Assembly: GCA_947494115.1 (NCBI GenBank)
Contig: CANLTT010000002.1
Location: 1 to 58,786 of the forward strand
DNA: 58,786 nucleotides
DNA from: Candidatus Caenarcanales bacterium
GTDB taxonomy: Bacteria; Cyanobacteriota; Vampirovibrionia; Caenarcaniphilales; Caenarcanaceae
Direction: 5' to 3'
Part shown: positions 1 through 58,786 of the stretch, one piece after another
Numbering within the stretch: position 1 is the first letter of the stretch
How the letters are laid out: every line of letters begins with the position of its first letter
Position numbers and translations under genes: made by a program
The notes under the pieces: generated by a model
Seen by the model: the letters and a program-made list of their open reading frames with translations, nothing else
The model's database searches: none
What the model was told of the DNA's origin: nothing

Positions 1-72
1 TACCTCTTCCTGAGACATTCCTCCCTCAAATGCCTCTATTACTTTTTTCCTTAAATCTTTAGAATATGTCAT
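1..72 (-). CDS. IS630-family (Tc1/mariner-like) transposase, first 24 codons only; the gene runs off the left edge
   Basis: The reverse complement of 1-72 starts with ATG (70-72) and reads MTYSKDLRKKVIEAFEGGMSQEEV. The YS.DLR.KV N-terminal HTH is the usual start of IS630 OrfA/transposases. Only 24 aa are visible, so the family call is tentative. Confidence 0.5.
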   Translation of the reverse strand, partial: MTYSKDLRKKVIEAFEGGMSQEEV

Positions 73-108
73 TTTATTTTTATTATTCACATATTCTAGA
101 TCTCTTTA
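1..108. mobile_element. Right-hand end of an insertion sequence (IS630-like); exact terminus not resolved
   Basis: The transposase start is at 72. A protein-like open frame on the plus strand begins abruptly right after the TAG at 107-109, which fits an IS end or TA target around 100-108. Confidence 0.4.
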
Positions 109-109
109 G

Positions 110-1288
110 CGGGGGTTTGCTATAGCCGCTGAAAATGCTAAGAATAGAAAAGAACTAACAAAAAAACAAAAGAATTCTTTAAAAGTTGCGGAAAGATTAA
201 TTAGAATACACGCAAAGGCAAGAGGAATTCCTAAAGAAGCACTGCCCACACTGAATCTATTAAACCCCGAGAGATTTGGCAAATATGTTGAGGGTTGGTG
301 TACTGCTAGTAATGATGGTCGTTGTATAGGTGTTAATAATAAGTTTTTTAAAAATTATAAAGCTCCTGATTTAGCAAAAACATATCTGCATGAATTCAAT
401 CATTATTTTTCTAACTATAATGAAACAACTGAATTAAAACTCTCGCAAGAATTTAAGGAAGAAATGGCTGATGCTTTTGGAATTCCTGTAGAGAGAATCA
501 TAAAAGCATATAATCCTGGTACTTTTGGATTGGAAGATAAAGGTCTTTCATTAAAAATAGAATTGGGACAAAAGGAGTTGGCAGACTTAATTTCTAATAT
601 TGTTTGTAGAAAAGAAGATGATAAAATTTTTGTTAATACAGCTGAAATGACAAAAAAACAAAAGAAATTACTAAATATTGTTATTAGCTATTTTGAAGAT
701 TTTCATGATTACACTCTAAACTCAGCAGAAGACAGAACTCGGCTAGCATATGACTTAGTAAAATTTATAAAAAAATATACCGAAAAAGAGAATCCAGCCC
801 CCATAAAAATTACCTATTCTCCAGAGGAAATATATAGAGGCTGTAGAGATAATTCATTTTATATAGATGAATGTCATGTAGAGGCTCTTGCTATATTTGA
901 TATGAAACATATTGCTCGCAACTATAAATATAAGCCTTTTTATGATCAGGATGGTGATACATCTAGCATACTTACATTTTATGATTGTTTGAAAGAAACT
1001 AATCCCAAGCTTGCTAATTTGTTCAAAGAAACTGTAAGAAAAGCTCTCTCTATAAAAAGTAGTTCGACAAATACTGGGCTGATTATTACATTTTTTGATT
1101 TGTATTTTTCTAAAGAAATGAAAATGTTGAATCTTACAAGCAAGGCAATGCAAGATATTTTAGTGTCAGAAAATGGTGTAAAATTATTTTATGAAAAAGC
1201 TCTTGAATTGGTTTCAATAGAGAAAGTAAATAAGGTTCAAGAATACACAAATAAACTTAATAATTTGCTTAAGAATTTTATACCTTAA
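110..1288 (+). pseudogene. 5'-truncated HExxH zincin-like protein (SprT/DUF45-style 'G.C...(20 aa)...HExxH'); the ORF-track ATG at 464 is internal
   Basis: The frame of the 464-1288 ORF stays open back to 110 (118 further codons with no ATG/GTG/TTG). It reads ...GWCTASNDGRCIGVNNKFFKNYKAPDLAKTYLHEFNHYF.... I estimate about 5e-5 for an open run of that length arising by chance in this AT-rich DNA. The frame is cut by the TAG at 107-109 next to the IS end. Confidence 0.5.
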
Positions 1289-1303
1289 TTTTCAATTGCG
1301 CAA

Positions 1304-2677
1304 TTAAACAGTTCTTGAAAATAACCTTTGAGAACCTTTTTGCAAATAAGCGTCAAAAATCATGGCAATATTACGCAAAAATACTCGGCCAATATAAGTT
1401 ATTTCGATTTGATTTTCCCTTAAAATAATTAAGCCATCAAGTTCTAAATCTTTTAACTGCAAAAGTTCTGTCGCAAAATGTTTTTCAAAATTAAGATCAA
1501 ATTCTTGTTCAATTTCGGCAAAAACTACTAAACCATGACAAAGTATTTTATTAATAATACTACGCCTTAATAAATCTTCACGGGTAAGTAAAACGCCTTT
1601 CTCAATGGGAATTCCTGCTTTATTACTTTCAAAATGCTCAATATAACGATTAAGTTTTTTTTCGTTTTGAGTATAAATATTACTAATAGAACTAATTGAA
1701 GTCATACCGAGTCCAAATAAATCGAGGCCAGCTTTAGTAGTATAACCTTGAAAATTACGATGTAAACTTCGAGTGGTTCTGGCTCTACAAAGCTCATCTG
1801 TTTTTTTAGAAAAATGATCCATACCAATAAATTCATAATCATTTTCGCTAAAACTTTTTAAAGCTTCCAAGAATATTGCAATTTTTTGTTGAGTATTTGG
1901 CAAAAATTCTTCTTGAATATGTGCTTTCTGAAAAGGCCTTAATGATGGAAGATGGGCATAATTAAACAAAGCAATGCGATCGGGATTTAGTTTAATTACT
2001 TTATTAAGTGTTTCTTTAAAACTCTCTGGCGATTGAAAAGGCAGGCCATAAATCAAATCAAAATTAATACTCTCAAAACCTAATTCTCGGCAATAATCGA
2101 GCATTTCAGCGATCATTTCAAAACTTTGTATTCTATTAACCGCCACTTGTACTTTTGCATCAAAATCTTGTACGCCCAAACTAAGCCGATTAAAACCCAG
2201 AGAACGCAAAAGTTTTAACTGCAAAAAAGTTGTTATGCGTGGGTCAATTTCAATACTAAATTCACTGTCTGGGGCAAAGTCTAAATTAAAATTTTGATTA
2301 ATTTGCTCAAATAAAGTTTTAAGTTGCGCCTCGGAAATATAAGTCGGGGTGCCGCCACCAAAATGCAATTGCTTAACTTTCCGCTTAGGGCTTAAAGATT
2401 TGCCAATTACTTTTATTTCTTTTTGCAAAGCCATTAAATAAGGCTCGCTAAGTGCCCCGTTAGGGCTAATAACAATATTACAAGCGCAATAATAACAAGC
2501 CGAACGGCAAAAAGGAATATGAAAATAAAGCGAAATATCATTCTCAGAGGCCACAGCCGCTTTTTGCCAACTCTCTAAACCAAAATCACTAGTCCATTCA
2601 GGCGCTGTAGGGTAACTAGTATAGCGTGGTCCAACTTTATCGTATTTATGCAAAAGTTCTAAAATTTGACTATTCAT
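1304..2677 (-). CDS. hemN: Oxygen-independent coproporphyrinogen III oxidase (radical SAM)
   Basis: 457 aa. N-terminal 'GPRYTSYPTAPEW', radical-SAM CxxxCxxC 'CRSACYYC', and HemN-like length and C-terminal domain. Confidence 0.9.
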   Translation of the reverse strand: MNSQILELLHKYDKVGPRYTSYPTAPEWTSDFGLESWQKAAVASENDISLYFHIPFCRSACYYCACNIVISPNGALSEPYLMALQKEIKVIGKSLSPKRKVKQLHFGGGTPTYISEAQLKTLFEQINQNFNLDFAPDSEFSIEIDPRITTFLQLKLLRSLGFNRLSLGVQDFDAKVQVAVNRIQSFEMIAEMLDYCRELGFESINFDLIYGLPFQSPESFKETLNKVIKLNPDRIALFNYAHLPSLRPFQKAHIQEEFLPNTQQKIAIFLEALKSFSENDYEFIGMDHFSKKTDELCRARTTRSLHRNFQGYTTKAGLDLFGLGMTSISSISNIYTQNEKKLNRYIEHFESNKAGIPIEKGVLLTREDLLRRSIINKILCHGLVVFAEIEQEFDLNFEKHFATELLQLKDLELDGLIILRENQIEITYIGRVFLRNIAMIFDAYLQKGSQRLFSRTV

Positions 2678-2679
2678 GA

Positions 2680-5205
2680 CTACTGCTCATCATTATAGGG
2701 GCTTGTAAAAATGCGTCTAAGGCGAGAAGGTCTGGGAGGTTCTTGATTGGGCGATGGAGGAATATTAGGATTAGGATTGTCTGTATTTTCTCGAAAACGC
2801 CTAAAGAATAAACGCTTTTTTCGGGGTTCTTCTTGTCTGGGAGGTTGCTCAGGAGTTGGTTGTGCAATAGGTGGTGGTGGCGGTATTTCTTCTCGAGGAA
2901 TTAAAACTGGTCTAGCAGAGGGAGTTGGCATACCATCAATTGGCGTTGGTGCTGTTTGTGCGCCTTGGACTTGCACATCGGCGGGATTACCAATTAATTC
3001 ATCTTCAAAATCTTCAGGATCTTCAATTTCTTCTTCTGGAGCGGCTTGTAATCTTTGTTCTTCTCTTTCTTTTAGATATTTTTCAATTTGCTCTGGAGTT
3101 GGCGGTGGCGCATATTTATCTGGCTCAGTACCTGGCACAAATTCACGATATTCTGGTTGAAAAGTATCATTAGTTGATAAAAGCCCCGTAATCGGATCAA
3201 TAAGCAATCTTATACGTGGAGACGGTTTAGGGAAATAAGAAACCGAGGTTGGATTAATTGCATAATAGCGTAGCATAAAAGTGCGCCAAATAGCGGCCAT
3301 CACACCGCCCCCAGTGGCATATTGAGAAGCTTTTTTATTGGTATCATTGCCGCCCCAAACTGCCGTAACTGTGTCTGGAGTAAAACCTATAAACCAAATA
3401 TCTCTTGCTTCATCGGCTGTGCCTGTTTTACCAGCAATTTGCAAACCTGGTATTTTAGCTTGCGCTCCTGTTCCATGGTCTACAACATCAAGTAAAATAT
3501 CAATAAGTTCATATATAGGCCCTGGCGGAAGCACTTTGTCTGGCACGGCATTATTTTGTTCGAGGGTTTTCCCATTACGATCAGTGAGGCGTTTGATAAT
3601 AACGGGTTTTAAATAAATACCTCCCCGAGCCAAAACAGCATATGCATTAGCGGCCGCCAAAGGTGAAATTGCCGAACTACCAAGCGCAGAAGATAAATAA
3701 GGTTGAACGCCCTTGATGCCAACTTTTTCGGCAATTTCGATTATGCTTGGCATTCCCACTTTTTGGGCAACTCGAATAGCTGGTATATTACGTGAATTAA
3801 TGAGGGCTTTGCGTATGGTAATTTCGCCCCAAAAAGAATGGTCAAAGTTTTTCGGATTCCAAACCTCGCCTGTTTCGGGATTTTGATAAGTAAAAGGCGT
3901 ATCCATAATTGTAGAATTGCTTGAATAAAGGCCTTTCAAAAAAGCCGACAAATAAACAAAGGGTTTAAATGCCGACCCAATGGTGTGAATGCTAGTTGCT
4001 CTATTCCACTGGTGTTTCCAGAAATCGCCAATGCCGCCCACAATTACCCGCACTTCATTACTTGCAACATCAATGGTTACCAAAGCACCTTGCGAAATTC
4101 CAGAGGGGGCTTTTTTGATGCCTTCGCTTAAAATCTTTTCGGCTTGCGCTTGAGCTTCTTGGTCTAAGGCGGTATAAACCTTAAGGCCAGCATGTCTCAA
4201 TTCTTGTTCACTAAAACGAGATCTAAGTTCTTCAAGCACAACGCTCATATAATAAGGAAACTTAGACATATTGCCAGCATCAGATTCAAATTTTAAAGGA
4301 TAAACCAAAGCGTCTCTGGCTTGGACTTTGGTGATATAGCCGTAGCGAACCATATCTTTGATAATTTGCTTTTGAATTTTAAAAACTCTTGGCGTATTAT
4401 GCAAAGTGCTTGGAGACGAAAGCAAGGCCACCAAATAAGCCGATTCAGCGACATTTAAATCGGAGGCATGTTTATTAAAATAACGCTTAGACGCTCTCTC
4501 TACACCATATGCGCTTTTACCCCAATAAACCTGATTTAAATAAATTTCAAGAATTTGGTCTTTAGAATATTTTTTTTCTACTTCTAAAGCCAAAAACAAT
4601 TCTTTAACTTTTCTTTGGGTTGTTGCCCATTCTTTTGGCGAGAAAAAAATGTTTTTGACTAATTGTTGCGTAATTGTACTTCCGCCTTGCTTCAGCTTGC
4701 CAGACTTTAAATTAATTAACATAGCCCGAAAAATGCCCAAAAAATTTACACCGCTATGCTCATAAAAATTGCGATCTTCACTAGCAAACAGAGCTTGTTT
4801 TAAAGGCATAGAAACATCTTTGAGCAAAACTACTTGGCGATCTTCTTGGCCTTGTAAAACTGCCACAAATTGGTCATTTTTGTCATAAACTTCAATCGAA
4901 CTTATCGGTGAGTAATTTTCAAGATTATCAACTTTAGGTAAACCAAATAAACGATTAATTGGCGAAATAAAAATATTCAAAAAAATCCAGCCAATCATCA
5001 TAGCAAGCAAAAAATACCCGAATAAATAAATTGGTTTTTGCGCCAAAAAAGCTTTTACTTTTTCAAGGTCAAACTTACCTTTAGGTTCGGGTGATTTAAA
5101 TGACGGAGAAACACGACTTTCGGTTTTGTCGGTTTTAAAACTCCAATTTTTTGTATTGCTCATAAATTTAAGAGAAACCTTAGATAATAATCCAAAATCT
5201 TGCAA
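2680..5205 (-). CDS. mrcA: Bifunctional class A penicillin-binding protein (PBP1A type) with a ~150-aa Pro/Glu-rich C-terminal tail
   Basis: Glycosyltransferase motifs 'EDRNFYEHSGV' and 'GGSTITQQLVKN'. Transpeptidase motifs 'SAFKP' (SxxK), 'SRN' and 'KTGT'. N-terminal TM anchor. Confidence 0.9.
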   Translation of the reverse strand: MQDFGLLSKVSLKFMSNTKNWSFKTDKTESRVSPSFKSPEPKGKFDLEKVKAFLAQKPIYLFGYFLLAMMIGWIFLNIFISPINRLFGLPKVDNLENYSPISSIEVYDKNDQFVAVLQGQEDRQVVLLKDVSMPLKQALFASEDRNFYEHSGVNFLGIFRAMLINLKSGKLKQGGSTITQQLVKNIFFSPKEWATTQRKVKELFLALEVEKKYSKDQILEIYLNQVYWGKSAYGVERASKRYFNKHASDLNVAESAYLVALLSSPSTLHNTPRVFKIQKQIIKDMVRYGYITKVQARDALVYPLKFESDAGNMSKFPYYMSVVLEELRSRFSEQELRHAGLKVYTALDQEAQAQAEKILSEGIKKAPSGISQGALVTIDVASNEVRVIVGGIGDFWKHQWNRATSIHTIGSAFKPFVYLSAFLKGLYSSNSTIMDTPFTYQNPETGEVWNPKNFDHSFWGEITIRKALINSRNIPAIRVAQKVGMPSIIEIAEKVGIKGVQPYLSSALGSSAISPLAAANAYAVLARGGIYLKPVIIKRLTDRNGKTLEQNNAVPDKVLPPGPIYELIDILLDVVDHGTGAQAKIPGLQIAGKTGTADEARDIWFIGFTPDTVTAVWGGNDTNKKASQYATGGGVMAAIWRTFMLRYYAINPTSVSYFPKPSPRIRLLIDPITGLLSTNDTFQPEYREFVPGTEPDKYAPPPTPEQIEKYLKEREEQRLQAAPEEEIEDPEDFEDELIGNPADVQVQGAQTAPTPIDGMPTPSARPVLIPREEIPPPPPIAQPTPEQPPRQEEPRKKRLFFRRFRENTDNPNPNIPPSPNQEPPRPSRLRRIFTSPYNDEQ

Positions 5206-5226
5206 ACTTAAATTTTACTTTGTTTT

Positions 5227-7029
5227 TTATTTAAAGTTCAAATTAGCTTTGCGTAAGCGTATAGATTGTGGAGTAACTTCAAGAAGCTCATCGGCGGCTA
5301 TATAATCCAAAGCAAATTCTAAGGTTAATTTAATTGGGGCGGCCAAGGCATCTAAAGATTCGGCTCCCGCACTGCGCATATTGGTGAGCTTTTTGGCTTT
5401 ACAAATATTAATAACCAAATCTTGAGGCTTATTGCTTTCACCGATTACCATGCCTCTATAGACCTTGGTTCCAGGAATTACAAAATAAACTCCTCTGTCT
5501 TCAAGCCCTTTGAGAGCATATTCTGTGGCGGTGCCGTCTTCATGCGAAATTAAAGCTCCGTCTCTTATTCCTCCGATTTCACCAGCCATGGGCGAATAAT
5601 CCGAAAAACCACTAGACATAATGCCTTGGCCTTTGGTTAAACGTATAAAAGTGCTTCTAAAGCCAAGCAAGCCTCTAGAAGGAATTCTAAATTCTAATGT
5701 AGTGCGCCCCTGAAAAGTATGCATGGTTTGCATTTCGGCTCTACGTCTGCCCAAGGCCTCAATACAAGCACCAGCCATTTCTTCTGGAACATCAAGTACC
5801 AACTGTTCAAAAGGTTCACAAGTTTTTCCGTCAATTTGTTTTAAAAGCACTTGAGGCTTGCTAACTTCAAACTCAAAACCTTCACGGCGTAAAGTTTCAA
5901 TCAAAATGCCTAAATGTAATTCGCCACGTCCGCTCACCAAGAAAGAATCGGTCGAATCTGTTTCTTCAACTTTCAAACTTACATTAGTTTTAATCTCTTT
6001 AAATAAGCGATCTCTGATTTGTCTTGAAGTTACAAATTTGCCTTCTTGGCCTGAAAATGGGCTTGTATTAACCGAGAAAGTCATTTGCAAAGTTGGTTCA
6101 TCAACCTTAATACTTGGCAAAGGCTTTGGATCGGATGGATCAACAATTGTGTCTCCAATTTGAGCATCTTCAAGACCAGCCAGAGCTACAATGTCTCCAG
6201 TTTGCGCTTCTTCGGTTTCTATGCGTTTCAAGCCCTCAAAAGTAAATAGTTTAGAAACACGAGCTTGAGTGATTTTACCCTCTGAGTCAGACAAGCCAAT
6301 CGATTGACCAACTTTTACTAAACCATTGCTAACCCGTCCAATGACGATGCGCCCCAAATAATCGCTATAATCAAGCGTTGCAACTTGTAATTGTAAAGAA
6401 TTTTCACGTTCGCCTGGTGGTTTAGGAATTTCTTTAAGGACAGTTTCCAGCAAATCATAAAGAGTATCTTTGATATTATCTAGGTCTAAACCAGCTTGCC
6501 CAGATAAGCCACTAGCATAAACAATCGGAAATTCAAGTTGTTCTTCAGAGGCACCGAGTTCAATAAATAAATCTAAAGCTTTGTCAATTGCTCGATTTGG
6601 GTCTGCGGCTGGGCGGTCAATTTTGTTTACAACCACAATAACTTTTAGATGACGCTCTAGAGCTTTGCGCAAAACAAAACGAGTTTGAGGCATTGGTCCT
6701 TCTACGGCATCAATAACCAATAAAATGCCATCAACCATATTTAAAACGCGTTCAACTTCACCCGAAAAGTCGGCGTGGCCAGGTGTATCAAGAATATTAA
6801 TTTTATACTCTTTATGAGGAATGGCCGTGTTTTTTGCTAAAATCGTGATTCCACGCTCTTTTTCAAGCTGATTAGAATCCATAGCCCTTTCTTCAATTAT
6901 TTGGTTAGAACGAAAAATGCCACTTTGCCTAAACATACTGTCTACAAGAGTGGTTTTGCCGTGGTCTACGTGAGCCACAATAGCAATATTACGAATAAAA
7001 TCAGTAGAAAGAGCTTGCGAGATATTCAT
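5227..7029 (-). CDS. typA: Translational GTPase TypA/BipA
   Basis: 600 aa with '[10 protein letters not shown]', 'DTPGHADF' and 'NKIDR', and an EF-G-like domain order with the BipA C-terminal domain. Confidence 0.95.
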
Positions 7030-7091
7030 TAATTAAAATAGTTCTATAGACATATTGATTCTAACAAATTAAAGTGAAAGAAAATTATGTC

Positions 7092-8321
7092 TTAACGTAA
7101 AACAGTTAGAGGATTTTGTGGTTTTCCTGCAAGGCGATATTCAAAATGCAAGTGTGGACCAGTTGAATAACCAGTAGAACCGACATGACCTATAACTTGA
7201 CCTTGATAAACTTTTTGGGCTTGACTGACAGAAATACGTTCTAGGTGAGCATAAAGAGTAGATTTGCCATTGCTATGCGAAATGATAATAGTTTTGCCAT
7301 AACCACTATACCAACCAGCAAATATAACTAAACCACCATTAGAAGCCTTGATTGGTGTTCCATAACGTGCACCTAAATCTACGCCGCTATGAAAAGAACG
7401 TACATGAAAAATTGGGTGCATTCTATAGCCAAAAGGTGAAGTAATGGCCGCTCTAACAGGAAAATCAAAATAACTCTTAATTAAATCTTGCAAACCAATA
7501 CCATTACCATCAGAAAGAACTAAAATTTTCTTAGTTAGCTCAGTCGATTCTCTCTCTAATTGTCTTTCAGCTGATTCATATGCTAGTCTTTCTTTTCTTA
7601 AGCGGTCTACCAAGCTATACTGTTCGTTTTTCTTTAATGAAATAGCTTGTTTTAATCTTTCAGATTCTTGCATGGAAACAGCCATATCTTCTTGTTTTTT
7701 GCGCCAAACAGTCTGCACGGCTCTTAAATTGTTTTGTTTGTATTTTATTTGTTTTATTAAAGAGGTTTCTTTATTTATGAGCTTACGCTGATAGTAAATA
7801 ATATTTAAAAACTGCACTATACTACGGGATTCAAATAAAGACTCCGCTAAAGTAGAGAGCATACCAGCTTTATGCATATAGATATGACGAAGATGTCTAC
7901 GTAATAAAGCCGATTGATTATAAATTTGTTTGTCTATATTGCGAATTTGGCTTTGAGCGGTATGAATTTCTTTTTCGATTCCAAAAAGTTTTCTTTGGGT
8001 TTCGATATAGGTAGATTGAACACGATAAAGTTCTCTTTGCGTTTTTTGAAGTTGCGCTAAAGCTAGTCTCTCTTTTTGCCTAGCAGAATTAACTTTTTTT
8101 CTTATGCTGGCGGCATTTTCTTTGTTTGCGGTAAGCCGACTATGATAAGAATTTAAAGATATATGAGAAGTATCATTGCTAGCCAGTTCTGTGTCATCAC
8201 TTTGAACAGCTCTAGAAGATTTACCGAAAGCGATTAGCGAGCTTAATAAATAAAAAGAGAAAATGATAAGGAGTAATAAAACCTTGTTCTTGTTCGCTTT
8301 ACTCGCTTTTCCTTTACTCAT
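7092..8321 (-). CDS. M23-family peptidoglycan metallopeptidase with a long coiled-coil (EnvC-like architecture)
   Basis: Signal/TM segment at the N-terminus, about 250 aa of heptad-like Q/K/E/R-rich sequence, then C-terminal M23 motifs 'FHSGVDL' and 'GPHLHFE'. Confidence 0.85.
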   Translation of the reverse strand: MSKGKASKANKNKVLLLLIIFSFYLLSSLIAFGKSSRAVQSDDTELASNDTSHISLNSYHSRLTANKENAASIRKKVNSARQKERLALAQLQKTQRELYRVQSTYIETQRKLFGIEKEIHTAQSQIRNIDKQIYNQSALLRRHLRHIYMHKAGMLSTLAESLFESRSIVQFLNIIYYQRKLINKETSLIKQIKYKQNNLRAVQTVWRKKQEDMAVSMQESERLKQAISLKKNEQYSLVDRLRKERLAYESAERQLERESTELTKKILVLSDGNGIGLQDLIKSYFDFPVRAAITSPFGYRMHPIFHVRSFHSGVDLGARYGTPIKASNGGLVIFAGWYSGYGKTIIISHSNGKSTLYAHLERISVSQAQKVYQGQVIGHVGSTGYSTGPHLHFEYRLAGKPQNPLTVLR

Positions 8322-8610
8322 ACTATATTACTCTTAAAAATAAACTGTGAGAGGGCGCATCTTAACTTCACTTAGTCAGACGATCAAATTATGTTGTTAT
8401 CTTACCCAAGATTTGTAATTATTGCCAAGATTATTAACCAACGATGATCTTATTGACTAAGATAAATACCTAAATGTTTCCTACCCGATAGTAGTTAATT
8501 TGTTTCATTTATAAGATTTATTTTTAAGTTTTAACATTCTATTTACTTGTTTTTTGGTTTAATAATTTAGCCAAATATGTGATTTACCAAGATATAAAAG
8601 GGTTTTAAGA

Positions 8611-9159
8611 CTATTTATTTAATTCTTCTTCAATTGCGTTTGTTATTTCTTTAGAAACTGGATTAACCCAAGGTGCAAACTTTTTGACCACTTGACCTTT
8701 TTTGTTTATTAAATATTTTTGAAAATTCCACTGTGCTGTCCCTTTAGCTGAAGAGAGTTTTTCATACAATTCAAGTTGGTTTTTTCCTTTAACATGCACT
8801 TTAGCAAAAATAGGAAAAGTTATATTGAATTCTGTTTTGCAAAACTTTTGAATTTGCTCATTATTGGCTGGTTCTTGATTAGCAAAATCATTAGATGGAA
8901 AAGCCAAAACCTCAAAACCGTTCTCTTTATATTTATTGTAAAGATTCTGTAAGTTGGTATATTGTTTTGTAAAACCACATTTTGAAGCTGTATTTACAAT
9001 TAACAAAACCTTACCTTGATATTGACACAGATTTACCTCTTGACCGTTTATGTCTTTGACCTTTGTATTTAAAATATGAGAGCATTCATTGGCATTCATG
9101 GTTTGGCTTAAGAAAAGTGCATTAAAAAAAAGACAATAAATTATAAAAGTTTTAGACAT
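8611..9159 (-). CDS. Glutathione peroxidase-family thiol peroxidase, secreted
   Basis: 'NTASKCGFT', 'FPSNDFANQEP' and 'WNFQKYLI' match the GPx signatures. Has an N-terminal signal peptide. Confidence 0.88.
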   Translation of the reverse strand: MSKTFIIYCLFFNALFLSQTMNANECSHILNTKVKDINGQEVNLCQYQGKVLLIVNTASKCGFTKQYTNLQNLYNKYKENGFEVLAFPSNDFANQEPANNEQIQKFCKTEFNITFPIFAKVHVKGKNQLELYEKLSSAKGTAQWNFQKYLINKKGQVVKKFAPWVNPVSKEITNAIEEELNK

Positions 9160-9995
9160 TATATTTTGGCGGCTTTAATTAAGGCCGAGAGTTTACGACT
9201 TTTTTGTGGATCTATAACTTCTAGCATTTTTTGGCGATTTAAAGCTTCTTCTTTGTTTTTTGTATGAACTAAACTTATAGCGGCAATATTAAAATGAGCT
9301 TCTGGCAATTGAGGATTAAGCTCTAGAGCCTTTTTATAAGCTCTTAAAGCCTCGTCAAATTGTTTGATTCTAAAATAAGAATTGCCTAAATTATTGTAAG
9401 CACGGGCATCTTCCGTAAATTTTAAAGAATTCAAACAAGCAGAAATGGCCTCATTATAACGGGCGGCATAAACATAGGCGGCGCATAAATTATAATTAGC
9501 TTCTTTATAGTTTGGTTCTAACTGAATTGCTTTTTGGTAACTTTCAACCGCTTTTAAATATTGTTTTTCATCAATTAAAGCATTACCCAAGCCATTATGA
9601 GCTGGTGCAAAACCTGGTTTAATTTCGAGAGCTTTATTGTAAGCCTGCACTGCTTGCTCATGTTCGCCTTGCACAAAAAAAACATTGCCCAAATTATAAT
9701 AAGCCTCGGCATAATTTGGATTAAGTTTAATGGCCGCTAAATAATGTCTAATTGGTTTGCCATCACGACCTTCTTCCCAATAGATGTTTCCTAAATTTAA
9801 ATGCGCTTCGGCCACCCGAGGATTTTGAGAGATAAATTGCTTTAACTGACTTTCTTTGGCTCTTAATTGTTGCTTGTCGGCTAAAGTTAAGTCTTTTCTT
9901 TCTTCTTGATTAGAAGGCTGAGCGCAAACACCCAAAGTATTTAGGCTAAGCAGAAAAAAAGTTAAGGTTAAAAAATTGTTTTTTAAATAAAGCAT
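9159..9995 (-). CDS. TPR-repeat protein with signal peptide
   Basis: Repeated 34-aa units containing 'A..Y.LGN.Y...G....A...Y.KAL.L.P', about 6 copies. Confidence 0.85.
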   Translation of the reverse strand: MLYLKNNFLTLTFFLLSLNTLGVCAQPSNQEERKDLTLADKQQLRAKESQLKQFISQNPRVAEAHLNLGNIYWEEGRDGKPIRHYLAAIKLNPNYAEAYYNLGNVFFVQGEHEQAVQAYNKALEIKPGFAPAHNGLGNALIDEKQYLKAVESYQKAIQLEPNYKEANYNLCAAYVYAARYNEAISACLNSLKFTEDARAYNNLGNSYFRIKQFDEALRAYKKALELNPQLPEAHFNIAAISLVHTKNKEEALNRQKMLEVIDPQKSRKLSALIKAAKI

Positions 9996-10089
9996 AGTTT
10001 GTTTATATGGGAAGAATATATAAATTACAAAAAAGTTTCCACTTAATTTTTATTTTACTAAAATTATTCCACTGTCTTTAAACATTCCC

Positions 10090-11910
10090 ATGATCAATTC
10101 TAATTTAGTTAATTTGTTTTTTCAGATTGCTGGCCAAAAACCTACCGAAATTTCTGCTTATTTTAAAAACAAAGAAGAAGAAAAAACTTTTAGTCAAATT
10201 ACTTGGCAAGAAAAAGCCCAAAAAGTACGCAATTTATCGGCTAATCTTAAAAACTTGGGTTTGCAAAAAGGCGAACAAATTGGCATTCTCTCTAATACAA
10301 GGCTAGAATGGACAATTAGCGATTTAGGTATTATGGCAAATGGTTGTATAACCGTTACTTTTTATCATACTTGCACACCAGAAGAGCTTATTTATTTAAT
10401 TAAAGATTCTGGTATTAGCTTTTTATTTGTGGAAGATAAAAAACAATTCAAAAAAATTGCGCAAATTGCCGACCAAATAAATCTAAAAGGTCTTTGTTTA
10501 ATTGAAGATTTTGAACCCGAATCCGAAATTAATATTCCAATTCACTCATTCAAAAAACTAAGCGAAAACCATTTGCCTTTTGAAGAAACCTTAATTGAAC
10601 CTGAAGATATTGCAAGCATTGTTTACACTTCGGGCACAAGTGGCCAATTAAAAGGGGTTATTTTGACCCACAAAAACATTTTACTTCAAATGGAAGCCAT
10701 AGCCGACCGTGTTCCACTGAGTATGCCACAAAAGAACAAACAAACAGACCCTGACGGACATTCACTTTTGGCTTTTTTAACTTCGGCACATATTTTTCAG
10801 CGCATTGCTGGCCAGTGGTATTTTATGAGTCAGGGACGGCCTATTTATTATTGTAAGCGTTTAGAACGTATTGGCCAATATTTAAAAGAAGGCCAAGCCA
10901 CCATTATTTTGAGCGTGCCTCTTTTAATGCAAAAAATCAAAGACAAAACTTTAGCCAAAATTGAAGAATTGCCGCAGGCGCAAAAAGTTGCAATTCAAAC
11001 TGCTCTCAAGGCGGCTATAGAACTTAAAAAAATCGAATTAGAAGCTAAAAGTTTTACCTTGCGCTTTGCGGCCAAAATGGCTCATATGGCTTTATACAAA
11101 TCGGTTTTGCATAAAATTAAAGAACAAATTAGCCCAAGTTTAATCGCCGTTATTTCAGGCGGAGCACCGATAAACCCCGAAACTATATTGTTTTTTCAGG
11201 CCATTGGTATTTATTTAATTGAAGGTTATGGCCTCACCGAAACAACTGGCATTATGACCGCTAATTCAACAAAGCTTTTAAAAATAGGTAGTGTTGGCAA
11301 GCCGCTTAAAAACTTGCAAATTAAAATTGCCGAAGATGATGAAATTTTGGTAAAAGGCGAAGTGATTTTTAAAAACTATTGGCAAAAACCATCAGCCACC
11401 AGCGAAGCTTTTACCGAAGACAATTGGTTTCAGACGGGCGATTTAGGACGTTTAGATGAAGATGATTTTTTATATATTATTGGCCGCAAAAAAGATTTAA
11501 TTGTAAATGCAGGTGGCAAGAAAATTTCGCCAGTTTTGATTGAAGAAGGTTTAAAAACAAGCCCTTATTTAGACCAAGTAGCGGTTTTTGGTGATAAACA
11601 AAAGTGGTTGATAGCTTTAATTACGCTTCAGAAAGCGGCTGTGCTTAAATTTGTTTATGGTAAAGAATGGGAAAGCAAAATCGATAATTGGCTAGAAGTA
11701 ATCGAAAAGGACGAAGTAAAAGAATTAATTGAAAAAGAATTAGAAAAATATTGTGCTCATTTGGCTGAACATGAGAGAATTCGCAGATTTAAAATTTTAG
11801 CTGAACCTTTCAATCAAAGCAAAGACGAATTAACTCATACCATGAAACTAAAAAGGCGCATTGTTGAAAAAAACTATGCCAGCGAAATTGCCAAACTTTA
11901 TGAAATTTAA
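10090..11910 (+). CDS. Long-chain-fatty-acid--CoA ligase / AMP-dependent synthetase
   Basis: AMP-binding motif 'YTSGTSGQLKGV', plus 'GYGLTET' and 'TGDLGRLDEDDFLYIIGRKKDLI'. Confidence 0.9.
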   Translation: MINSNLVNLFFQIAGQKPTEISAYFKNKEEEKTFSQITWQEKAQKVRNLSANLKNLGLQKGEQIGILSNTRLEWTISDLGIMANGCITVTFYHTCTPEELIYLIKDSGISFLFVEDKKQFKKIAQIADQINLKGLCLIEDFEPESEINIPIHSFKKLSENHLPFEETLIEPEDIASIVYTSGTSGQLKGVILTHKNILLQMEAIADRVPLSMPQKNKQTDPDGHSLLAFLTSAHIFQRIAGQWYFMSQGRPIYYCKRLERIGQYLKEGQATIILSVPLLMQKIKDKTLAKIEELPQAQKVAIQTALKAAIELKKIELEAKSFTLRFAAKMAHMALYKSVLHKIKEQISPSLIAVISGGAPINPETILFFQAIGIYLIEGYGLTETTGIMTANSTKLLKIGSVGKPLKNLQIKIAEDDEILVKGEVIFKNYWQKPSATSEAFTEDNWFQTGDLGRLDEDDFLYIIGRKKDLIVNAGGKKISPVLIEEGLKTSPYLDQVAVFGDKQKWLIALITLQKAAVLKFVYGKEWESKIDNWLEVIEKDEVKELIEKELEKYCAHLAEHERIRRFKILAEPFNQSKDELTHTMKLKRRIVEKNYASEIAKLYEI

Positions 11911-11943
11911 AAAATAGTTTGTAATAAGCTTGGTTTAAATTAT

Positions 11944-12086
11944 TAGACCTCTTGCAAATAATACAGCCTCACCCCCAACCCCTCTCCACAAGCAGAGAGG
12001 GGAGTTTTTATTTCTCCTAAAAACCGCTAGCTCTCTCTGTTAATGAGATGCTTCACGTTTTTACAATTTATTTTGCAAGAAGTCTA
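11944..12086 (+). mobile_element. MITE-like repeat, copy 1 (short form, orientation A)
   Basis: 143 bp. Terminal inverted repeats TAGACCTCTTGCAAATAA... and ...TTATTTTGCAAGAAGTCTA. The core is shared with 13924-14065, 24583-24770 and 28602-28794. Flanked by TTAT on both sides. Confidence 0.85.
11979..12013 (+). terminator. Intrinsic-terminator-like hairpin plus T-tract carried inside MITE copy 1, downstream of the acyl-CoA synthetase gene
   Basis: An 8-bp perfect stem, CCCCTCTC (11979-11986) with GAGAGGGG (11995-12002), an 8-nt loop, then AGTTTTTATTT. Confidence 0.55.
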
Positions 12087-12146
12087 TTATCATTAGGTTT
12101 TATGTGTCTTGAATGATACAATGGGATAACTCATAAATTTTAGGTT

Positions 12147-12635
12147 ATGTTTAAAAAGTTTTTAGTGACTTTTAATTTTGTTTTTGTTTTCTCTTTACTG
12201 GCTCTGGCTGATAATAATTGGGAGATTGATGCTAATCAACAATATGAAAACCAAAATGCTCAGCTGCAAAGCCAAGAACCAATACAACAACCAACTGAAG
12301 AATTAAAAAAACAAAATAATAGTTGGTGGCATAAAAATGATAATGACAAAAATAAAAATGATAATGATAAAAAATTCAATTATGAAAACTTCAAAAAAGA
12401 CCATAAAATCAACCGAGAAGAACGCAAACTAGAACAAGAACAACATAAGCGTGAAAAACAAAGATTAAAACAATTAAAAAAAGAAAATCAACTTCTAGAA
12501 GAACAAAAAAACCTCAAAAATAATTTATACAATAATCAAATCGATTTATCCAAGCTCAATCAAAAAAAGTCTTGGAAAGATAAATTAAAGTTTAAATCGA
12601 AAAAAAAGCAAAATCCTTTCATTCTTTACCCTTAA
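12147..12635 (+). CDS. Secreted low-complexity K/N/Q/E-rich protein, unknown function
   Basis: N-terminal signal peptide (FVFVFSLLALA) followed by a charged, repetitive sequence (KNDNDKNKNDNDKK...). No recognisable domain. Confidence 0.5.
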   Translation: MFKKFLVTFNFVFVFSLLALADNNWEIDANQQYENQNAQLQSQEPIQQPTEELKKQNNSWWHKNDNDKNKNDNDKKFNYENFKKDHKINREERKLEQEQHKREKQRLKQLKKENQLLEEQKNLKNNLYNNQIDLSKLNQKKSWKDKLKFKSKKKQNPFILYP

Positions 12636-12644
12636 AATAAAACA

Positions 12645-13916
12645 ATGCAAAATCTTAATTTATTTGTTTCAGCTGGTGAAGCTTCAGGAGATTTACACGC
12701 CGCCGAGGTTATTCATTTTTTGAAAGAATATTTGCCCGAAAATTGTACTTTAAAAGCTTGGGGAATGGGCGGCCAAAAGCTAAAAGAATGCGAAATAGAG
12801 CTAATTCAAGACTCTTCCGAAATGGGCATTATTGGCATTGCCGACATTATCAAAAATTTGGGGTTTTTATATAAACTTGAACAAAATTTAATTGCCCAAA
12901 TCAGAGAGCGCAAGCCAGATATTGCTTTATTAGTTGATTATCCCGGTTTAAATTTGCGCCTTGCGAAAGCGATTAAAAAATATGTGCCTTTTTGCAAGGT
13001 GGTTTTTTATATTGCACCGCAAGTTTGGGCTTGGAATAAAAACCGCATTAAGAAATTACCTTTTTTAATTGATCGATTATTAACAATTTTGCCTTTTGAA
13101 GAAGATTTGCACAAAACAGCTGGAACCTCAACCCGTTTTGTTGGTAATCCTTCGGCTTGGTCTATGCAAAACTTGCACCCCGCCACACGTGCCCAAATTT
13201 TAACCGCTTGCAATTTAAACCCAGAGCATAAAGTTATCGGTATTTTCCCTGGTTCACGAAAACGCGAAATTGATTATATGTTGCCAACTTTATTGCAATC
13301 TGCCAAACAACTCAAAGAAAAAAACCCAGATTTACAATTTGTTTTAGTGCGGGCAAATACCATTAAACAAGAGCAAATTCAAAAATATATTTCAAAAACT
13401 GGTTTTCAGCCAATAATTGAAACCTCCGAAAAAAACCATTATTTGCTTAAAGCCGTAGATATTGCTTGGCTTACTTCTGGGACAGTTACGCTTGAAGCCT
13501 CTTGCACCGAAACACCACTTATTTTAGGCTATAAAGAATATCCGTTGTTTTTTAAAGGTTATTTATTTTTGCGTCAAATCGATAAAATCGGGCTACCAAA
13601 TATTATTGCAAACGAATTTATTTGCCCAGAGCTTTTACAAGATGATTGCATTCCCGAAAAGTGGGTCGCAATTACGCAAGAATGGTTGAATTCACCCGAA
13701 AAACTTGAAAATATAAAACAAACTTTGCGCCAAAAAGTCAAAGAGCCGCTCACAACCGAAGTAAACCCAGCGGCCAATGTTGCATATGAGATTTTAATGA
13801 TTAATCAAATTAATAAAATTAGCCAAGAAAATCAAATTCATATGCGTCAACAAGCTCATAACAACAGCAAAAAAACCAAACAAGAAATTAGTCAAAAAGG
13901 CATAATTTATAATTAG
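12645..13916 (+). CDS. lpxB: Lipid-A-disaccharide synthase
   Basis: N-terminal 'SAGEASGDLHAA' and 'DYPGLNLRLAK' are LpxB hallmarks. About 40 aa of extra C-terminal tail. Confidence 0.9.
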   Translation: MQNLNLFVSAGEASGDLHAAEVIHFLKEYLPENCTLKAWGMGGQKLKECEIELIQDSSEMGIIGIADIIKNLGFLYKLEQNLIAQIRERKPDIALLVDYPGLNLRLAKAIKKYVPFCKVVFYIAPQVWAWNKNRIKKLPFLIDRLLTILPFEEDLHKTAGTSTRFVGNPSAWSMQNLHPATRAQILTACNLNPEHKVIGIFPGSRKREIDYMLPTLLQSAKQLKEKNPDLQFVLVRANTIKQEQIQKYISKTGFQPIIETSEKNHYLLKAVDIAWLTSGTVTLEASCTETPLILGYKEYPLFFKGYLFLRQIDKIGLPNIIANEFICPELLQDDCIPEKWVAITQEWLNSPEKLENIKQTLRQKVKEPLTTEVNPAANVAYEILMINQINKISQENQIHMRQQAHNNSKKTKQEISQKGIIYN

Positions 13917-13923
13917 GATGCAA

Positions 13924-14065
13924 TAGACCTCTTGCGAAATAAATTACAAGAACGTGAAACACCTCATCAACAGAGGGAGCTAGCGGTTTCCAGAAGAAAT
14001 AAAAACTCCCCTCTCTGCTTGTGGAGAGGGGTTGGGGGTGAGGCTGTATTATTTTGCAAGAGATA
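13924..14065 (-). mobile_element. MITE-like repeat, copy 2 (short form, orientation B, degraded right terminus)
   Basis: Reverse-complement match to copy 1 over its whole length. The right end reads ...TTTTGCAAGAGATACA instead of ...GCAAGAGGTCTA. It starts 8 nt after the lpxB stop. Confidence 0.8.
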
Positions 14066-14136
14066 CAATACATAAATACGCTCAATTTATCTAGACAAAT
14101 GCTTTATAATGACCAAATATCAAATAAATAAATTGA

Positions 14137-14613
14137 ATGAAGGCTATTTACCCTGGCAGTTTTGACCCGATTACAAATGGACATTTAGACATTATCGAAA
14201 GAGCGGCCGTTTTTTGCGATGAATTAATTGTGGCTGTGCTTGAAAATACAGAGAAACGCTGTTGTTTTACGGCGGAAGAACGCATAGAAATGATCAAAGA
14301 ATCGGTACAAAAATTAAATAATATAAGAATTATAAGTTTTAATGGTTTGGTGGTTGATTTGGCTCGCCGAGAAAAAGCCAATTCTTTAATTAGAGGAATG
14401 CGTGATATTGGTGATTTTCGCTTTGAGTGGGAAGCGGCGCAGTTAAATAAAATTGGCGGTGTCGAAACCTTGTTTTTAATGACAAACCCCAATTATGCTT
14501 TTATTAGCTCTTCACGCATTAGAGAGATTGCAAGATTTGGTGGAAATGTGGCACACTGGGTACCAGAATCAGTTTATAAACGTCTGCAGATTTTTTCGAG
14601 GAGATCTTCTTGA
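14137..14613 (+). CDS. coaD: Phosphopantetheine adenylyltransferase
   Basis: 'YPGSFDPITNGHLDII' and 158 aa. Confidence 0.95.
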   Translation: MKAIYPGSFDPITNGHLDIIERAAVFCDELIVAVLENTEKRCCFTAEERIEMIKESVQKLNNIRIISFNGLVVDLARREKANSLIRGMRDIGDFRFEWEAAQLNKIGGVETLFLMTNPNYAFISSSRIREIARFGGNVAHWVPESVYKRLQIFSRRSS

Positions 14614-15464
14614 GCATTTACAAACTACTTGACCGAATGCTGTCATTAGTGGAGAGTGCTCCTATTATTCCGTTTTTTGGCATAAAGCTGGTTGGTTCTA
14701 AAGATTTACAAAATTTAATTGAACAATCGGTCGCAGAATTGCCCGAAGAATTAGCCGAAGCAAGGCAATTGGTGTCTCATGAAGAGCAAATTTTATTTTC
14801 GGCTCGTAGACAAGCAGAAGAAGTAGTTGCCAGAGCCGAAGAAGAATCTAGACGCATAGTTGCTTCCGCTCATGAACAACTGCGCCAAATTGTAAATGAA
14901 TCCGAAGTTATAAAAGCCATCAATGCCGAAGCCGAAAGAATTAGACTGCAAGTTAGAAATGAAGCGCAAAAAATTTACCAATTAACTGAGCAAGAAATAG
15001 CCCAAGCCGAAGATGCTTCTCGCCGCCAAATACAAAGAGTTTTGGACACAGCCATCATTGAAGCTGAAACAATAAAGCGTGGAGCCAATTCTTATGCTGA
15101 AGCGGTTCTACATGAGCTTGAAAGAACAACAGTTGGTGCAATGTCTATTATTCAAAATGGCCAAAAACAATTAGACCAAGTTTCTAAACAAAATTTGCGT
15201 GCCGAACAGCTGGGGCGTTTTCAGGGTGCTTTAGGTGAGTTAAAAAATATTCATAGTAATCTTTTAATCGAAAATCCTAAAGGCGATCAAACAAGTATTC
15301 CACGCCAGAGTGATCAAACAAGTATGCCACGACACGGTGATCAAACAAGTATTCCACGACAAAGTGATCAAACAAGTATGCCACGACACGGTGATCAAAC
15401 AAGTATTCCACGACCAAATGAAACTTCTAGCTTTCCAGACGGAAATTCTAGACAGAAATTTTAA
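14610..15464 (+). CDS. Coiled-coil protein (ATP-synthase-b/FliH-like helical region) with a C-terminal 10-aa tandem repeat
   Basis: The TTG start overlaps the coaD stop (TTGA). About 180 aa are A/E/R/Q-rich helical sequence. The C-terminus carries GDQTSIPRQS/DQTSMPRHG repeats. Confidence 0.6.
   Translation: MSIYKLLDRMLSLVESAPIIPFFGIKLVGSKDLQNLIEQSVAELPEELAEARQLVSHEEQILFSARRQAEEVVARAEEESRRIVASAHEQLRQIVNESEVIKAINAEAERIRLQVRNEAQKIYQLTEQEIAQAEDASRRQIQRVLDTAIIEAETIKRGANSYAEAVLHELERTTVGAMSIIQNGQKQLDQVSKQNLRAEQLGRFQGALGELKNIHSNLLIENPKGDQTSIPRQSDQTSMPRHGDQTSIPRQSDQTSMPRHGDQTSIPRPNETSSFPDGNSRQKF
15282..15413 (+). repeat. In-frame tandem repeat, 30-nt unit x about 4.4 (or 60-nt unit x 2.2)
   Basis: ggcgatcaaacaagtattccacgccagagt / gatcaaacaagtatgccacgacacggt ... 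recur almost perfectly. Confidence 0.9.
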
Positions 15465-16473
15465 AGTTTTTCCAAGATTCTAAGGCTTGCCCCGAAACAA
15501 TTAATTCTTTGGCTTGCGCAAAACCTTTTTGAATGCTTTCAGCACGGTCAGAGAGCCATAAAATTAAGCCAGTATTCAAGCAAATAGTATTTATTAAAGC
15601 TGGATTAGCTTGGTTTTGTAATATTTTATAAAAGATTTCGACATTTTCTTGGGGCGAGCCACCTTTTAAATCGCTCAAATTACAATTTTCTTCTAAGCCT
15701 AAATCGCTTGAATTTAGCTCTAGATAAGTAATTTTATTATTTTCTAAAAGCCAAATTTGATTCACTCCACACAAACTAGCTTCATCTAAACAAGGAAAAC
15801 CATGCACAACAATTGCTTTTTGACGACCTAAAATTTTCAAAGCCGTAATCATTAAAAGCCCCCATTCTGGCTTTGAAACACCAATTAGCTGATGTGTAAT
15901 GCAAACTGGATTAGTGAGAGTTCCGATTAAACCAGTTTGCCCCGAAAAACCCAGTTTGCGGCAAGTGTTTTTCCATTTTCCTAAAATATCATGCAAAGCT
16001 GGAGAAGCAATAAAACAAATTCCTTTTTTCTCTAATTGGTTTTTAATTTGCACACAATCGGTCAAGCAAAGAATTTGTAAAGCTTCCAAAAAATCAATAC
16101 TTCCCGAAGCACTAGTTGTTTTGCGGCCGCCATGTTTAGCAATTTTCACTCCCAGAGCCGAGGCCAAAAAAGCACTAGTCGTAGAAATATTAAAAGTATT
16201 TGAGCCATCGCCTCCAGTGCCACAGCAATCAATAATTTGCCCTTCTAATTTGATTGTAGGCAATTTTTTTAAAATATTTTGGGCAATTAAGGCTAATTCT
16301 AAAGAAGTTTCACCTTTGGCTTTCCAACCAGCTGTTAAACAGGCCAATTCAATTTCTGAACTTTCCGAATCACTCAAAAAATCAATAAACTTAGCTGTAA
16401 ATTCTAAATTTAGCTCTTTTTTTTCTTTCAAAAAATTTATTAATTCAAAAAAATTATTCATATTTAATACCAA
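15448..16473 (-). CDS. trpD: Anthranilate phosphoribosyltransferase (glycosyltransferase family 3)
   Basis: 'CGTGGDGSNTFNISTTSAFLASALGVKIAKHGGR'. 341 aa. No other trp genes lie nearby. Its 3' end overlaps the convergent gene by 17 nt. Confidence 0.85.
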   Translation of the reverse strand: MVLNMNNFFELINFLKEKKELNLEFTAKFIDFLSDSESSEIELACLTAGWKAKGETSLELALIAQNILKKLPTIKLEGQIIDCCGTGGDGSNTFNISTTSAFLASALGVKIAKHGGRKTTSASGSIDFLEALQILCLTDCVQIKNQLEKKGICFIASPALHDILGKWKNTCRKLGFSGQTGLIGTLTNPVCITHQLIGVSKPEWGLLMITALKILGRQKAIVVHGFPCLDEASLCGVNQIWLLENNKITYLELNSSDLGLEENCNLSDLKGGSPQENVEIFYKILQNQANPALINTICLNTGLILWLSDRAESIQKGFAQAKELIVSGQALESWKNFKISV

Positions 16474-16495
16474 GAAATACTAAACCAAATTTAAA

Positions 16496-18283
16496 TTAAC
16501 TATTCACAAGTTTATAATAATGGCCTTTTTGTGCCATCAAATCAAGAGGTGAACCATCTTCAATAATTTCTCCTGCTTGTAGATAAATAATGCGGTTAAA
16601 GTCTTTAAGGCCAGAAAGTTTATGTGTTACTAAAATTACAGTTTTATTCTTTTTTAATTCGGTAAGACTGGCTTTTATAAGTTCTTCAGAATGCAGGTCT
16701 AATGCGCTTGTTGGTTCATCCAAAATAAGCAAAGGACTGTCTTTCAAAAAGGCTCTTGCAATTGCTATTCTTTGCCTTTGTCCGCCCGATAAATTGTTTC
16801 CACGTTCAGTTACAAAGTCTTCTAAAGAATTTAAAAAATCCACTTTGGCAAATTCTAAAGCTTTTTTTAATTCGGCTTCGCTAGCTGATGGTTTGGCTAA
16901 AAGCAAATTATCTTTCACCGAACCACTGAATAAAAACGGATCTTGAGGCACAAAGCTGATTAAAGCCCGCAAAGAAATTAAATTCCAGTTTTTAACATTA
17001 ATATTTTTTATTTTGAGTTCCCCCGCTTTTAAATCATAAAGCCGAGGTATTAATTTTATAATTGTACTTTTTCCGCCACCTGAAGAGCCAACTAAAGCAA
17101 TTTGTTCGCCTTCTTTGATGTTTAAATTTATATTTTGCAAAACTGGCAATTGGTGAGCGTATTCAAAGTAGGCATTTTGGAATTCTATTTTTAATTCAGG
17201 GCTAAAATTGCAAAAAGCCAAAGGAATAGTTTTAATTTCGCTCTCTGAATCAATTAAGTCAAAAATACGATCTGAAGTTCCGATAATTTGATTAATTTGA
17301 GCTTGCACTCGAGAAAGCCTTTTAATCGGCTGATAAAGCAAAATAACCGCAATTATATAAGAACTAAAATCGCCAATTGTTTTATGTCCAGCCAAAACCT
17401 CACGCAAGCCAAACCAAATAATTGCTCCAATCGCTAAAGAAACTATAATGCCCAAAAAAGGTCCAATTAAAGCATCTGTCCAGAGTTGTTTGCGCAAAAC
17501 CTGAATTACTTCTTTGGTTTTATGCTTAAATTCATGGTGTCTGTTTTCTTGAATATTAAATAAATTTACTAAGTCTGCGCCCTGAATGGTTTCAGAGATA
17601 AAACTTGCCAAAACACCAGTTACTTCTTGGCCTTTATTAGAGAGCTTGCGCAGTTTTTTGGTGAATTTAGACAAAAACAAAAATAAAGCGGGCAAAACAA
17701 TTAAACCAATTAAACTCAGCTTCCAGTCAGTGAATAAAAGCCATAAACCTAAAACCAAAGCCGAAATTGAATCTTTGAGTATGGCGGTTAAAACTTCAGC
17801 AATTAAGGCTTGAACAGTGTTTAAATCGCTAATTAAACAAGAAATTAAATCGCCAGAATTTTTTTGCCGTATTTGGTTTAAACTCAAATTTATAAGCTTT
17901 TTATGGGCTTCTTCTCGCAATTCATTGCTAATTAAAACTCCAAAAAACCTTGTATTAAAAACCGAAATAAAATTAAGCAAGCCGTCTAAAGCATAAATGC
18001 CAAGCAAAATTAAAGGCATTATATTTATGGCTTTTTTAGGGCTAAAGCTTAAAACAAAGTTTTGTAAACTCAAATAGTTTTGTAATTGTTGCGGAATTGG
18101 ATTAAAACTAATATTTTCGGCAAACAGTTTTCCTTGAGCCAAAATGTCAATTATAATTTTAAAAACCAAACTTGGCCAAGCCGACACCAAGCCAGCCAAA
18201 AGCATAGCGATAAAACCTAAAATCAAACGAGGCCAATGTTTTTTACCCAGCAATAAAATGCGGCTCAAAATATGCTTTTTCAT
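16496..18283 (-). CDS. ABC exporter, fused permease/ATPase (MsbA-like lipid/multidrug exporter)
   Basis: Six-TM N-terminal half. Walker A 'GSSGGGKST', signature 'LSGGQRQR', Walker B 'LLILDEPTS'. Confidence 0.85.
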   Translation of the reverse strand: MKKHILSRILLLGKKHWPRLILGFIAMLLAGLVSAWPSLVFKIIIDILAQGKLFAENISFNPIPQQLQNYLSLQNFVLSFSPKKAINIMPLILLGIYALDGLLNFISVFNTRFFGVLISNELREEAHKKLINLSLNQIRQKNSGDLISCLISDLNTVQALIAEVLTAILKDSISALVLGLWLLFTDWKLSLIGLIVLPALFLFLSKFTKKLRKLSNKGQEVTGVLASFISETIQGADLVNLFNIQENRHHEFKHKTKEVIQVLRKQLWTDALIGPFLGIIVSLAIGAIIWFGLREVLAGHKTIGDFSSYIIAVILLYQPIKRLSRVQAQINQIIGTSDRIFDLIDSESEIKTIPLAFCNFSPELKIEFQNAYFEYAHQLPVLQNINLNIKEGEQIALVGSSGGGKSTIIKLIPRLYDLKAGELKIKNINVKNWNLISLRALISFVPQDPFLFSGSVKDNLLLAKPSASEAELKKALEFAKVDFLNSLEDFVTERGNNLSGGQRQRIAIARAFLKDSPLLILDEPTSALDLHSEELIKASLTELKKNKTVILVTHKLSGLKDFNRIIYLQAGEIIEDGSPLDLMAQKGHYYKLVNS

Positions 18284-19092
18284 TAAAAACTATTATTTTC
18301 CTCGGGGAAACGTTCACTACGAACATCGCTAGCATATGCCAAAAGAGCACGGCGCATTTCTTTTTCAAGATCTAAATATTTTTTGACAAATTTCAAATTC
18401 AAATCGGTTTTGCCAAGCATATCGTCAATTACCAAAATTTGGCCATCACAACCTAAACCCGCCCCAATACCAATAGTTGGAATTCTTAATGATTGAGTAA
18501 TTTGACTGGCTAATTCTTGCGGAATCAATTCTAAAACTAAAGCAATTGCGCCAGCCATTTCTAAAGAACGAGCTTGTTCAAAAATATCTTGTGCCGAGCT
18601 TTGAGTGCGACCTTGAACTTTGCCAATTCCTAAAACACCCGCCGATTGAGGCGTATAACCTAAATGTCCAACAACTGGAATACCAATCTCTGTGAGCTTT
18701 TCGACAATTTTTAAAGTTAATTCGGTTGCGCCTTCCAGTTTAATTGCTTTGGCTCCCGCCTTCAAAAGCTCGCTAGCATTTTTTAAAGCTTCTTCAACTG
18801 ACACCTGAAAAGACAAAAAAGGCATATCAGCCACCAATAAAGCTTTTTTTATGCCACGGGAAACCACCTTCGTATGGTAAACCATTTCAGTCATACCAAT
18901 TTCATATGTATTATTACATCCAGCAAAAACATTAGCCAAGCTATCTCCAACTAAAATAAGGTCTATTCCAGCAGAATCTACAATTTGAGCGGTTCTAAAA
19001 TCATATGCCGTTAAACAAACAATTTTTTCGCCACGACTTTTATAAAGAATTAAATCGACTGGCTGTATTTTAGAATCTGCGCTTTTTACCAC
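18283..19092 (-). CDS. panB: 3-methyl-2-oxobutanoate hydroxymethyltransferase
   Basis: 'CLTAYDFRTAQIVDSAGIDLILVGDSL' and 269 aa. Confidence 0.92.
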   Translation of the reverse strand: MVKSADSKIQPVDLILYKSRGEKIVCLTAYDFRTAQIVDSAGIDLILVGDSLANVFAGCNNTYEIGMTEMVYHTKVVSRGIKKALLVADMPFLSFQVSVEEALKNASELLKAGAKAIKLEGATELTLKIVEKLTEIGIPVVGHLGYTPQSAGVLGIGKVQGRTQSSAQDIFEQARSLEMAGAIALVLELIPQELASQITQSLRIPTIGIGAGLGCDGQILVIDDMLGKTDLNLKFVKKYLDLEKEMRRALLAYASDVRSERFPEENNSF

Positions 19093-20902
19093 TGGTGTTT
19101 TTCCGATAAGAGAATTGCCTAAATCCTACTTTATCATCAAAGAATACTGTAAATCCACAATTAAATTGTCTACGCACTGGATCATAACTAAGTAAAAGCT
19201 TAAAATCTTCAGGACCAACTACTAAGCGAGCTTGTTGGGCAACCCAGTTTTTACGGGTAAAACTATAAACACCAAAGCCACCAACACTAAGCCAATGAGT
19301 AAGATTTAAATCTCCATTTAGATAAGTACTTTCTTGTCCTTGAATAACTTGGTCAAAGCCAAAAGGAGAACGCCCTTGATTGACTAATTGATCATAACCA
19401 ACTTCTAAATCAGCTAAACGATTTGCGTGAAGACGAATATTAGGGCCAAGTGAAGCAAAAGAATGAAAATTACCTGTTGTATAAGCTCTACCCACCGCAA
19501 AACCCCGAGCACGCAAACCAATATTATATTTTTCGGTTCCCATTTCGATAATTGGTTTTGTCGTAAAAGAAATAGATTCTTGCAAACGAAAACCACTTTT
19601 ATCTCGATTACTAGAAATATTATTGCCTAAAGAATCTCTCTGCAAGCGGCTTAATAAATTGTTTTCTTGATCCCGTAATTCTTGAGAATCGTTTATAAAA
19701 CTAATATCAGCCAGAACATTTAAACTATTACCTTCCAAAAAAGAACCAAGCAGAGGCACTTTTAAATTGCGCCTATCGTTTAATTGCAAAAATTGTTTGG
19801 TTATACCGCCACCTAAATAGCTATTCCAGCCATAGTTAAAGTCATTATATCTTGTAATATGAGAAGTTACTTCGGCTAAACCACGTTTTTTAGCGGAACC
19901 ATATGCAATTAGAGCATTGTTTCTAGGATCTGTATATTGCAACATTCCGCCAAGGCCACTAGAACTACCCATCTGAAAAAAAGGTGCCGCCGAAATAGCT
20001 CTTTTCTTTTTTGGATCGCCCAAAACTAAACTAATTTTAGGACCCAAATTAAAATCTCCCGCTCCTGTTCTAGGACTATTACCAATAACGGCTCCAAACA
20101 TTTGTTGTGAACTTTCACCCGCCGTAAAAATACCAAAAGGCAAAGGCAAAACCACAGGCACTTTTTTAAACTTTAGACTGCCACCATAAATATATAAATT
20201 ATTTTGAATACGGTCTGGATAATAGATTAATTTACGGGCTTGTAAAGTAAAGCTTTGACCGTTTTCTAAAATTTCTTCTGAGCTTTCTGCGAGGTTTTGC
20301 ATTAGCCTAAAAGAATTTATGCCATTTGGCTTAGCTCCTAGCCGTATAGGTTGTTTTAAATCAAAGGCACCATTAGTGTAGTTACCAGTACGAAAAGCTT
20401 TGCCCGATTTTAAAGATGCTTCTCTGGCTTCGATGGAGGCTAAAGCAATTTGGGATTTTACATTTCCAAGCAAAGCATTATTGTCTTTTAGGTCTAGGTC
20501 TAAGTCTTCAGAAAAAGTAACTTGGTCTTTTCCCGTAATCATGACATTGCCAAAAGCTTTTAGGCGGTCTTGCTTAGGTAAATATTCAATGCGGTCGGCG
20601 GCAAGTTTTGTGTCTTGTTTTTTTAGATATAAGATAGCCGCTCCTTCAATCACAAAAAACCCTGTCTCTGGGTCATAATCAACGCTATCACCTTCAAAAT
20701 AAGCTTCATCATCTTGGGCTTTTTTTAGTGAAATCTCCGAAAAATCTCGATTGTCTTTATCATTTTCTGGGGCGGCTGTTGAAAGATTGTTTTCAGTTTT
20801 GTCTTCATCTGAGACGGCCATAAGAGGAGTGCAACAAAAATTTAAGCAAAAAATTATGCCTAAAGAAAAATGTAAAGAAAGTTTTTGTCGAGAAAAAGTC
20901 AA
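19070..20902 (-). CDS. LptD/OstA-like outer-membrane protein
   Basis: Signal peptide. OstA_N-like segment (GDSVDYDPETG..IEGAAILY....LAADRIEY......AFGNVMITG). A long beta-rich C-terminal region ends in an aromatic residue (…KRRF), as in OMP barrels. Confidence 0.65.
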   Translation of the reverse strand: MTFSRQKLSLHFSLGIIFCLNFCCTPLMAVSDEDKTENNLSTAAPENDKDNRDFSEISLKKAQDDEAYFEGDSVDYDPETGFFVIEGAAILYLKKQDTKLAADRIEYLPKQDRLKAFGNVMITGKDQVTFSEDLDLDLKDNNALLGNVKSQIALASIEAREASLKSGKAFRTGNYTNGAFDLKQPIRLGAKPNGINSFRLMQNLAESSEEILENGQSFTLQARKLIYYPDRIQNNLYIYGGSLKFKKVPVVLPLPFGIFTAGESSQQMFGAVIGNSPRTGAGDFNLGPKISLVLGDPKKKRAISAAPFFQMGSSSGLGGMLQYTDPRNNALIAYGSAKKRGLAEVTSHITRYNDFNYGWNSYLGGGITKQFLQLNDRRNLKVPLLGSFLEGNSLNVLADISFINDSQELRDQENNLLSRLQRDSLGNNISSNRDKSGFRLQESISFTTKPIIEMGTEKYNIGLRARGFAVGRAYTTGNFHSFASLGPNIRLHANRLADLEVGYDQLVNQGRSPFGFDQVIQGQESTYLNGDLNLTHWLSVGGFGVYSFTRKNWVAQQARLVVGPEDFKLLLSYDPVRRQFNCGFTVFFDDKVGFRQFSYRKNTSGKKRRF

Positions 20903-21011
20903 TTTTAAAAACGTATTTTAACAACTAAAGAAGAGAATTAGAAATTGTACCTTCAAATTCTAGAAAAGACAATTGTCGCTCTCAGAGCAAACGTGCATAA
21001 GAATGCTTAAC

Positions 21012-21587
21012 TCAAAGATTTATTAATTTTCCTAAATAAAAATTATAGGTCTCTACTGTTATGGGATGAAGCAAAAAGCCTTTTTCGGCAACTTCTTTAA
21101 TTGTAATTTGACAACTTTTAACAATGGCCGAGGTTAAACCTCTTTCTTTTAATTCCAATCTAATTGGCTCCGCCCACTCCATCGGACGATTAGGCTCAAT
21201 CGCATCGGCTAAAAATAATATTTGCTCAAGCAAGCTCATATTTGCTTTGCCAAGTGTGTGTTGGGCTATGGCACTTAAAATTTCGCTATCTTTTATATTA
21301 AACTGTTCACGGGCAATACAAGCTCCTACTCTTGCGTGCAATAAATGCGGAGAAATTCTATCTATATTACTAATCACAATACAAAATTTTCGGGCTGATT
21401 CTAAAAGTTGTACGGCTTTATATTCTTTAGCAATATCATGCAATAAGCCAGCCAGTTCAGCTTTTAGAGGATCAGCTCCTAATTTAATCGCCAATTCACG
21501 GGCAGTTTGAGCAACACCTAAAGTATGTTTAAAACGATTAGGAGAAAGAATAAAAGAAACTTTTTCTTGAATTTTTGAAATATCCAT
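21012..21587 (-). CDS. yqeK: HD-domain phosphohydrolase, YqeK type (Ap4A hydrolase family)
   Basis: 'RFKHTLGVAQTARELA....AELAGLLHDIAK' and 191 aa. Confidence 0.8.
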   Translation of the reverse strand: MDISKIQEKVSFILSPNRFKHTLGVAQTARELAIKLGADPLKAELAGLLHDIAKEYKAVQLLESARKFCIVISNIDRISPHLLHARVGACIAREQFNIKDSEILSAIAQHTLGKANMSLLEQILFLADAIEPNRPMEWAEPIRLELKERGLTSAIVKSCQITIKEVAEKGFLLHPITVETYNFYLGKLINL

Positions 21588-21624
21588 AATTAAAAGCCAT
21601 TATAAACATAAAATCTTTGGTTTT

Positions 21625-22062
21625 TTAAAGCAGATTTTTTGACATTTTAGAATGAATTAAATCTAGCTCTAGAAAAGGCTCACCAAACTTTTGATAATTT
21701 AATTTTGTATAAAACTCAAAAGCTGATTCTCTGGCATAAAGTATTATTTGAGCAAAGCCACTTTGTTGAAGATAGTTTTCGCTAAATTGCATTAAAGCTT
21801 TGCCAATGCCTTTTCCTTGCAAACCTTCATCAACAGCAACATGACGAATACGTGCAACATTATGATCCAAAGGCATAATCAAAAGACAAGCCACCAATTT
21901 TTGCTTTAAATAAGCCGCCACAAATTTATAATCTTTTTCGGCTTTCAGTTGTTCTGGGCTGTAATCAAGGCCAAGCGGTTTGCGCAAAATTTTTCGTCGC
22001 AGTTCAATTAGCTCTTTATAAGCAGAAGAATTATATTCAACAAAACAAAATTCTAAATTCAT
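21625..22062 (-). CDS. GNAT-family N-acetyltransferase
   Basis: Acetyl-CoA binding motif 'VAVDEGLQGKGIGKALM' and 145 aa. Confidence 0.85.
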   Translation of the reverse strand: MNLEFCFVEYNSSAYKELIELRRKILRKPLGLDYSPEQLKAEKDYKFVAAYLKQKLVACLLIMPLDHNVARIRHVAVDEGLQGKGIGKALMQFSENYLQQSGFAQIILYARESAFEFYTKLNYQKFGEPFLELDLIHSKMSKNLL

Positions 22063-22216
22063 AATTGGTTTAATTCTTTCTGTGCGCCAAGTTCTATTAT
22101 AAGGCTTTCAGCAGATGGGCGTTTTTGCATTGTTTGAATTTATTTTTAATATTGCCCTAGCATAGAAAGTCTAAAAATTTTATAGTAGTATCTTCTGAGT
22201 TTAGTTAAGTCTTCTA

Positions 22217-23959
22217 TTGCCCAAATTACAAAATAATTTTTTTCTGATTAAGCAAATTTTGCCTTTCTTTCGCCCATTTAGAAAGCAAATTATTGGTATT
22301 TTATTATTTGTGCCTTTTATTGCTTTTCTGCAAGGAGCACAACCTTATTTACTCAAAAAAACTGTTGATGAATACGCTCATTCTAACCTTAATCATGCTT
22401 GGCCACAGTTATTAGGAATTACTTTAATTGTTTTAATTATTTTAAGAATTTGGCAAAATATTATCGTGCAGGCAATTGGTCAAAAGCTGGTTTCAGACAT
22501 CAGAGAGCAACTTTTTAGGCATTTGCAAAATTTATCAATTGACTTTTTTGAAAAAAACCAAACAGGAAAGCTTTTAACACGTTTAACAAATGATATTGAA
22601 GCTTTGAGCGAAATGTTTGCTTCTGGCTTGGTTGGTGGCGCAAATGACTTATTTTCTTTAATTGGAATTGCTACTTTTATGCTGTTTTTAGAACCTAAAT
22701 TTACTTTGGCTCAATTGGCTTTGATTCCAGTTTTATTATTGCTGACCAATCTTTTTGAAAAATTTTATCGTGAAGCCAATGCCGCCTCTAGAAAAGAATT
22801 AGCTCAAATTAATAGTTTATTTCAAGAAAGTTTATTGGGTTTAATGATTATAAAAATTTTCAATCGGAGCGGCTTTTTAAAAGAGCGATTTGCGCAAACC
22901 AGCGATAATTATATAAAGGCAACCAATAATTCAATTACGGCTGATTCGGCTTATTCGGCTTTAATTGAGTTGATTGGAATTTTAGGAATTATTTTGGTTA
23001 TTGTCGTGGCCGCTTTTATTCTGAATGAAACCACAATTGGAAACTTGGTGGCTTTTGTTAATTATTCGCAAATGCTCTTTGGACCTATTCGTTCTTTAAG
23101 CGAGAAATTTTCAACTTTTCAGTCTGGTTTTACAGCGGCCGAACGCATAGTTTCTGTGCTTGAAGAAAAACCTTCGGTGCAAATCGAAAATGCTGATTTA
23201 GAGCACACTGAAAGCAATATTAAGCAATTTGATTTAGAAATGAAAAATGTTTCTTTTAAATATAATTTGCAGGCCGAACAAAATGTTTTAAGTAATATTT
23301 CTTTTAAGTTACCCGCAGGCGAAAGCTTGGGAATTGTTGGCCAAACTGGCTCTGGGAAAAGCACTTTAATTAAACTTTTATGCCGCTTTTACGATCCAGT
23401 TTCAGGTGAAATTTTAATTGGCGGTCAAAACCTTAGACAAATTAATCCAAGCGAATTGCGCAAAGAAATGCTCATGATTCCCCAGCGTAGCTTTTTATTT
23501 AGCGGTTCTATTTATGATAATTTGGTTTTAGATAAAAAAATTGCGCCTGCTTTGGTGGAGAAAATCGCCGAAGAAATTGGCTTATTTGAAGCAATTAATA
23601 ATTTACCAAACGGTTTACAAGCGCAATTAAACGAGCGAGGCCTAGATTTATCGAGTGGACAAAAACAATTAATTTCGCTAACACGGGCTTTAGTACAAGA
23701 ACCACAAATTTTAATTTTAGACGAAGCCACGGCAAGCCTAGATCCTTACACGGAAGGCTTGGTTACAAATGCAATCAAAAAAATTCTCAATAGCGGCAAA
23801 ACGGTTATTTTTATTGCTCACCGCATGAACCTTGTCGCCGAATGTAAGCAAATTATGGTTTTACAAAATGGCATAATTAAAGAATTGGGCATACACAATG
23901 AGCTTATGAATCAAAATGGTTATTATGCGCATTTGGTGAGTTTAAGCACTTTAATTTAA
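22217..23959 (+). CDS. ABC exporter, fused permease/ATPase (multidrug-type)
   Basis: TM half followed by Walker A 'GQTGSGKST', signature 'LSSGQKQL' and Walker B 'ILILDEATA'. TTG start as in the ORF track. Confidence 0.85.
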   Translation: MPKLQNNFFLIKQILPFFRPFRKQIIGILLFVPFIAFLQGAQPYLLKKTVDEYAHSNLNHAWPQLLGITLIVLIILRIWQNIIVQAIGQKLVSDIREQLFRHLQNLSIDFFEKNQTGKLLTRLTNDIEALSEMFASGLVGGANDLFSLIGIATFMLFLEPKFTLAQLALIPVLLLLTNLFEKFYREANAASRKELAQINSLFQESLLGLMIIKIFNRSGFLKERFAQTSDNYIKATNNSITADSAYSALIELIGILGIILVIVVAAFILNETTIGNLVAFVNYSQMLFGPIRSLSEKFSTFQSGFTAAERIVSVLEEKPSVQIENADLEHTESNIKQFDLEMKNVSFKYNLQAEQNVLSNISFKLPAGESLGIVGQTGSGKSTLIKLLCRFYDPVSGEILIGGQNLRQINPSELRKEMLMIPQRSFLFSGSIYDNLVLDKKIAPALVEKIAEEIGLFEAINNLPNGLQAQLNERGLDLSSGQKQLISLTRALVQEPQILILDEATASLDPYTEGLVTNAIKKILNSGKTVIFIAHRMNLVAECKQIMVLQNGIIKELGIHNELMNQNGYYAHLVSLSTLI

Positions 23960-23964
23960 AAAAA

Positions 23965-23992
23965 ACGCTAGCCCGAGATATTTGGCTAGCGT
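23965..23992. terminator. 9-bp perfect hairpin just after the ABC gene stop. The A-run is upstream, so the U-tract exists only on the minus strand
   Basis: ACGCTAGCC (23965-23973) with GGCTAGCGT (23984-23992), preceded by AAAAAAA. This is a weak terminator call on the plus strand. Confidence 0.35.
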
Positions 23993-24210
23993 ATAATAGT
24001 AAGCATTAACAATCTATCTAGAAAACAGAGTGAACCTCTTTAACAGAGGCAAGTGAGTGATTCACCTAAAATTCATTCTAACTCTTTGCCTAAAAAAATA
24101 CCAAAAACCAATTATAACAATTTGAAATGTATTACTATATAGCAATTCCTGATTTTGTCATAACCTAAAAGACAAGAAGCAAAAAAATAAGCTAAAATGC
24201 CGAAATAAAT

Positions 24211-24585
24211 TTGTTGTTTGTTTACAAGAATTTAATGAGAAATATCTTTCAGGTTTTAATTTTGTGTTTTGGCTGTTTAAACGCTTTGGCCGCAGAAGAT
24301 ACTTTAATTGCAATGTGTTATGGCCCTGGCTTATATGGCAATAAAACGGCAAATGGACAAGTTCTAACACGACAAACCACAGGAGCCGCTCACCGCAGAT
24401 GGCCTTTGGGCAGTGATTTGAACCTAAAATGCAATGGTAAAAATGTTAATATCAAAATAATTGACCGTGGACCTTATAGCCGTATTGGCTCTTTAGATTT
24501 AACGGAAGCCACCGTCAGAAATTTAGGTTATGCTAATTGCTCTCATTTTGGCGTACGCCGAGTAGTGGTTCAAAAGCTTCATTAG
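24211..24585 (+). CDS. RlpA-like double-psi beta-barrel (DPBB) lipoprotein/lytic transglycosylase-family protein
   Basis: 'YGPGLYGNKTANGQVL......AAHRRWPLGS.L.......VNIKIIDRGPY...GSLDLTEA'. A more likely start is the ATG at 24235 (MRNIFQVLILCFGCLNALAAED signal peptide). The TAG stop is the first 3 nt of MITE copy 3. Confidence 0.8.
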   Translation: MLFVYKNLMRNIFQVLILCFGCLNALAAEDTLIAMCYGPGLYGNKTANGQVLTRQTTGAAHRRWPLGSDLNLKCNGKNVNIKIIDRGPYSRIGSLDLTEATVRNLGYANCSHFGVRRVVVQKLH

Positions 24586-24770
24586 ACCTCTTGCGAAATA
24601 AATTATAAAAACGTGAAACACCTCATTAAGAGAGGACTTTTTTATAGAATTTCACAAAGTGTACTCCCCCCGCCCTCTTAACAGAGGGAGCTAGCGGTTT
24701 CCAGAAGAAATAAAAACTCCCCTCTCTGCTTGTGGAGAGGGGTTGGGGGTGAGGCTGTATTATTTTGCAA
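24583..24770 (-). mobile_element. MITE-like repeat, copy 3 (long form, orientation B)
   Basis: Same sequence as copy 2 plus a 48-nt internal insert. The right TIR is cut after TTTTGCAA and followed by a 14-nt repeat of the left flank. Confidence 0.85.
24630..24677. repeat. 48-nt nested insert inside MITE copy 3, flanked by TTAA (24626-24629 and 24678-24681)
   Basis: Absent from copies 1 and 2, where the site is TTAA/TCAA. The reverse complement is present in copy 4 (28701-28747). The ends form short inverted repeats (GAGAGGAC... and ...GCCCTC). Confidence 0.8.
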
Positions 24771-24799
24771 AAGCTTCATTAATTATTTTTTCAGCTTGC

Positions 24800-25306
24800 T
24801 TAGCTTTTGCGGCTTAAACTGGAATTGATATTTTGAATAATCTCCGAAAAATTAGCCTCTGGTAGCCACTCTGCACGCACGGCTTCATCTTCTAATCGAA
24901 TGCCAGCAAAAACCACTTTGTCCGAATCGGTTGAAGGATTAGCGGTAATGGTGATTAAACCAGCTAATTGGGTTTCGGTTAAGGCCTTTAGTTTTAGCAA
25001 TAAGCCCTTATAAAAGGTTGTATCAAGGCCAGTTCTGATTATATATTTGTCGCTACCAGCCTTAAGATGAATATCAAGTTTGTTTTTGGCTTCCACCTTT
25101 TTGCCAGCTTTTACTTCAACTTCTTTTAATTCGAGCTTTTCTAGTTTGCCAGTTAGAGCTTTTTGGGAAATATATTTTTTGGCAGTTTGTCCATTTTCAC
25201 CCTCGGCAAGCGTATACCAAGGAAATCTACCTTCGGGTGTGCTTTCATTGCTGATAAACAAATAAATGGGCGTTTCAATATCGTGCAAACCTAAAGTTTT
25301 ATTCAT
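24800..25306 (-). CDS. Hypothetical protein, 168 aa, no recognisable motif
   Basis: Clean ORF in the gap between MITE copy 3 and prlC, with non-repetitive composition. Confidence 0.5.
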   Translation of the reverse strand: MNKTLGLHDIETPIYLFISNESTPEGRFPWYTLAEGENGQTAKKYISQKALTGKLEKLELKEVEVKAGKKVEAKNKLDIHLKAGSDKYIIRTGLDTTFYKGLLLKLKALTETQLAGLITITANPSTDSDKVVFAGIRLEDEAVRAEWLPEANFSEIIQNINSSLSRKS

Positions 25307-25392
25307 CTCAAGAAAAGGTAAGTACTTTCATTTTACTTTATTTAAAAATAAATAGGTATTTTTTGAGAAATCAGTAAAAGCCTAAAAGCAAA

Positions 25393-27405
25393 TTATTTTG
25401 CAATTAAACCACTATGTCTGAGTAAAGCCTCGGTCTGCGGTTCTCGGTTTCTAAACTTTTTAAAAACCACCAAAGGATGTTCGCTACCACCTAAGGCCAA
25501 AACCGTATTTTTGAACAATTCACCCTTGAGAGCTATGGCTTTTTCATTTTCTAAACCAGCTTCTTCAAAGGCCGCAAAAGCGTCTGCACTTAAAATCTCG
25601 GCCCATTTATAGCTATAATAGCCAGCTGAATAACCACCAGCAAAAATATGGCTAAATGAGCATAAAAAAGCATCCTCTGGTAAAGGTTGTATTAAAAGCG
25701 TATTTTCTCCAATTGCTCGGCGTACACTTTCTGGGTCTTTGACTTCGCCATTATGAAGCTCTAAGTCAAGCAGGCTAAAATGTAATTGGCGTAAAATACC
25801 GCTACCGCTCATAAAATTTTTAGAAGCCAGTAATTTTTTATAAAGTTCTTGTGGTAATGATTCGCCTGTTTGATAATGCTTGGCCATGTTTTTGAGAGTT
25901 TTTTCTTCATAACACCAATTTTCCATAAACTGGCTTGGTAGCTCCACAGCGTCCCATTCAATATTATTAATGCCAGCGGCATCTGAATAATCTATTTGTG
26001 TAAGCATATGTTGCAATCCATGCCCAAATTCATGAAACAAAGTTTTAACTTCCATAAAAGTCATTAAGCTAGGCTTGTCTGCAACGGGTGGAGTCTGATT
26101 GCAAATTAAATAAGCGACTGGAAGCCTGATTCCATCGGGAGTTTTAGAACGTCCAATACAATCATCCATCCAAGCACCACCACGTTTTTCAGCTGGGCGA
26201 GTATAAGGATCAAGATAAAAATAAGCTATGGCTGTGCCCTGTTGATCATTTACCCTGAAAAATTGCACATCTTTATGCCAAACAGGAGCCTCGGCTGGAA
26301 TAATATTAATTTGAAAAAGTCTTTCCGCTAAAGAAAATAAGCTCTCTAAAACCTTTGGAAAAGCCAGATAAGGCCGCAATTCTTCCTCCGAAAAAGCAAA
26401 ATTAGTCTCTTTTAAACGCTCGGCCCAAAAAGCTAAATCCCAGTGTTGTAAATTAGGGTTTTGGGCAAAAGTTTTTAAAGTTTCTAATTCTTGGCTGGCC
26501 GCTTTATAACTAACTTTGCGTAATTCTTCAAGTTTTTCATAAATATTATTGAGGCTGGGAGCCATTTTGGTTTGCAAGCTCAGCTCGGCGTAATTGGCAA
26601 AACCTAATAATTTGGCTTTTTCATGGCGCAATTCTAAAATCTTTTTCAAAATTTCATGGTTGTCAAATTCACCACCACTGGCTCGAGTTATATTGGCTTT
26701 ATAAATCTGCTCACGCAAAGCGGCATTTTGGCTATATTGCATAAAAGGTATATAGTACGGCGAATCTAAGGTTATTTTCCAAGGAGCCGTATTATTTTCG
26801 CCTTGAGCCGCCAAGTTTAATAAGCTATTTGGTAATCCAGCAATTTCTTCGGGAGTATTTAATATTAGACTAAAGGCTTTGGTAGCGTCTAGAACATTAT
26901 TAGAAAACTTATTGCCTAATTCAGCCAATTCCATTTGAATTTGATTAAATCTTTCTCTTTGCGCTTTCTCAAGGCCAATTCCAGAAAGTTCAAAATCTTG
27001 AATAGAGGCGGTTATAATTCTTTTTTGAGCTGATTCAAAGTTTGCCCATTGAGAGCTAGCTTTGAGAGCCTTAAAATTATCATATAAACTTTCGCTTTGA
27101 CTGAGCTTATTATAAAATTGTACAATTTCGGGCTGTAGTTTTTCATATGATTGGCGCAAAGCTGGGCTATTCTGGACACCCATCAAATGGCTCACGGCTC
27201 CCCAAGCCCAAGCTAATTTTTCTTCTAATTTGTCTAAAGGTTCAACCAACTCTTCCCAAGATGGTTTTGCATTTTGTTCAAGTTGGCTTAAGTTTTGATA
27301 AGCTTCTTCTAAAATTAATTTAAGGGCTGGTTCAATATGTTCGGTTTTAATTTTGTCAAAAGCGGGCAAACCTTGGCCTATCAAAAGCGGATTTTCAGAA
27401 TTCAT
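25393..27405 (-). CDS. prlC: Oligopeptidase A (M3 family zinc metallopeptidase)
   Basis: 'HEFGHGLQH' HExxH in an M3-type context. 670 aa. Confidence 0.9.
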   Translation of the reverse strand: MNSENPLLIGQGLPAFDKIKTEHIEPALKLILEEAYQNLSQLEQNAKPSWEELVEPLDKLEEKLAWAWGAVSHLMGVQNSPALRQSYEKLQPEIVQFYNKLSQSESLYDNFKALKASSQWANFESAQKRIITASIQDFELSGIGLEKAQRERFNQIQMELAELGNKFSNNVLDATKAFSLILNTPEEIAGLPNSLLNLAAQGENNTAPWKITLDSPYYIPFMQYSQNAALREQIYKANITRASGGEFDNHEILKKILELRHEKAKLLGFANYAELSLQTKMAPSLNNIYEKLEELRKVSYKAASQELETLKTFAQNPNLQHWDLAFWAERLKETNFAFSEEELRPYLAFPKVLESLFSLAERLFQINIIPAEAPVWHKDVQFFRVNDQQGTAIAYFYLDPYTRPAEKRGGAWMDDCIGRSKTPDGIRLPVAYLICNQTPPVADKPSLMTFMEVKTLFHEFGHGLQHMLTQIDYSDAAGINNIEWDAVELPSQFMENWCYEEKTLKNMAKHYQTGESLPQELYKKLLASKNFMSGSGILRQLHFSLLDLELHNGEVKDPESVRRAIGENTLLIQPLPEDAFLCSFSHIFAGGYSAGYYSYKWAEILSADAFAAFEEAGLENEKAIALKGELFKNTVLALGGSEHPLVVFKKFRNREPQTEALLRHSGLIAK

Positions 27406-27462
27406 AAATTTTTAAATTATAGTAATGAACTTCGATTATACCTATAAACAAGGTCAAACAAT

Positions 27463-27675
27463 CAACACTATGGACAGTTTTTAAAATAACAAAATAAACA
27501 GGCTTTTCATGAGCAATAATGGACTGAATCGCAACAAGCTGTCAATCCGTCGTTTGGGGGCGGCACCCCGAGAGCGGGGTTTTAGGGGGCGGCGGCAAGC
27601 CCCCTAAGAACAAGCCACTTCAAATATAATCAATTTGTAAAATTAGAACATTTTTTAAAATTGTCCATAGTGTTG
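27463..27675. mobile_element. Second repeat family: 213-bp element with ~24-nt terminal inverted repeats and a GC-rich double-hairpin core
   Basis: The left end is CAACACTATGGACAGTTTTTAAAA. The right end is TTTTAAAATTGTCCATAGTGTTG. Core hairpins lie at 27565-27580 (ACCCCG/CGGGGT) and 27583-27606 (TAGGGGGC/GCCCCCTA). The right 69 bp recur at 37347-37415. Confidence 0.8.
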
Positions 27676-27691
27676 TAATACAACAAAACAT

Positions 27692-28495
27692 TTAAACTTT
27701 AGAGGCCGTAGATTTGGCTTTTAAAGCGGTGGCCGCTGAATCGAGTCGAGGAGTTGCTGTTTCAATAATTGGTGGTTTATTTGGTTTATGTGCTCCGATT
27801 AGATTATTACCAACAGAAAGAATAAAAGGAATTATTTTGGCGGTCAATCTTTCGGGTTGCGAATTCCATTTTAAAACTGACTGATTATGAGCTTGATTAC
27901 GCATATCATTTAACATTAAATCATTGTTTTTTTTCATTAATGCCGCTGGCGTGTTCAAGGCAAAATCGGATAGTTCTAGCTGAGATTTTGGACAAATTTT
28001 ATAAGCATCATGCTGAGCCGCCAAAGGCAAATCTTCACGTCGTCTAAGTTGAGAAGAAAAAATTTGTGAATTAAAACCAATTGGGTAAGTACGACACATA
28101 ATGGGTCTGTTTTCATAAACTGAACAGCGCGCATCTGTGGTACTACCGGGGTGTTTATCATGCTCTGGTAAATCGGCATTTATATTTGGCTCGGCTTTTT
28201 TTTCTTCACTCAAAAAGGTACATTTTAAAGTATTAGGAAAAAGCGTCGATTCATCTCTTTTTAAAGACAAAGAATACATAGAACCTTTTTTATCTTCATC
28301 ATCAAAAACAAAAGGATGAATGCCATGATTATTAACTAAATAATTTTCATTAAAAGGCATAGCCTCAAAACAAGTTCCTTGCACGGCTTTTTCCATGCCA
28401 ACAGCGGTTACTAAATCTAAAAAATCAAAAATAGTAATTACCAAACGATAAGTGCGGCAACACCCAGCATGACAGCTATCACAAATTGAACTCAT
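27692..28495 (-). CDS. YkgJ/UPF0153-family Cys-cluster (putative Fe-S/zinc) protein with a long C-terminal extension
   Basis: N-terminal 'CDSCHAGCCR' and later 'CSVYENRPIMCRTYP', the two signature Cys clusters of this family. Confidence 0.65.
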   Translation of the reverse strand: MSSICDSCHAGCCRTYRLVITIFDFLDLVTAVGMEKAVQGTCFEAMPFNENYLVNNHGIHPFVFDDEDKKGSMYSLSLKRDESTLFPNTLKCTFLSEEKKAEPNINADLPEHDKHPGSTTDARCSVYENRPIMCRTYPIGFNSQIFSSQLRRREDLPLAAQHDAYKICPKSQLELSDFALNTPAALMKKNNDLMLNDMRNQAHNQSVLKWNSQPERLTAKIIPFILSVGNNLIGAHKPNKPPIIETATPRLDSAATALKAKSTASKV

Positions 28496-28601
28496 TATAG
28501 GTCTCTATTTAAAGGAATATATATTTTTATTTCCCATTAAGTTCTTTTAAGTTTCAGTAATCGGTTAAATAGCCGATAGAAAAAATAAAATTAATTCAAT
28601 A

Positions 28602-28794
28602 TAGCTTTTGCAAAATAATACAGCCTCACCCCCAGCCCCTCTCCACAAGCAGAGAGGGGAGTTTTGATTTCTTCTGGAAACCGCTAGCTCCCTCTGTTAA
28701 GAGGGCGGGGGGAGTACACTTAGTGAAATTCTACAAAAAGTCCTCTTTTAATGAGGTATTTCACATTTTTATAATTTATTTTGCAAGAAGTCTA
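28602..28794 (+). mobile_element. MITE-like repeat, copy 4 (long form, orientation A, degraded left terminus)
   Basis: Matches copy 1 plus a 47-nt insert. The left end is TAGCTTTTGCAAAATAATACAG and the right end is ...TTTTGCAAGAAGTCTA. Confidence 0.85.
28701..28747. repeat. 47-nt nested insert inside MITE copy 4, flanked by TTAA (28697-28700 and 28748-28751)
   Basis: Reverse complement of the insert in copy 3. The empty site in copy 1 reads CTGTTAATGAG. Confidence 0.8.
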
Positions 28795-28871
28795 ATATAT
28801 TTTTTGCAAAAACGATTAAATTCTTCGCTTATAGTTTGGCAATTGATATTAAATGCCTTTGCCTTCAAAAA

Positions 28872-30710
28872 TCAAAATAAATCTTGCAAGGCTTTAACTT
28901 CAAAACTCATATTGTTGGCCGCCAAAGATTGAAGAGCCTGAACGGTAATTTGCGCTCCAGCTGTGGTTGTAATTAAAGGTAAATCTAGCAAAACCGCCAA
29001 GCGCCGCAATGACATATTATCCTGCAAAGCCTCACGGGTATAAGGAATATTAATCAGTAATGAAATCTTTCTCTCGGTCAGGAAATTAAGAATATTTGGT
29101 TCTTTTTCTTTGGCCTTGCGCACCAAAATAGATTTCAAGCCATTTTGTTTTAAATAATTAAAAGTGCCTTCAGTGCTGTAAATTACATAATTTAATTTTA
29201 AAAAGTTTTCGGCAATACTCAAGACTTCATGCTTTTCACGGTCATTAACGCTTAAAAATACCGTTTTATTCCCCGATAAAATATTTTGACCAGCCGCCAA
29301 TTGGCCTTTGGCAAAAGCTAAACCAACATTTTTATCAATGCCCATTACTTCACCTGTTGAGCGCATTTCTGGGCCTAGCGTAATTTGACAACCCGCAAAC
29401 TTTTTAAAAGGCAAAACCACTTCTTTAACCGATATATGGCTGGTTTTGGCAAATTCTTTAAAATTAAAAGGTTGTAGTATTCCCTTTTGGCGCAGATCTT
29501 TTAATTTATTACCAACCATAAGCAAGGCTCCAATTTTAGCCCAAGCAATACCAGTCGCCTTAGAAACAAATGGCACAGTTCGAGAAGCCCGTGGATTCAC
29601 CTCAAGCACATATAATTTACTATCTTTAAAAGCATATTGCACATTCATTAAACCAACCACTTCAAGCTCTCTGGCTAATAATTGAGTGCTTTTAATTAAT
29701 TCATCAACTTGTTCTTCGCTTAAGGTGTGCGGCGGCAAAACGGTTGAACTGTCTCCGCTATGAATGCCAGCTCTTTCGATATGCTCCATAATACCAGCAG
29801 TTAAAACCTCTTGACCATCAGAAACAGCGTCTACATCAATTTCAAGAGCATTATCCAAGAATTTATCAACCAAAACTGGCCAAATAATACCAGACTTTTG
29901 CATATCTTGAAGCCAGCTTTTCAGCTCAGAATCGTTATAAACAATTTGCATAGATTGCCCACCAAGCACATAACTTGGCCTCACCAAAACAGGATAACCA
30001 ACCGATTCAGCCATTTTAAGAACCTGTTCTGGTTTGTCGGCAATTGCGCTCGCTGGCTGATTTAAGCCTAATTTACTGACAATTTGATTAAATTCATAAC
30101 GGTTTTCGGCGCGCGCAATTTGTTTAACCGAAGTTCCCAAAATTTTCACGCCTTCGGCTTCAATCGCCTTGGCAATATTTAAAGGAGTTTGTCCGCCAAT
30201 TTGTACAATTAGACCCATCGGTTTTTCTTGTTGCCAAACTGCCAAAACATCTTCAACAGTTACAGGTTCAAAATAAAGCCTGTCAGAGCTGTCAAAGTCG
30301 GTAGAAACAGTTTCGGGATTAGAATTAACCATAATTGTTTCATAGCCAGCCTCTTGCAAAGCCATACTAGCGTGAACACAACAATAATCAAATTCAATTC
30401 CTTGGCCGATTCGATTGGGGCCGCCACCCAAAATAATAACCTTTGGCCTCTTAGAGGGAAGAACTTCGTTTTCTTGGTCATATGTTGAGTAATAATAAGG
30501 CGTGCGAGATTCAAATTCGCCAGCGCAAGTATCAATCATTTTAAAAACTGGCAAAATTCCAAGTTCTTGTCTTTGTTTGCGGATTTCGGTTTCACGACAG
30601 CCTAAAATTTCGGCAATTTGACCATCGCTAAAACCTAAGCTTTTTAAATATTGTAAATAATTTTTCCAGTCAGTTTTTTGCAATTTATTTTTTATTTTAG
30701 TAACAAACAT
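28872..30710 (-). CDS. carB: Carbamoyl-phosphate synthase large subunit, C-terminal half only (end of oligomerisation domain, second ATP-grasp and MGS-like domain)
   Basis: 'DTCAGEFESRTPYYYSTY', 'GGGPNRIGQGIEFDYCCVHA', 'NSNPETVSTDFD..DRLYFEP', 'RPSYVLGG', 'GIHSGDS' and 'EVNPRASRTVPFVSKATG'. At 612 aa it aligns from about residue 470 of E. coli CarB onward. Confidence 0.9.
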   Translation of the reverse strand: MFVTKIKNKLQKTDWKNYLQYLKSLGFSDGQIAEILGCRETEIRKQRQELGILPVFKMIDTCAGEFESRTPYYYSTYDQENEVLPSKRPKVIILGGGPNRIGQGIEFDYCCVHASMALQEAGYETIMVNSNPETVSTDFDSSDRLYFEPVTVEDVLAVWQQEKPMGLIVQIGGQTPLNIAKAIEAEGVKILGTSVKQIARAENRYEFNQIVSKLGLNQPASAIADKPEQVLKMAESVGYPVLVRPSYVLGGQSMQIVYNDSELKSWLQDMQKSGIIWPVLVDKFLDNALEIDVDAVSDGQEVLTAGIMEHIERAGIHSGDSSTVLPPHTLSEEQVDELIKSTQLLARELEVVGLMNVQYAFKDSKLYVLEVNPRASRTVPFVSKATGIAWAKIGALLMVGNKLKDLRQKGILQPFNFKEFAKTSHISVKEVVLPFKKFAGCQITLGPEMRSTGEVMGIDKNVGLAFAKGQLAAGQNILSGNKTVFLSVNDREKHEVLSIAENFLKLNYVIYSTEGTFNYLKQNGLKSILVRKAKEKEPNILNFLTERKISLLINIPYTREALQDNMSLRRLAVLLDLPLITTTAGAQITVQALQSLAANNMSFEVKALQDLF

Positions 30711-30747
30711 TTTAAACTTTCTGGCAATTGTCTTGAGAAATTGTTTT

Positions 30748-30847
30748 AAATTTTTCGAGAAATAAAAAATTTTTGGTTATTAGACCTCAATAAAGAAAGT
30801 CTGATTTCTCTTGTGAAGACGACAGAAAAGCAAAACAAAATGAACGA
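30748..30847 (+). repeat. Left repeat module: A (30748-30774) and B (30825-30847), with a MITE-terminus-like ATTAGACCTC (30779-30788) between them
   Basis: A is aaatttttcgagaaataaaaaatttt. B is gaaaagcaaaacaaaatgaacga. Both recur in direct orientation at 32104-32181. Confidence 0.75.
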
Positions 30848-30854
30848 ATTGGAT

Positions 30855-32003
30855 TTATTGAATGCCTGTTCTTTCCAGATTAATAGCCTGCAATAAAGTA
30901 GATATTTCTTCAATTCTTCTTGATGTCAAGCCTTTATAATTTCCCAAAGAGGAACTTCTTGGTGAAGGAGGCCTTATGCTGTGCCTTACCAAAATGTCAT
31001 ATAAAGGGGATTGTATTTCCATTTTTCCCAACTGTTTAGCTTGTTGATCTCGTAATTCTAGAATATCTTCATTATTAATTCTGCTCAAAGACAAGCTAGA
31101 ACCATCCTTAAAGTTGATGATTATACCCTTGCGATTTTGTTCGCCTGCATATTTATTTACATCTATTCTTATGGGAATTCCAGAAATAGACAAAGTTAAT
31201 TTTGCCGATCCTTCCGCCGTGCTCCAATCATTAGACTGAATTGGCTTCCCATATTTATCTCTCATATCTTCTATTTTGATCTCAAGTTTAGATTCTTCAG
31301 ATCCCATTCCCGTTAATATTTCTCTGATAAGGGCCAATGGATGTGTGGCCGTATCAAGAATAACACCATCTGGATAGCGAAAAGTTCTTGGGTCGGGTTG
31401 TCCAGTTGCAAAATTTAAAGCGAGTGGCTCTCCCGTCTGAGTATCAGCAGTGCTTTTTTCAAGAAGAAACCCCTCAATACTTTCTATATCTGAAAGATTA
31501 CAATCTTTTATAGATTCAAGAGAACCGCTTTCTTGTATAGAATTAAGATAAATTTTTCCATAATTAGGAAAATGCTCCTGAACATATTCCTTTCCTTTGA
31601 GAGCTAGGTAAAATAAAGGAGATCTGACAGTCCAGTGGTCTATAGCATAAATATTATGTATTTTTCTTAGATTCTTTATTCTTTCTATATCCTCTATTCT
31701 TGTACAAAGAGGCTTTTCACAGAAAATTGATGGATTATATTCATTAATGCCAGTTAATCCATGAATAAATTTAATATATTCAGCCAGTGTACACAAATTG
31801 GGTCTGTGTGCAGATGGCGGACTAGCAACAATTATAATATCGCTTTGATTTGATCCTTGAAATAATTTTTGCAAAGGAGGTCTTTCATTAGGATTTTTCC
31901 GTACCGCAAAAGGTTGTATACCAACACGCTTAAAAGCTGGATTGTATCCTGTTTGTACAATAGCGCCAGCACCAACAATCCCTACCCCTACGCTTTGAAT
32001 CAT
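30855..32003 (-). CDS. Gfo/Idh/MocA-like NAD(P)-binding oxidoreductase-family protein (divergent)
   Basis: N-terminal Rossmann 'VGIVGAGAI', 'IIVASPPSAH' and 'FCEKPL' (the EKP motif of the family). The C-terminal half is not recognisable. Confidence 0.55.
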   Translation of the reverse strand: MIQSVGVGIVGAGAIVQTGYNPAFKRVGIQPFAVRKNPNERPPLQKLFQGSNQSDIIIVASPPSAHRPNLCTLAEYIKFIHGLTGINEYNPSIFCEKPLCTRIEDIERIKNLRKIHNIYAIDHWTVRSPLFYLALKGKEYVQEHFPNYGKIYLNSIQESGSLESIKDCNLSDIESIEGFLLEKSTADTQTGEPLALNFATGQPDPRTFRYPDGVILDTATHPLALIREILTGMGSEESKLEIKIEDMRDKYGKPIQSNDWSTAEGSAKLTLSISGIPIRIDVNKYAGEQNRKGIIINFKDGSSLSLSRINNEDILELRDQQAKQLGKMEIQSPLYDILVRHSIRPPSPRSSSLGNYKGLTSRRIEEISTLLQAINLERTGIQ

Positions 32004-32103
32004 TTTGATTTTGTATTATCTATCGTATTTTCTTATGAGTATTATTGTATATTTTTATAGTACTTTTAAACATTAAAGAAGAATTAAGCTTCAAAGGCAA
32101 GCG

Positions 32104-32181
32104 GAAAAGCAAAACAAAATGAAACGACCTCTTCTTTACGGATTAATATCGGTAAATTTTTCGAGAAATAAAAAAAATTTT
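32104..32181 (+). repeat. Right repeat module: B' (32104-32127) and A' (32154-32181)
   Basis: B' is gaaaagcaaaacaaaatgaaacga (one indel against B). A' is aaatttttcgagaaataaaaaaaatttt (two extra A). The order is mirrored (A..B [ORF] B'..A'), but all four lie on the same strand. Confidence 0.75.
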
Positions 32182-33463
32182 GTTATTGTATATTTGCTTT
32201 ATGGTTATTTATAGCTGGCTTTGCAATTTATTTTTTATTTTGGGCGCACCTTTTATTATTTTAATTTGTCTGCTGAATCCCAAATGGCGGCAAGGTTTAT
32301 GGCCTAAATATGGTTTTACGCCCAAATTGCAAATTGCGCAAAATGGTTTTTGGTTGCATGCGGTTTCTTTTGGTGAGGTTAAAACAATTGAGCCTTTAAT
32401 AAAAGCACTGCAAAATATTTATCCTGAAACGCCAATTTATTTGAGCACGGGCACCAAAACTGGCCAAGATTTAGGTAAAAAACTTTTTGAAAATATTTTA
32501 GTTTTTTATTGCCCTTTTGATTTTTCTTTGGCAATTAATGCTTGGCTCAAGTTTTTAAAACCACAAGCTTTATTTATCGCCGAAACCGAAATTTGGCCAG
32601 AGCTTTTATTTAAATCTGCTGAAAACCGAATTCCTGTTTTTTTGATAAATGGCCGCTTAACCGATAAATCAATCAAAAAATATAAATTAATTAAGCCTTT
32701 AATTCAAAAAGCTTTAAAAAGTTTTAGCAAAATTTTGGTGCAAACTCAAGCCGATAGAGAGCGTTTTTTGCAAATTGGAGCCAGCCAAAAGCAAATAGAA
32801 GTTTTAGGAAATTTAAAATTTGATTCTCTGCAAAAAATATCAGAGCCAGCCAAACAAGCCCTAAAACAACAATTAAGCTTACAAAAGCAAACTATAGTTT
32901 TAATTGCTGGTAGCACGCACTCACCCGAAGAAGAAATTATTTGCGGTCTTTTTAAAAAACTTTTAAATTATTTTCCTCAAAAAGACTTGCGTTTAATTTT
33001 GGCTCCAAGGCATTTAGAAAGGCTTTCAGCGATTGAAACTATTTGCCAAAAAGAAAATTTGTTTTATCAGAAAAAAAGCCAAATTGACAATTTTAAAACC
33101 CAAGAAGTGCTTTTGCTTGACACCATGGGCGAACTCACTAATTTATATGCGGTTTGCCATTTGGCTTTTTTAGGCGGAACTTGGGCAAAAGTTGGTGGAC
33201 ACAATCCTCTAGAGCCAGCTAATTATCAATTGCCTATTTTTGTAGGGCCACATACTTATAAAATTGCCGAATTGGCCGAACAACTAAAAGAAATTAAATT
33301 AATGCAACAAATTGAAGACCCAAATTTGCTTTTTGATGAGGTTTGCCACAAAATAAATAATTTACAATTTGAAACAGGCACAATTGCATCGCCAGCTGTT
33401 TTAAAGCGCAGTTTACAAATTATTCAAGATTATTTAATTACAATACAAACACGTCAAGCGTAA
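32180..33463 (+). CDS. waaA: 3-deoxy-D-manno-octulosonic acid (Kdo) transferase
   Basis: 'WLHAVSFGEV' N-terminal motif with a GT30 layout. 427 aa. Confidence 0.88.
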   Translation: MLLYICFMVIYSWLCNLFFILGAPFIILICLLNPKWRQGLWPKYGFTPKLQIAQNGFWLHAVSFGEVKTIEPLIKALQNIYPETPIYLSTGTKTGQDLGKKLFENILVFYCPFDFSLAINAWLKFLKPQALFIAETEIWPELLFKSAENRIPVFLINGRLTDKSIKKYKLIKPLIQKALKSFSKILVQTQADRERFLQIGASQKQIEVLGNLKFDSLQKISEPAKQALKQQLSLQKQTIVLIAGSTHSPEEEIICGLFKKLLNYFPQKDLRLILAPRHLERLSAIETICQKENLFYQKKSQIDNFKTQEVLLLDTMGELTNLYAVCHLAFLGGTWAKVGGHNPLEPANYQLPIFVGPHTYKIAELAEQLKEIKLMQQIEDPNLLFDEVCHKINNLQFETGTIASPAVLKRSLQIIQDYLITIQTRQA

Positions 33464-33552
33464 TAATCGACTTCCTCTTTTATAATTAGCCGAAGGCTGT
33501 TTTTTTTATAATTGGGTATATGAATTGTAGCTGATTAATTTTTAACCAAAAT

Positions 33553-34788
33553 ATGAAAACCCTCGTTGCTCTAGAAAACTTTGAAATTCAGCAAAATGTA
33601 ATTTCGGCTTTAAATGAGTCTGGAATTGAAGCTCAACACATTATTCCGTGTTCTTATAAAGATGCGGGTTTATTTATTAAAGATACTGATATTCAATTGT
33701 TCTTAGTGGAAGTAAGCGATAATAGTACAGAAGAAGCCTTTAAAATAATTGACCTTCTTAAATCGGCTAATGGTTTTGCCACTATTGTTCCAATTCTTAC
33801 CAAAAAAGATTCAGATTTAATTTTACAACTGATTAAACGGGGCATTTCAGATGTTTTGCTTAGTCCAATTAATATAACTGAATTGCAAGGCATAATTAAA
33901 AAAATCTCTTCAGCTTCTGGTGGTAGTTCAGCTATGCAGGGTCATCAAGGACCTAATTTTAAGGGCAAAGTTGTTACAATTACTAGTTATAAAGGTGGAA
34001 CTGGCGTTAGCACTATTGCCGCTAATTTGGGTTTTTGCCTTGCAGAGCTAGATGCCGTACGTAAAAAAACTTTAATTCTCGATTTGGCCAATCAATCTAA
34101 TCATTGCTCTATTTTATTGGGGGCTCAGCCTAGTAATTTAACTATTCATTCTATCTGCAAAGACGTAAATCGAATGGAAAGCTCTTATATTTTTAGTAGT
34201 TGCGCTTGGGCTACACCAAATTTGGCAATTATTGGAACCGACCCAGATATTGGCGGCGTAGAAGAAATTCGTTTTGAACCTTTAATGAAAGCCATCAATT
34301 TATTTACGGAATCTTTTGAATATGTAATTATTGATTTGCCAACACATTGTTTTGATGGTAGATTTTTGGCCGCCGTAGATAAAGCTGACCAAGTTGTGGT
34401 AGTTTCAACAATTGATATAACCGCCATTAGAGATAGTCGTTTATATTTATCTATGCTACGTAGCTTGGGTGCGGACACCAATAAAACTCGCTTGCTTATT
34501 AACCGTTATGATTGTGAATCTGGAATGTTTAAAACCAAAGATTTAGAGCAAGCTTTACAAAACGCCATTTCTTTTTATGTGCCAAATGATTTTAAATCAA
34601 TGGTTGAATCTGTGCAAAACGGACAAGCAATTCTAGAATGCAAGCCAAATTCTATGATTGCTGAAGCCTTGGCTGAGCTTGCAATTGGAATTGACAATGG
34701 CGCAATGTTTGTTCCTCCGAAAATGGATACCAAGAAAAAGCCTACTGGTAGTGGTTTTGGTGGCTTGCTTATGAATCTCAAAAAATAA
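33553..34788 (+). CDS. ParA/MinD-superfamily protein of the CpaE/TadZ type, with an N-terminal pseudo-receiver domain
   Basis: A receiver-like fold lacks the phospho-acceptor positions (EN for DD, 'LVEVS' for 'LLD', 'LLSP' for 'KP'). The deviant P-loop 'SYKGGTGVST' lacks the canonical GK[ST] lysine, as in TadZ/CpaE. The C-terminal tail is basic and hydrophobic: 'KKKPTGSGFGGLLMNLKK'. Confidence 0.65.
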   Translation: MKTLVALENFEIQQNVISALNESGIEAQHIIPCSYKDAGLFIKDTDIQLFLVEVSDNSTEEAFKIIDLLKSANGFATIVPILTKKDSDLILQLIKRGISDVLLSPINITELQGIIKKISSASGGSSAMQGHQGPNFKGKVVTITSYKGGTGVSTIAANLGFCLAELDAVRKKTLILDLANQSNHCSILLGAQPSNLTIHSICKDVNRMESSYIFSSCAWATPNLAIIGTDPDIGGVEEIRFEPLMKAINLFTESFEYVIIDLPTHCFDGRFLAAVDKADQVVVVSTIDITAIRDSRLYLSMLRSLGADTNKTRLLINRYDCESGMFKTKDLEQALQNAISFYVPNDFKSMVESVQNGQAILECKPNSMIAEALAELAIGIDNGAMFVPPKMDTKKKPTGSGFGGLLMNLKK

Positions 34789-34829
34789 TTAATTTTGCTT
34801 CTCTCTGATTGATTCAGTAAACTCCTAGG

Positions 34830-35483
34830 TTAATCAGAAATCAAATTTAAAGCCGAGCTAGTGCCAATACGCTGAACACCAGCTTTAATAAATTCAAGGG
34901 CTTGTTGTTTGGTTTTAATGCCAGCACTTGCTTTAATTTGAATATCAGGAAAATCACGCAAACCTTCTTTTATAAGCTCAATGTCTTTAATTTGGGTTGG
35001 TCTGGTGTTCAAAATTCCAGTAGAAGTTTTAATCATTTGCGCACCCGCTTGAGCACAGGTTTCTGAGGCTTTAATAATTTGTTCTTCGTTAAATAAAGAA
35101 ACTTCGATAATTACTTTAAAAAAACCACGAGTACCGATTAACTGTTTAATTGCACGAATATCCTGAAACAAAGAAGACCAATCGCCAGCTTTAATACGGT
35201 CAAGAGGGGCAACTAAATCAATTTCATTAGCTCCTTCTAAAATAAAATGCTCGATTTGCTTTAAGCGCACCAAATGGGGGCTAGCACCAAAAGGAAAATC
35301 GGCCACAGTTGCTACATTATAGCCAGTTTGGCGCAAATAAAAGCTAGCTGACGAAACCCATTTAGGATGAATACAAACGGCCTTAAAATCATACTGAATG
35401 GTTTCTTGGCAGAGCTTTTGAATTTCTTCTTCGCAAGCCAAAGGATTTAAAAGTGTATGGTCAATATAACTATTAATTTGCAT
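34830..35483 (-). CDS. deoC: Deoxyribose-phosphate aldolase
   Basis: 'IDHTLL', 'IKTSTG' and 'KASAGIKT' (Schiff-base lysine context). 217 aa. Confidence 0.88.
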   Translation of the reverse strand: MQINSYIDHTLLNPLACEEEIQKLCQETIQYDFKAVCIHPKWVSSASFYLRQTGYNVATVADFPFGASPHLVRLKQIEHFILEGANEIDLVAPLDRIKAGDWSSLFQDIRAIKQLIGTRGFFKVIIEVSLFNEEQIIKASETCAQAGAQMIKTSTGILNTRPTQIKDIELIKEGLRDFPDIQIKASAGIKTKQQALEFIKAGVQRIGTSSALNLISD

Positions 35484-36988
35484 TAACTTAATTCGGTTAA
35501 ATTGTCTTTTGCGTCAAGAACATGAAGTTTGATAATATTGGTTGAACCTGTAACCGCTCTTGGAGAGCCAGCGGCAATTACAACGAAATCACCTTTATGA
35601 AATAAACCAGTTTTAATGAGCAATTCATCTACTTTATTGATCGCATCTTCGACATTATTGACTTCATTCAATTCATCGGTAATTATAACTGGCTGAACGC
35701 CCCAGTATAAAGCCATTTCTCTTTGTATGCGTGGGTAAGGCGATAAAGCTAAAATGCGGCAATTAGACCGACACTTAGAAATGCGCTTGGCTGTAACCCC
35801 CGAAGAAGTAAAAACCACCACCGCTTTAGCGTCAATTTCACGAGCACCAATTGAAGAAAGCAAGCTCAAAGTTTGAGGGAAATACCCAGCATATTCTTTA
35901 GGCGGAGCGGCTGGTTCATCTTCAAGATCAGAAGCAGCACTGCGTGGATAGGTAATTGCTTTTTCGGATTCTTGGATAATGCGAGACATCATTTTAACAA
36001 CCTCGACTGGAAAGCTACCACTGGCTGTTTCACCTGAAAGCATTACGGCATCTGTATTATCAAAAATTGCATTCGCCACATCAGAAGCTTCAGCACGAGT
36101 CGGACAAGGGTTTTTAATCATAGATTCGAGCATTTGCGTGGCGGTTATTACCAAAATGCCTTTTTCGTTTGCTCTCTTGATAAGCCTTTTTTGCACAACT
36201 GGCACTTTTTCAGGTGTTAATTCAACGCCCAAATCGCCTCTGGCAACCATAATTCCATCGCTAGCGTCCATAATGGCATCTATGTGGTTTAAAGCTTGTG
36301 GTTTTTCGATTTTGGCAATTACCGAAATATTGCAGCCAGCTTTTTTAATTAAATCTTTCAAAAGCAGAACGTCAGCGGCTTCACGCACAAAAGAAAGTGC
36401 AATATATTCAACATCATATTCAAGACCAATTTTTAAATCTTCTTTGTCTTTTTCGGTTAAAGCTGGTGTTGTGAGCTTCACGTCTGGAATATTAATGCCT
36501 TTATTGTCTTTTAGAATGCCGCCGTGCACAACTTCGCAAATTAATCTAATACCATCAGATTCTAAAACTTTGAGTTCAAGCAATCCATCATCAATTAAAA
36601 TTGCATTACCTATGTTTAAATCTTTAGCTAAATTGGTATAGCTGGTCGAAACCATTGAATCTGTGTTTTCGATATTTTCAGTTGTAATTGTAAATTTTTG
36701 GCCTGGTACAAGTGTGAGAGGGCCGTTTTTAAGCTTGCTTGTACGAATTTTAGGACCTTGCAAATCTTGCAAAATGGCAATAGGTTTTCCAACTTCCTTT
36801 GAAATTTCTCGAATTAAATGAATTACCTTGATATGGTCTTCATATGTGCCATGTGAAAAATTTAAGCGGGCAACATCCATTCCAGCCAAAATTAGGCTTT
36901 TAATCATTTCGGGCGTATTGGAGGCGGGTCCAATGGTACAAATTATTTTAGTTTTACGGTTTGCAACAAAAGTTTCAGTAGAAATCAT
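35483..36988 (-). CDS. pyk: Pyruvate kinase
   Basis: 'KIICTIGPAS', 'ARLNFSHG', 'MVARGDLGVE' and 'ATQMLESM'. Confidence 0.95.
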   Translation of the reverse strand: MISTETFVANRKTKIICTIGPASNTPEMIKSLILAGMDVARLNFSHGTYEDHIKVIHLIREISKEVGKPIAILQDLQGPKIRTSKLKNGPLTLVPGQKFTITTENIENTDSMVSTSYTNLAKDLNIGNAILIDDGLLELKVLESDGIRLICEVVHGGILKDNKGINIPDVKLTTPALTEKDKEDLKIGLEYDVEYIALSFVREAADVLLLKDLIKKAGCNISVIAKIEKPQALNHIDAIMDASDGIMVARGDLGVELTPEKVPVVQKRLIKRANEKGILVITATQMLESMIKNPCPTRAEASDVANAIFDNTDAVMLSGETASGSFPVEVVKMMSRIIQESEKAITYPRSAASDLEDEPAAPPKEYAGYFPQTLSLLSSIGAREIDAKAVVVFTSSGVTAKRISKCRSNCRILALSPYPRIQREMALYWGVQPVIITDELNEVNNVEDAINKVDELLIKTGLFHKGDFVVIAAGSPRAVTGSTNIIKLHVLDAKDNLTELS

Positions 36989-37091
36989 TAATTTTAATTC
37001 GAGTTAATTGTTTATTATATTTTGCTACTTTTTTGCCTTTTTGATCACAATTCAGTTTTATTGCTTCAAAATTAAAGCTTTAGTTAGGAAA

Positions 37092-37358
37092 TCAAGCATC
37101 TTCTTTAAAAAAATTGAAACCAACTATTGAACCAACAGATTTATTACTATGCATTCTCATTTCACTAAGTGCCTCTAAAATTGAAGCTTGATCGACCGAT
37201 AAATTCAAAGAAGAAAAATTATTCTTTTCAAAAGAGAATTGAATTGTTCTCTTCACAAGTTCTTTAAGAAATGCCTGTGAGACAGATCCTGTTTTTTGTG
37301 CAATAAACTCTAGATCACAGTCTTGGAGGGTATAATCAGCGAAACTAGAACAGGCCAC
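37092..37358 (-). pseudogene. Remnant of an AAA+ ATPase gene (C-terminal lid domain only)
   Basis: 'DCDLEFIAQKTGSVSQAFLKELVKRTIQF....LSVDQASILEALSEM' resembles the AAA+ lid ('dvdl..lA..T.G.SgA.l..l...A'). Its GTG 'start' and first codons lie inside the truncated repeat at 37347-37415. No Walker motifs are present. Confidence 0.4.
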
Positions 37359-37415
37359 TTCAAATATAATAAATTTGTAAAATTAGAACATTTTTTAAAA
37401 TTGTCCATAGTGTTG
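37347..37415. repeat. Truncated copy (right-hand 69 bp) of the 27463-27675 element
   Basis: AGAACAGGCCACTTCAAATATAATAAATTTGTAAAATTAGAACATTTTTTAAAATTGTCCATAGTGTTG matches 27607-27675 with 2 mismatches. Confidence 0.85.
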
Positions 37416-37416
37416 A

Positions 37417-37545
37417 CTAACTGAGAAACATAAAGACTTTTTATTAAGCATTAAAACTGATCTGAAAAATATTGAAGACTTAAGAAACTGTACAGCTCAC
37501 AATAGAACACCTTCTAATCGAGAAGAAGAGCGCAAAACTAGCTAA
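37417..37545 (+). pseudogene. Possible remnant of a HEPN/Abi-type gene (C-terminal 42 codons with an Rx4H motif)
   Basis: The open frame reads LTEKHKDFLLSIKTDLKNIEDLRNCTAHNRTPSNREEERKTS*. 'LRN..AH' is the HEPN catalytic motif seen in Abi_2/AbiD-like proteins. It has no start codon and begins right after the truncated repeat. Confidence 0.3.
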
Positions 37546-37873
37546 ATAAACTAACCAAGTGCTTCAGGCTAGATTGAACAGTTTCTTTATCCAATGATTG
37601 TAGAGTACCCAGTTTAAGCTTTGCAAGGGTTTTTTCAATAGTAATTATCTTGTGAATTCTCACATAAGAAGGCAATGATAAACCTGCTTTTTCCCATTCA
37701 GTCAGCTCAATATCATAATCCGATTTAACTTTCTTACTGGTAATTCTGGCTATTAATAAATCGCTGTCTTGAGTATCCAATAAAACCAAAGAAGGCCTCA
37801 GTTTAGATTGAACTTGGTTTGTATAGGGAAAATCAACTAGGACAATATCAGCAAAATTAAATTCTTTGTTCAT
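37538..37873 (-). CDS. Type II toxin, PemK/MazF family (mRNA interferase fold)
   Basis: 'ADIVLVDFPYTNQVQSKLRPSLVLL......LIARITSK' matches the MazF/PemK signature. 111 aa. Its start overlaps the upstream small gene by 4 nt (ATGA). Confidence 0.85.
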   Translation of the reverse strand: MNKEFNFADIVLVDFPYTNQVQSKLRPSLVLLDTQDSDLLIARITSKKVKSDYDIELTEWEKAGLSLPSYVRIHKIITIEKTLAKLKLGTLQSLDKETVQSSLKHLVSLFS

Positions 37874-38088
37874 GCAATGAGCTTTCTGTACTTCTCATCA
37901 TAAATTGAGTCAGCTTGATCATCATCTTTGAGAAAGTTTTCAATGCCAGCTTTTTTGAAAACCTCTTCATCTGAATCAAGAGATTCAATCGTTATTTGAA
38001 CTTCCTTGCCCTGAAATACATCAAATAAAGCCAAAAGATCATTCACATTACCTTGTTCAATTTTTTTAATGGCCTTAACTTGTTTCAT
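37870..38088 (-). CDS. Putative cognate antitoxin (72 aa, acidic C-terminus, family not recognised)
   Basis: Position and 4-nt overlap with the toxin gene, small size, and an acidic tail 'DDDQADSIYDE'. I could not see an AbrB/SpoVT, RHH or Phd motif. Confidence 0.6.
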   Translation of the reverse strand: MKQVKAIKKIEQGNVNDLLALFDVFQGKEVQITIESLDSDEEVFKKAGIENFLKDDDQADSIYDEKYRKLIA

Positions 38089-38117
38089 AAGATTAAGAAA
38101 TGAATTAGACCCGCCAC

Positions 38118-38133
38118 TATCCTAATCAGGATA
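38118..38133. promoter_or_regulatory. Perfect palindrome TATCCT-AATC-AGGATA 30 nt upstream of the antitoxin start; candidate TA operator
   Basis: Seen directly in the sequence. Type II TA operons are commonly autoregulated through palindromes in this position. Confidence 0.35.
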
Positions 38134-38245
38134 CCCTGAGACGACATTGGTCGACTTTCAAATAGAGCAGGTCATTTATAAATATTATATACCCTTTATT
38201 AAACTATTGATTAACTTTTTAGGGATAAATCTAATTTAAAAGTAG

Positions 38246-38788
38246 TTATATCTTGTATTTTGATTGTATTCTTGCAAGCTCGTCTTTTGTATTTTGTGCA
38301 GCATTATAACGAACTTCGGCACTGATAAAAACTTTTCTCAAGCGAGTTTCTAGTGCGGAAAATTCTGAAATCCGTTGAAGAGTTTTTGTTTCATTGCGAA
38401 TAGCCCAACATCTAACATTCATTTGCCTAAAATTTGAGTCACAACAACCCGTTAAAAAGCCTAAAATCAGTAAGCTGTGGGCAAATTTTTTTACAAATTC
38501 AGCTACTGATCTTCCTTTATCAGTATGTTCTGTCCATTCGATTAAGTAAATGGTTTTGCTACTTTCATCATAATAAAAAGCGTCAGCCGACTTAGCAAGA
38601 TCATTTTCGCCAAATGCAAGAAAACCACAAAGAATCTCTTTTTTTGCACAATCAAAATTATAAGCATTTATAGAAATTTCTTCATTAATTTTCAGGTTTT
38701 GAGGAGATTGGAATCTTCGGAGTATTTCAGCTAATTGAGAAATGTAAGTTTCCGTATTCTGCATTGCTTTTTCAATCATCAACTTCAT
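38246..38788 (-). CDS. 180-aa protein of unknown function, translationally coupled to the upstream ATPase (candidate effector/partner)
   Basis: The start overlaps the ATPase stop by 17 nt. I found no HNH, Toprim, HEPN or Walker motifs. The only weak cue is 'AFYYDESS...IYLIEWTEHTDKG', a possible degenerate PD-(D/E)xK-like arrangement. Confidence 0.6.
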   Translation of the reverse strand: MKLMIEKAMQNTETYISQLAEILRRFQSPQNLKINEEISINAYNFDCAKKEILCGFLAFGENDLAKSADAFYYDESSKTIYLIEWTEHTDKGRSVAEFVKKFAHSLLILGFLTGCCDSNFRQMNVRCWAIRNETKTLQRISEFSALETRLRKVFISAEVRYNAAQNTKDELARIQSKYKI

Positions 38789-40187
38789 TGTTTATTTTAT
38801 CCATAGCCGCTGACATTTTTTCAAAAATAGGAAATGGATCTTCGTCGGTTAAGTTTTTCAAAATACTCCCGTCATCTCCATCTTTTTCTAGATAGTAAAG
38901 TCTAAAATCTTCTTTAATGATATTTGAGCGGTTTGCATAAGTATAAAGAGCCTCAAGCATATAAGGGCTATGTGAATTTATGAAAATTGGTATACCTATT
39001 TCGGCTAATTTGACTAAAAGCTTAGCTAGCTCTATTTGCCATTCAGGATGTAAATGAACTTCTGGTTCATCAAATAAAAGCAAAGAGTTTGGCACAATTA
39101 AACCTTCAACTCCCAGCAGTAATTGTAAAATACCAAAAGCTTTTATGCCTTCTGCCGTATTTGAAACTGGTAATGAAACTTTTTTCCCTTTCTTCTCAAA
39201 TCTAAAAACAAAGTCTCTCTCTTTATCATCATATTCAAGGTAACCACCTGTCAACTCCTTAATTTTCTCCATCAAGAAATTAGAAACTCGCCCTTCAAGA
39301 GGATAAAAAGAATCTGAACTTAAAATCAATTTGCTAAATAAATCTGCAATAATTGCACCGAGAGATTTACTAATTTCATATTCTTGTCTATAAGAATTTC
39401 CAAAAGAGGTCAATCCTAAATATCTTCGACTTGTTGTTAAAGAAATGAATTTAAAGAATTGCAAAATCACTGGAGAAAACAAATAAGTTATCTCCTTTAG
39501 AGGGAGAGTTGAAGCATTTACAAAATCTGCAACCTTATTATTTTGAACTTGTACACTAATTAATTCGTTATTATTTTCATCTGAAACCTTAACGGTGGCG
39601 GCTGATTGAGAAAATAAATTATTAAAGTTTTTCTTGAAAGTTGTATTAAGAAAGTTATCAAAACATTTCTTGTGGGCAATATTCGCTTCTGGCTTTTCCA
39701 AATCCCTTTCAAAAGTTTCTATCTCTTCCAGTAATTCAGTGAATTTGGATTTATATTCATCTTCTAGCTTTGGTTCTATAGTAAGAGAATAGCAAAGCTC
39801 TTTTAAGCTATTTAACTTTGTAGAAATAATATCGTCATTTTGCCTGTCAATTATTGAGAGTTTGTCTTTAAAATCACGCAGAAAATCATAATCTTTAGAA
39901 GCTTCTTTGATTAATAATTTTTCCTGATCCTTGTCAAGAATTAACCTCTTTGGTCTTGTAATAGATCTAATAATTAAATCTGTTTTACGAAATAAAAACT
40001 CTAACTGTTCTTCTTGAGAGCTTTCTAGAAATTGCTCGGAGTCTTTAACAGTCTTAATAAGCGAAAAGATTGTTTTAGAAATAAAGGTTTTACCTGTCTT
40101 ATTTAAACCAGCTATGACTGTAAGCCCACCAATATCAAACTCAGCAGATTTAATCGGCCCTGTATCGTTTAACTTAATTTTTATCAT
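38772..40187 (-). CDS. ABC/SMC-type AAA ATPase (AAA_15/AAA_21-like, OLD/RecF-like ATPase head without a fused nuclease)
   Basis: Walker A 'AGLNKTGKT' near the N-terminus, then a ~270-aa helical/insert region. Signature-like 'SNTAEGIKAF', Walker B 'LLLFDEPEVHLHP' and H-loop 'INSHSPYML'. A GGAGAG Shine-Dalgarno lies just upstream of the ATG. Confidence 0.8.
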   Translation of the reverse strand: MIKIKLNDTGPIKSAEFDIGGLTVIAGLNKTGKTFISKTIFSLIKTVKDSEQFLESSQEEQLEFLFRKTDLIIRSITRPKRLILDKDQEKLLIKEASKDYDFLRDFKDKLSIIDRQNDDIISTKLNSLKELCYSLTIEPKLEDEYKSKFTELLEEIETFERDLEKPEANIAHKKCFDNFLNTTFKKNFNNLFSQSAATVKVSDENNNELISVQVQNNKVADFVNASTLPLKEITYLFSPVILQFFKFISLTTSRRYLGLTSFGNSYRQEYEISKSLGAIIADLFSKLILSSDSFYPLEGRVSNFLMEKIKELTGGYLEYDDKERDFVFRFEKKGKKVSLPVSNTAEGIKAFGILQLLLGVEGLIVPNSLLLFDEPEVHLHPEWQIELAKLLVKLAEIGIPIFINSHSPYMLEALYTYANRSNIIKEDFRLYYLEKDGDDGSILKNLTDEDPFPIFEKMSAAMDKINNEVDD

Positions 40188-40288
40188 CTCTCCATATTAT
40201 TCCATCTAATATAATAAAAGTTTGACTCAAAAAATAATTTAATGTTTCCATTAAGTTAGAAAAGTCGCAAATTGCAAGTACAACTAAC

Positions 40289-40361
40289 TGGAGCTAAGGG
40301 GATTCGAACCCCTGACCTCTTCAATGCCATTGAAGCGCGCTACCAACTGCGCTATAGCCCC
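40289..40361 (-). tRNA. tRNA-Ala (anticodon GGC)
   Basis: The reverse complement folds as a cloverleaf: GGGGCTA/TA/GCGC-AGTTGGTA-GCGC/G/CTTCA-ATGGCAT-TGAAG/AGGTC/AGGGG-TTCGAAT-CCCCT/TAGCTCC/A. The G3:U70 Ala identity pair is present. No encoded CCA. Confidence 0.92.
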
Positions 40362-40385
40362 GTGAGTGTTTATATTATCAGAAAT

Positions 40386-40414
40386 TTGACAATAAGGGAA
40401 CTAGCTAGTAAGAT
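40386..40414 (+). promoter_or_regulatory. Sigma70-type promoter for tRNA-fMet: TTGACA - 17 nt - TAAGAT
   Basis: The -35 is at 40386-40391 and the -10 at 40409-40414. The tRNA starts at 40441. Confidence 0.5.
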
Positions 40415-40440
40415 TAAGTTTCAGTCCAGAAAATGGATTC

Positions 40441-40514
<74 letters not shown>

Positions 40515-40634
40515 ATTATTTAAGAAATCACATTGTAGGCTTAATTGTCTGACAGAGACGCTCAATTCAACTTTCAGGTTATATGGTTTCTTTTTGCTTT
40601 TGCTATAATCGTGTTTTTGCAAAATAGAAATTTA

Positions 40635-42014
40635 ATGAAAAATATAAACTTTTCGCCTTTAAACCGTTTAATGGACAGTTTTGGTGTTTTGCTTGGTGTT
40701 TCGGCTTTAACTTTTTTGGTGATCAGATTAAATATTACAATTTCTCAGATTAAGCCTTTATTGCCAGTTTTAAGCTTTTTAGCTATTAGTATAATTTTAG
40801 GTTTTAAGCAAATACGTTCTAAATTGTTTTGGGCTGGTTTAATGGCTTTTGTTTTTATTATTTTTACGCCCCTTGGCAAAATTTTTCCTTCGGCAATTGA
40901 GCCAAGTGCAGTTTTTTTAGAGCTTGCTTGGAGAAAGGCTTTATTCCCCATTTTATGGGTTTTGGTTTTGATAATATTTGCCGCTCGTTCTTATTTGACC
41001 GAAAAAAAGATTTTGCTTAATTGTTTTGGTTTTATTTTTTTATTGGCTTGTGTTTTTAATCTTTTTGGGGCAATTTTAGGCCAAAGCAAATTAAATTTTA
41101 TAATTCCTCTGAAAACGCCTATTGTGCTTAAAGCTGGCGATCCTTTGGCTGATTTAAGGCTGAATCCTTCGATTAAACCAGAGGCACTAGAAAGAGAAGA
41201 AAAAAGATTAGGCCTGAAAGAAAATTTATTTAAACAATATTTGCTTTGGCTAGATGGCATTATGGTGCGTGGCGATTTTGGCCTAACTCAACAAGGTGAA
41301 CCAGTTACTTCGGCTATTAAAAGCCCACTGCGTAATACTTTAATTTTAAATATGGTGGTTTTGTTTTTTACTTGGTTTTTGGGCGTGCCTTTGGGTGTTT
41401 TGGCTGGTATGCGCAAAAATGGCTTAATAGATAAATTGATTTTAACTTTTTCGTCTTTGAGCTTAACCACGCCTTCTTTTTTGCTAACTATTTTTATTTT
41501 GGCGGTAGCCGTTAAACTTGGTATTGGGCAAATTGGTGGCCTAACGAGCGTAAACTTTAATGAACTTGGTTTTTTTGGCAAATTTCTAGACTTGGCAAGC
41601 CATTTATTTTGGCCAGTTTGTATTTTAACTTTTGTAAGTTTAGGCGGCTTAATTAGGCAAATGCGCGGAAATCTATTGGATATTTTAAATGAAGATTATA
41701 TTAAAGCCGCCCGTGCTAGAGGTATTCCAGAGCATGTAATTTTATGGAACAATGCTTTACAAAATGCTATTAACCCCTTAATTACACTTTTGGGTTTTGA
41801 GTTTGCGGCTTTGGTCTCTGGGGCGGCACTTACCGAAATGATTTTGGCTTATCCAGGTATTGGAGCTTTAACACTTGAAGCCGCTAAAAGATTAGACATA
41901 AACTTAATTATGTTCAATTTACTGCTTGGTACAATTATGCTTATGCTTGGTAATGCCTTTGCAGACTGGCTTTTAAACAAAATTGATCCTCGAACGAAAA
42001 CCAATTTAGCTTAA
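40635..42014 (+). CDS. ABC transporter permease, OppB/DppB type, with an extra ~150-aa multi-TM N-terminal extension
   Basis: 'LGLKENLFKQYLLWLDGIMVRGDFGLT', and the EAA-loop region 'DYIKAARARGIPEHVILWNNALQNAINPL'. The ORF is open from a TTG at 40545, only 31 nt after the tRNA. The ATG at 40635 is the more plausible start. Confidence 0.8.
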   Translation: MKNINFSPLNRLMDSFGVLLGVSALTFLVIRLNITISQIKPLLPVLSFLAISIILGFKQIRSKLFWAGLMAFVFIIFTPLGKIFPSAIEPSAVFLELAWRKALFPILWVLVLIIFAARSYLTEKKILLNCFGFIFLLACVFNLFGAILGQSKLNFIIPLKTPIVLKAGDPLADLRLNPSIKPEALEREEKRLGLKENLFKQYLLWLDGIMVRGDFGLTQQGEPVTSAIKSPLRNTLILNMVVLFFTWFLGVPLGVLAGMRKNGLIDKLILTFSSLSLTTPSFLLTIFILAVAVKLGIGQIGGLTSVNFNELGFFGKFLDLASHLFWPVCILTFVSLGGLIRQMRGNLLDILNEDYIKAARARGIPEHVILWNNALQNAINPLITLLGFEFAALVSGAALTEMILAYPGIGALTLEAAKRLDINLIMFNLLLGTIMLMLGNAFADWLLNKIDPRTKTNLA

Positions 42015-42563
42015 AGTATCATAGTTTTTGCGGCCATATTCAGTGCTATAAAACCAAATCGTGGCTATCAAAGCACCAAATAAAGCGCCAGCCATAATAT
42101 CGCTCGGAAAATGAACACCTAAATATATACGGGTATAGCCAACATAAAGGGCAAAAGCAATCGAAATAATATTTAAAAGCCAATTTTTACGGTTAAATAA
42201 ATAAATCAAGCTTGCCATGGTGCTAGAGGTAATCATATGTCCAGATGGAAAAGAACCCGAAGTTGGCTTAAAACCATAAACACAACTTTCTTTAATTACC
42301 AAAAAAGGCCGTGGAACATTAAATAAAGGTTTTAAATATTCGTCGGTTAAATACCAAGCAATAAAAAAACCAGCCAAGCATATACAAAAAGAATAAATGC
42401 CTCTTTTGCCTTGAACCAGAGAGGTAAATAAAATTATCAAAATCCAAATATGAATACTATTATTAGAAATAAACAAATTAAACTTGTCTAAAGGGCTTCC
42501 AGAGCACAAAGTAACCGAATGAAGAGTCTGGAAAATATTTATATCGATCGGTAGAGAAGACAT
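42006..42563 (-). CDS. PAP2-family lipid phosphatase (undecaprenyl-diphosphatase/PgpB-like)
   Basis: The three PAP2 motifs 'KPLFNVPRP', 'SFPSGH' and 'TRIYLGVHFPSD'. Confidence 0.88.
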   Translation of the reverse strand: MSSLPIDINIFQTLHSVTLCSGSPLDKFNLFISNNSIHIWILIILFTSLVQGKRGIYSFCICLAGFFIAWYLTDEYLKPLFNVPRPFLVIKESCVYGFKPTSGSFPSGHMITSSTMASLIYLFNRKNWLLNIISIAFALYVGYTRIYLGVHFPSDIMAGALFGALIATIWFYSTEYGRKNYDTLS

Positions 42564-42688
42564 TTTTTTAAGATAAAAGCAAGTTTGTAGATCATAGCAA
42601 AAGAAATTTTTTTATTAAGAAAAACAAATTTGCCCTAAAACTTTTTAGAAGAATTGCAAAAAACAAGTCTGCAAAATAAACTTAAAGA

Positions 42689-43573
42689 ATGTTTAAAAAA
42701 ATTTTATTAATTGGCGGTAATGGCTTTATTGGTAAATATATTGCCCAAAAGCTTAGCAAAGGCAATTTTAAAGTTTTAAGCCGCCACAAAGCTCATTCTG
42801 AGGGTTTTATACAAGGTGATTTGCTCGATGTAAATTCACTGATAAAAGCCGTCGAAGATATTGATTGTATTATTCAGTCAGCGCAATTTGCGGGGCATCC
42901 AGTTGAGAGGCCTTGGCTTGGCTCTGAATTTACATATATGGGCTTTGATGCTAAAGGAACCCAAAATATTATAAAAGCGATTCATTATGCCAAAAAACAA
43001 GGTCAAATTAAGCAATTTATTTATTTAAGCGGAGCGGGAGCCGATTTAACTGACACCAATTTTGACTGGCTAAAAGCTAAACAAATCGCCGAAAAAGCAA
43101 TTCAAGAAAGTGGTATTCCTTTTACTATTTTTCGGCCTTCATGGGTTTATGGCAAAGGCGACCGTTCTATGAGTAAATTTATCTGGTTTGCTAAATATTT
43201 ACCTTTTTTTCCCGTTATCGGTGATGGCAATACACCAGTAAATCCAATTTATGTAGAAGATTTAGCCCAAATTATAGTTAATGCAATCGGTCAAGAAAAA
43301 GCCTTAAATAAAATTATCGAATTAGGCTCACCAGAGCTAACAATGAAAGAAGTGGCCGAAATTGTTTTAAAAATGACGGGCAAACAAAAACCTTTAATTT
43401 ATCATCCAAAGACCATGATGAAGCTTATAGGCTTTTTTGCACAATTTATTCCTTTTTCACCTATTTCGCCCTCGGCTATTGATTTTTTAACCATGAAAGT
43501 ACATTTAGCAAACCTAGAGCCAGAGGTTTTTGGTGTAAAAATTAAAAGCTTAGAAGAAGGAATTGCAATATAA
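42689..43573 (+). CDS. NAD(P)-binding epimerase/dehydratase-family (atypical SDR) protein
   Basis: N-terminal 'LIGGNGFIGKYI' Rossmann motif. 294 aa. Confidence 0.8.
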   Translation: MFKKILLIGGNGFIGKYIAQKLSKGNFKVLSRHKAHSEGFIQGDLLDVNSLIKAVEDIDCIIQSAQFAGHPVERPWLGSEFTYMGFDAKGTQNIIKAIHYAKKQGQIKQFIYLSGAGADLTDTNFDWLKAKQIAEKAIQESGIPFTIFRPSWVYGKGDRSMSKFIWFAKYLPFFPVIGDGNTPVNPIYVEDLAQIIVNAIGQEKALNKIIELGSPELTMKEVAEIVLKMTGKQKPLIYHPKTMMKLIGFFAQFIPFSPISPSAIDFLTMKVHLANLEPEVFGVKIKSLEEGIAI

Positions 43574-43611
43574 TCTAAAACTTATCTTGAAAAATATTAC
43601 TAATACTCTCT

Positions 43612-44331
43612 TTAAGCTTTCCAAGCCCAAATTACTTCATAACGAGAAGTCCAATTATTAATTTGAATTTTATCAAAACCACATTCTTTAAGTAGTTCAG
43701 TAATTTGTTTATTTGTTTGTTTGCGCCCTAAATAAAGCCAAGCCATATATTCAGGTGGTTTGGTTAGCAAAAATAAACCATTTGTTTTAAGGCTTAAAGC
43801 CGCCCTTTTCACAACTTGAATAAAATCTGGCAAAAATTCACCCGCTTCCATCAAAGTAATTGCCTCAAATTTTTCGGTTGTTTCTTCTTTAGCCCAAATT
43901 GCTAAATCTTTTTGAATAATTTCAATTTGCTTTTCGGAAGATAGTTTTTGTAAAGATTTTTTAAATTGAGAAAGCATTCCTTCCGAAAAATCAAGAGCTT
44001 TAATTTGGCCTTTAAACCAATCTTGTTGTAAAACCATTAAACTAATACGGCCAGTTCCACAAGCCAAATCGAGCATTTTGCTATTTTGATTTTGGCCTAA
44101 AGCATCTTTTAAAGGTTGCAAAAAAAGTTTATTTGTAATTTTGGGCGAAGTATAATTTTTATTTTTCCATTTACCTTGATAAGCCCAAGAAAACCAATTA
44201 TATAAATTTCTTAAACCATGTCGGCCTAAATAGCTAAATTCGGTAAAACCCAAAGCCCAAATAATAAAACAGCCCAAAGAAAACCAAAGCAGTGCCATTA
44301 AAACTAACCAACATTGCAAATCATTTATCAT
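43612..44331 (-). CDS. Class I SAM-dependent methyltransferase with an N-terminal TM segment
   Basis: Motif I 'MLDLACGTGRISL'. Confidence 0.8.
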   Translation of the reverse strand: MINDLQCWLVLMALLWFSLGCFIIWALGFTEFSYLGRHGLRNLYNWFSWAYQGKWKNKNYTSPKITNKLFLQPLKDALGQNQNSKMLDLACGTGRISLMVLQQDWFKGQIKALDFSEGMLSQFKKSLQKLSSEKQIEIIQKDLAIWAKEETTEKFEAITLMEAGEFLPDFIQVVKRAALSLKTNGLFLLTKPPEYMAWLYLGRKQTNKQITELLKECGFDKIQINNWTSRYEVIWAWKA

Positions 44332-44336
44332 CTAAT

Positions 44337-44846
44337 TTAGGTTCTCCTTTTAATTTTTTGGTAAAACTTTTTAGCTGAATAAGCCCAATCTGTAAGCTGA
44401 TGAGATAAACTCCCAATATAAGTTCCCATTAAAAACAATAATAGTAGCCTTAAATAATCAATAGAGAAACTATTATTCAGTTTATTTAACAAATCAAATA
44501 AATTAATTTTGGCAAAATAGCTTATCAGTAAAGCCAGAGAACCAAAAATACAAAATAAATATAAAAAACGCAAAATTGGCCCAAATAAAGAATCATGGCT
44601 TTGATTCAAAAATGAGCGATGCCCACCAAGCTTTTGATAAGGAATCCACAAAAAACGCAAAAAACCCCATCTTTTATATTGTTTGCTTTTCGTATCTAAA
44701 TCAGGGCCAAACATTAAACCCGAAAAAATAAAACTACAAGTACAAAAACTGCTTTCACCAAAACTATTTAAAAAAGCCCAGCAAAAACCAAAAAAAGGAA
44801 TAGCCAAATACCAAGTAACTTTATCGTGAACTTTACCACTAGACAT
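44337..44846 (-). CDS. Small integral membrane protein, DUF2227-like putative metal-binding protein
   Basis: N-terminal 'SSGKVHDKVTW' resembles the 'SG.THD..T' start of the DUF2227 family. 4-5 TM segments. The family is assigned from memory, so the call is tentative. Confidence 0.5.
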   Translation of the reverse strand: MSSGKVHDKVTWYLAIPFFGFCWAFLNSFGESSFCTCSFIFSGLMFGPDLDTKSKQYKRWGFLRFLWIPYQKLGGHRSFLNQSHDSLFGPILRFLYLFCIFGSLALLISYFAKINLFDLLNKLNNSFSIDYLRLLLLFLMGTYIGSLSHQLTDWAYSAKKFYQKIKRRT

Positions 44847-45004
44847 AATTCTTTTTGACGAATATTATCGCTTTTGGATTCCAGCTTTATTTTTTATTAT
44901 TTTTTGTTTTGGCGACTCTTCACCAACTTAAACGAATCTAAGAAAAATTCAAAAGATTTAAAGCCAATTTGCTATAAAATTGAGAACACAAATCTTGCTT
45001 TTTA

Positions 45005-45619
45005 ATGAATAATTTTGAAGAAATATTGGCCAAGCAAAAAATAATTGGGGTAATCCGCTCCCAAGATTTTGCAGAAGCCCAAAAACAAATTACGGCTTTA
45101 CAAAAAGCTGGCCTTGGCTTAATCGAAATTTCTTTGAATAGTGTGGACGCTTTTAAATTGTTTGAATGGACACGCCAAAATTGGCCTAATTTATGCCTTG
45201 GAGCGGCTAGTGTTTTAAGTGTAGAACAAGCTCAAAATGCTCAAAGAAAAGGTTTTGATTTTTTGGTTTCACCGATCACCGATTGTGCTTTAATGCGTTT
45301 TGCAATTGACCAAGGTTTGTCTTTTGTGCCAGGTGCTTGTACGCCAACCGAAATTGCCCAAGTACTTAAATTTTATGAATTCTCGCTTATAAAGCTGTTC
45401 CCTGCTTCTGAAACCTATTTGGGCATACAAAAAGTTTTTCCTAAAGTTTCTTTTTTGCTTAGCAGTTTTCCTCCCGAACAAATTAAAAAGCTTTCTTTGG
45501 CGGGCGCAAAATATTTTGCCATTGGTTCTTTTTTCACCGAAAACCTTAATTTGCTGTCCGAAAGAATCAATTTTATCAAATCAGAAATTGCACCTATTCC
45601 ACCTTTAAATCGGCTTTAA
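45005..45619 (+). CDS. eda: KDPG/KHG aldolase
   Basis: 'IGVIRSQDFAEAQKQITALQKAGLGLIEISLNS', 'VPGACTPTEI' and 'LIKLFPA'. Confidence 0.82.
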   Translation: MNNFEEILAKQKIIGVIRSQDFAEAQKQITALQKAGLGLIEISLNSVDAFKLFEWTRQNWPNLCLGAASVLSVEQAQNAQRKGFDFLVSPITDCALMRFAIDQGLSFVPGACTPTEIAQVLKFYEFSLIKLFPASETYLGIQKVFPKVSFLLSSFPPEQIKKLSLAGAKYFAIGSFFTENLNLLSERINFIKSEIAPIPPLNRL

Positions 45620-46743
45620 TTGCCAATAACCGAAAGTGCATATTCACGAAATTTTTTAAGATTAAGTCTATCAATTAAACCCATAAATTCTTTTTCGACT
45701 GTATTATCCGAAACAGCCTCCTCAAAAGCTTGAAAGCCCATAATATGTTCACTTTGATAATAAACCATAATTTGGCTTTTTCCTTCATCCAGAGCCTCTA
45801 CTAATAATTGACATTTTAAATGCGCAATTTCACAATCAATCCGTAATGGTCTAACTCCTCTTAAATAGCGGCTAAATGGCTCGGCAATTACTCTTTTATT
45901 TGGGCTATCTTTGAGACCATATATTTCTAATTCTTTTTTAAAATATTCGGCCGCATTAGAAGAAATCTGTTTTTTATTTCTTTCTTCTTTTTTATAACCC
46001 TCTGAAACTATCACCAAAGCGTGCCGCCGCTTCATTAAGTGAAAAGCAATTTCTTCCATAACTTCCTTGGCAAAGTCAAAAACTGGCATAATAATTAAAT
46101 GTGCTCTGGCGGCCGCCCCCGAATGAAGAGCATGTCTGCCACTACGATTACCCATCATTTCTAAAAAATAAATTCTTTGGTGCGTATAAGCATCTTCATA
46201 GAGGCCACGGGCAATTTCGGCTCCATGTTCAGCACACGATAAAAAGCCTACAGAGCGGTCATTCAGAATATCAGAATCGGCTGAAATATTAATAAAACCC
46301 GTTTTGATATTTTCGGGCAAAAATTTAGCCAAGGCTTTAGCCCCACGCAAAGTGCCATCTCCGCCACAATAAATTACAATTTCAAAACCTTGATTGACAA
46401 TTTCTTGAGCGGCTCTTTTTTGATTGTCCTCATCGGCAAACTGCGGGTATCTCTCAGAGCGGAAATCAGAACCGGGGTAAAAAATACGCCTGCCCATCAT
46501 TTCGGTTGGATAGCCTTTATGATTAAGTTCAAAAGCTTTAATCGGGCTTATAACGACCCTAACCAAATGTGGTTCATCCGAAAACCCCTCACAAAGCGAC
46601 CTAAAACCAGAACGAGCCGCCCAACATTGCCAGCCCAGTCTTTCACCTTCTTCGGTTAAACCAACGGCCACGGCTGTATAACCGGGTGCCAAGCCGCCAT
46701 CGAATATAAAAAGTGCTTTTTTCCCTTTCTCTTCTTTTTGCAT
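45616..46743 (-). CDS. Phosphofructokinase-family protein (divergent ATP/PPi-dependent 6-phosphofructokinase)
   Basis: 'IFDGGLAPGYTAV' (a degenerate GGD.PG.NA), 'CGGDGTLRGA' and 'EMMGNRSGRHAL' (the MGR motif). Confidence 0.7.
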   Translation of the reverse strand: MQKEEKGKKALFIFDGGLAPGYTAVAVGLTEEGERLGWQCWAARSGFRSLCEGFSDEPHLVRVVISPIKAFELNHKGYPTEMMGRRIFYPGSDFRSERYPQFADEDNQKRAAQEIVNQGFEIVIYCGGDGTLRGAKALAKFLPENIKTGFINISADSDILNDRSVGFLSCAEHGAEIARGLYEDAYTHQRIYFLEMMGNRSGRHALHSGAAARAHLIIMPVFDFAKEVMEEIAFHLMKRRHALVIVSEGYKKEERNKKQISSNAAEYFKKELEIYGLKDSPNKRVIAEPFSRYLRGVRPLRIDCEIAHLKCQLLVEALDEGKSQIMVYYQSEHIMGFQAFEEAVSDNTVEKEFMGLIDRLNLKKFREYALSVIGN

Positions 46744-46746
46744 AAT

Positions 46747-47655
46747 TTATCCAGCTATTTTTAGTTTCTCGCCCAGCCCTTGTCCAATTTCGCGGAAGTT
46801 TATAATTTCACCCACTTCTTCTGCTCTATAGACAGCACTACCTTCTTTGTTCCCAATTAAGGCTTGTAATTTTAATTTATTATTGATAATTTCAGCATAT
46901 GCCGCAAAAGGTGTTTGACAGCCACCATCAACTGCCGCTAAAGCCGCTCTTTCACAAACGGTTGTTATATAAGTTTCTTGATGATTTAATTTTAAAAGTT
47001 GTTCGGCAAATTGTTTATTATTTTGAAATGTTTTTAAATTAACTTGTATTGCTAAAGCGCCCTGACCGGGAGCAGGTAAATAATTAGGCGGAGCCAAAAC
47101 TTCGGAAATATGTTTATCTAAACCCAAGCGTCTTAAACCAGCCACCGCCAAAATACCAGCGGCCAATCCTTGGGAAGATTGTTGGATTTTTTGAAGACGT
47201 GTATTTATATTTCCTCTTAGAGGCAAAACCCCTAAATCTGGCCTTAGACTTTGCAATTGAAGTATGCGTCTTAAACTGCTTGTACCAATTAAACTGTTTT
47301 GAGGAAGGTCTTTATATGATTTTAAATGTTTGAACTGGTCGGCAAAAACAAAACAATCCCAAGGTTCTTCACGTTTGGTTATGGCTATTATTGGTAAATC
47401 TTCGGCTATTTTGGTGGGTAAATCTTTTAAGGAGTGTACCGCTAAATCAATGGTTTCTTGGCGCAAGCCTTCTTCCAGTTCAGCCGTAAAAAGCCCTTTA
47501 TCACCAATTTGATGCAAAGGTTTATCCAAAACAAGATCTCCTTTGGTTTGAATAATTACAATTTCGCATTCAAAATCTTTTAGTTCTTGCTTAACCAATT
47601 CGGCTTGTTTGAGAGCCAGCTCTGAACCACGTGTTCCAATTTTGATTGTTTTCAT
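46747..47655 (-). CDS. hemC: Porphobilinogen deaminase (hydroxymethylbilane synthase)
   Basis: 'KIGTRGSELALKQAE', 'HSLKDLPT' and 'GTSSLRR'. The conserved Cys context 'GGCQTP' is present. Confidence 0.93.
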   Translation of the reverse strand: MKTIKIGTRGSELALKQAELVKQELKDFECEIVIIQTKGDLVLDKPLHQIGDKGLFTAELEEGLRQETIDLAVHSLKDLPTKIAEDLPIIAITKREEPWDCFVFADQFKHLKSYKDLPQNSLIGTSSLRRILQLQSLRPDLGVLPLRGNINTRLQKIQQSSQGLAAGILAVAGLRRLGLDKHISEVLAPPNYLPAPGQGALAIQVNLKTFQNNKQFAEQLLKLNHQETYITTVCERAALAAVDGGCQTPFAAYAEIINNKLKLQALIGNKEGSAVYRAEEVGEIINFREIGQGLGEKLKIAG

Positions 47656-48173
47656 GCAATTTCAAAAACCTCTCTCAATGAACTCATAGAACTTATAATG
47701 TCTTTGGCTGAAACAAATAAATAATCAAAAGAACAAAGTCCGCTCACAATGGGAATATTGCTTGTTTGACTGGAAAGCCATTGATATAATTTTTTTCTTT
47801 CCTCAAAATCATCGCCCGAATAAGTAATACGAATAGTCCGCATCAATTCACTTACTCGTAAATCCATAATATCTTCAGCATCATTAAGGCCGTCAGTTGG
47901 TAAAAATCCTTCACCCATTTGGTCTTGCCATTCAGACTCCAAAACCACCGAAATAACTTCATCTTCTGTTTGTAAATGCAAATTAAATTCACTTAAATAA
48001 TCCGAAAATAAATTTTTGTCATCTGAATGTAATTTATTACGGATTTCAACAATTTCTTCTTCTAAAAGTGATTCTATTTGCAATAAAGCTTCTTGTGGCG
48101 ACTCGGCTATGGCACCTTTTGGTGAAGCAGATCCTACTATCAAAATCGGCTGGTCTAATAATTCAATCTGCAT
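47652..48173 (-). CDS. Acidic 173-aa hypothetical protein, translationally coupled (ATGA overlap) to hemC
   Basis: Clean ORF between atpA and hemC with no recognisable motif. Confidence 0.5.
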   Translation of the reverse strand: MQIELLDQPILIVGSASPKGAIAESPQEALLQIESLLEEEIVEIRNKLHSDDKNLFSDYLSEFNLHLQTEDEVISVVLESEWQDQMGEGFLPTDGLNDAEDIMDLRVSELMRTIRITYSGDDFEERKKLYQWLSSQTSNIPIVSGLCSFDYLFVSAKDIISSMSSLREVFEIA

Positions 48174-48250
48174 ATTTTATTGTCATCGAGACTAAAATTG
48201 TTCTCAATATTACAACTTTTTTTTAAAACTTTCTGGCTTTTACAAACAAA

Positions 48251-49771
48251 TTATTTATTAATGGCTGAAATCAGAGAAACTTGCGCTTTTTTGAGTATCG
48301 CTTTGTCTTCCTCATTCATGGCTTGTCCTTCATTTAATTTGCTATAAAGCTCTGGAAGCACTTTTCTGAATTCAGCAAGCCAACTTCTTTTAAAAGTTTC
48401 GGTTTCTTTTTTGTCTAATTCGTCCAAAAGAGCATGCACGCCAGCAAATAATAAAGAAACTTGTCCAGCCAATTCAAGCGGAGAGTTCTCGGGCTGAGTG
48501 AGCAACCAAGTAAAACGTTCGCCTCTAAGTAATTGCAATTGCGCCGATTTATCTAGGTCAGAGGCAAATTGGGCAAAGCCTTTTAATTCACGATATTGCG
48601 CTAAATTCAGGCGAAGCGGGCCAGCTACTTGCTTAATTGCTTTGGTTTGAGCCGCACCACCAACCCGAGAAACCGAAATTCCGACATTAATTGCTGGTCT
48701 AATGCCCGAATTGAATAAATCAGCTTCTAAGAAAATTTGGCCATCAGTGATAGAAATAACATTGGTTGGAATATAGGCCGAAACGTCCCCAGCTTGAGTT
48801 TCTACAATAGGCAAGGCGGTAATAGAACCACCACCTTTTTCATCGGACAATTTAGCGGCACGTTCTAAAAGACGAGAATGCAAATAAAATACATCCCCAG
48901 GATAAGCTTCACGACCCGGAGGTCTACGCAAAAGCAAGCTCATTGAACGGTAAGCCCAAGCGTGTTTAGATAAGTCATCATAAATAACTAAAACATCTTT
49001 GCCTTGAGACATAAATTCTTCAGCAACCGCAACCCCGGCAAAAGGCGAAATAAATTGCATAGCTGGTGAATCGGTTGAAGAAGCCACTACCACGACGGTA
49101 TAATCCATAGCTCCTTGTTCTTCGAGTAATTTGCAAATTTGAGAAACCGCACCCTGACGCTGACCAATCGCCACATAAACACAAATTGGTCTGTCTTTAA
49201 GGGTTTTTTGGTTAAGAATTGTGTCAATTGCAATGGTGGTTTTGCCCGTTTGGCGGTCGCCGATTATAAGCTCACGCTGGCCACGACCAATTGGAATCAT
49301 CGCATCAACAGCCATAATGCCAGTTTGTAAAGGTTGATGCACCGATTTACGGTCAATGATCCCATATGCAGGGCTTTCAATTGGGCGGGTTTTGCTTGAA
49401 TTAATAGCTCCCTTGCCGTCAATTGGTTTTCCAAGCGGATCAACAACACGGCCAATTAAGCCGTCCCCAACTGGAATAGAAGCGATGCGCCCTGTAGTTG
49501 TAACACGTGTTCCTTCTTTGATTTGTGAGCCTTCTCCTAGCAAAACAATACCAACCGAATCTTCTTCGAGGTTTAGAGCCATGCCGACTGTATTTTGCGG
49601 ATCTTCAAATTGAATAAGCTCACCAGACATAGCGTCAGAAAGGCCATAAACACGGGCAATACCATCACCCACCGAAATAACAGAGCCAATATTTTTTTTG
49701 ACTATATCTTGTCCGTAATTTTGAATCTGCTCTTTGAGTATCGAAGTAATTTCTTCAGGTTTAAGTGCCAC
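48251..49771 (-). CDS. atpA: F1 ATP synthase alpha subunit
   Basis: 'GDRQTGKTT' P-loop, '[29 protein letters not shown]' and 'ITDGQIFLE'. 506 aa. Confidence 0.95.
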
Positions 49772-49888
49772 TATAATAATTTCCTTAATTTAGTTGATAT
49801 TTTCTAATGTAAAAATATTAACGCATTCTAGTTAAGCAAAACCAGTATTTTTTGACAATTTATAAAGCTTATTGATTGGGCGAGTCTA

Positions 49889-51862
49889 TTACGTAATCAT
49901 GGCAAAGTTGCTAACTGTCTCTAAACCATTAAGAAAACCTTTATGCTTGTCTAAAAATGCTTGTAAGTCTTTGCTATGAATTGGGGAATTGTCAGAGGTG
50001 CATAATTTAAGAAGGCTTACTGCAATCATCAAACCCGCAAAAGGAATTTCTGCCCAAACCATAGCGGTTCCTAATTTTCCTGCAAAGTGAGAAATTTTAT
50101 TATCGCCTTTAAAGATTTTAGGTGGTGCAATTAAACCACCCAAAGGACCAAATCCACGACGTAGTTTGTCGCTATTCATAACTTGTCCATATGCTTTAGC
50201 AAAGTTTACAATATTATTCTTGCCCTTAAACCTATGAGGCTCTTTGTCTATCAATTTACCAGCCTCTGTAAGACCAGCTAAAGAGCGACTACAAAGCATA
50301 GTTGGTAATATGCCCATAAACGAAATTGTTCCAATCGCCTCTGACCACCAAGAAGCATTAGAAACACCTTTCATTTTGCCCTGAATTAAGGCAACAATTT
50401 GATTTAAAAGGTCTTCGAGTTTTGTACTTAAGCTTTTTTCTTTGGCTTCAAGCAATTTAGTAGCTTTTTCTGGAGACAGCTTACCAGCCTTGAATTGAGC
50501 TATTAATTGATCTTTATACTGGGTCATTTCTTTCATTAAAATATCTCTTTGTTTAATGAATTGAAGACCTAAAGTTTTGGCTTCTGGGGAAAGTTGGCTA
50601 TCTTGAATTTGTAAGATTTCAACATTATCACCATTTATTAATTTAATTAAAGGTTCTAATTGTTTATAAATATGTTCTTGTTTTTGCTCTATGAATATAT
50701 TTGCAATATTCGAGATCGTAGAACCGACAGTTGCAAAGGCATTTAAACCAGTTTTAGCATGAAGAACTCCCAATTCAGTTTTATAGGCAAATGAGTTTTT
50801 ATCAAGTGGGCTATTTTTTAATAAATTTAGCTCTGAAAGGTCTTTGGCCGTAAACAAAGCAAAAGACGAAGAATTAACAAGACGAGAAATAGTATCTGTA
50901 GGTTTAAAGAAAAACTTAGATAAAAACTTCTTGATGCCAGTAAAAGCATTTGGTTGTTTTTCTTCTTCTGGGGGTACATCAAAAAATACGCCACCAATGC
51001 GAGCAAAACTTGCAAATATATGTGAAAACCAAGTTAAAAAGAGTAATGGTGCAATCAAGGGTTTTAATTTATTACCTAAACCAGAATAATTAAGATTTGT
51101 AACAGTTTTACCGATTGCAATCGATTGTGTAGAAAAGAAACCAAGAGCCAAAGCCATAAAAACTTTGCTTAAACCATCAACACCCATTTGCGAGAATAAT
51201 CTAGCCTTGTCTAAAAAGAAAGGTCCAATTAAAGAAGGAAAAATACCAAAACTAAAAAACTGGGCAATTCCTTGAAAACCTTGCTTAGAGTAAAATTTAG
51301 CCAGTTTTGCAATATCTTCTTTATTGTTGGTTGTGTTATCAAGCCCTTGAGTTTTTTTATCGATTGCTTTAGAAATTTTAGAATTGGGGGTAAAAAAAAG
51401 TTTAAATGCATTAAGTTCTGCAGATTCTCCTTCAACTTCAGCTGGCTTTAAAAGACCTAAATCATTTGCAACTTTAAACCAAACTTTCTCAGCATCTCTG
51501 CTGTTCACTAAAGTTTCAATTTCATTTTCATTTATTATGTTTTCAGGTGTTAGGTCTTGGGAATCTTGAGCTTTAGTGCGCCATATATACATTCTTTCCT
51601 CTATGGCTTGAGCGGAATGAGCTAATTTTGCGGTCTCATCTGGTAAAAGACCAAAAGATTTACCAATATCGCTTATCCATCTTAAAAAGGGGTTTTTAGA
51701 ATCAGAAAGCTTTTGTTCAGCTTGTTGTAATTTAGTTAAAGGCAATTCTAAAAGGTATTCTATTTGTTCAAGGGCTGTTTTTTTACCACTATCTGCTCCA
51801 TTGCTACTAGGAGCATTTATTGCTGGCTTTTGTAAAGTTGGGTTTTGAACTGTACTAACCAT
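49889..51862 (-). CDS. Large (657 aa) multi-pass membrane protein with an internal coiled-coil; unknown function
   Basis: Soluble N-terminal ~200 aa, then at least 5 hydrophobic segments (e.g. 'IAQFFSFGIFPSLIGPFFL' and 'LIAPLLFLTWFSHIFASFARIGGVFF'). A central helical K/E/Q-rich stretch follows. No catalytic motif recognised. Confidence 0.6.
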   Translation of the reverse strand: MVSTVQNPTLQKPAINAPSSNGADSGKKTALEQIEYLLELPLTKLQQAEQKLSDSKNPFLRWISDIGKSFGLLPDETAKLAHSAQAIEERMYIWRTKAQDSQDLTPENIINENEIETLVNSRDAEKVWFKVANDLGLLKPAEVEGESAELNAFKLFFTPNSKISKAIDKKTQGLDNTTNNKEDIAKLAKFYSKQGFQGIAQFFSFGIFPSLIGPFFLDKARLFSQMGVDGLSKVFMALALGFFSTQSIAIGKTVTNLNYSGLGNKLKPLIAPLLFLTWFSHIFASFARIGGVFFDVPPEEEKQPNAFTGIKKFLSKFFFKPTDTISRLVNSSSFALFTAKDLSELNLLKNSPLDKNSFAYKTELGVLHAKTGLNAFATVGSTISNIANIFIEQKQEHIYKQLEPLIKLINGDNVEILQIQDSQLSPEAKTLGLQFIKQRDILMKEMTQYKDQLIAQFKAGKLSPEKATKLLEAKEKSLSTKLEDLLNQIVALIQGKMKGVSNASWWSEAIGTISFMGILPTMLCSRSLAGLTEAGKLIDKEPHRFKGKNNIVNFAKAYGQVMNSDKLRRGFGPLGGLIAPPKIFKGDNKISHFAGKLGTAMVWAEIPFAGLMIAVSLLKLCTSDNSPIHSKDLQAFLDKHKGFLNGLETVSNFAMIT

Positions 51863-51987
51863 GATTTTTTATAAAATAAGAATAAAATAAGAAGCTAAAA
51901 ATAAAGTTTAATAATATATTAATCTATTAATAATAATTCCATATAATGCCTAATTCGTCAAGCTAAAGTTGGTAAAAATTTGCTTCT

Positions 51988-52488
51988 TTAAAACTGTCCT
52001 TTAATTGCTCTTTTGGTTTCGAGTTCAATCGCTTTATCTTTTAATTCTTTGCGCTTGTCATGCTGTAATTTGCGCTTGGCTAAAGCAAGTTCTAGTTTAA
52101 CCCAAGAATTACGAAAATAAAGTTTTAAAGGAACAATAGTTAATTTTTCACGCTCTACTCGGGCACGCCAACGATCAATTTCTTTGCGGTTTAAAAGCAA
52201 TTTACGAATACGAGTTGGATCGTGATTATAACGATTACCAAATTCATATTGCGGAATTGTCATGCCAAATAAATAAACTTCGCCTTTTTTATCGATGCGC
52301 ACAAAGCTTTCATTTAATTGTCCTCGTCCAAGCCTAATTGAGCGAATTTCGGTGCCAGTCAAAATCATGCCAGCATGCAAAGTGTCCAAAATCTCAAATT
52401 CGTGGCGAGCCTTACGATTATAAAGAGTTGGGGTTTCTTTTTTGCCCTTAGCGGCTTTTTTTTCTAGTTTTTTCTTGGCATTGCCCAT
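51988..52488 (-). CDS. smpB: SsrA-binding protein
   Basis: 'NRKARHEFEI', 'GTEIRSIR' and 'YNHDPTR.RKLLL'. Has a Lys-rich N-terminal extension. Confidence 0.92.
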   Translation of the reverse strand: MGNAKKKLEKKAAKGKKETPTLYNRKARHEFEILDTLHAGMILTGTEIRSIRLGRGQLNESFVRIDKKGEVYLFGMTIPQYEFGNRYNHDPTRIRKLLLNRKEIDRWRARVEREKLTIVPLKLYFRNSWVKLELALAKRKLQHDKRKELKDKAIELETKRAIKGQF

Positions 52489-52582
52489 ATTGTTCTAAAT
52501 TTTAAACCAAATTATTTCAGAATAAACATTAATTTATAATGGTTGCGATTATGCTTATAAAACTTGTATTTGTAAATTTAAA

Positions 52583-53671
52583 ATGCTTTTAAGATTAATT
52601 GTAATTTGTTTATTATTCTTCAACTGCGCTTGCCAGAAAAAAACCTTAAGCGAAACCAAAAGCAAAAAAATCAGCCAAATTATTTTAATGCCGAGCGATA
52701 TTGCCGAAGTTAAAACGACACAAATTTATGATTCTTTTAAGGCAACTGGTGAGCTTAAACCAATTACCGAATCAATTGTTAGTTCTCAGGTCGAAGGTAT
52801 TGCTTTGCAGGTAAAAGGCGAAGAGGGCGATTATGTTAGAGCTGGCCAATTATTGGTAATTGTAGATAATAAAGATCCTCGGGATCAATTAACAACTAAT
52901 CAAGAAGCTCTTCAAAAGGCAATTGCCCGAGCTAATTTAGCCAAAACAACTTTAAACCGCAAAAAACAAGGCTATAAAGAAGATTTAATTGCCAAACAAG
53001 AAGTTGATATTGCCGAAACTGATTATCAGGTTAATTTGCGTGAAATTGAAAGTGCTAAAGCCCAAGTTAGTTTAGCGCAAACTGCCATGCACAAAGCCAA
53101 TGTTAAAGCACCAATTAGTGGCATTATTAGCCAAAAGCTGATTAAAACTGGTGAACTCGCTCAGCCGGGGAAATCTTTATTTGAAATTGTACAAATTAAC
53201 CCTCTTAAAGTCGAACTGGCAATTCCAAGCAAATATTTAAACCAAATTTATCTTCAACAGAGCGTCAGCTCGACCGTTAATGGCGAAGTTTTTATAGCCA
53301 AAGTAATCCGAATTAATCCAATCGCGGACCAAGCCACACGTTCTATTATTTTAACGGCTCAAGTTCCTAATCCAGAGAGTAAATTAAAGGCCAATTTATT
53401 TGTAAACAGCGAAATCAAACTTACAAGCCCACGTCAAGCGATTATTATTCCCCAAGAAGCCACTTATAAAGTTAATGAAGAAAATAATAATAAATTTTTT
53501 GTTTATATTTATTCCGAAGGCCAATTAAATAAACGCCCTATAACTGCCGAGCCTCTTAGTGCGATTCAATACGAAGTTAAAACTGGCCTAGAAGTTGGCG
53601 AAAAACTAGTAATTGTACCCTTAAATATAACTTCAGAGACAGCTAAGGCTCAAATTAGCAAAAGTTTATAA
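52583..53671 (+). CDS. Efflux transporter periplasmic adaptor (MFP/HlyD family) lipoprotein
   Basis: Lipobox-like 'LLFFNCAC'. Lipoyl-like halves 'GDYVRAGQLLVIVD' and 'APISGIISQK' are separated by a coiled-coil hairpin. Confidence 0.8.
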   Translation: MLLRLIVICLLFFNCACQKKTLSETKSKKISQIILMPSDIAEVKTTQIYDSFKATGELKPITESIVSSQVEGIALQVKGEEGDYVRAGQLLVIVDNKDPRDQLTTNQEALQKAIARANLAKTTLNRKKQGYKEDLIAKQEVDIAETDYQVNLREIESAKAQVSLAQTAMHKANVKAPISGIISQKLIKTGELAQPGKSLFEIVQINPLKVELAIPSKYLNQIYLQQSVSSTVNGEVFIAKVIRINPIADQATRSIILTAQVPNPESKLKANLFVNSEIKLTSPRQAIIIPQEATYKVNEENNNKFFVYIYSEGQLNKRPITAEPLSAIQYEVKTGLEVGEKLVIVPLNITSETAKAQISKSL

Positions 53672-54706
53672 ATTATAATGAGTTGGCTCTTGTAGCCATA
53701 ATAAACTCGGTTTTTGCATTTCGCCCAATTCGCAAATTCTTACTTTATAAAAAAATTCTTTAAGTAAACTTTCGGGCAAATTAGTACCAATGGCTCCGAT
53801 TCTACCGTCAAGTCTTGCGGTCGCAGTATTTAAGGCCGATAAATCTTTAAGCGGCTTTAGCCAAACCAAACCAGCCATTGGAATATATTCAAATTGAGAG
53901 TTTTCAGAAATTATAATATTTTCTCCAATAACTTTATTTTCGCCGCAAAGATAAATTTGTTCTATTATATTTTGCTTTTGATAGGCTTCGGCTGGGCTTA
54001 AATTGAAATTAACTTTTTTTATGGCAATACTAAGATTTTGCGCAAAATTCAAAATAGATTCTTCTTTTTCTAAATAATAAATTACCTGCGGCGATAAACA
54101 ACCTTTTTGGCCAAAAGCCTCTATATCAGAGACAATTGCCGAAATACAACTTAATTCAGGTTTGCAAACTATAAAACTAGCTTTATGTCCAAAACCCAAA
54201 AAATGTTTACCCAGCGACATTTGTTTAAGCAAATTAATGGTTTCGTCCTTGCCATGCACAATTATGCAATCACTTTTATTAATATATTCTTGAGTAATTT
54301 TTAAATCATTACTTGTCCACGAAATAAACTTAACAAAATCTTTTAAATTATTAGGGCAAGCAGATTCAAATAATTTATAAAAGCTTAAATCAAAGTCTTC
54401 AGGTAAGCGGCATATAATGGGTGTTTTAAGCAATAAAGAATTTAAGATTTCTTTAAAAGGTGTAATTGGTATAGTACTAGCGGCAATAAAAAGATTTAAA
54501 CCAGAATTTTGAGGATAAAAAACATTTTTTTCGAGCTTGGCTTGCAGAGCTTCCAAATCAGCAAGAGAAAGCTTTTGATATTCTTCTAGTTTATACTCGG
54601 CTTTTTTGCAACTTGGAACTTTTTGAAGCCAATTATGCCAAAGCAAATAAATCAGTTCAAGGTGTTGCTTCTTTGATAAATTAGATAAAATATTAGGCTG
54701 ATTCAT
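53666..54706 (-). CDS. LuxC-like acyl-CoA reductase / aldehyde-dehydrogenase-fold protein
   Basis: 'FGFGHKASFIV' and 'DIEAFGQKGCLSPQVIY' (catalytic-Cys context of the LuxC family). 346 aa. Confidence 0.6.
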   Translation of the reverse strand: MNQPNILSNLSKKQHLELIYLLWHNWLQKVPSCKKAEYKLEEYQKLSLADLEALQAKLEKNVFYPQNSGLNLFIAASTIPITPFKEILNSLLLKTPIICRLPEDFDLSFYKLFESACPNNLKDFVKFISWTSNDLKITQEYINKSDCIIVHGKDETINLLKQMSLGKHFLGFGHKASFIVCKPELSCISAIVSDIEAFGQKGCLSPQVIYYLEKEESILNFAQNLSIAIKKVNFNLSPAEAYQKQNIIEQIYLCGENKVIGENIIISENSQFEYIPMAGLVWLKPLKDLSALNTATARLDGRIGAIGTNLPESLLKEFFYKVRICELGEMQKPSLLWLQEPTHYNL

Positions 54707-54765
54707 AATATATTTAATTTAAATTTTTGTTTAATATTATCAAATTGTTTTAAGCTAAAGAAATC

Positions 54766-56067
54766 TTGACTATTAAAACCATGTTTCAAAAATCGCAAGA
54801 ATTGTTTTCTAAGGCTCAGCAAATTTTCCCGGGTGGCGTTAATTCTCCAGTGCGGGCTTTTAAGGCGGTTAATGCTGTGCCAGTTTATATAAAGTCGGCT
54901 TTGGGTGCTTATTTAGAAGACGTTGATGGAAACAAATATCTTGATTATATTGGTTCTTGGGGGCCAGCCATTTGTGGGCATAATCACCCCGAAGTTTTAA
55001 AAGCGATTATTCAAACGGCACAATCTGGTTTAAGTTTTGGAACTTGCCATGAGCTTGAGCTTGAATTGGCTGAGCAGGTTTTAAAGTTTATGCCAAATTT
55101 GCAAATGTTGCGTTTTGTAACCTCGGGAACCGAAGCTTGTATGGCCGCTATTCGCTTAGCAAGAGCTTATACCGCAAAACCTAAAATTATCAAATTTGCG
55201 GGCTGTTATCATGGGCATTATGATTCTTTTTTGGTGCAGGCTGGCTCGGGGGTTGCAACTTTGGGTTTGCCAGACAGCCCCGGTGTTTTACCCGATTTAG
55301 CCAAATATACAATTACTTTGCCTTATAATAATTTAGCCGCTGTGCAAAAGGCCTTTGATGAAAATCCAGCTTCGATTGCCGCCATTATTGTTGAGCCAGT
55401 AGTGGGCAATGCTGGTTGTATTTTGCCCCAAGACGGTTATTTGGCTGGCTTAAAACAAATTTGTGAAAACAATAAAGCTCTTTTAATTTTTGACGAAGTA
55501 ATGACTGGCTTTAGATTGGCTCAAGGTGGTGCTCAAGAAAGATTTAAAATTAAACCAGATTTAACTTGTTTAGGTAAAATTATTGGCGGCGGTTTGCCAG
55601 TTGGTGCATATGGAGGCCGCTCCGAGATTATGCAAATGATAGCGCCCTCAGGGCCAGTTTATCAGGCTGGAACTTTGGCTGGTAATCCTGTGGCAATGTC
55701 AGCTGGCTTGGCAACCTTAAAACTGCTAGAACAAACTGATTTTTATAGCAAACTTGAAAACACTGGAGCAAAGCTTGAGGCTGGCTTAAAGCAAATTTTC
55801 AAGGAAAAGAATATTCCAATTGTTTTAAACAGATGTGCTTCGATGTTATCGGTGTTTTTTAGCCCAGAAAAAGAAATTATAAATTATCAAATGGCTCAAA
55901 GTTCTGATACTAAGCTTTTTGCCAAATTTTTTAATTCTATGCTGAAAAAAGGTGTTTATTTGCCTCCCAGCCAATTTGAAGCTTGGTTTTTTTCCTCTGC
56001 TCATCAAGAAAAACAAATTGAACAAACACTTGAAATTACCCAAAATTGTTTAACAAGTTTAAATTAA
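54766..56067 (+). CDS. hemL: Glutamate-1-semialdehyde 2,1-aminomutase
   Basis: 'PGGVNSPVRAF', 'DEVMTGFR' and 'GKIIGGGLPVGAYGG'. The ORF-track TTG is at 54766, and the ATG at 54781 (MFQKSQELF...) is an equally plausible start. Confidence 0.95.
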   Translation: MTIKTMFQKSQELFSKAQQIFPGGVNSPVRAFKAVNAVPVYIKSALGAYLEDVDGNKYLDYIGSWGPAICGHNHPEVLKAIIQTAQSGLSFGTCHELELELAEQVLKFMPNLQMLRFVTSGTEACMAAIRLARAYTAKPKIIKFAGCYHGHYDSFLVQAGSGVATLGLPDSPGVLPDLAKYTITLPYNNLAAVQKAFDENPASIAAIIVEPVVGNAGCILPQDGYLAGLKQICENNKALLIFDEVMTGFRLAQGGAQERFKIKPDLTCLGKIIGGGLPVGAYGGRSEIMQMIAPSGPVYQAGTLAGNPVAMSAGLATLKLLEQTDFYSKLENTGAKLEAGLKQIFKEKNIPIVLNRCASMLSVFFSPEKEIINYQMAQSSDTKLFAKFFNSMLKKGVYLPPSQFEAWFFSSAHQEKQIEQTLEITQNCLTSLN

Positions 56068-56116
56068 TAGACCAAACCAACCAGAAACAACACAACCTAA
56101 AAATTAAATTGAGCCT

Positions 56117-56129
56117 CCCTCGCCGAGGG
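56117..56129. terminator. Short GC hairpin between convergent hemL and the R-M gene
   Basis: CCCTCG (56117-56122) / CGAGGG (56124-56129), followed by TTTAAT. The loop is very tight, so the effective stem is about 5 bp. Weak call. Confidence 0.3.
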
Positions 56130-56170
56130 TTTAATCCAGAAATTGAAGAGTTTGTTTATCATTCAAAAAC

Positions 56171-58645
56171 TCACTCAAATAAAAAGCCATATTCATAAAC
56201 TTTAGGTTGTATTTTTTCAGCTAAATTATTTAAACTTTCTCTCAAATCACCGATTAATTCAGTGTATTTTTCATCTTGGCTTTTACTATTCATATTACCT
56301 TTTTCATTTCGTCCCTGAAAATGTTCTCTAATATCATAAAGTGAAGCATTTACATTGCAGTCTGGCTGGGCGTGATAATAAATATAAAGTTTTTTTCCAG
56401 CATCAAAAACGGCTTTTGCACAGTCTGAAAATTCTAATGGTTCTTGATTTTGTTTAGGTAATATATCAAATAAATCATTTGTAATTTCAGTATTCACTTT
56501 TCCTTTAATAAAATTTGTCATAAAGTTACTTTCAAATTTATCTCTGGCATTTACTTCTTTTTCTGTGAAAGGAATCCAGTGATTTATGCCATATTTGCTT
56601 TGTATTTTATTGCTAAAAAGTGTAAATGCTAAACAATTATTTTTTAATTCAGTATCAGTTTCCCATTTTTTCTTTGGATACAAAAACTGGTCATTATTAT
56701 TAAGCCAAGTCATTTTCATACACTTTCTTATAGCGAAATAAACACAAGCGTAAATTACATTTTTTTGATTGATTAAAAATTGCCCAGCGGCTGTGTTGTA
56801 ATCCATTTTTTGATGAACGATTTGTACCATATCTTGGTTTTGAAAATCATTACCTTTAAAAGGAAATTTACCAATAAGTTGATTTTTGGCTGGATCAGCT
56901 CTAAAAGGCTTAATCCAATCATTCATATATTTTTTATCGTGATAAGAATAAAAGGTCTTTTGTTTTTGCTTTTCTCCTTTGCTCAAGTAAATATCACACT
57001 TAATTTTTTTAATTTCTTCTTTTTTAGCTAAATCCCAAAGCATAAAACCAATCGGAAATTGTCCTTTTACATTGTCAAAAGTGTCTGCTGGCATAATGAA
57101 ACCTCTATAAAATTTGGCTTTAAAGAAAGATCTGAAATTTAGAAAATGTGGTCCATTAATATATTTCAAGGTGGAAAAACTTGCCAACTTACAGTCTGGG
57201 ATTTCAAAGTAAATTCTTGTGAAAAATTGTACAAATAACTCAGCATTACCTTGTCCCAAATGTTTTGAGTATTTTTGATTAATATAACTTTGTTCTACCG
57301 CTCTATTTCCTTCAATTCCTTGTTTTAGCGTTTTTTTATTACTAGCTTCAGCATAAGGCGGATTAATATAAATAAGTAATTTTTTGCGTTTTTCTGAATT
57401 ATTAATAATTTCTTGCAAGCCCTTTGGAACTTTGAAATCATTAAAATCATCATTCAAAAAATCAAATTGAAAAACATGACTCTCTAAAAGATTTGCTCCG
57501 TTTTTAATGCGGTCTTTCATCACATCAACATCTTGCTGGTCGAGCGTCGAAGCATAAACATTATATTTATTTGTCAAACCAGTTAATAAGTTTCCAGTTC
57601 CAGCGGCACAATCCCAAATATAATATTCATCTTGCCAATTTTCACCTAGCTCATCAGTTAAGTATTTTTGAGAAAGTTCAACCCAAATTTGTGGCGTAAA
57701 AAAACTGCCCTTCCTCTCCCTAACATCTTGCGGGACAAGTAAATCTCGTCTTTCGACAATATAATCCCAATATTCCTCTTTGGGCGGACGGGTGTATTTA
57801 TTCCAAAATTGCTTATGTGCTTTTTGATTATCATTAAATCCAGTTGTTTTTGAGCCTAAAAAGCCCATGTCATCAAGCTTACGGTCTAATTCATAACGGT
57901 CTTGTTTTAGTAAAACATAAAGTTTCTCTTTTAACGATTGATTTTCGCTCGAAAGTAAATCCGCCAAATAAAAGTCTCCGTCAAGTATATTATTTTTTTT
58001 AGCAATATCCCAATCTAAAATAATGGTGGATTTTACGACTGCAAGCCATTTTGTATAAATCGTAATAAAATTATTTTTATCAATTTGTATTTTACTGCTC
58101 TCAGAGTTACCAATCACAAAATTAGTTTTGATAAATTCTCTTATTTCCTCGTCATCATCAATAAATTTAAACAAAAGAGAATCATTTTCGAGAATATTTT
58201 TTACTTTTTCAAAAATTAATTTAAATTCTTTAGTTTCGTGATTGGATGGGGTAACATTCCAGTTAAAATCATTTAAATAAAAAATTTCTTGAATTTGATT
58301 ATAAGCAATAAAAGCAATTTGTTCTGCGTCAAAAGCCCCTAAAAAAGCGGGCGGTAAATATTTATCAAATGTTCTAGCTTTGCCAATAGTGAGAATTAAC
58401 TGGACAAGCGAATTATAAATATTAGATTTGCCTTTTTTGGCTTCCGCCCAGAGAAGAGAAGTATTTTCAAAAAGAGAATTTTGTATTTGTACACCTTTTA
58501 AGGGGTCGCTTACAGAGCGGGGCTTTGTATTATTACTTATACAAAAGTCAATATTTCCGATAATTTTAGTTGTATCAAAATCAGCAAAATAATCTTGGGA
58601 AACCTTGTTCTTAAGCTCTTCTTCACGGATATTTTGATATTTCAT
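56171..58645 (-). CDS. Fused type IIG/IIL-like restriction-modification enzyme: N-terminal PD-ExK-like nuclease motif, gamma-class N6-adenine DNA methyltransferase, and a C-terminal putative target-recognition region
   Basis: Methyltransferase motif X 'GSFFTPQIWV', motif I 'WDCAAGTGNLL' and motif IV 'IYINPPYAEA'. The N-terminus has 'GNIDFCIS...(33 aa)...LLWAEAKKGKS' (D...ExK). 824 aa, with no separate S or R gene visible. Confidence 0.7.
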   Translation of the reverse strand: MKYQNIREEELKNKVSQDYFADFDTTKIIGNIDFCISNNTKPRSVSDPLKGVQIQNSLFENTSLLWAEAKKGKSNIYNSLVQLILTIGKARTFDKYLPPAFLGAFDAEQIAFIAYNQIQEIFYLNDFNWNVTPSNHETKEFKLIFEKVKNILENDSLLFKFIDDDEEIREFIKTNFVIGNSESSKIQIDKNNFITIYTKWLAVVKSTIILDWDIAKKNNILDGDFYLADLLSSENQSLKEKLYVLLKQDRYELDRKLDDMGFLGSKTTGFNDNQKAHKQFWNKYTRPPKEEYWDYIVERRDLLVPQDVRERKGSFFTPQIWVELSQKYLTDELGENWQDEYYIWDCAAGTGNLLTGLTNKYNVYASTLDQQDVDVMKDRIKNGANLLESHVFQFDFLNDDFNDFKVPKGLQEIINNSEKRKKLLIYINPPYAEASNKKTLKQGIEGNRAVEQSYINQKYSKHLGQGNAELFVQFFTRIYFEIPDCKLASFSTLKYINGPHFLNFRSFFKAKFYRGFIMPADTFDNVKGQFPIGFMLWDLAKKEEIKKIKCDIYLSKGEKQKQKTFYSYHDKKYMNDWIKPFRADPAKNQLIGKFPFKGNDFQNQDMVQIVHQKMDYNTAAGQFLINQKNVIYACVYFAIRKCMKMTWLNNNDQFLYPKKKWETDTELKNNCLAFTLFSNKIQSKYGINHWIPFTEKEVNARDKFESNFMTNFIKGKVNTEITNDLFDILPKQNQEPLEFSDCAKAVFDAGKKLYIYYHAQPDCNVNASLYDIREHFQGRNEKGNMNSKSQDEKYTELIGDLRESLNNLAEKIQPKVYEYGFLFE

Positions 58646-58706
58646 ATTTGCTTAACTTTATTGCCATTTTGTTTAATTATTCTCAATGACAAATATCTTA
58701 ACAAGC

Positions 58707-58786
58707 CTAAGCTAATATTAAAACTTTAGGCTGTATTTCAATGTTTTCTTTCATAATTTTGTCCTTTAGTTCTTGCTTTTCCCCCA
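58707..58786 (-). CDS. 3' end (25 codons) of an unidentified gene upstream of the R-M gene; continues off the right edge
   Basis: The open frame reads ...GEKQELKDKIMKENIEIQPKVLILA* and ends at the TAG at 58707-58709. Too short to identify. Confidence 0.3.
   Translation of the reverse strand, partial: GEKQELKDKIMKENIEIQPKVLILA

Follow-up and report, generated by a model that had tools for sequence, protein, structure and literature searches.

A coupled ABC-type ATPase and divergent NERD-like PD-(D/E)xK nuclease homologue from a Candidatus Caenarcanales bacterium: a candidate nuclease-NTPase defence cassette

The window analysed comprises 58,786 nucleotides of contig CANLTT010000002.1 (GenBank assembly GCA_947494115.1, Candidatus Caenarcanales bacterium) and carries two overlapping genes on its minus strand. 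The first (38772..40187) encodes an ABC-type ATPase of 471 amino acids and the second (38246..38788) a protein of 180 amino acids, referred to below as the partner. The stop codon of the ATPase gene overlaps the start of the partner gene when the sequence is read at the junction (38772..38788, minus strand). Between the longest ORFs, where the partner starts at M1, the overlap is 17 nt, an exact match in the ORF list to the two minus-strand genes described in an initial annotation of this DNA. The public gene call of the partner (P0001) starts at M4 (coordinate 38779) and yields 177 amino acids with an 8-nt ATGATTGA overlap. The partner start is ambiguous between M1 and M4; tight coupling of the two genes holds with either. 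A scan for promoters and terminators returned sites no more numerous than those in shuffled sequence.

The pair is bordered by a toxin-antitoxin module and two tRNA genes. A MazF/PemK toxin gene (37538-37873, minus strand; PemK_toxin in Pfam, 1.4e-12) is overlapped by 4 nt by the ORF directly upstream of it, which encodes a putative antitoxin of 72 amino acids (37870-38088, minus strand), and an intergenic gap of 157 nt separates this module from the partner stop codon. Immediately upstream of the ATPase gene lie tRNA-Ala(GGC) (40289-40361, minus strand) and tRNA-Met (40441-40514, plus strand), both located using ARAGORN and Rfam. The tRNA pair and the MazF module were both named in the initial annotation and are real features of the locus. 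Two putative gene remnants were named there too, and an 88-amino acid ORF at 37092-37358 had no family match in Pfam or PHROGs. A functional tie between the ATPase-partner pair and MazF was considered and rejected because relatives of the pair occur without MazF; MazF/PemK is regarded as a separate module. The pair had also been placed in a low-GC patch. Its G+C content of 31.7% is indeed below the mean of same-size windows (35.0 ± 2.5%), but the shift is marginal, corresponding to the 7th percentile. A search for att sites or direct repeats around the islet returned AT-rich chance matches only; no att-like repeats flank it, and insertion of an integrase type is therefore unsupported. A sister contig differs exactly at the boundary of the islet, which speaks for mobility, but the difference could be the product of a repeat-mediated assembly chimera.

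The ATPase opens with a beta-hairpin and P-loop. A helical insert of approximately 150 residues (33-182) and a small beta subdomain come next, and the half containing the signature-like, Walker B and H-loop motifs completes the protein. Conservation of the motifs was scored on an alignment of 81 sequences. The Walker A motif (P-loop) GLNKTGKT (residues 27-34; 40086..40109, minus strand) has G27, N29, G32 and K33 invariant among the 81 homologues. The ABC signature-like motif SNTAEGIKAF (residues 342-351; 39135..39164, minus strand) contains an invariant G347, with N343, A345 and K349 kept in at least 90% of sequences. In the Walker B motif and D-loop LLLFDEPEVHLHP (residues 369-381; 39045..39083, minus strand), D373, E374, P375, E376, H378, L379, H380 and P381 are invariant, as are H406 and S407 of the H-loop NSHSPYML (residues 404-411; 38955..38978, minus strand). 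Every motif quoted for this protein in the initial annotation therefore falls on invariant or nearly invariant columns, and the description of an ATPase that carries no fused nuclease is likewise borne out. The order of the motifs is kept, the insert lies between the two halves and the fold is recovered, as in an ABC/SMC-type head.

Pfam places both AAA_21 (6e-13; 49.9 bits, cut-off 27) and AAA_15 (8e-12; 45.9 bits, cut-off 32.1) on the ATPase above their gathering scores. Among PADLOC models the best match is HEC-02A (1.5e-30; 104.6 bits, in two partial stretches), followed by PD-T4-4_A (2.5e-27; 94 bits), and the AriA, PtuA and GajA models also match; in PHROGs the protein matches phrog_14430 (5.9e-46). 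The AlphaFold2 model is of high confidence (pLDDT 88.7, pTM 0.88). Foldseek searches with this model returned PtuA at the top (E 1e-7), together with retron Eco8, GajA and the heads of SMC, RecN and Rad50, all with a probability of 1.00 and E values from 1e-7 to 2e-5. The nearest solved sequences are those of AriA and PtuA. The ATPase belongs to the ABC ATPases of the OLD/Septu/Gabija/PARIS defence clade, in keeping with its original assignment to the Gabija, Septu and PARIS type. When the ATPase was compared with plasmids and phages by tblastn, just distant partial matches were obtained, one of which supplied the genuine PD-T4-4 used below for calibration.

The presence of SMC, RecN and Rad50 heads among the fold matches raises the alternative that the pair is not anti-phage at all. 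ABC ATPases with nuclease partners also serve DNA repair (SbcCD, Rad50-Mre11, RecN), and the pair might be a repair or housekeeping ATPase-nuclease couple or, given the adjoining MazF module, a selfish addiction element of the toxin-antitoxin kind that stabilises the islet; a nuclease restrained by its partner resembles toxin-antitoxin logic (10.1101/2025.07.10.664194). The best matches in both sequence and structure are, however, defence ATPases and not repair ATPases, and neither the long coiled coil nor the zinc hook of the Rad50/SbcC type is present in the ATPase model. Further evidence on this point comes from the distribution and neighbourhood of the relatives of the pair.

Close homologues of the ATPase (54-64% identity) all have a homologous partner directly downstream. 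More broadly, a coupled downstream ORF of 157-266 amino acids is present in approximately 73 of 80 genomic relatives, typically with overlaps (-4 or -8) or gaps of less than 10 nt at the junction, and 64 of these 73 downstream genes form one main family with an invariant D...ExK...K motif. The window conforms to this arrangement: its partner is homologous to the main family, and the ATPase gene lies directly upstream, co-directional and translationally coupled. Relatives were found in at least 296 GTDB species representatives with a patchy distribution across phyla, the partner family spanning Bacteroidota, Campylobacterota, Proteobacteria, Bacillota, Spirochaetes, Melainabacteria and others. 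ATPase and partner are thus kept as a unit across relatives and constitute a self-contained two-gene cassette; a conserved third gene was rejected because the flanks are heterogeneous. The cassette of an ATPase with a NERD-like partner of approximately 200 amino acids may represent a widespread family that is uncatalogued in PADLOC 2.0.

The flanks of the relatives show no conserved synteny. Housekeeping genes (glyQ, purE, peptidases) adjoin many of them, as a repair or housekeeping role would predict, and are mixed with recurring defence and mobility genes that include type IIG restriction-modification (RM)/PglX, DrmMI, AbiLi, ResIII, integrases and transposases; one Melainabacteria copy has an integrase and an RM enzyme of the MmeI type as neighbours. 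The defence-islet setting originally proposed for the window consequently holds for the tRNA genes and MazF, whereas the marginal GC shift and these mixed flanks weaken it. The sporadic distribution, the unconserved context and the recurrence of defence and mobility genes all speak against a repair or addiction module, and we consider such a role very improbable.

The partner itself had no match in Pfam, PADLOC, NCBIfam or PHROGs. HNH, Toprim (fused or of the DUF4435 type) and RloB-type domains were absent from both proteins in Pfam, PADLOC and NCBIfam, and the earlier exclusion of an HNH, Toprim, HEPN or RloB-like partner accordingly stands, no such domain having been found in these three libraries. 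A word-index homology search from the partner alone returned only the partner, an exhaustive HMMER profile search recovered relatives in four representative clusters among 1.84 billion representative proteins, and comparison of the partner-family profile with PDB sequences gave nothing meaningful. Since direct sequence searching finds only these four relatives, it cannot tie the partner to known families; the connection was made solely via the genomic neighbours of the ATPase homologues.

Through those neighbours the partner can be placed. With the HMM of the main family, the window partner reached 30.2 bits (E 1.8e-8 for Z = 1000), the highest score among 2,000 shuffled sequences being 13.4, and hhalign aligned the window partner with the main family at a probability of 96.7% (E 3e-10), a second comparison giving 95.7% (E 9e-9). 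In the alignment, KSAD69...IE84WT86...K101 of the window falls on kSxD...vEfK...K of the main family. Weak library matches of the main family are concentrated on ten HEC-02B models (best 2e-5), then on PDC-M47B, NsnC and Cas4, and its weak matches in Pfam are to NERD, L_protein_N and SduA_C. By profile comparison the partner falls, as a highly diverged member, within a family of NERD-like PD-(D/E)xK nucleases. The structural model is consistent with this but of low confidence (pLDDT 58.7): D69 opens one strand, the strand after it contains E84, and K101 is on the helix that follows, an order compatible with an alpha-beta-beta-beta-alpha-beta core. Foldseek searches of PDB and BFVD with the same low-confidence model returned PD-(D/E)xK nucleases as almost all of the top matches, with E values of 2e-3 or greater and TM scores below 0.35. 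The view that the partner has no recognisable effector domain is therefore correct for the standard libraries but not for HMM and hhalign comparison, and a partner of unrecognised kind gives way to a member of a large family encoded downstream of the same ATPase family in many phyla.

The predicted active-site core of the partner extends from K66 to S105 (38474..38593, minus strand) and reads K66-S67-x-D69 ... I83-E84-W85-T86 ... E97-F98-x2-K101-x3-S105. D69, E84 and K101, the last situated 17 residues past E84, do not vary among the 69 aligned partners, and the weak D...E-x-T cue picked out in the initial annotation corresponds to this predicted motif (D69, E84, T86). Position 86 is lysine in 64 of 64 members of the main family and threonine or serine in all five of the window clade. 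The D...(D/E)-x-K catalytic motif of the window partner is thus incomplete, D69 and E84 being kept and the lysine replaced. Two active versions of the motif have been described within a single endonuclease family, PD...DxK...T and PD...ExT...K, in which the lysine swaps with threonine and is supplied from the helix; the ExT...K arrangement is documented as catalytically active in the hantavirus and influenza endonucleases (PMC2940753). By this precedent the window partner has presumably remained active as a metal-dependent nuclease, with K101 as the catalytic lysine of an ExT...K site.

Loss of the ExK lysine could instead mark a pseudo-nuclease, now a nucleic acid-binding adaptor or regulator of the ATPase, or show the cassette to be a HEC-02-like relic that is decaying and no longer functions. 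The uniform difference at position 86 between main family and window clade is what such decay would leave, and mutants of related nuclease-NTPase systems show that activity strictly requires the canonical residues of the nuclease (10.1101/2025.07.10.664194). The site has also degenerated independently in other lineages, L049 having E-Y-F at this point and L015 lacking D, E and K; the clade is extremely rare, with its four representative clusters; and the partner has diverged more quickly than the ATPase, with 24-53% identity among close relatives as against 54-64%. Yet across that same range of 24-53% identity D69, E84 and K101 are invariant in the five members of the clade, conservation that would be surprising at a dead site and that counts against a pseudo-nuclease. 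Both ORFs and the ATPase motifs are intact, dN/dS is below 1 in the ATPase gene and in the partner gene (dS being saturated), and the ExT...K arrangement is active in the documented cases. A pseudo-nuclease or relic is accordingly judged unlikely.

If the partner is a PD-(D/E)xK nuclease, the architecture of the pair is one already validated in two defence systems. HEC-02 (Hma-embedded candidate 02) consists of an ABC ATPase and a NERD nuclease, both of which are needed for defence, and the signature lysine motif of HEC-02B is (D/E/Q)xK (10.1101/2024.01.29.577857). The window pair resembles it in comprising two genes, one for an ABC ATPase to which no nuclease is fused and one for a small NERD-like PD-(D/E)xK protein, in having HEC-02A as the best PADLOC match of its ATPase and in the concentration of the weak main-family matches on HEC-02B models. 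It differs in that HEC-02A models span approximately 338 positions, the window ATPase having approximately 130 extra residues in its insert. The window partner has no HEC-02B match at E ≤ 1, just some members of the main family matching, and those weakly; it lacks (D/E/Q)xK, having E84-W-T86, with threonine or serine throughout the clade.

Defence by PD-T4-4 has likewise been validated (Vassallo et al. 2022, PMC9519451). Nuclease-NTPase systems, PD-T4-4 among them, form complexes, of higher order in PD-T4-4; the nuclease is inactive alone and the NTPase motifs are required in vivo (Ragucci et al. 2025, 10.1101/2025.07.10.664194). PD-T4-4 of Escherichia coli plasmid pCUVM53-4 has the same gene order and sizes as the window pair, an ATPase of approximately 470 amino acids followed by a PD-(D/E)xK protein of approximately 200, and its PD-T4-4_B shares the local K-S-x-D...(D/E)-x-K arrangement. 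On the PD-T4-4_A model the genuine protein reaches 768 bits and the window ATPase 94; on the PD-T4-4_B model the genuine protein reaches 313 bits and the window partner has no match. The window ATPase is therefore a relative of PD-T4-4_A and not a member. Judged against this same PD-T4-4_A calibration, its HEC-02A score of 104.6 bits suggests a relative too. Alignment of genuine PD-T4-4_B with two partner-family alignments by hhalign was not significant (probability < 1%), but the query was a single sequence, which gives the comparison little power and makes it uninformative. Septu (PtuAB), Gabija (GajAB) and PARIS (AriAB) have ABC ATPases of the same structural clade and a common logic in which the ATPase is a scaffold or sensor controlling a nuclease. 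Their effectors, an HNH protein in Septu (PtuB), a fused Toprim with the GajB helicase in Gabija and a DUF4435 Toprim in PARIS (AriB), are absent from the window pair. The suggestion of an uncharacterised system thus survives in part: by score the pair lies outside PD-T4-4 and its partner outside HEC-02B, but the architecture is that of both systems.

On balance we favour, with moderate confidence, the reading that the pair is a defence cassette combining nuclease and NTPase in the manner of HEC-02 and PD-T4-4, and that it belongs to a rare, divergent sub-clade whose nuclease has an ExT...K site. The defence role, trigger and substrate that we infer for such a cassette are as follows. The ATPase would most likely form a complex with the 180-amino acid partner and, by analogy with the related systems, act within it as a sensor or regulator, permitting or holding back the activity of the effector. 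In the partner, D69 and E84 would bind metal and the invariant helix lysine K101 would do the catalytic job, the strand lysine of ExK having given way to threonine or serine in the clade. When the cell is infected or foreign DNA enters it, the complex would cleave nucleic acid, and either the invader would be halted or the cell would die. Were this correct, the effector in such a nuclease-NTPase cassette would be a hypothetical protein missed by every standard library, and a whole partner family present in many phyla would escape current defence-finder models, such systems being under-counted as a result. The cassette would be a rare variant of a known anti-phage kind and opens no new category of immunity.

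The motif of the window partner, which reads D...ExT...K, bears comparison with the cap-snatching endonucleases of bunyaviruses and orthomyxoviruses (L_protein_N; PA-Nter), small PD-(D/E)xK domains with a conserved helix lysine whose motifs read PD...DxK...T or PD...ExT...K. These endonucleases dominate the fold matches of the partner model, and three members of the main family have weak matches to L_protein_N. They are viral RNA endonucleases and parts of a polymerase, unlike the window partner, and since the likeness is at the level of structure and motif only (E > 1e-3) no common function is implied. A switch of the window clade to this viral chemistry, making the effector a nuclease that targets RNA, and not DNA, under the control of the ABC ATPase, is considered quite unlikely; such an effector could, for example, cleave tRNA or mRNA, as PARIS does by means of a different fold. 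Under the favoured reading of a defence cassette with an ExT...K nuclease, the replacement of the strand lysine by threonine or serine with retention of the helix lysine would be a natural experiment on the active site, parallel to the lysine-threonine swap of the bunyavirus and influenza endonucleases, and could show how effectors tolerate or exploit active-site rewiring.

The ATPase gene (38772-40187, minus strand, 471 aa) and the gene for its partner (38246-38788, minus strand, 180 aa) were recovered as co-directional ORFs exactly where the initial annotation had placed them. When the longest ORFs are considered the two overlap by 17 nt; in the public gene call (P0001, 177 aa) the partner begins at M4, yielding a classic 8-nt ATGATTGA overlap with the ATPase gene. 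The genes are translationally coupled whichever start, M1 or M4, holds.

Every ATPase motif quoted initially was present, and across 81 aligned homologues the corresponding columns are invariant or nearly so. The conserved residues are G27, N29, G32 and K33 in the Walker A region, N343, A345 and G347 in the signature region, D373-E374-P375-E376-x-H378-L379-H380-P381 in the Walker B region and H406-S407 in the H-loop; the ABC catalytic apparatus is intact. The protein exceeded the gathering scores of Pfam AAA_21 and AAA_15, and its best PADLOC matches were HEC-02A (1.5e-30), PD-T4-4_A (2.5e-27), PDC-M47A and NsnB, with AriA, PtuA, Old and GajA ranked lower. The top single library match was phrog_14430, a family of phage proteins of unknown function (5.9e-46, full length). 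A confident AlphaFold model was obtained from a deep alignment (pLDDT 88.7, pTM 0.88). In it a beta-hairpin and the P-loop at the N-terminus are followed by approximately 150 residues of helical insert (33-182) and a small beta subdomain, and the other half carries the signature, Walker B and H-loop. Searched against the PDB with Foldseek, this model matched PtuA of Septu and of retron complexes, GajA and the ATPase of retron-Eco8 in addition to SMC, RecN and Rad50 heads, each with a probability of 1.00 and E values of 1e-7 to 2e-5; the nearest solved sequences were AriA and PtuA. On the agreement of these matches, the earlier assignment to the clade of ABC-type defence ATPases, with no fused nuclease, was correct. 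The PADLOC model PDLC04146 is labelled 'HEC-02B' yet was matched by the window ATPase (38772-40187) and those of several other loci (6e-16 to 9e-21), so it apparently describes an ATPase; this naming inconsistency bears on the interpretation of PADLOC output.

The partner had been described as having no recognisable effector domain, which holds to the extent that it yielded no match in Pfam, PADLOC, NCBIfam or PHROGs. Only the partner itself was retrieved when 5.8 billion clusters were searched with a word index; a profile search yielded four clusters, and an exhaustive profile search with HMMER over 1.84 billion representatives found four relatives. Its connection to a wider family emerged from the gene neighbourhoods of ATPase homologues. 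The closest ATPase homologues (54-64% identity) derive from freshwater metagenomes and Melainabacteria/Caenarcaniphilales MAGs, and in all of them a homologous gene of 162-187 aa lies directly downstream, its product sharing 24-53% identity with the window partner. At least 296 ATPase relatives were confirmed in GTDB species representatives by an ATPase alignment scan, the best 80 of which were taken for a survey of gene neighbourhoods. At 73 of the 80 loci a co-directional ORF of 157-266 aa directly adjoins the ATPase stop or overlaps it; most of the others are truncated by contig ends. The two genes are coupled and kept as a unit.

Sixty-four of these downstream proteins constitute one BLAST-connected family (the main family) with invariant D, E-x-K and, about 15 residues on, a second K; F-D and S are nearly invariant. 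Scored with the HMM of this family, the window partner reached 30.2 bits (E 1.8e-8 at Z = 1000), compared with a maximum of 13.4 bits among 2,000 shuffled versions of its sequence. Comparison by hhalign of the window's clade (the window partner and four relatives) with the main family gave a probability of 96.7% (E 3e-10) and, in a second comparison, 95.7% (E 9e-9). These profile comparisons show the partner to be homologous to a predicted D...ExK...K nuclease family, with the D, the E and the helix K kept. The weak PADLOC matches of the 64 members cluster on ten HEC-02B models (best 2e-5), followed by PDC-M47B, NsnC and Cas4, and their few Pfam matches are to L_protein_N (the bunyaviral endonuclease), NERD and SduA_C; all are PD-(D/E)xK nucleases, and the matches, though weak, point in the same direction. 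The AlphaFold model of the window partner was of low confidence (pLDDT 58.7), with D69 at the start of a strand, E84 in the next strand and K101 in the following helix. Its top Foldseek matches in the PDB and BFVD were almost exclusively PD-(D/E)xK enzymes (Cas4/ACE1, cap-snatching endonucleases, HincII, YaeQ and RecB-type phage nucleases), each of them weak (E ≥ 2e-3, TM < 0.35). The structural evidence corroborates an assignment that rests on the profiles, and the designation of the partner as a divergent, NERD-like PD-(D/E)xK homologue is well supported at the sequence level.

All 69 partner sequences in the merged alignment share D69, E84 and K101 (window numbering). At the position of T86 the main family has K in 64/64 members and the window's clade has T or S in 5/5, so that the window partner reads D69...E84-x-T86...K101 where the main family has both lysines. 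Cap-snatching endonucleases exhibit two active versions of this site, PD...DxK...T and PD...ExT...K, in which the catalytic lysine swaps with a conserved threonine and then comes from the following helix, as demonstrated structurally for Lys94 of LACV and Lys134 of influenza PA (Reguera et al., PMC2940753). Alternatively, the partner may be a pseudo-nuclease, and this remains a live rival since activity in related systems strictly requires the canonical nuclease residues (Ragucci et al., 10.1101/2025.07.10.664194) and the motif has degenerated in two other lineages. The partner of a Persephonella MAG (L049:1370-2170) reads I-E-Y-F, with Phe in place of the lysine, and that of a Chitinophaga MAG (L015:5340-5888) reads S-x-T ... 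V-Q-T-F, having lost D, E and K altogether. These losses look independent, since L049 exhibited no special affinity to the window's clade. Against a pseudo-nuclease, D69, E84 and K101 are retained among clade members at just 24-53% identity, both ORFs are intact and dN/dS for the pair is below 1, although dS is saturated; on these grounds we argue that the site is probably still in use.

HEC-02 pairs an ABC ATPase with a NERD-like nuclease, and defence needs both genes (10.1101/2024.01.29.577857). The experimentally validated PD-T4-4 combines a P-loop or ABC ATPase with a PD-(D/E)xK nuclease and forms higher-order complexes (PMC9519451; Ragucci et al.). A genuine PD-T4-4 (E. coli plasmid pCUVM53-4) scored 768 (A) and 313 bits (B) on its own PADLOC models, whereas the window ATPase reached 94 bits with PD-T4-4_A and 105 with HEC-02A and the window partner scored nothing on the models of either system. 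Profile comparison of genuine PD-T4-4_B with the partner families gave no significant similarity, although the local K-S-x-D...(D/E)-x-K arrangement is common to both. In view of these scores and profile comparisons, the pair is HEC-02/PD-T4-4-like in architecture and apparently a member of neither. It falls in a rare, divergent sub-clade of a broad sister family missed by PADLOC 2.0 because its partners have no model. Since the partner is a cryptic PD-(D/E)xK nuclease homologue, the cassette belongs to a known kind of nuclease-NTPase system and represents no new category; its interest lies mainly in how broad the uncatalogued parent family is and in the natural replacement of the active-site lysine by threonine. 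The ATPase and partner family is also represented on a 152 kb Bacillus cereus plasmid (NZ_CP128105.1; L095:3434-5481), where the two genes carry just the annotations 'AAA family ATPase' and 'hypothetical protein'. Its partner matches the main family at 99.1% by hhalign, and the plasmid may offer a cultivable source for experiments.

By analogy with characterised relatives, the ATPase and partner would form a complex in which the ATPase either detects infection or else loads the nuclease and licenses it; the nuclease may then cut nucleic acid with little sequence specificity, resulting in direct or abortive immunity. The initial interpretation is partly supported, in that the pair is a defence-type ATPase cassette, though one with a divergent nuclease homologue as its partner. 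The 127 immediate neighbours at the 73 loci were heterogeneous, comprising housekeeping genes (glyQ at 5 loci, purE at 4, M24 peptidases at 3), and recurring defence and mobility genes (type IIG RM/PglX at 4, DrmMI at 4, AbiLi at 3, mad2/mad3 at 5, ResIII at 3, other AAA_21 ATPases at 3, and integrase and transposase genes), with no conserved third gene among them. Within the Melainabacteria the same pair lies beside housekeeping genes and elsewhere beside a phage integrase and an MmeI-type enzyme.

In the window, tRNA-Ala(GGC) and tRNA-Met were confirmed directly upstream of the ATPase gene. The low-GC patch proposed for the pair proved weak, at 31.7% GC against 35.0 ± 2.5% in windows of the same size (7th percentile). 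The neighbouring MazF module was verified downstream (37538-38088, minus strand) as a type II toxin-antitoxin module in which a PemK/MazF toxin (111 aa, 1.4e-12) is preceded by a 72-aa gene overlapping it by 4 nt; the latter has no family match and presumably encodes a novel or divergent antitoxin. Relatives of the pair have no associated MazF, so the module is an independent neighbour. Between MazF and pyk lies an 88-aa ORF (37092-37358, minus strand), a possible gene remnant, with no Pfam or PHROGs match, called as 113 aa in sister contigs because of a 113-nt repeat indel.

The window contains a MITE-like repeat whose termini are inverted (CAACACTATGGACA ... TGTCCRTAGTGTTG), with a full copy at 27454-27675 and a truncated one at 37342-37415 that lies precisely at the edge of the islet on the MazF side; a core of 41 nt is identical in both. 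Fuller copies (+113 nt) occupy the second site in contigs L097 and L100. The metagenomic sister contig L097 is 99.6% identical to the window over 4.8 kb (pyk-deoC) and encodes an identical pyk protein. Upstream of the repeat (L097:1-2653) it carries an HflX-type GTPase and an FlhA-like gene, both absent from the entire window, in which this position (37415 onwards) is taken by the MazF, antitoxin, partner and ATPase genes. The breakpoint coincides with the repeat at 37342-37415; the difference fits a strain-variable islet, and an assembly chimera mediated by the repeat could also account for it. A search for att-like direct repeats around the islet was negative, and three short metagenomic contigs identical to it, from the window's own population, stop at its tRNA and MazF edges. 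In L100 (1036-2537) pyk is split into ORFs of 175 and 301 aa, through a frameshift, a misassembly or pseudogenisation of the allele in that population.
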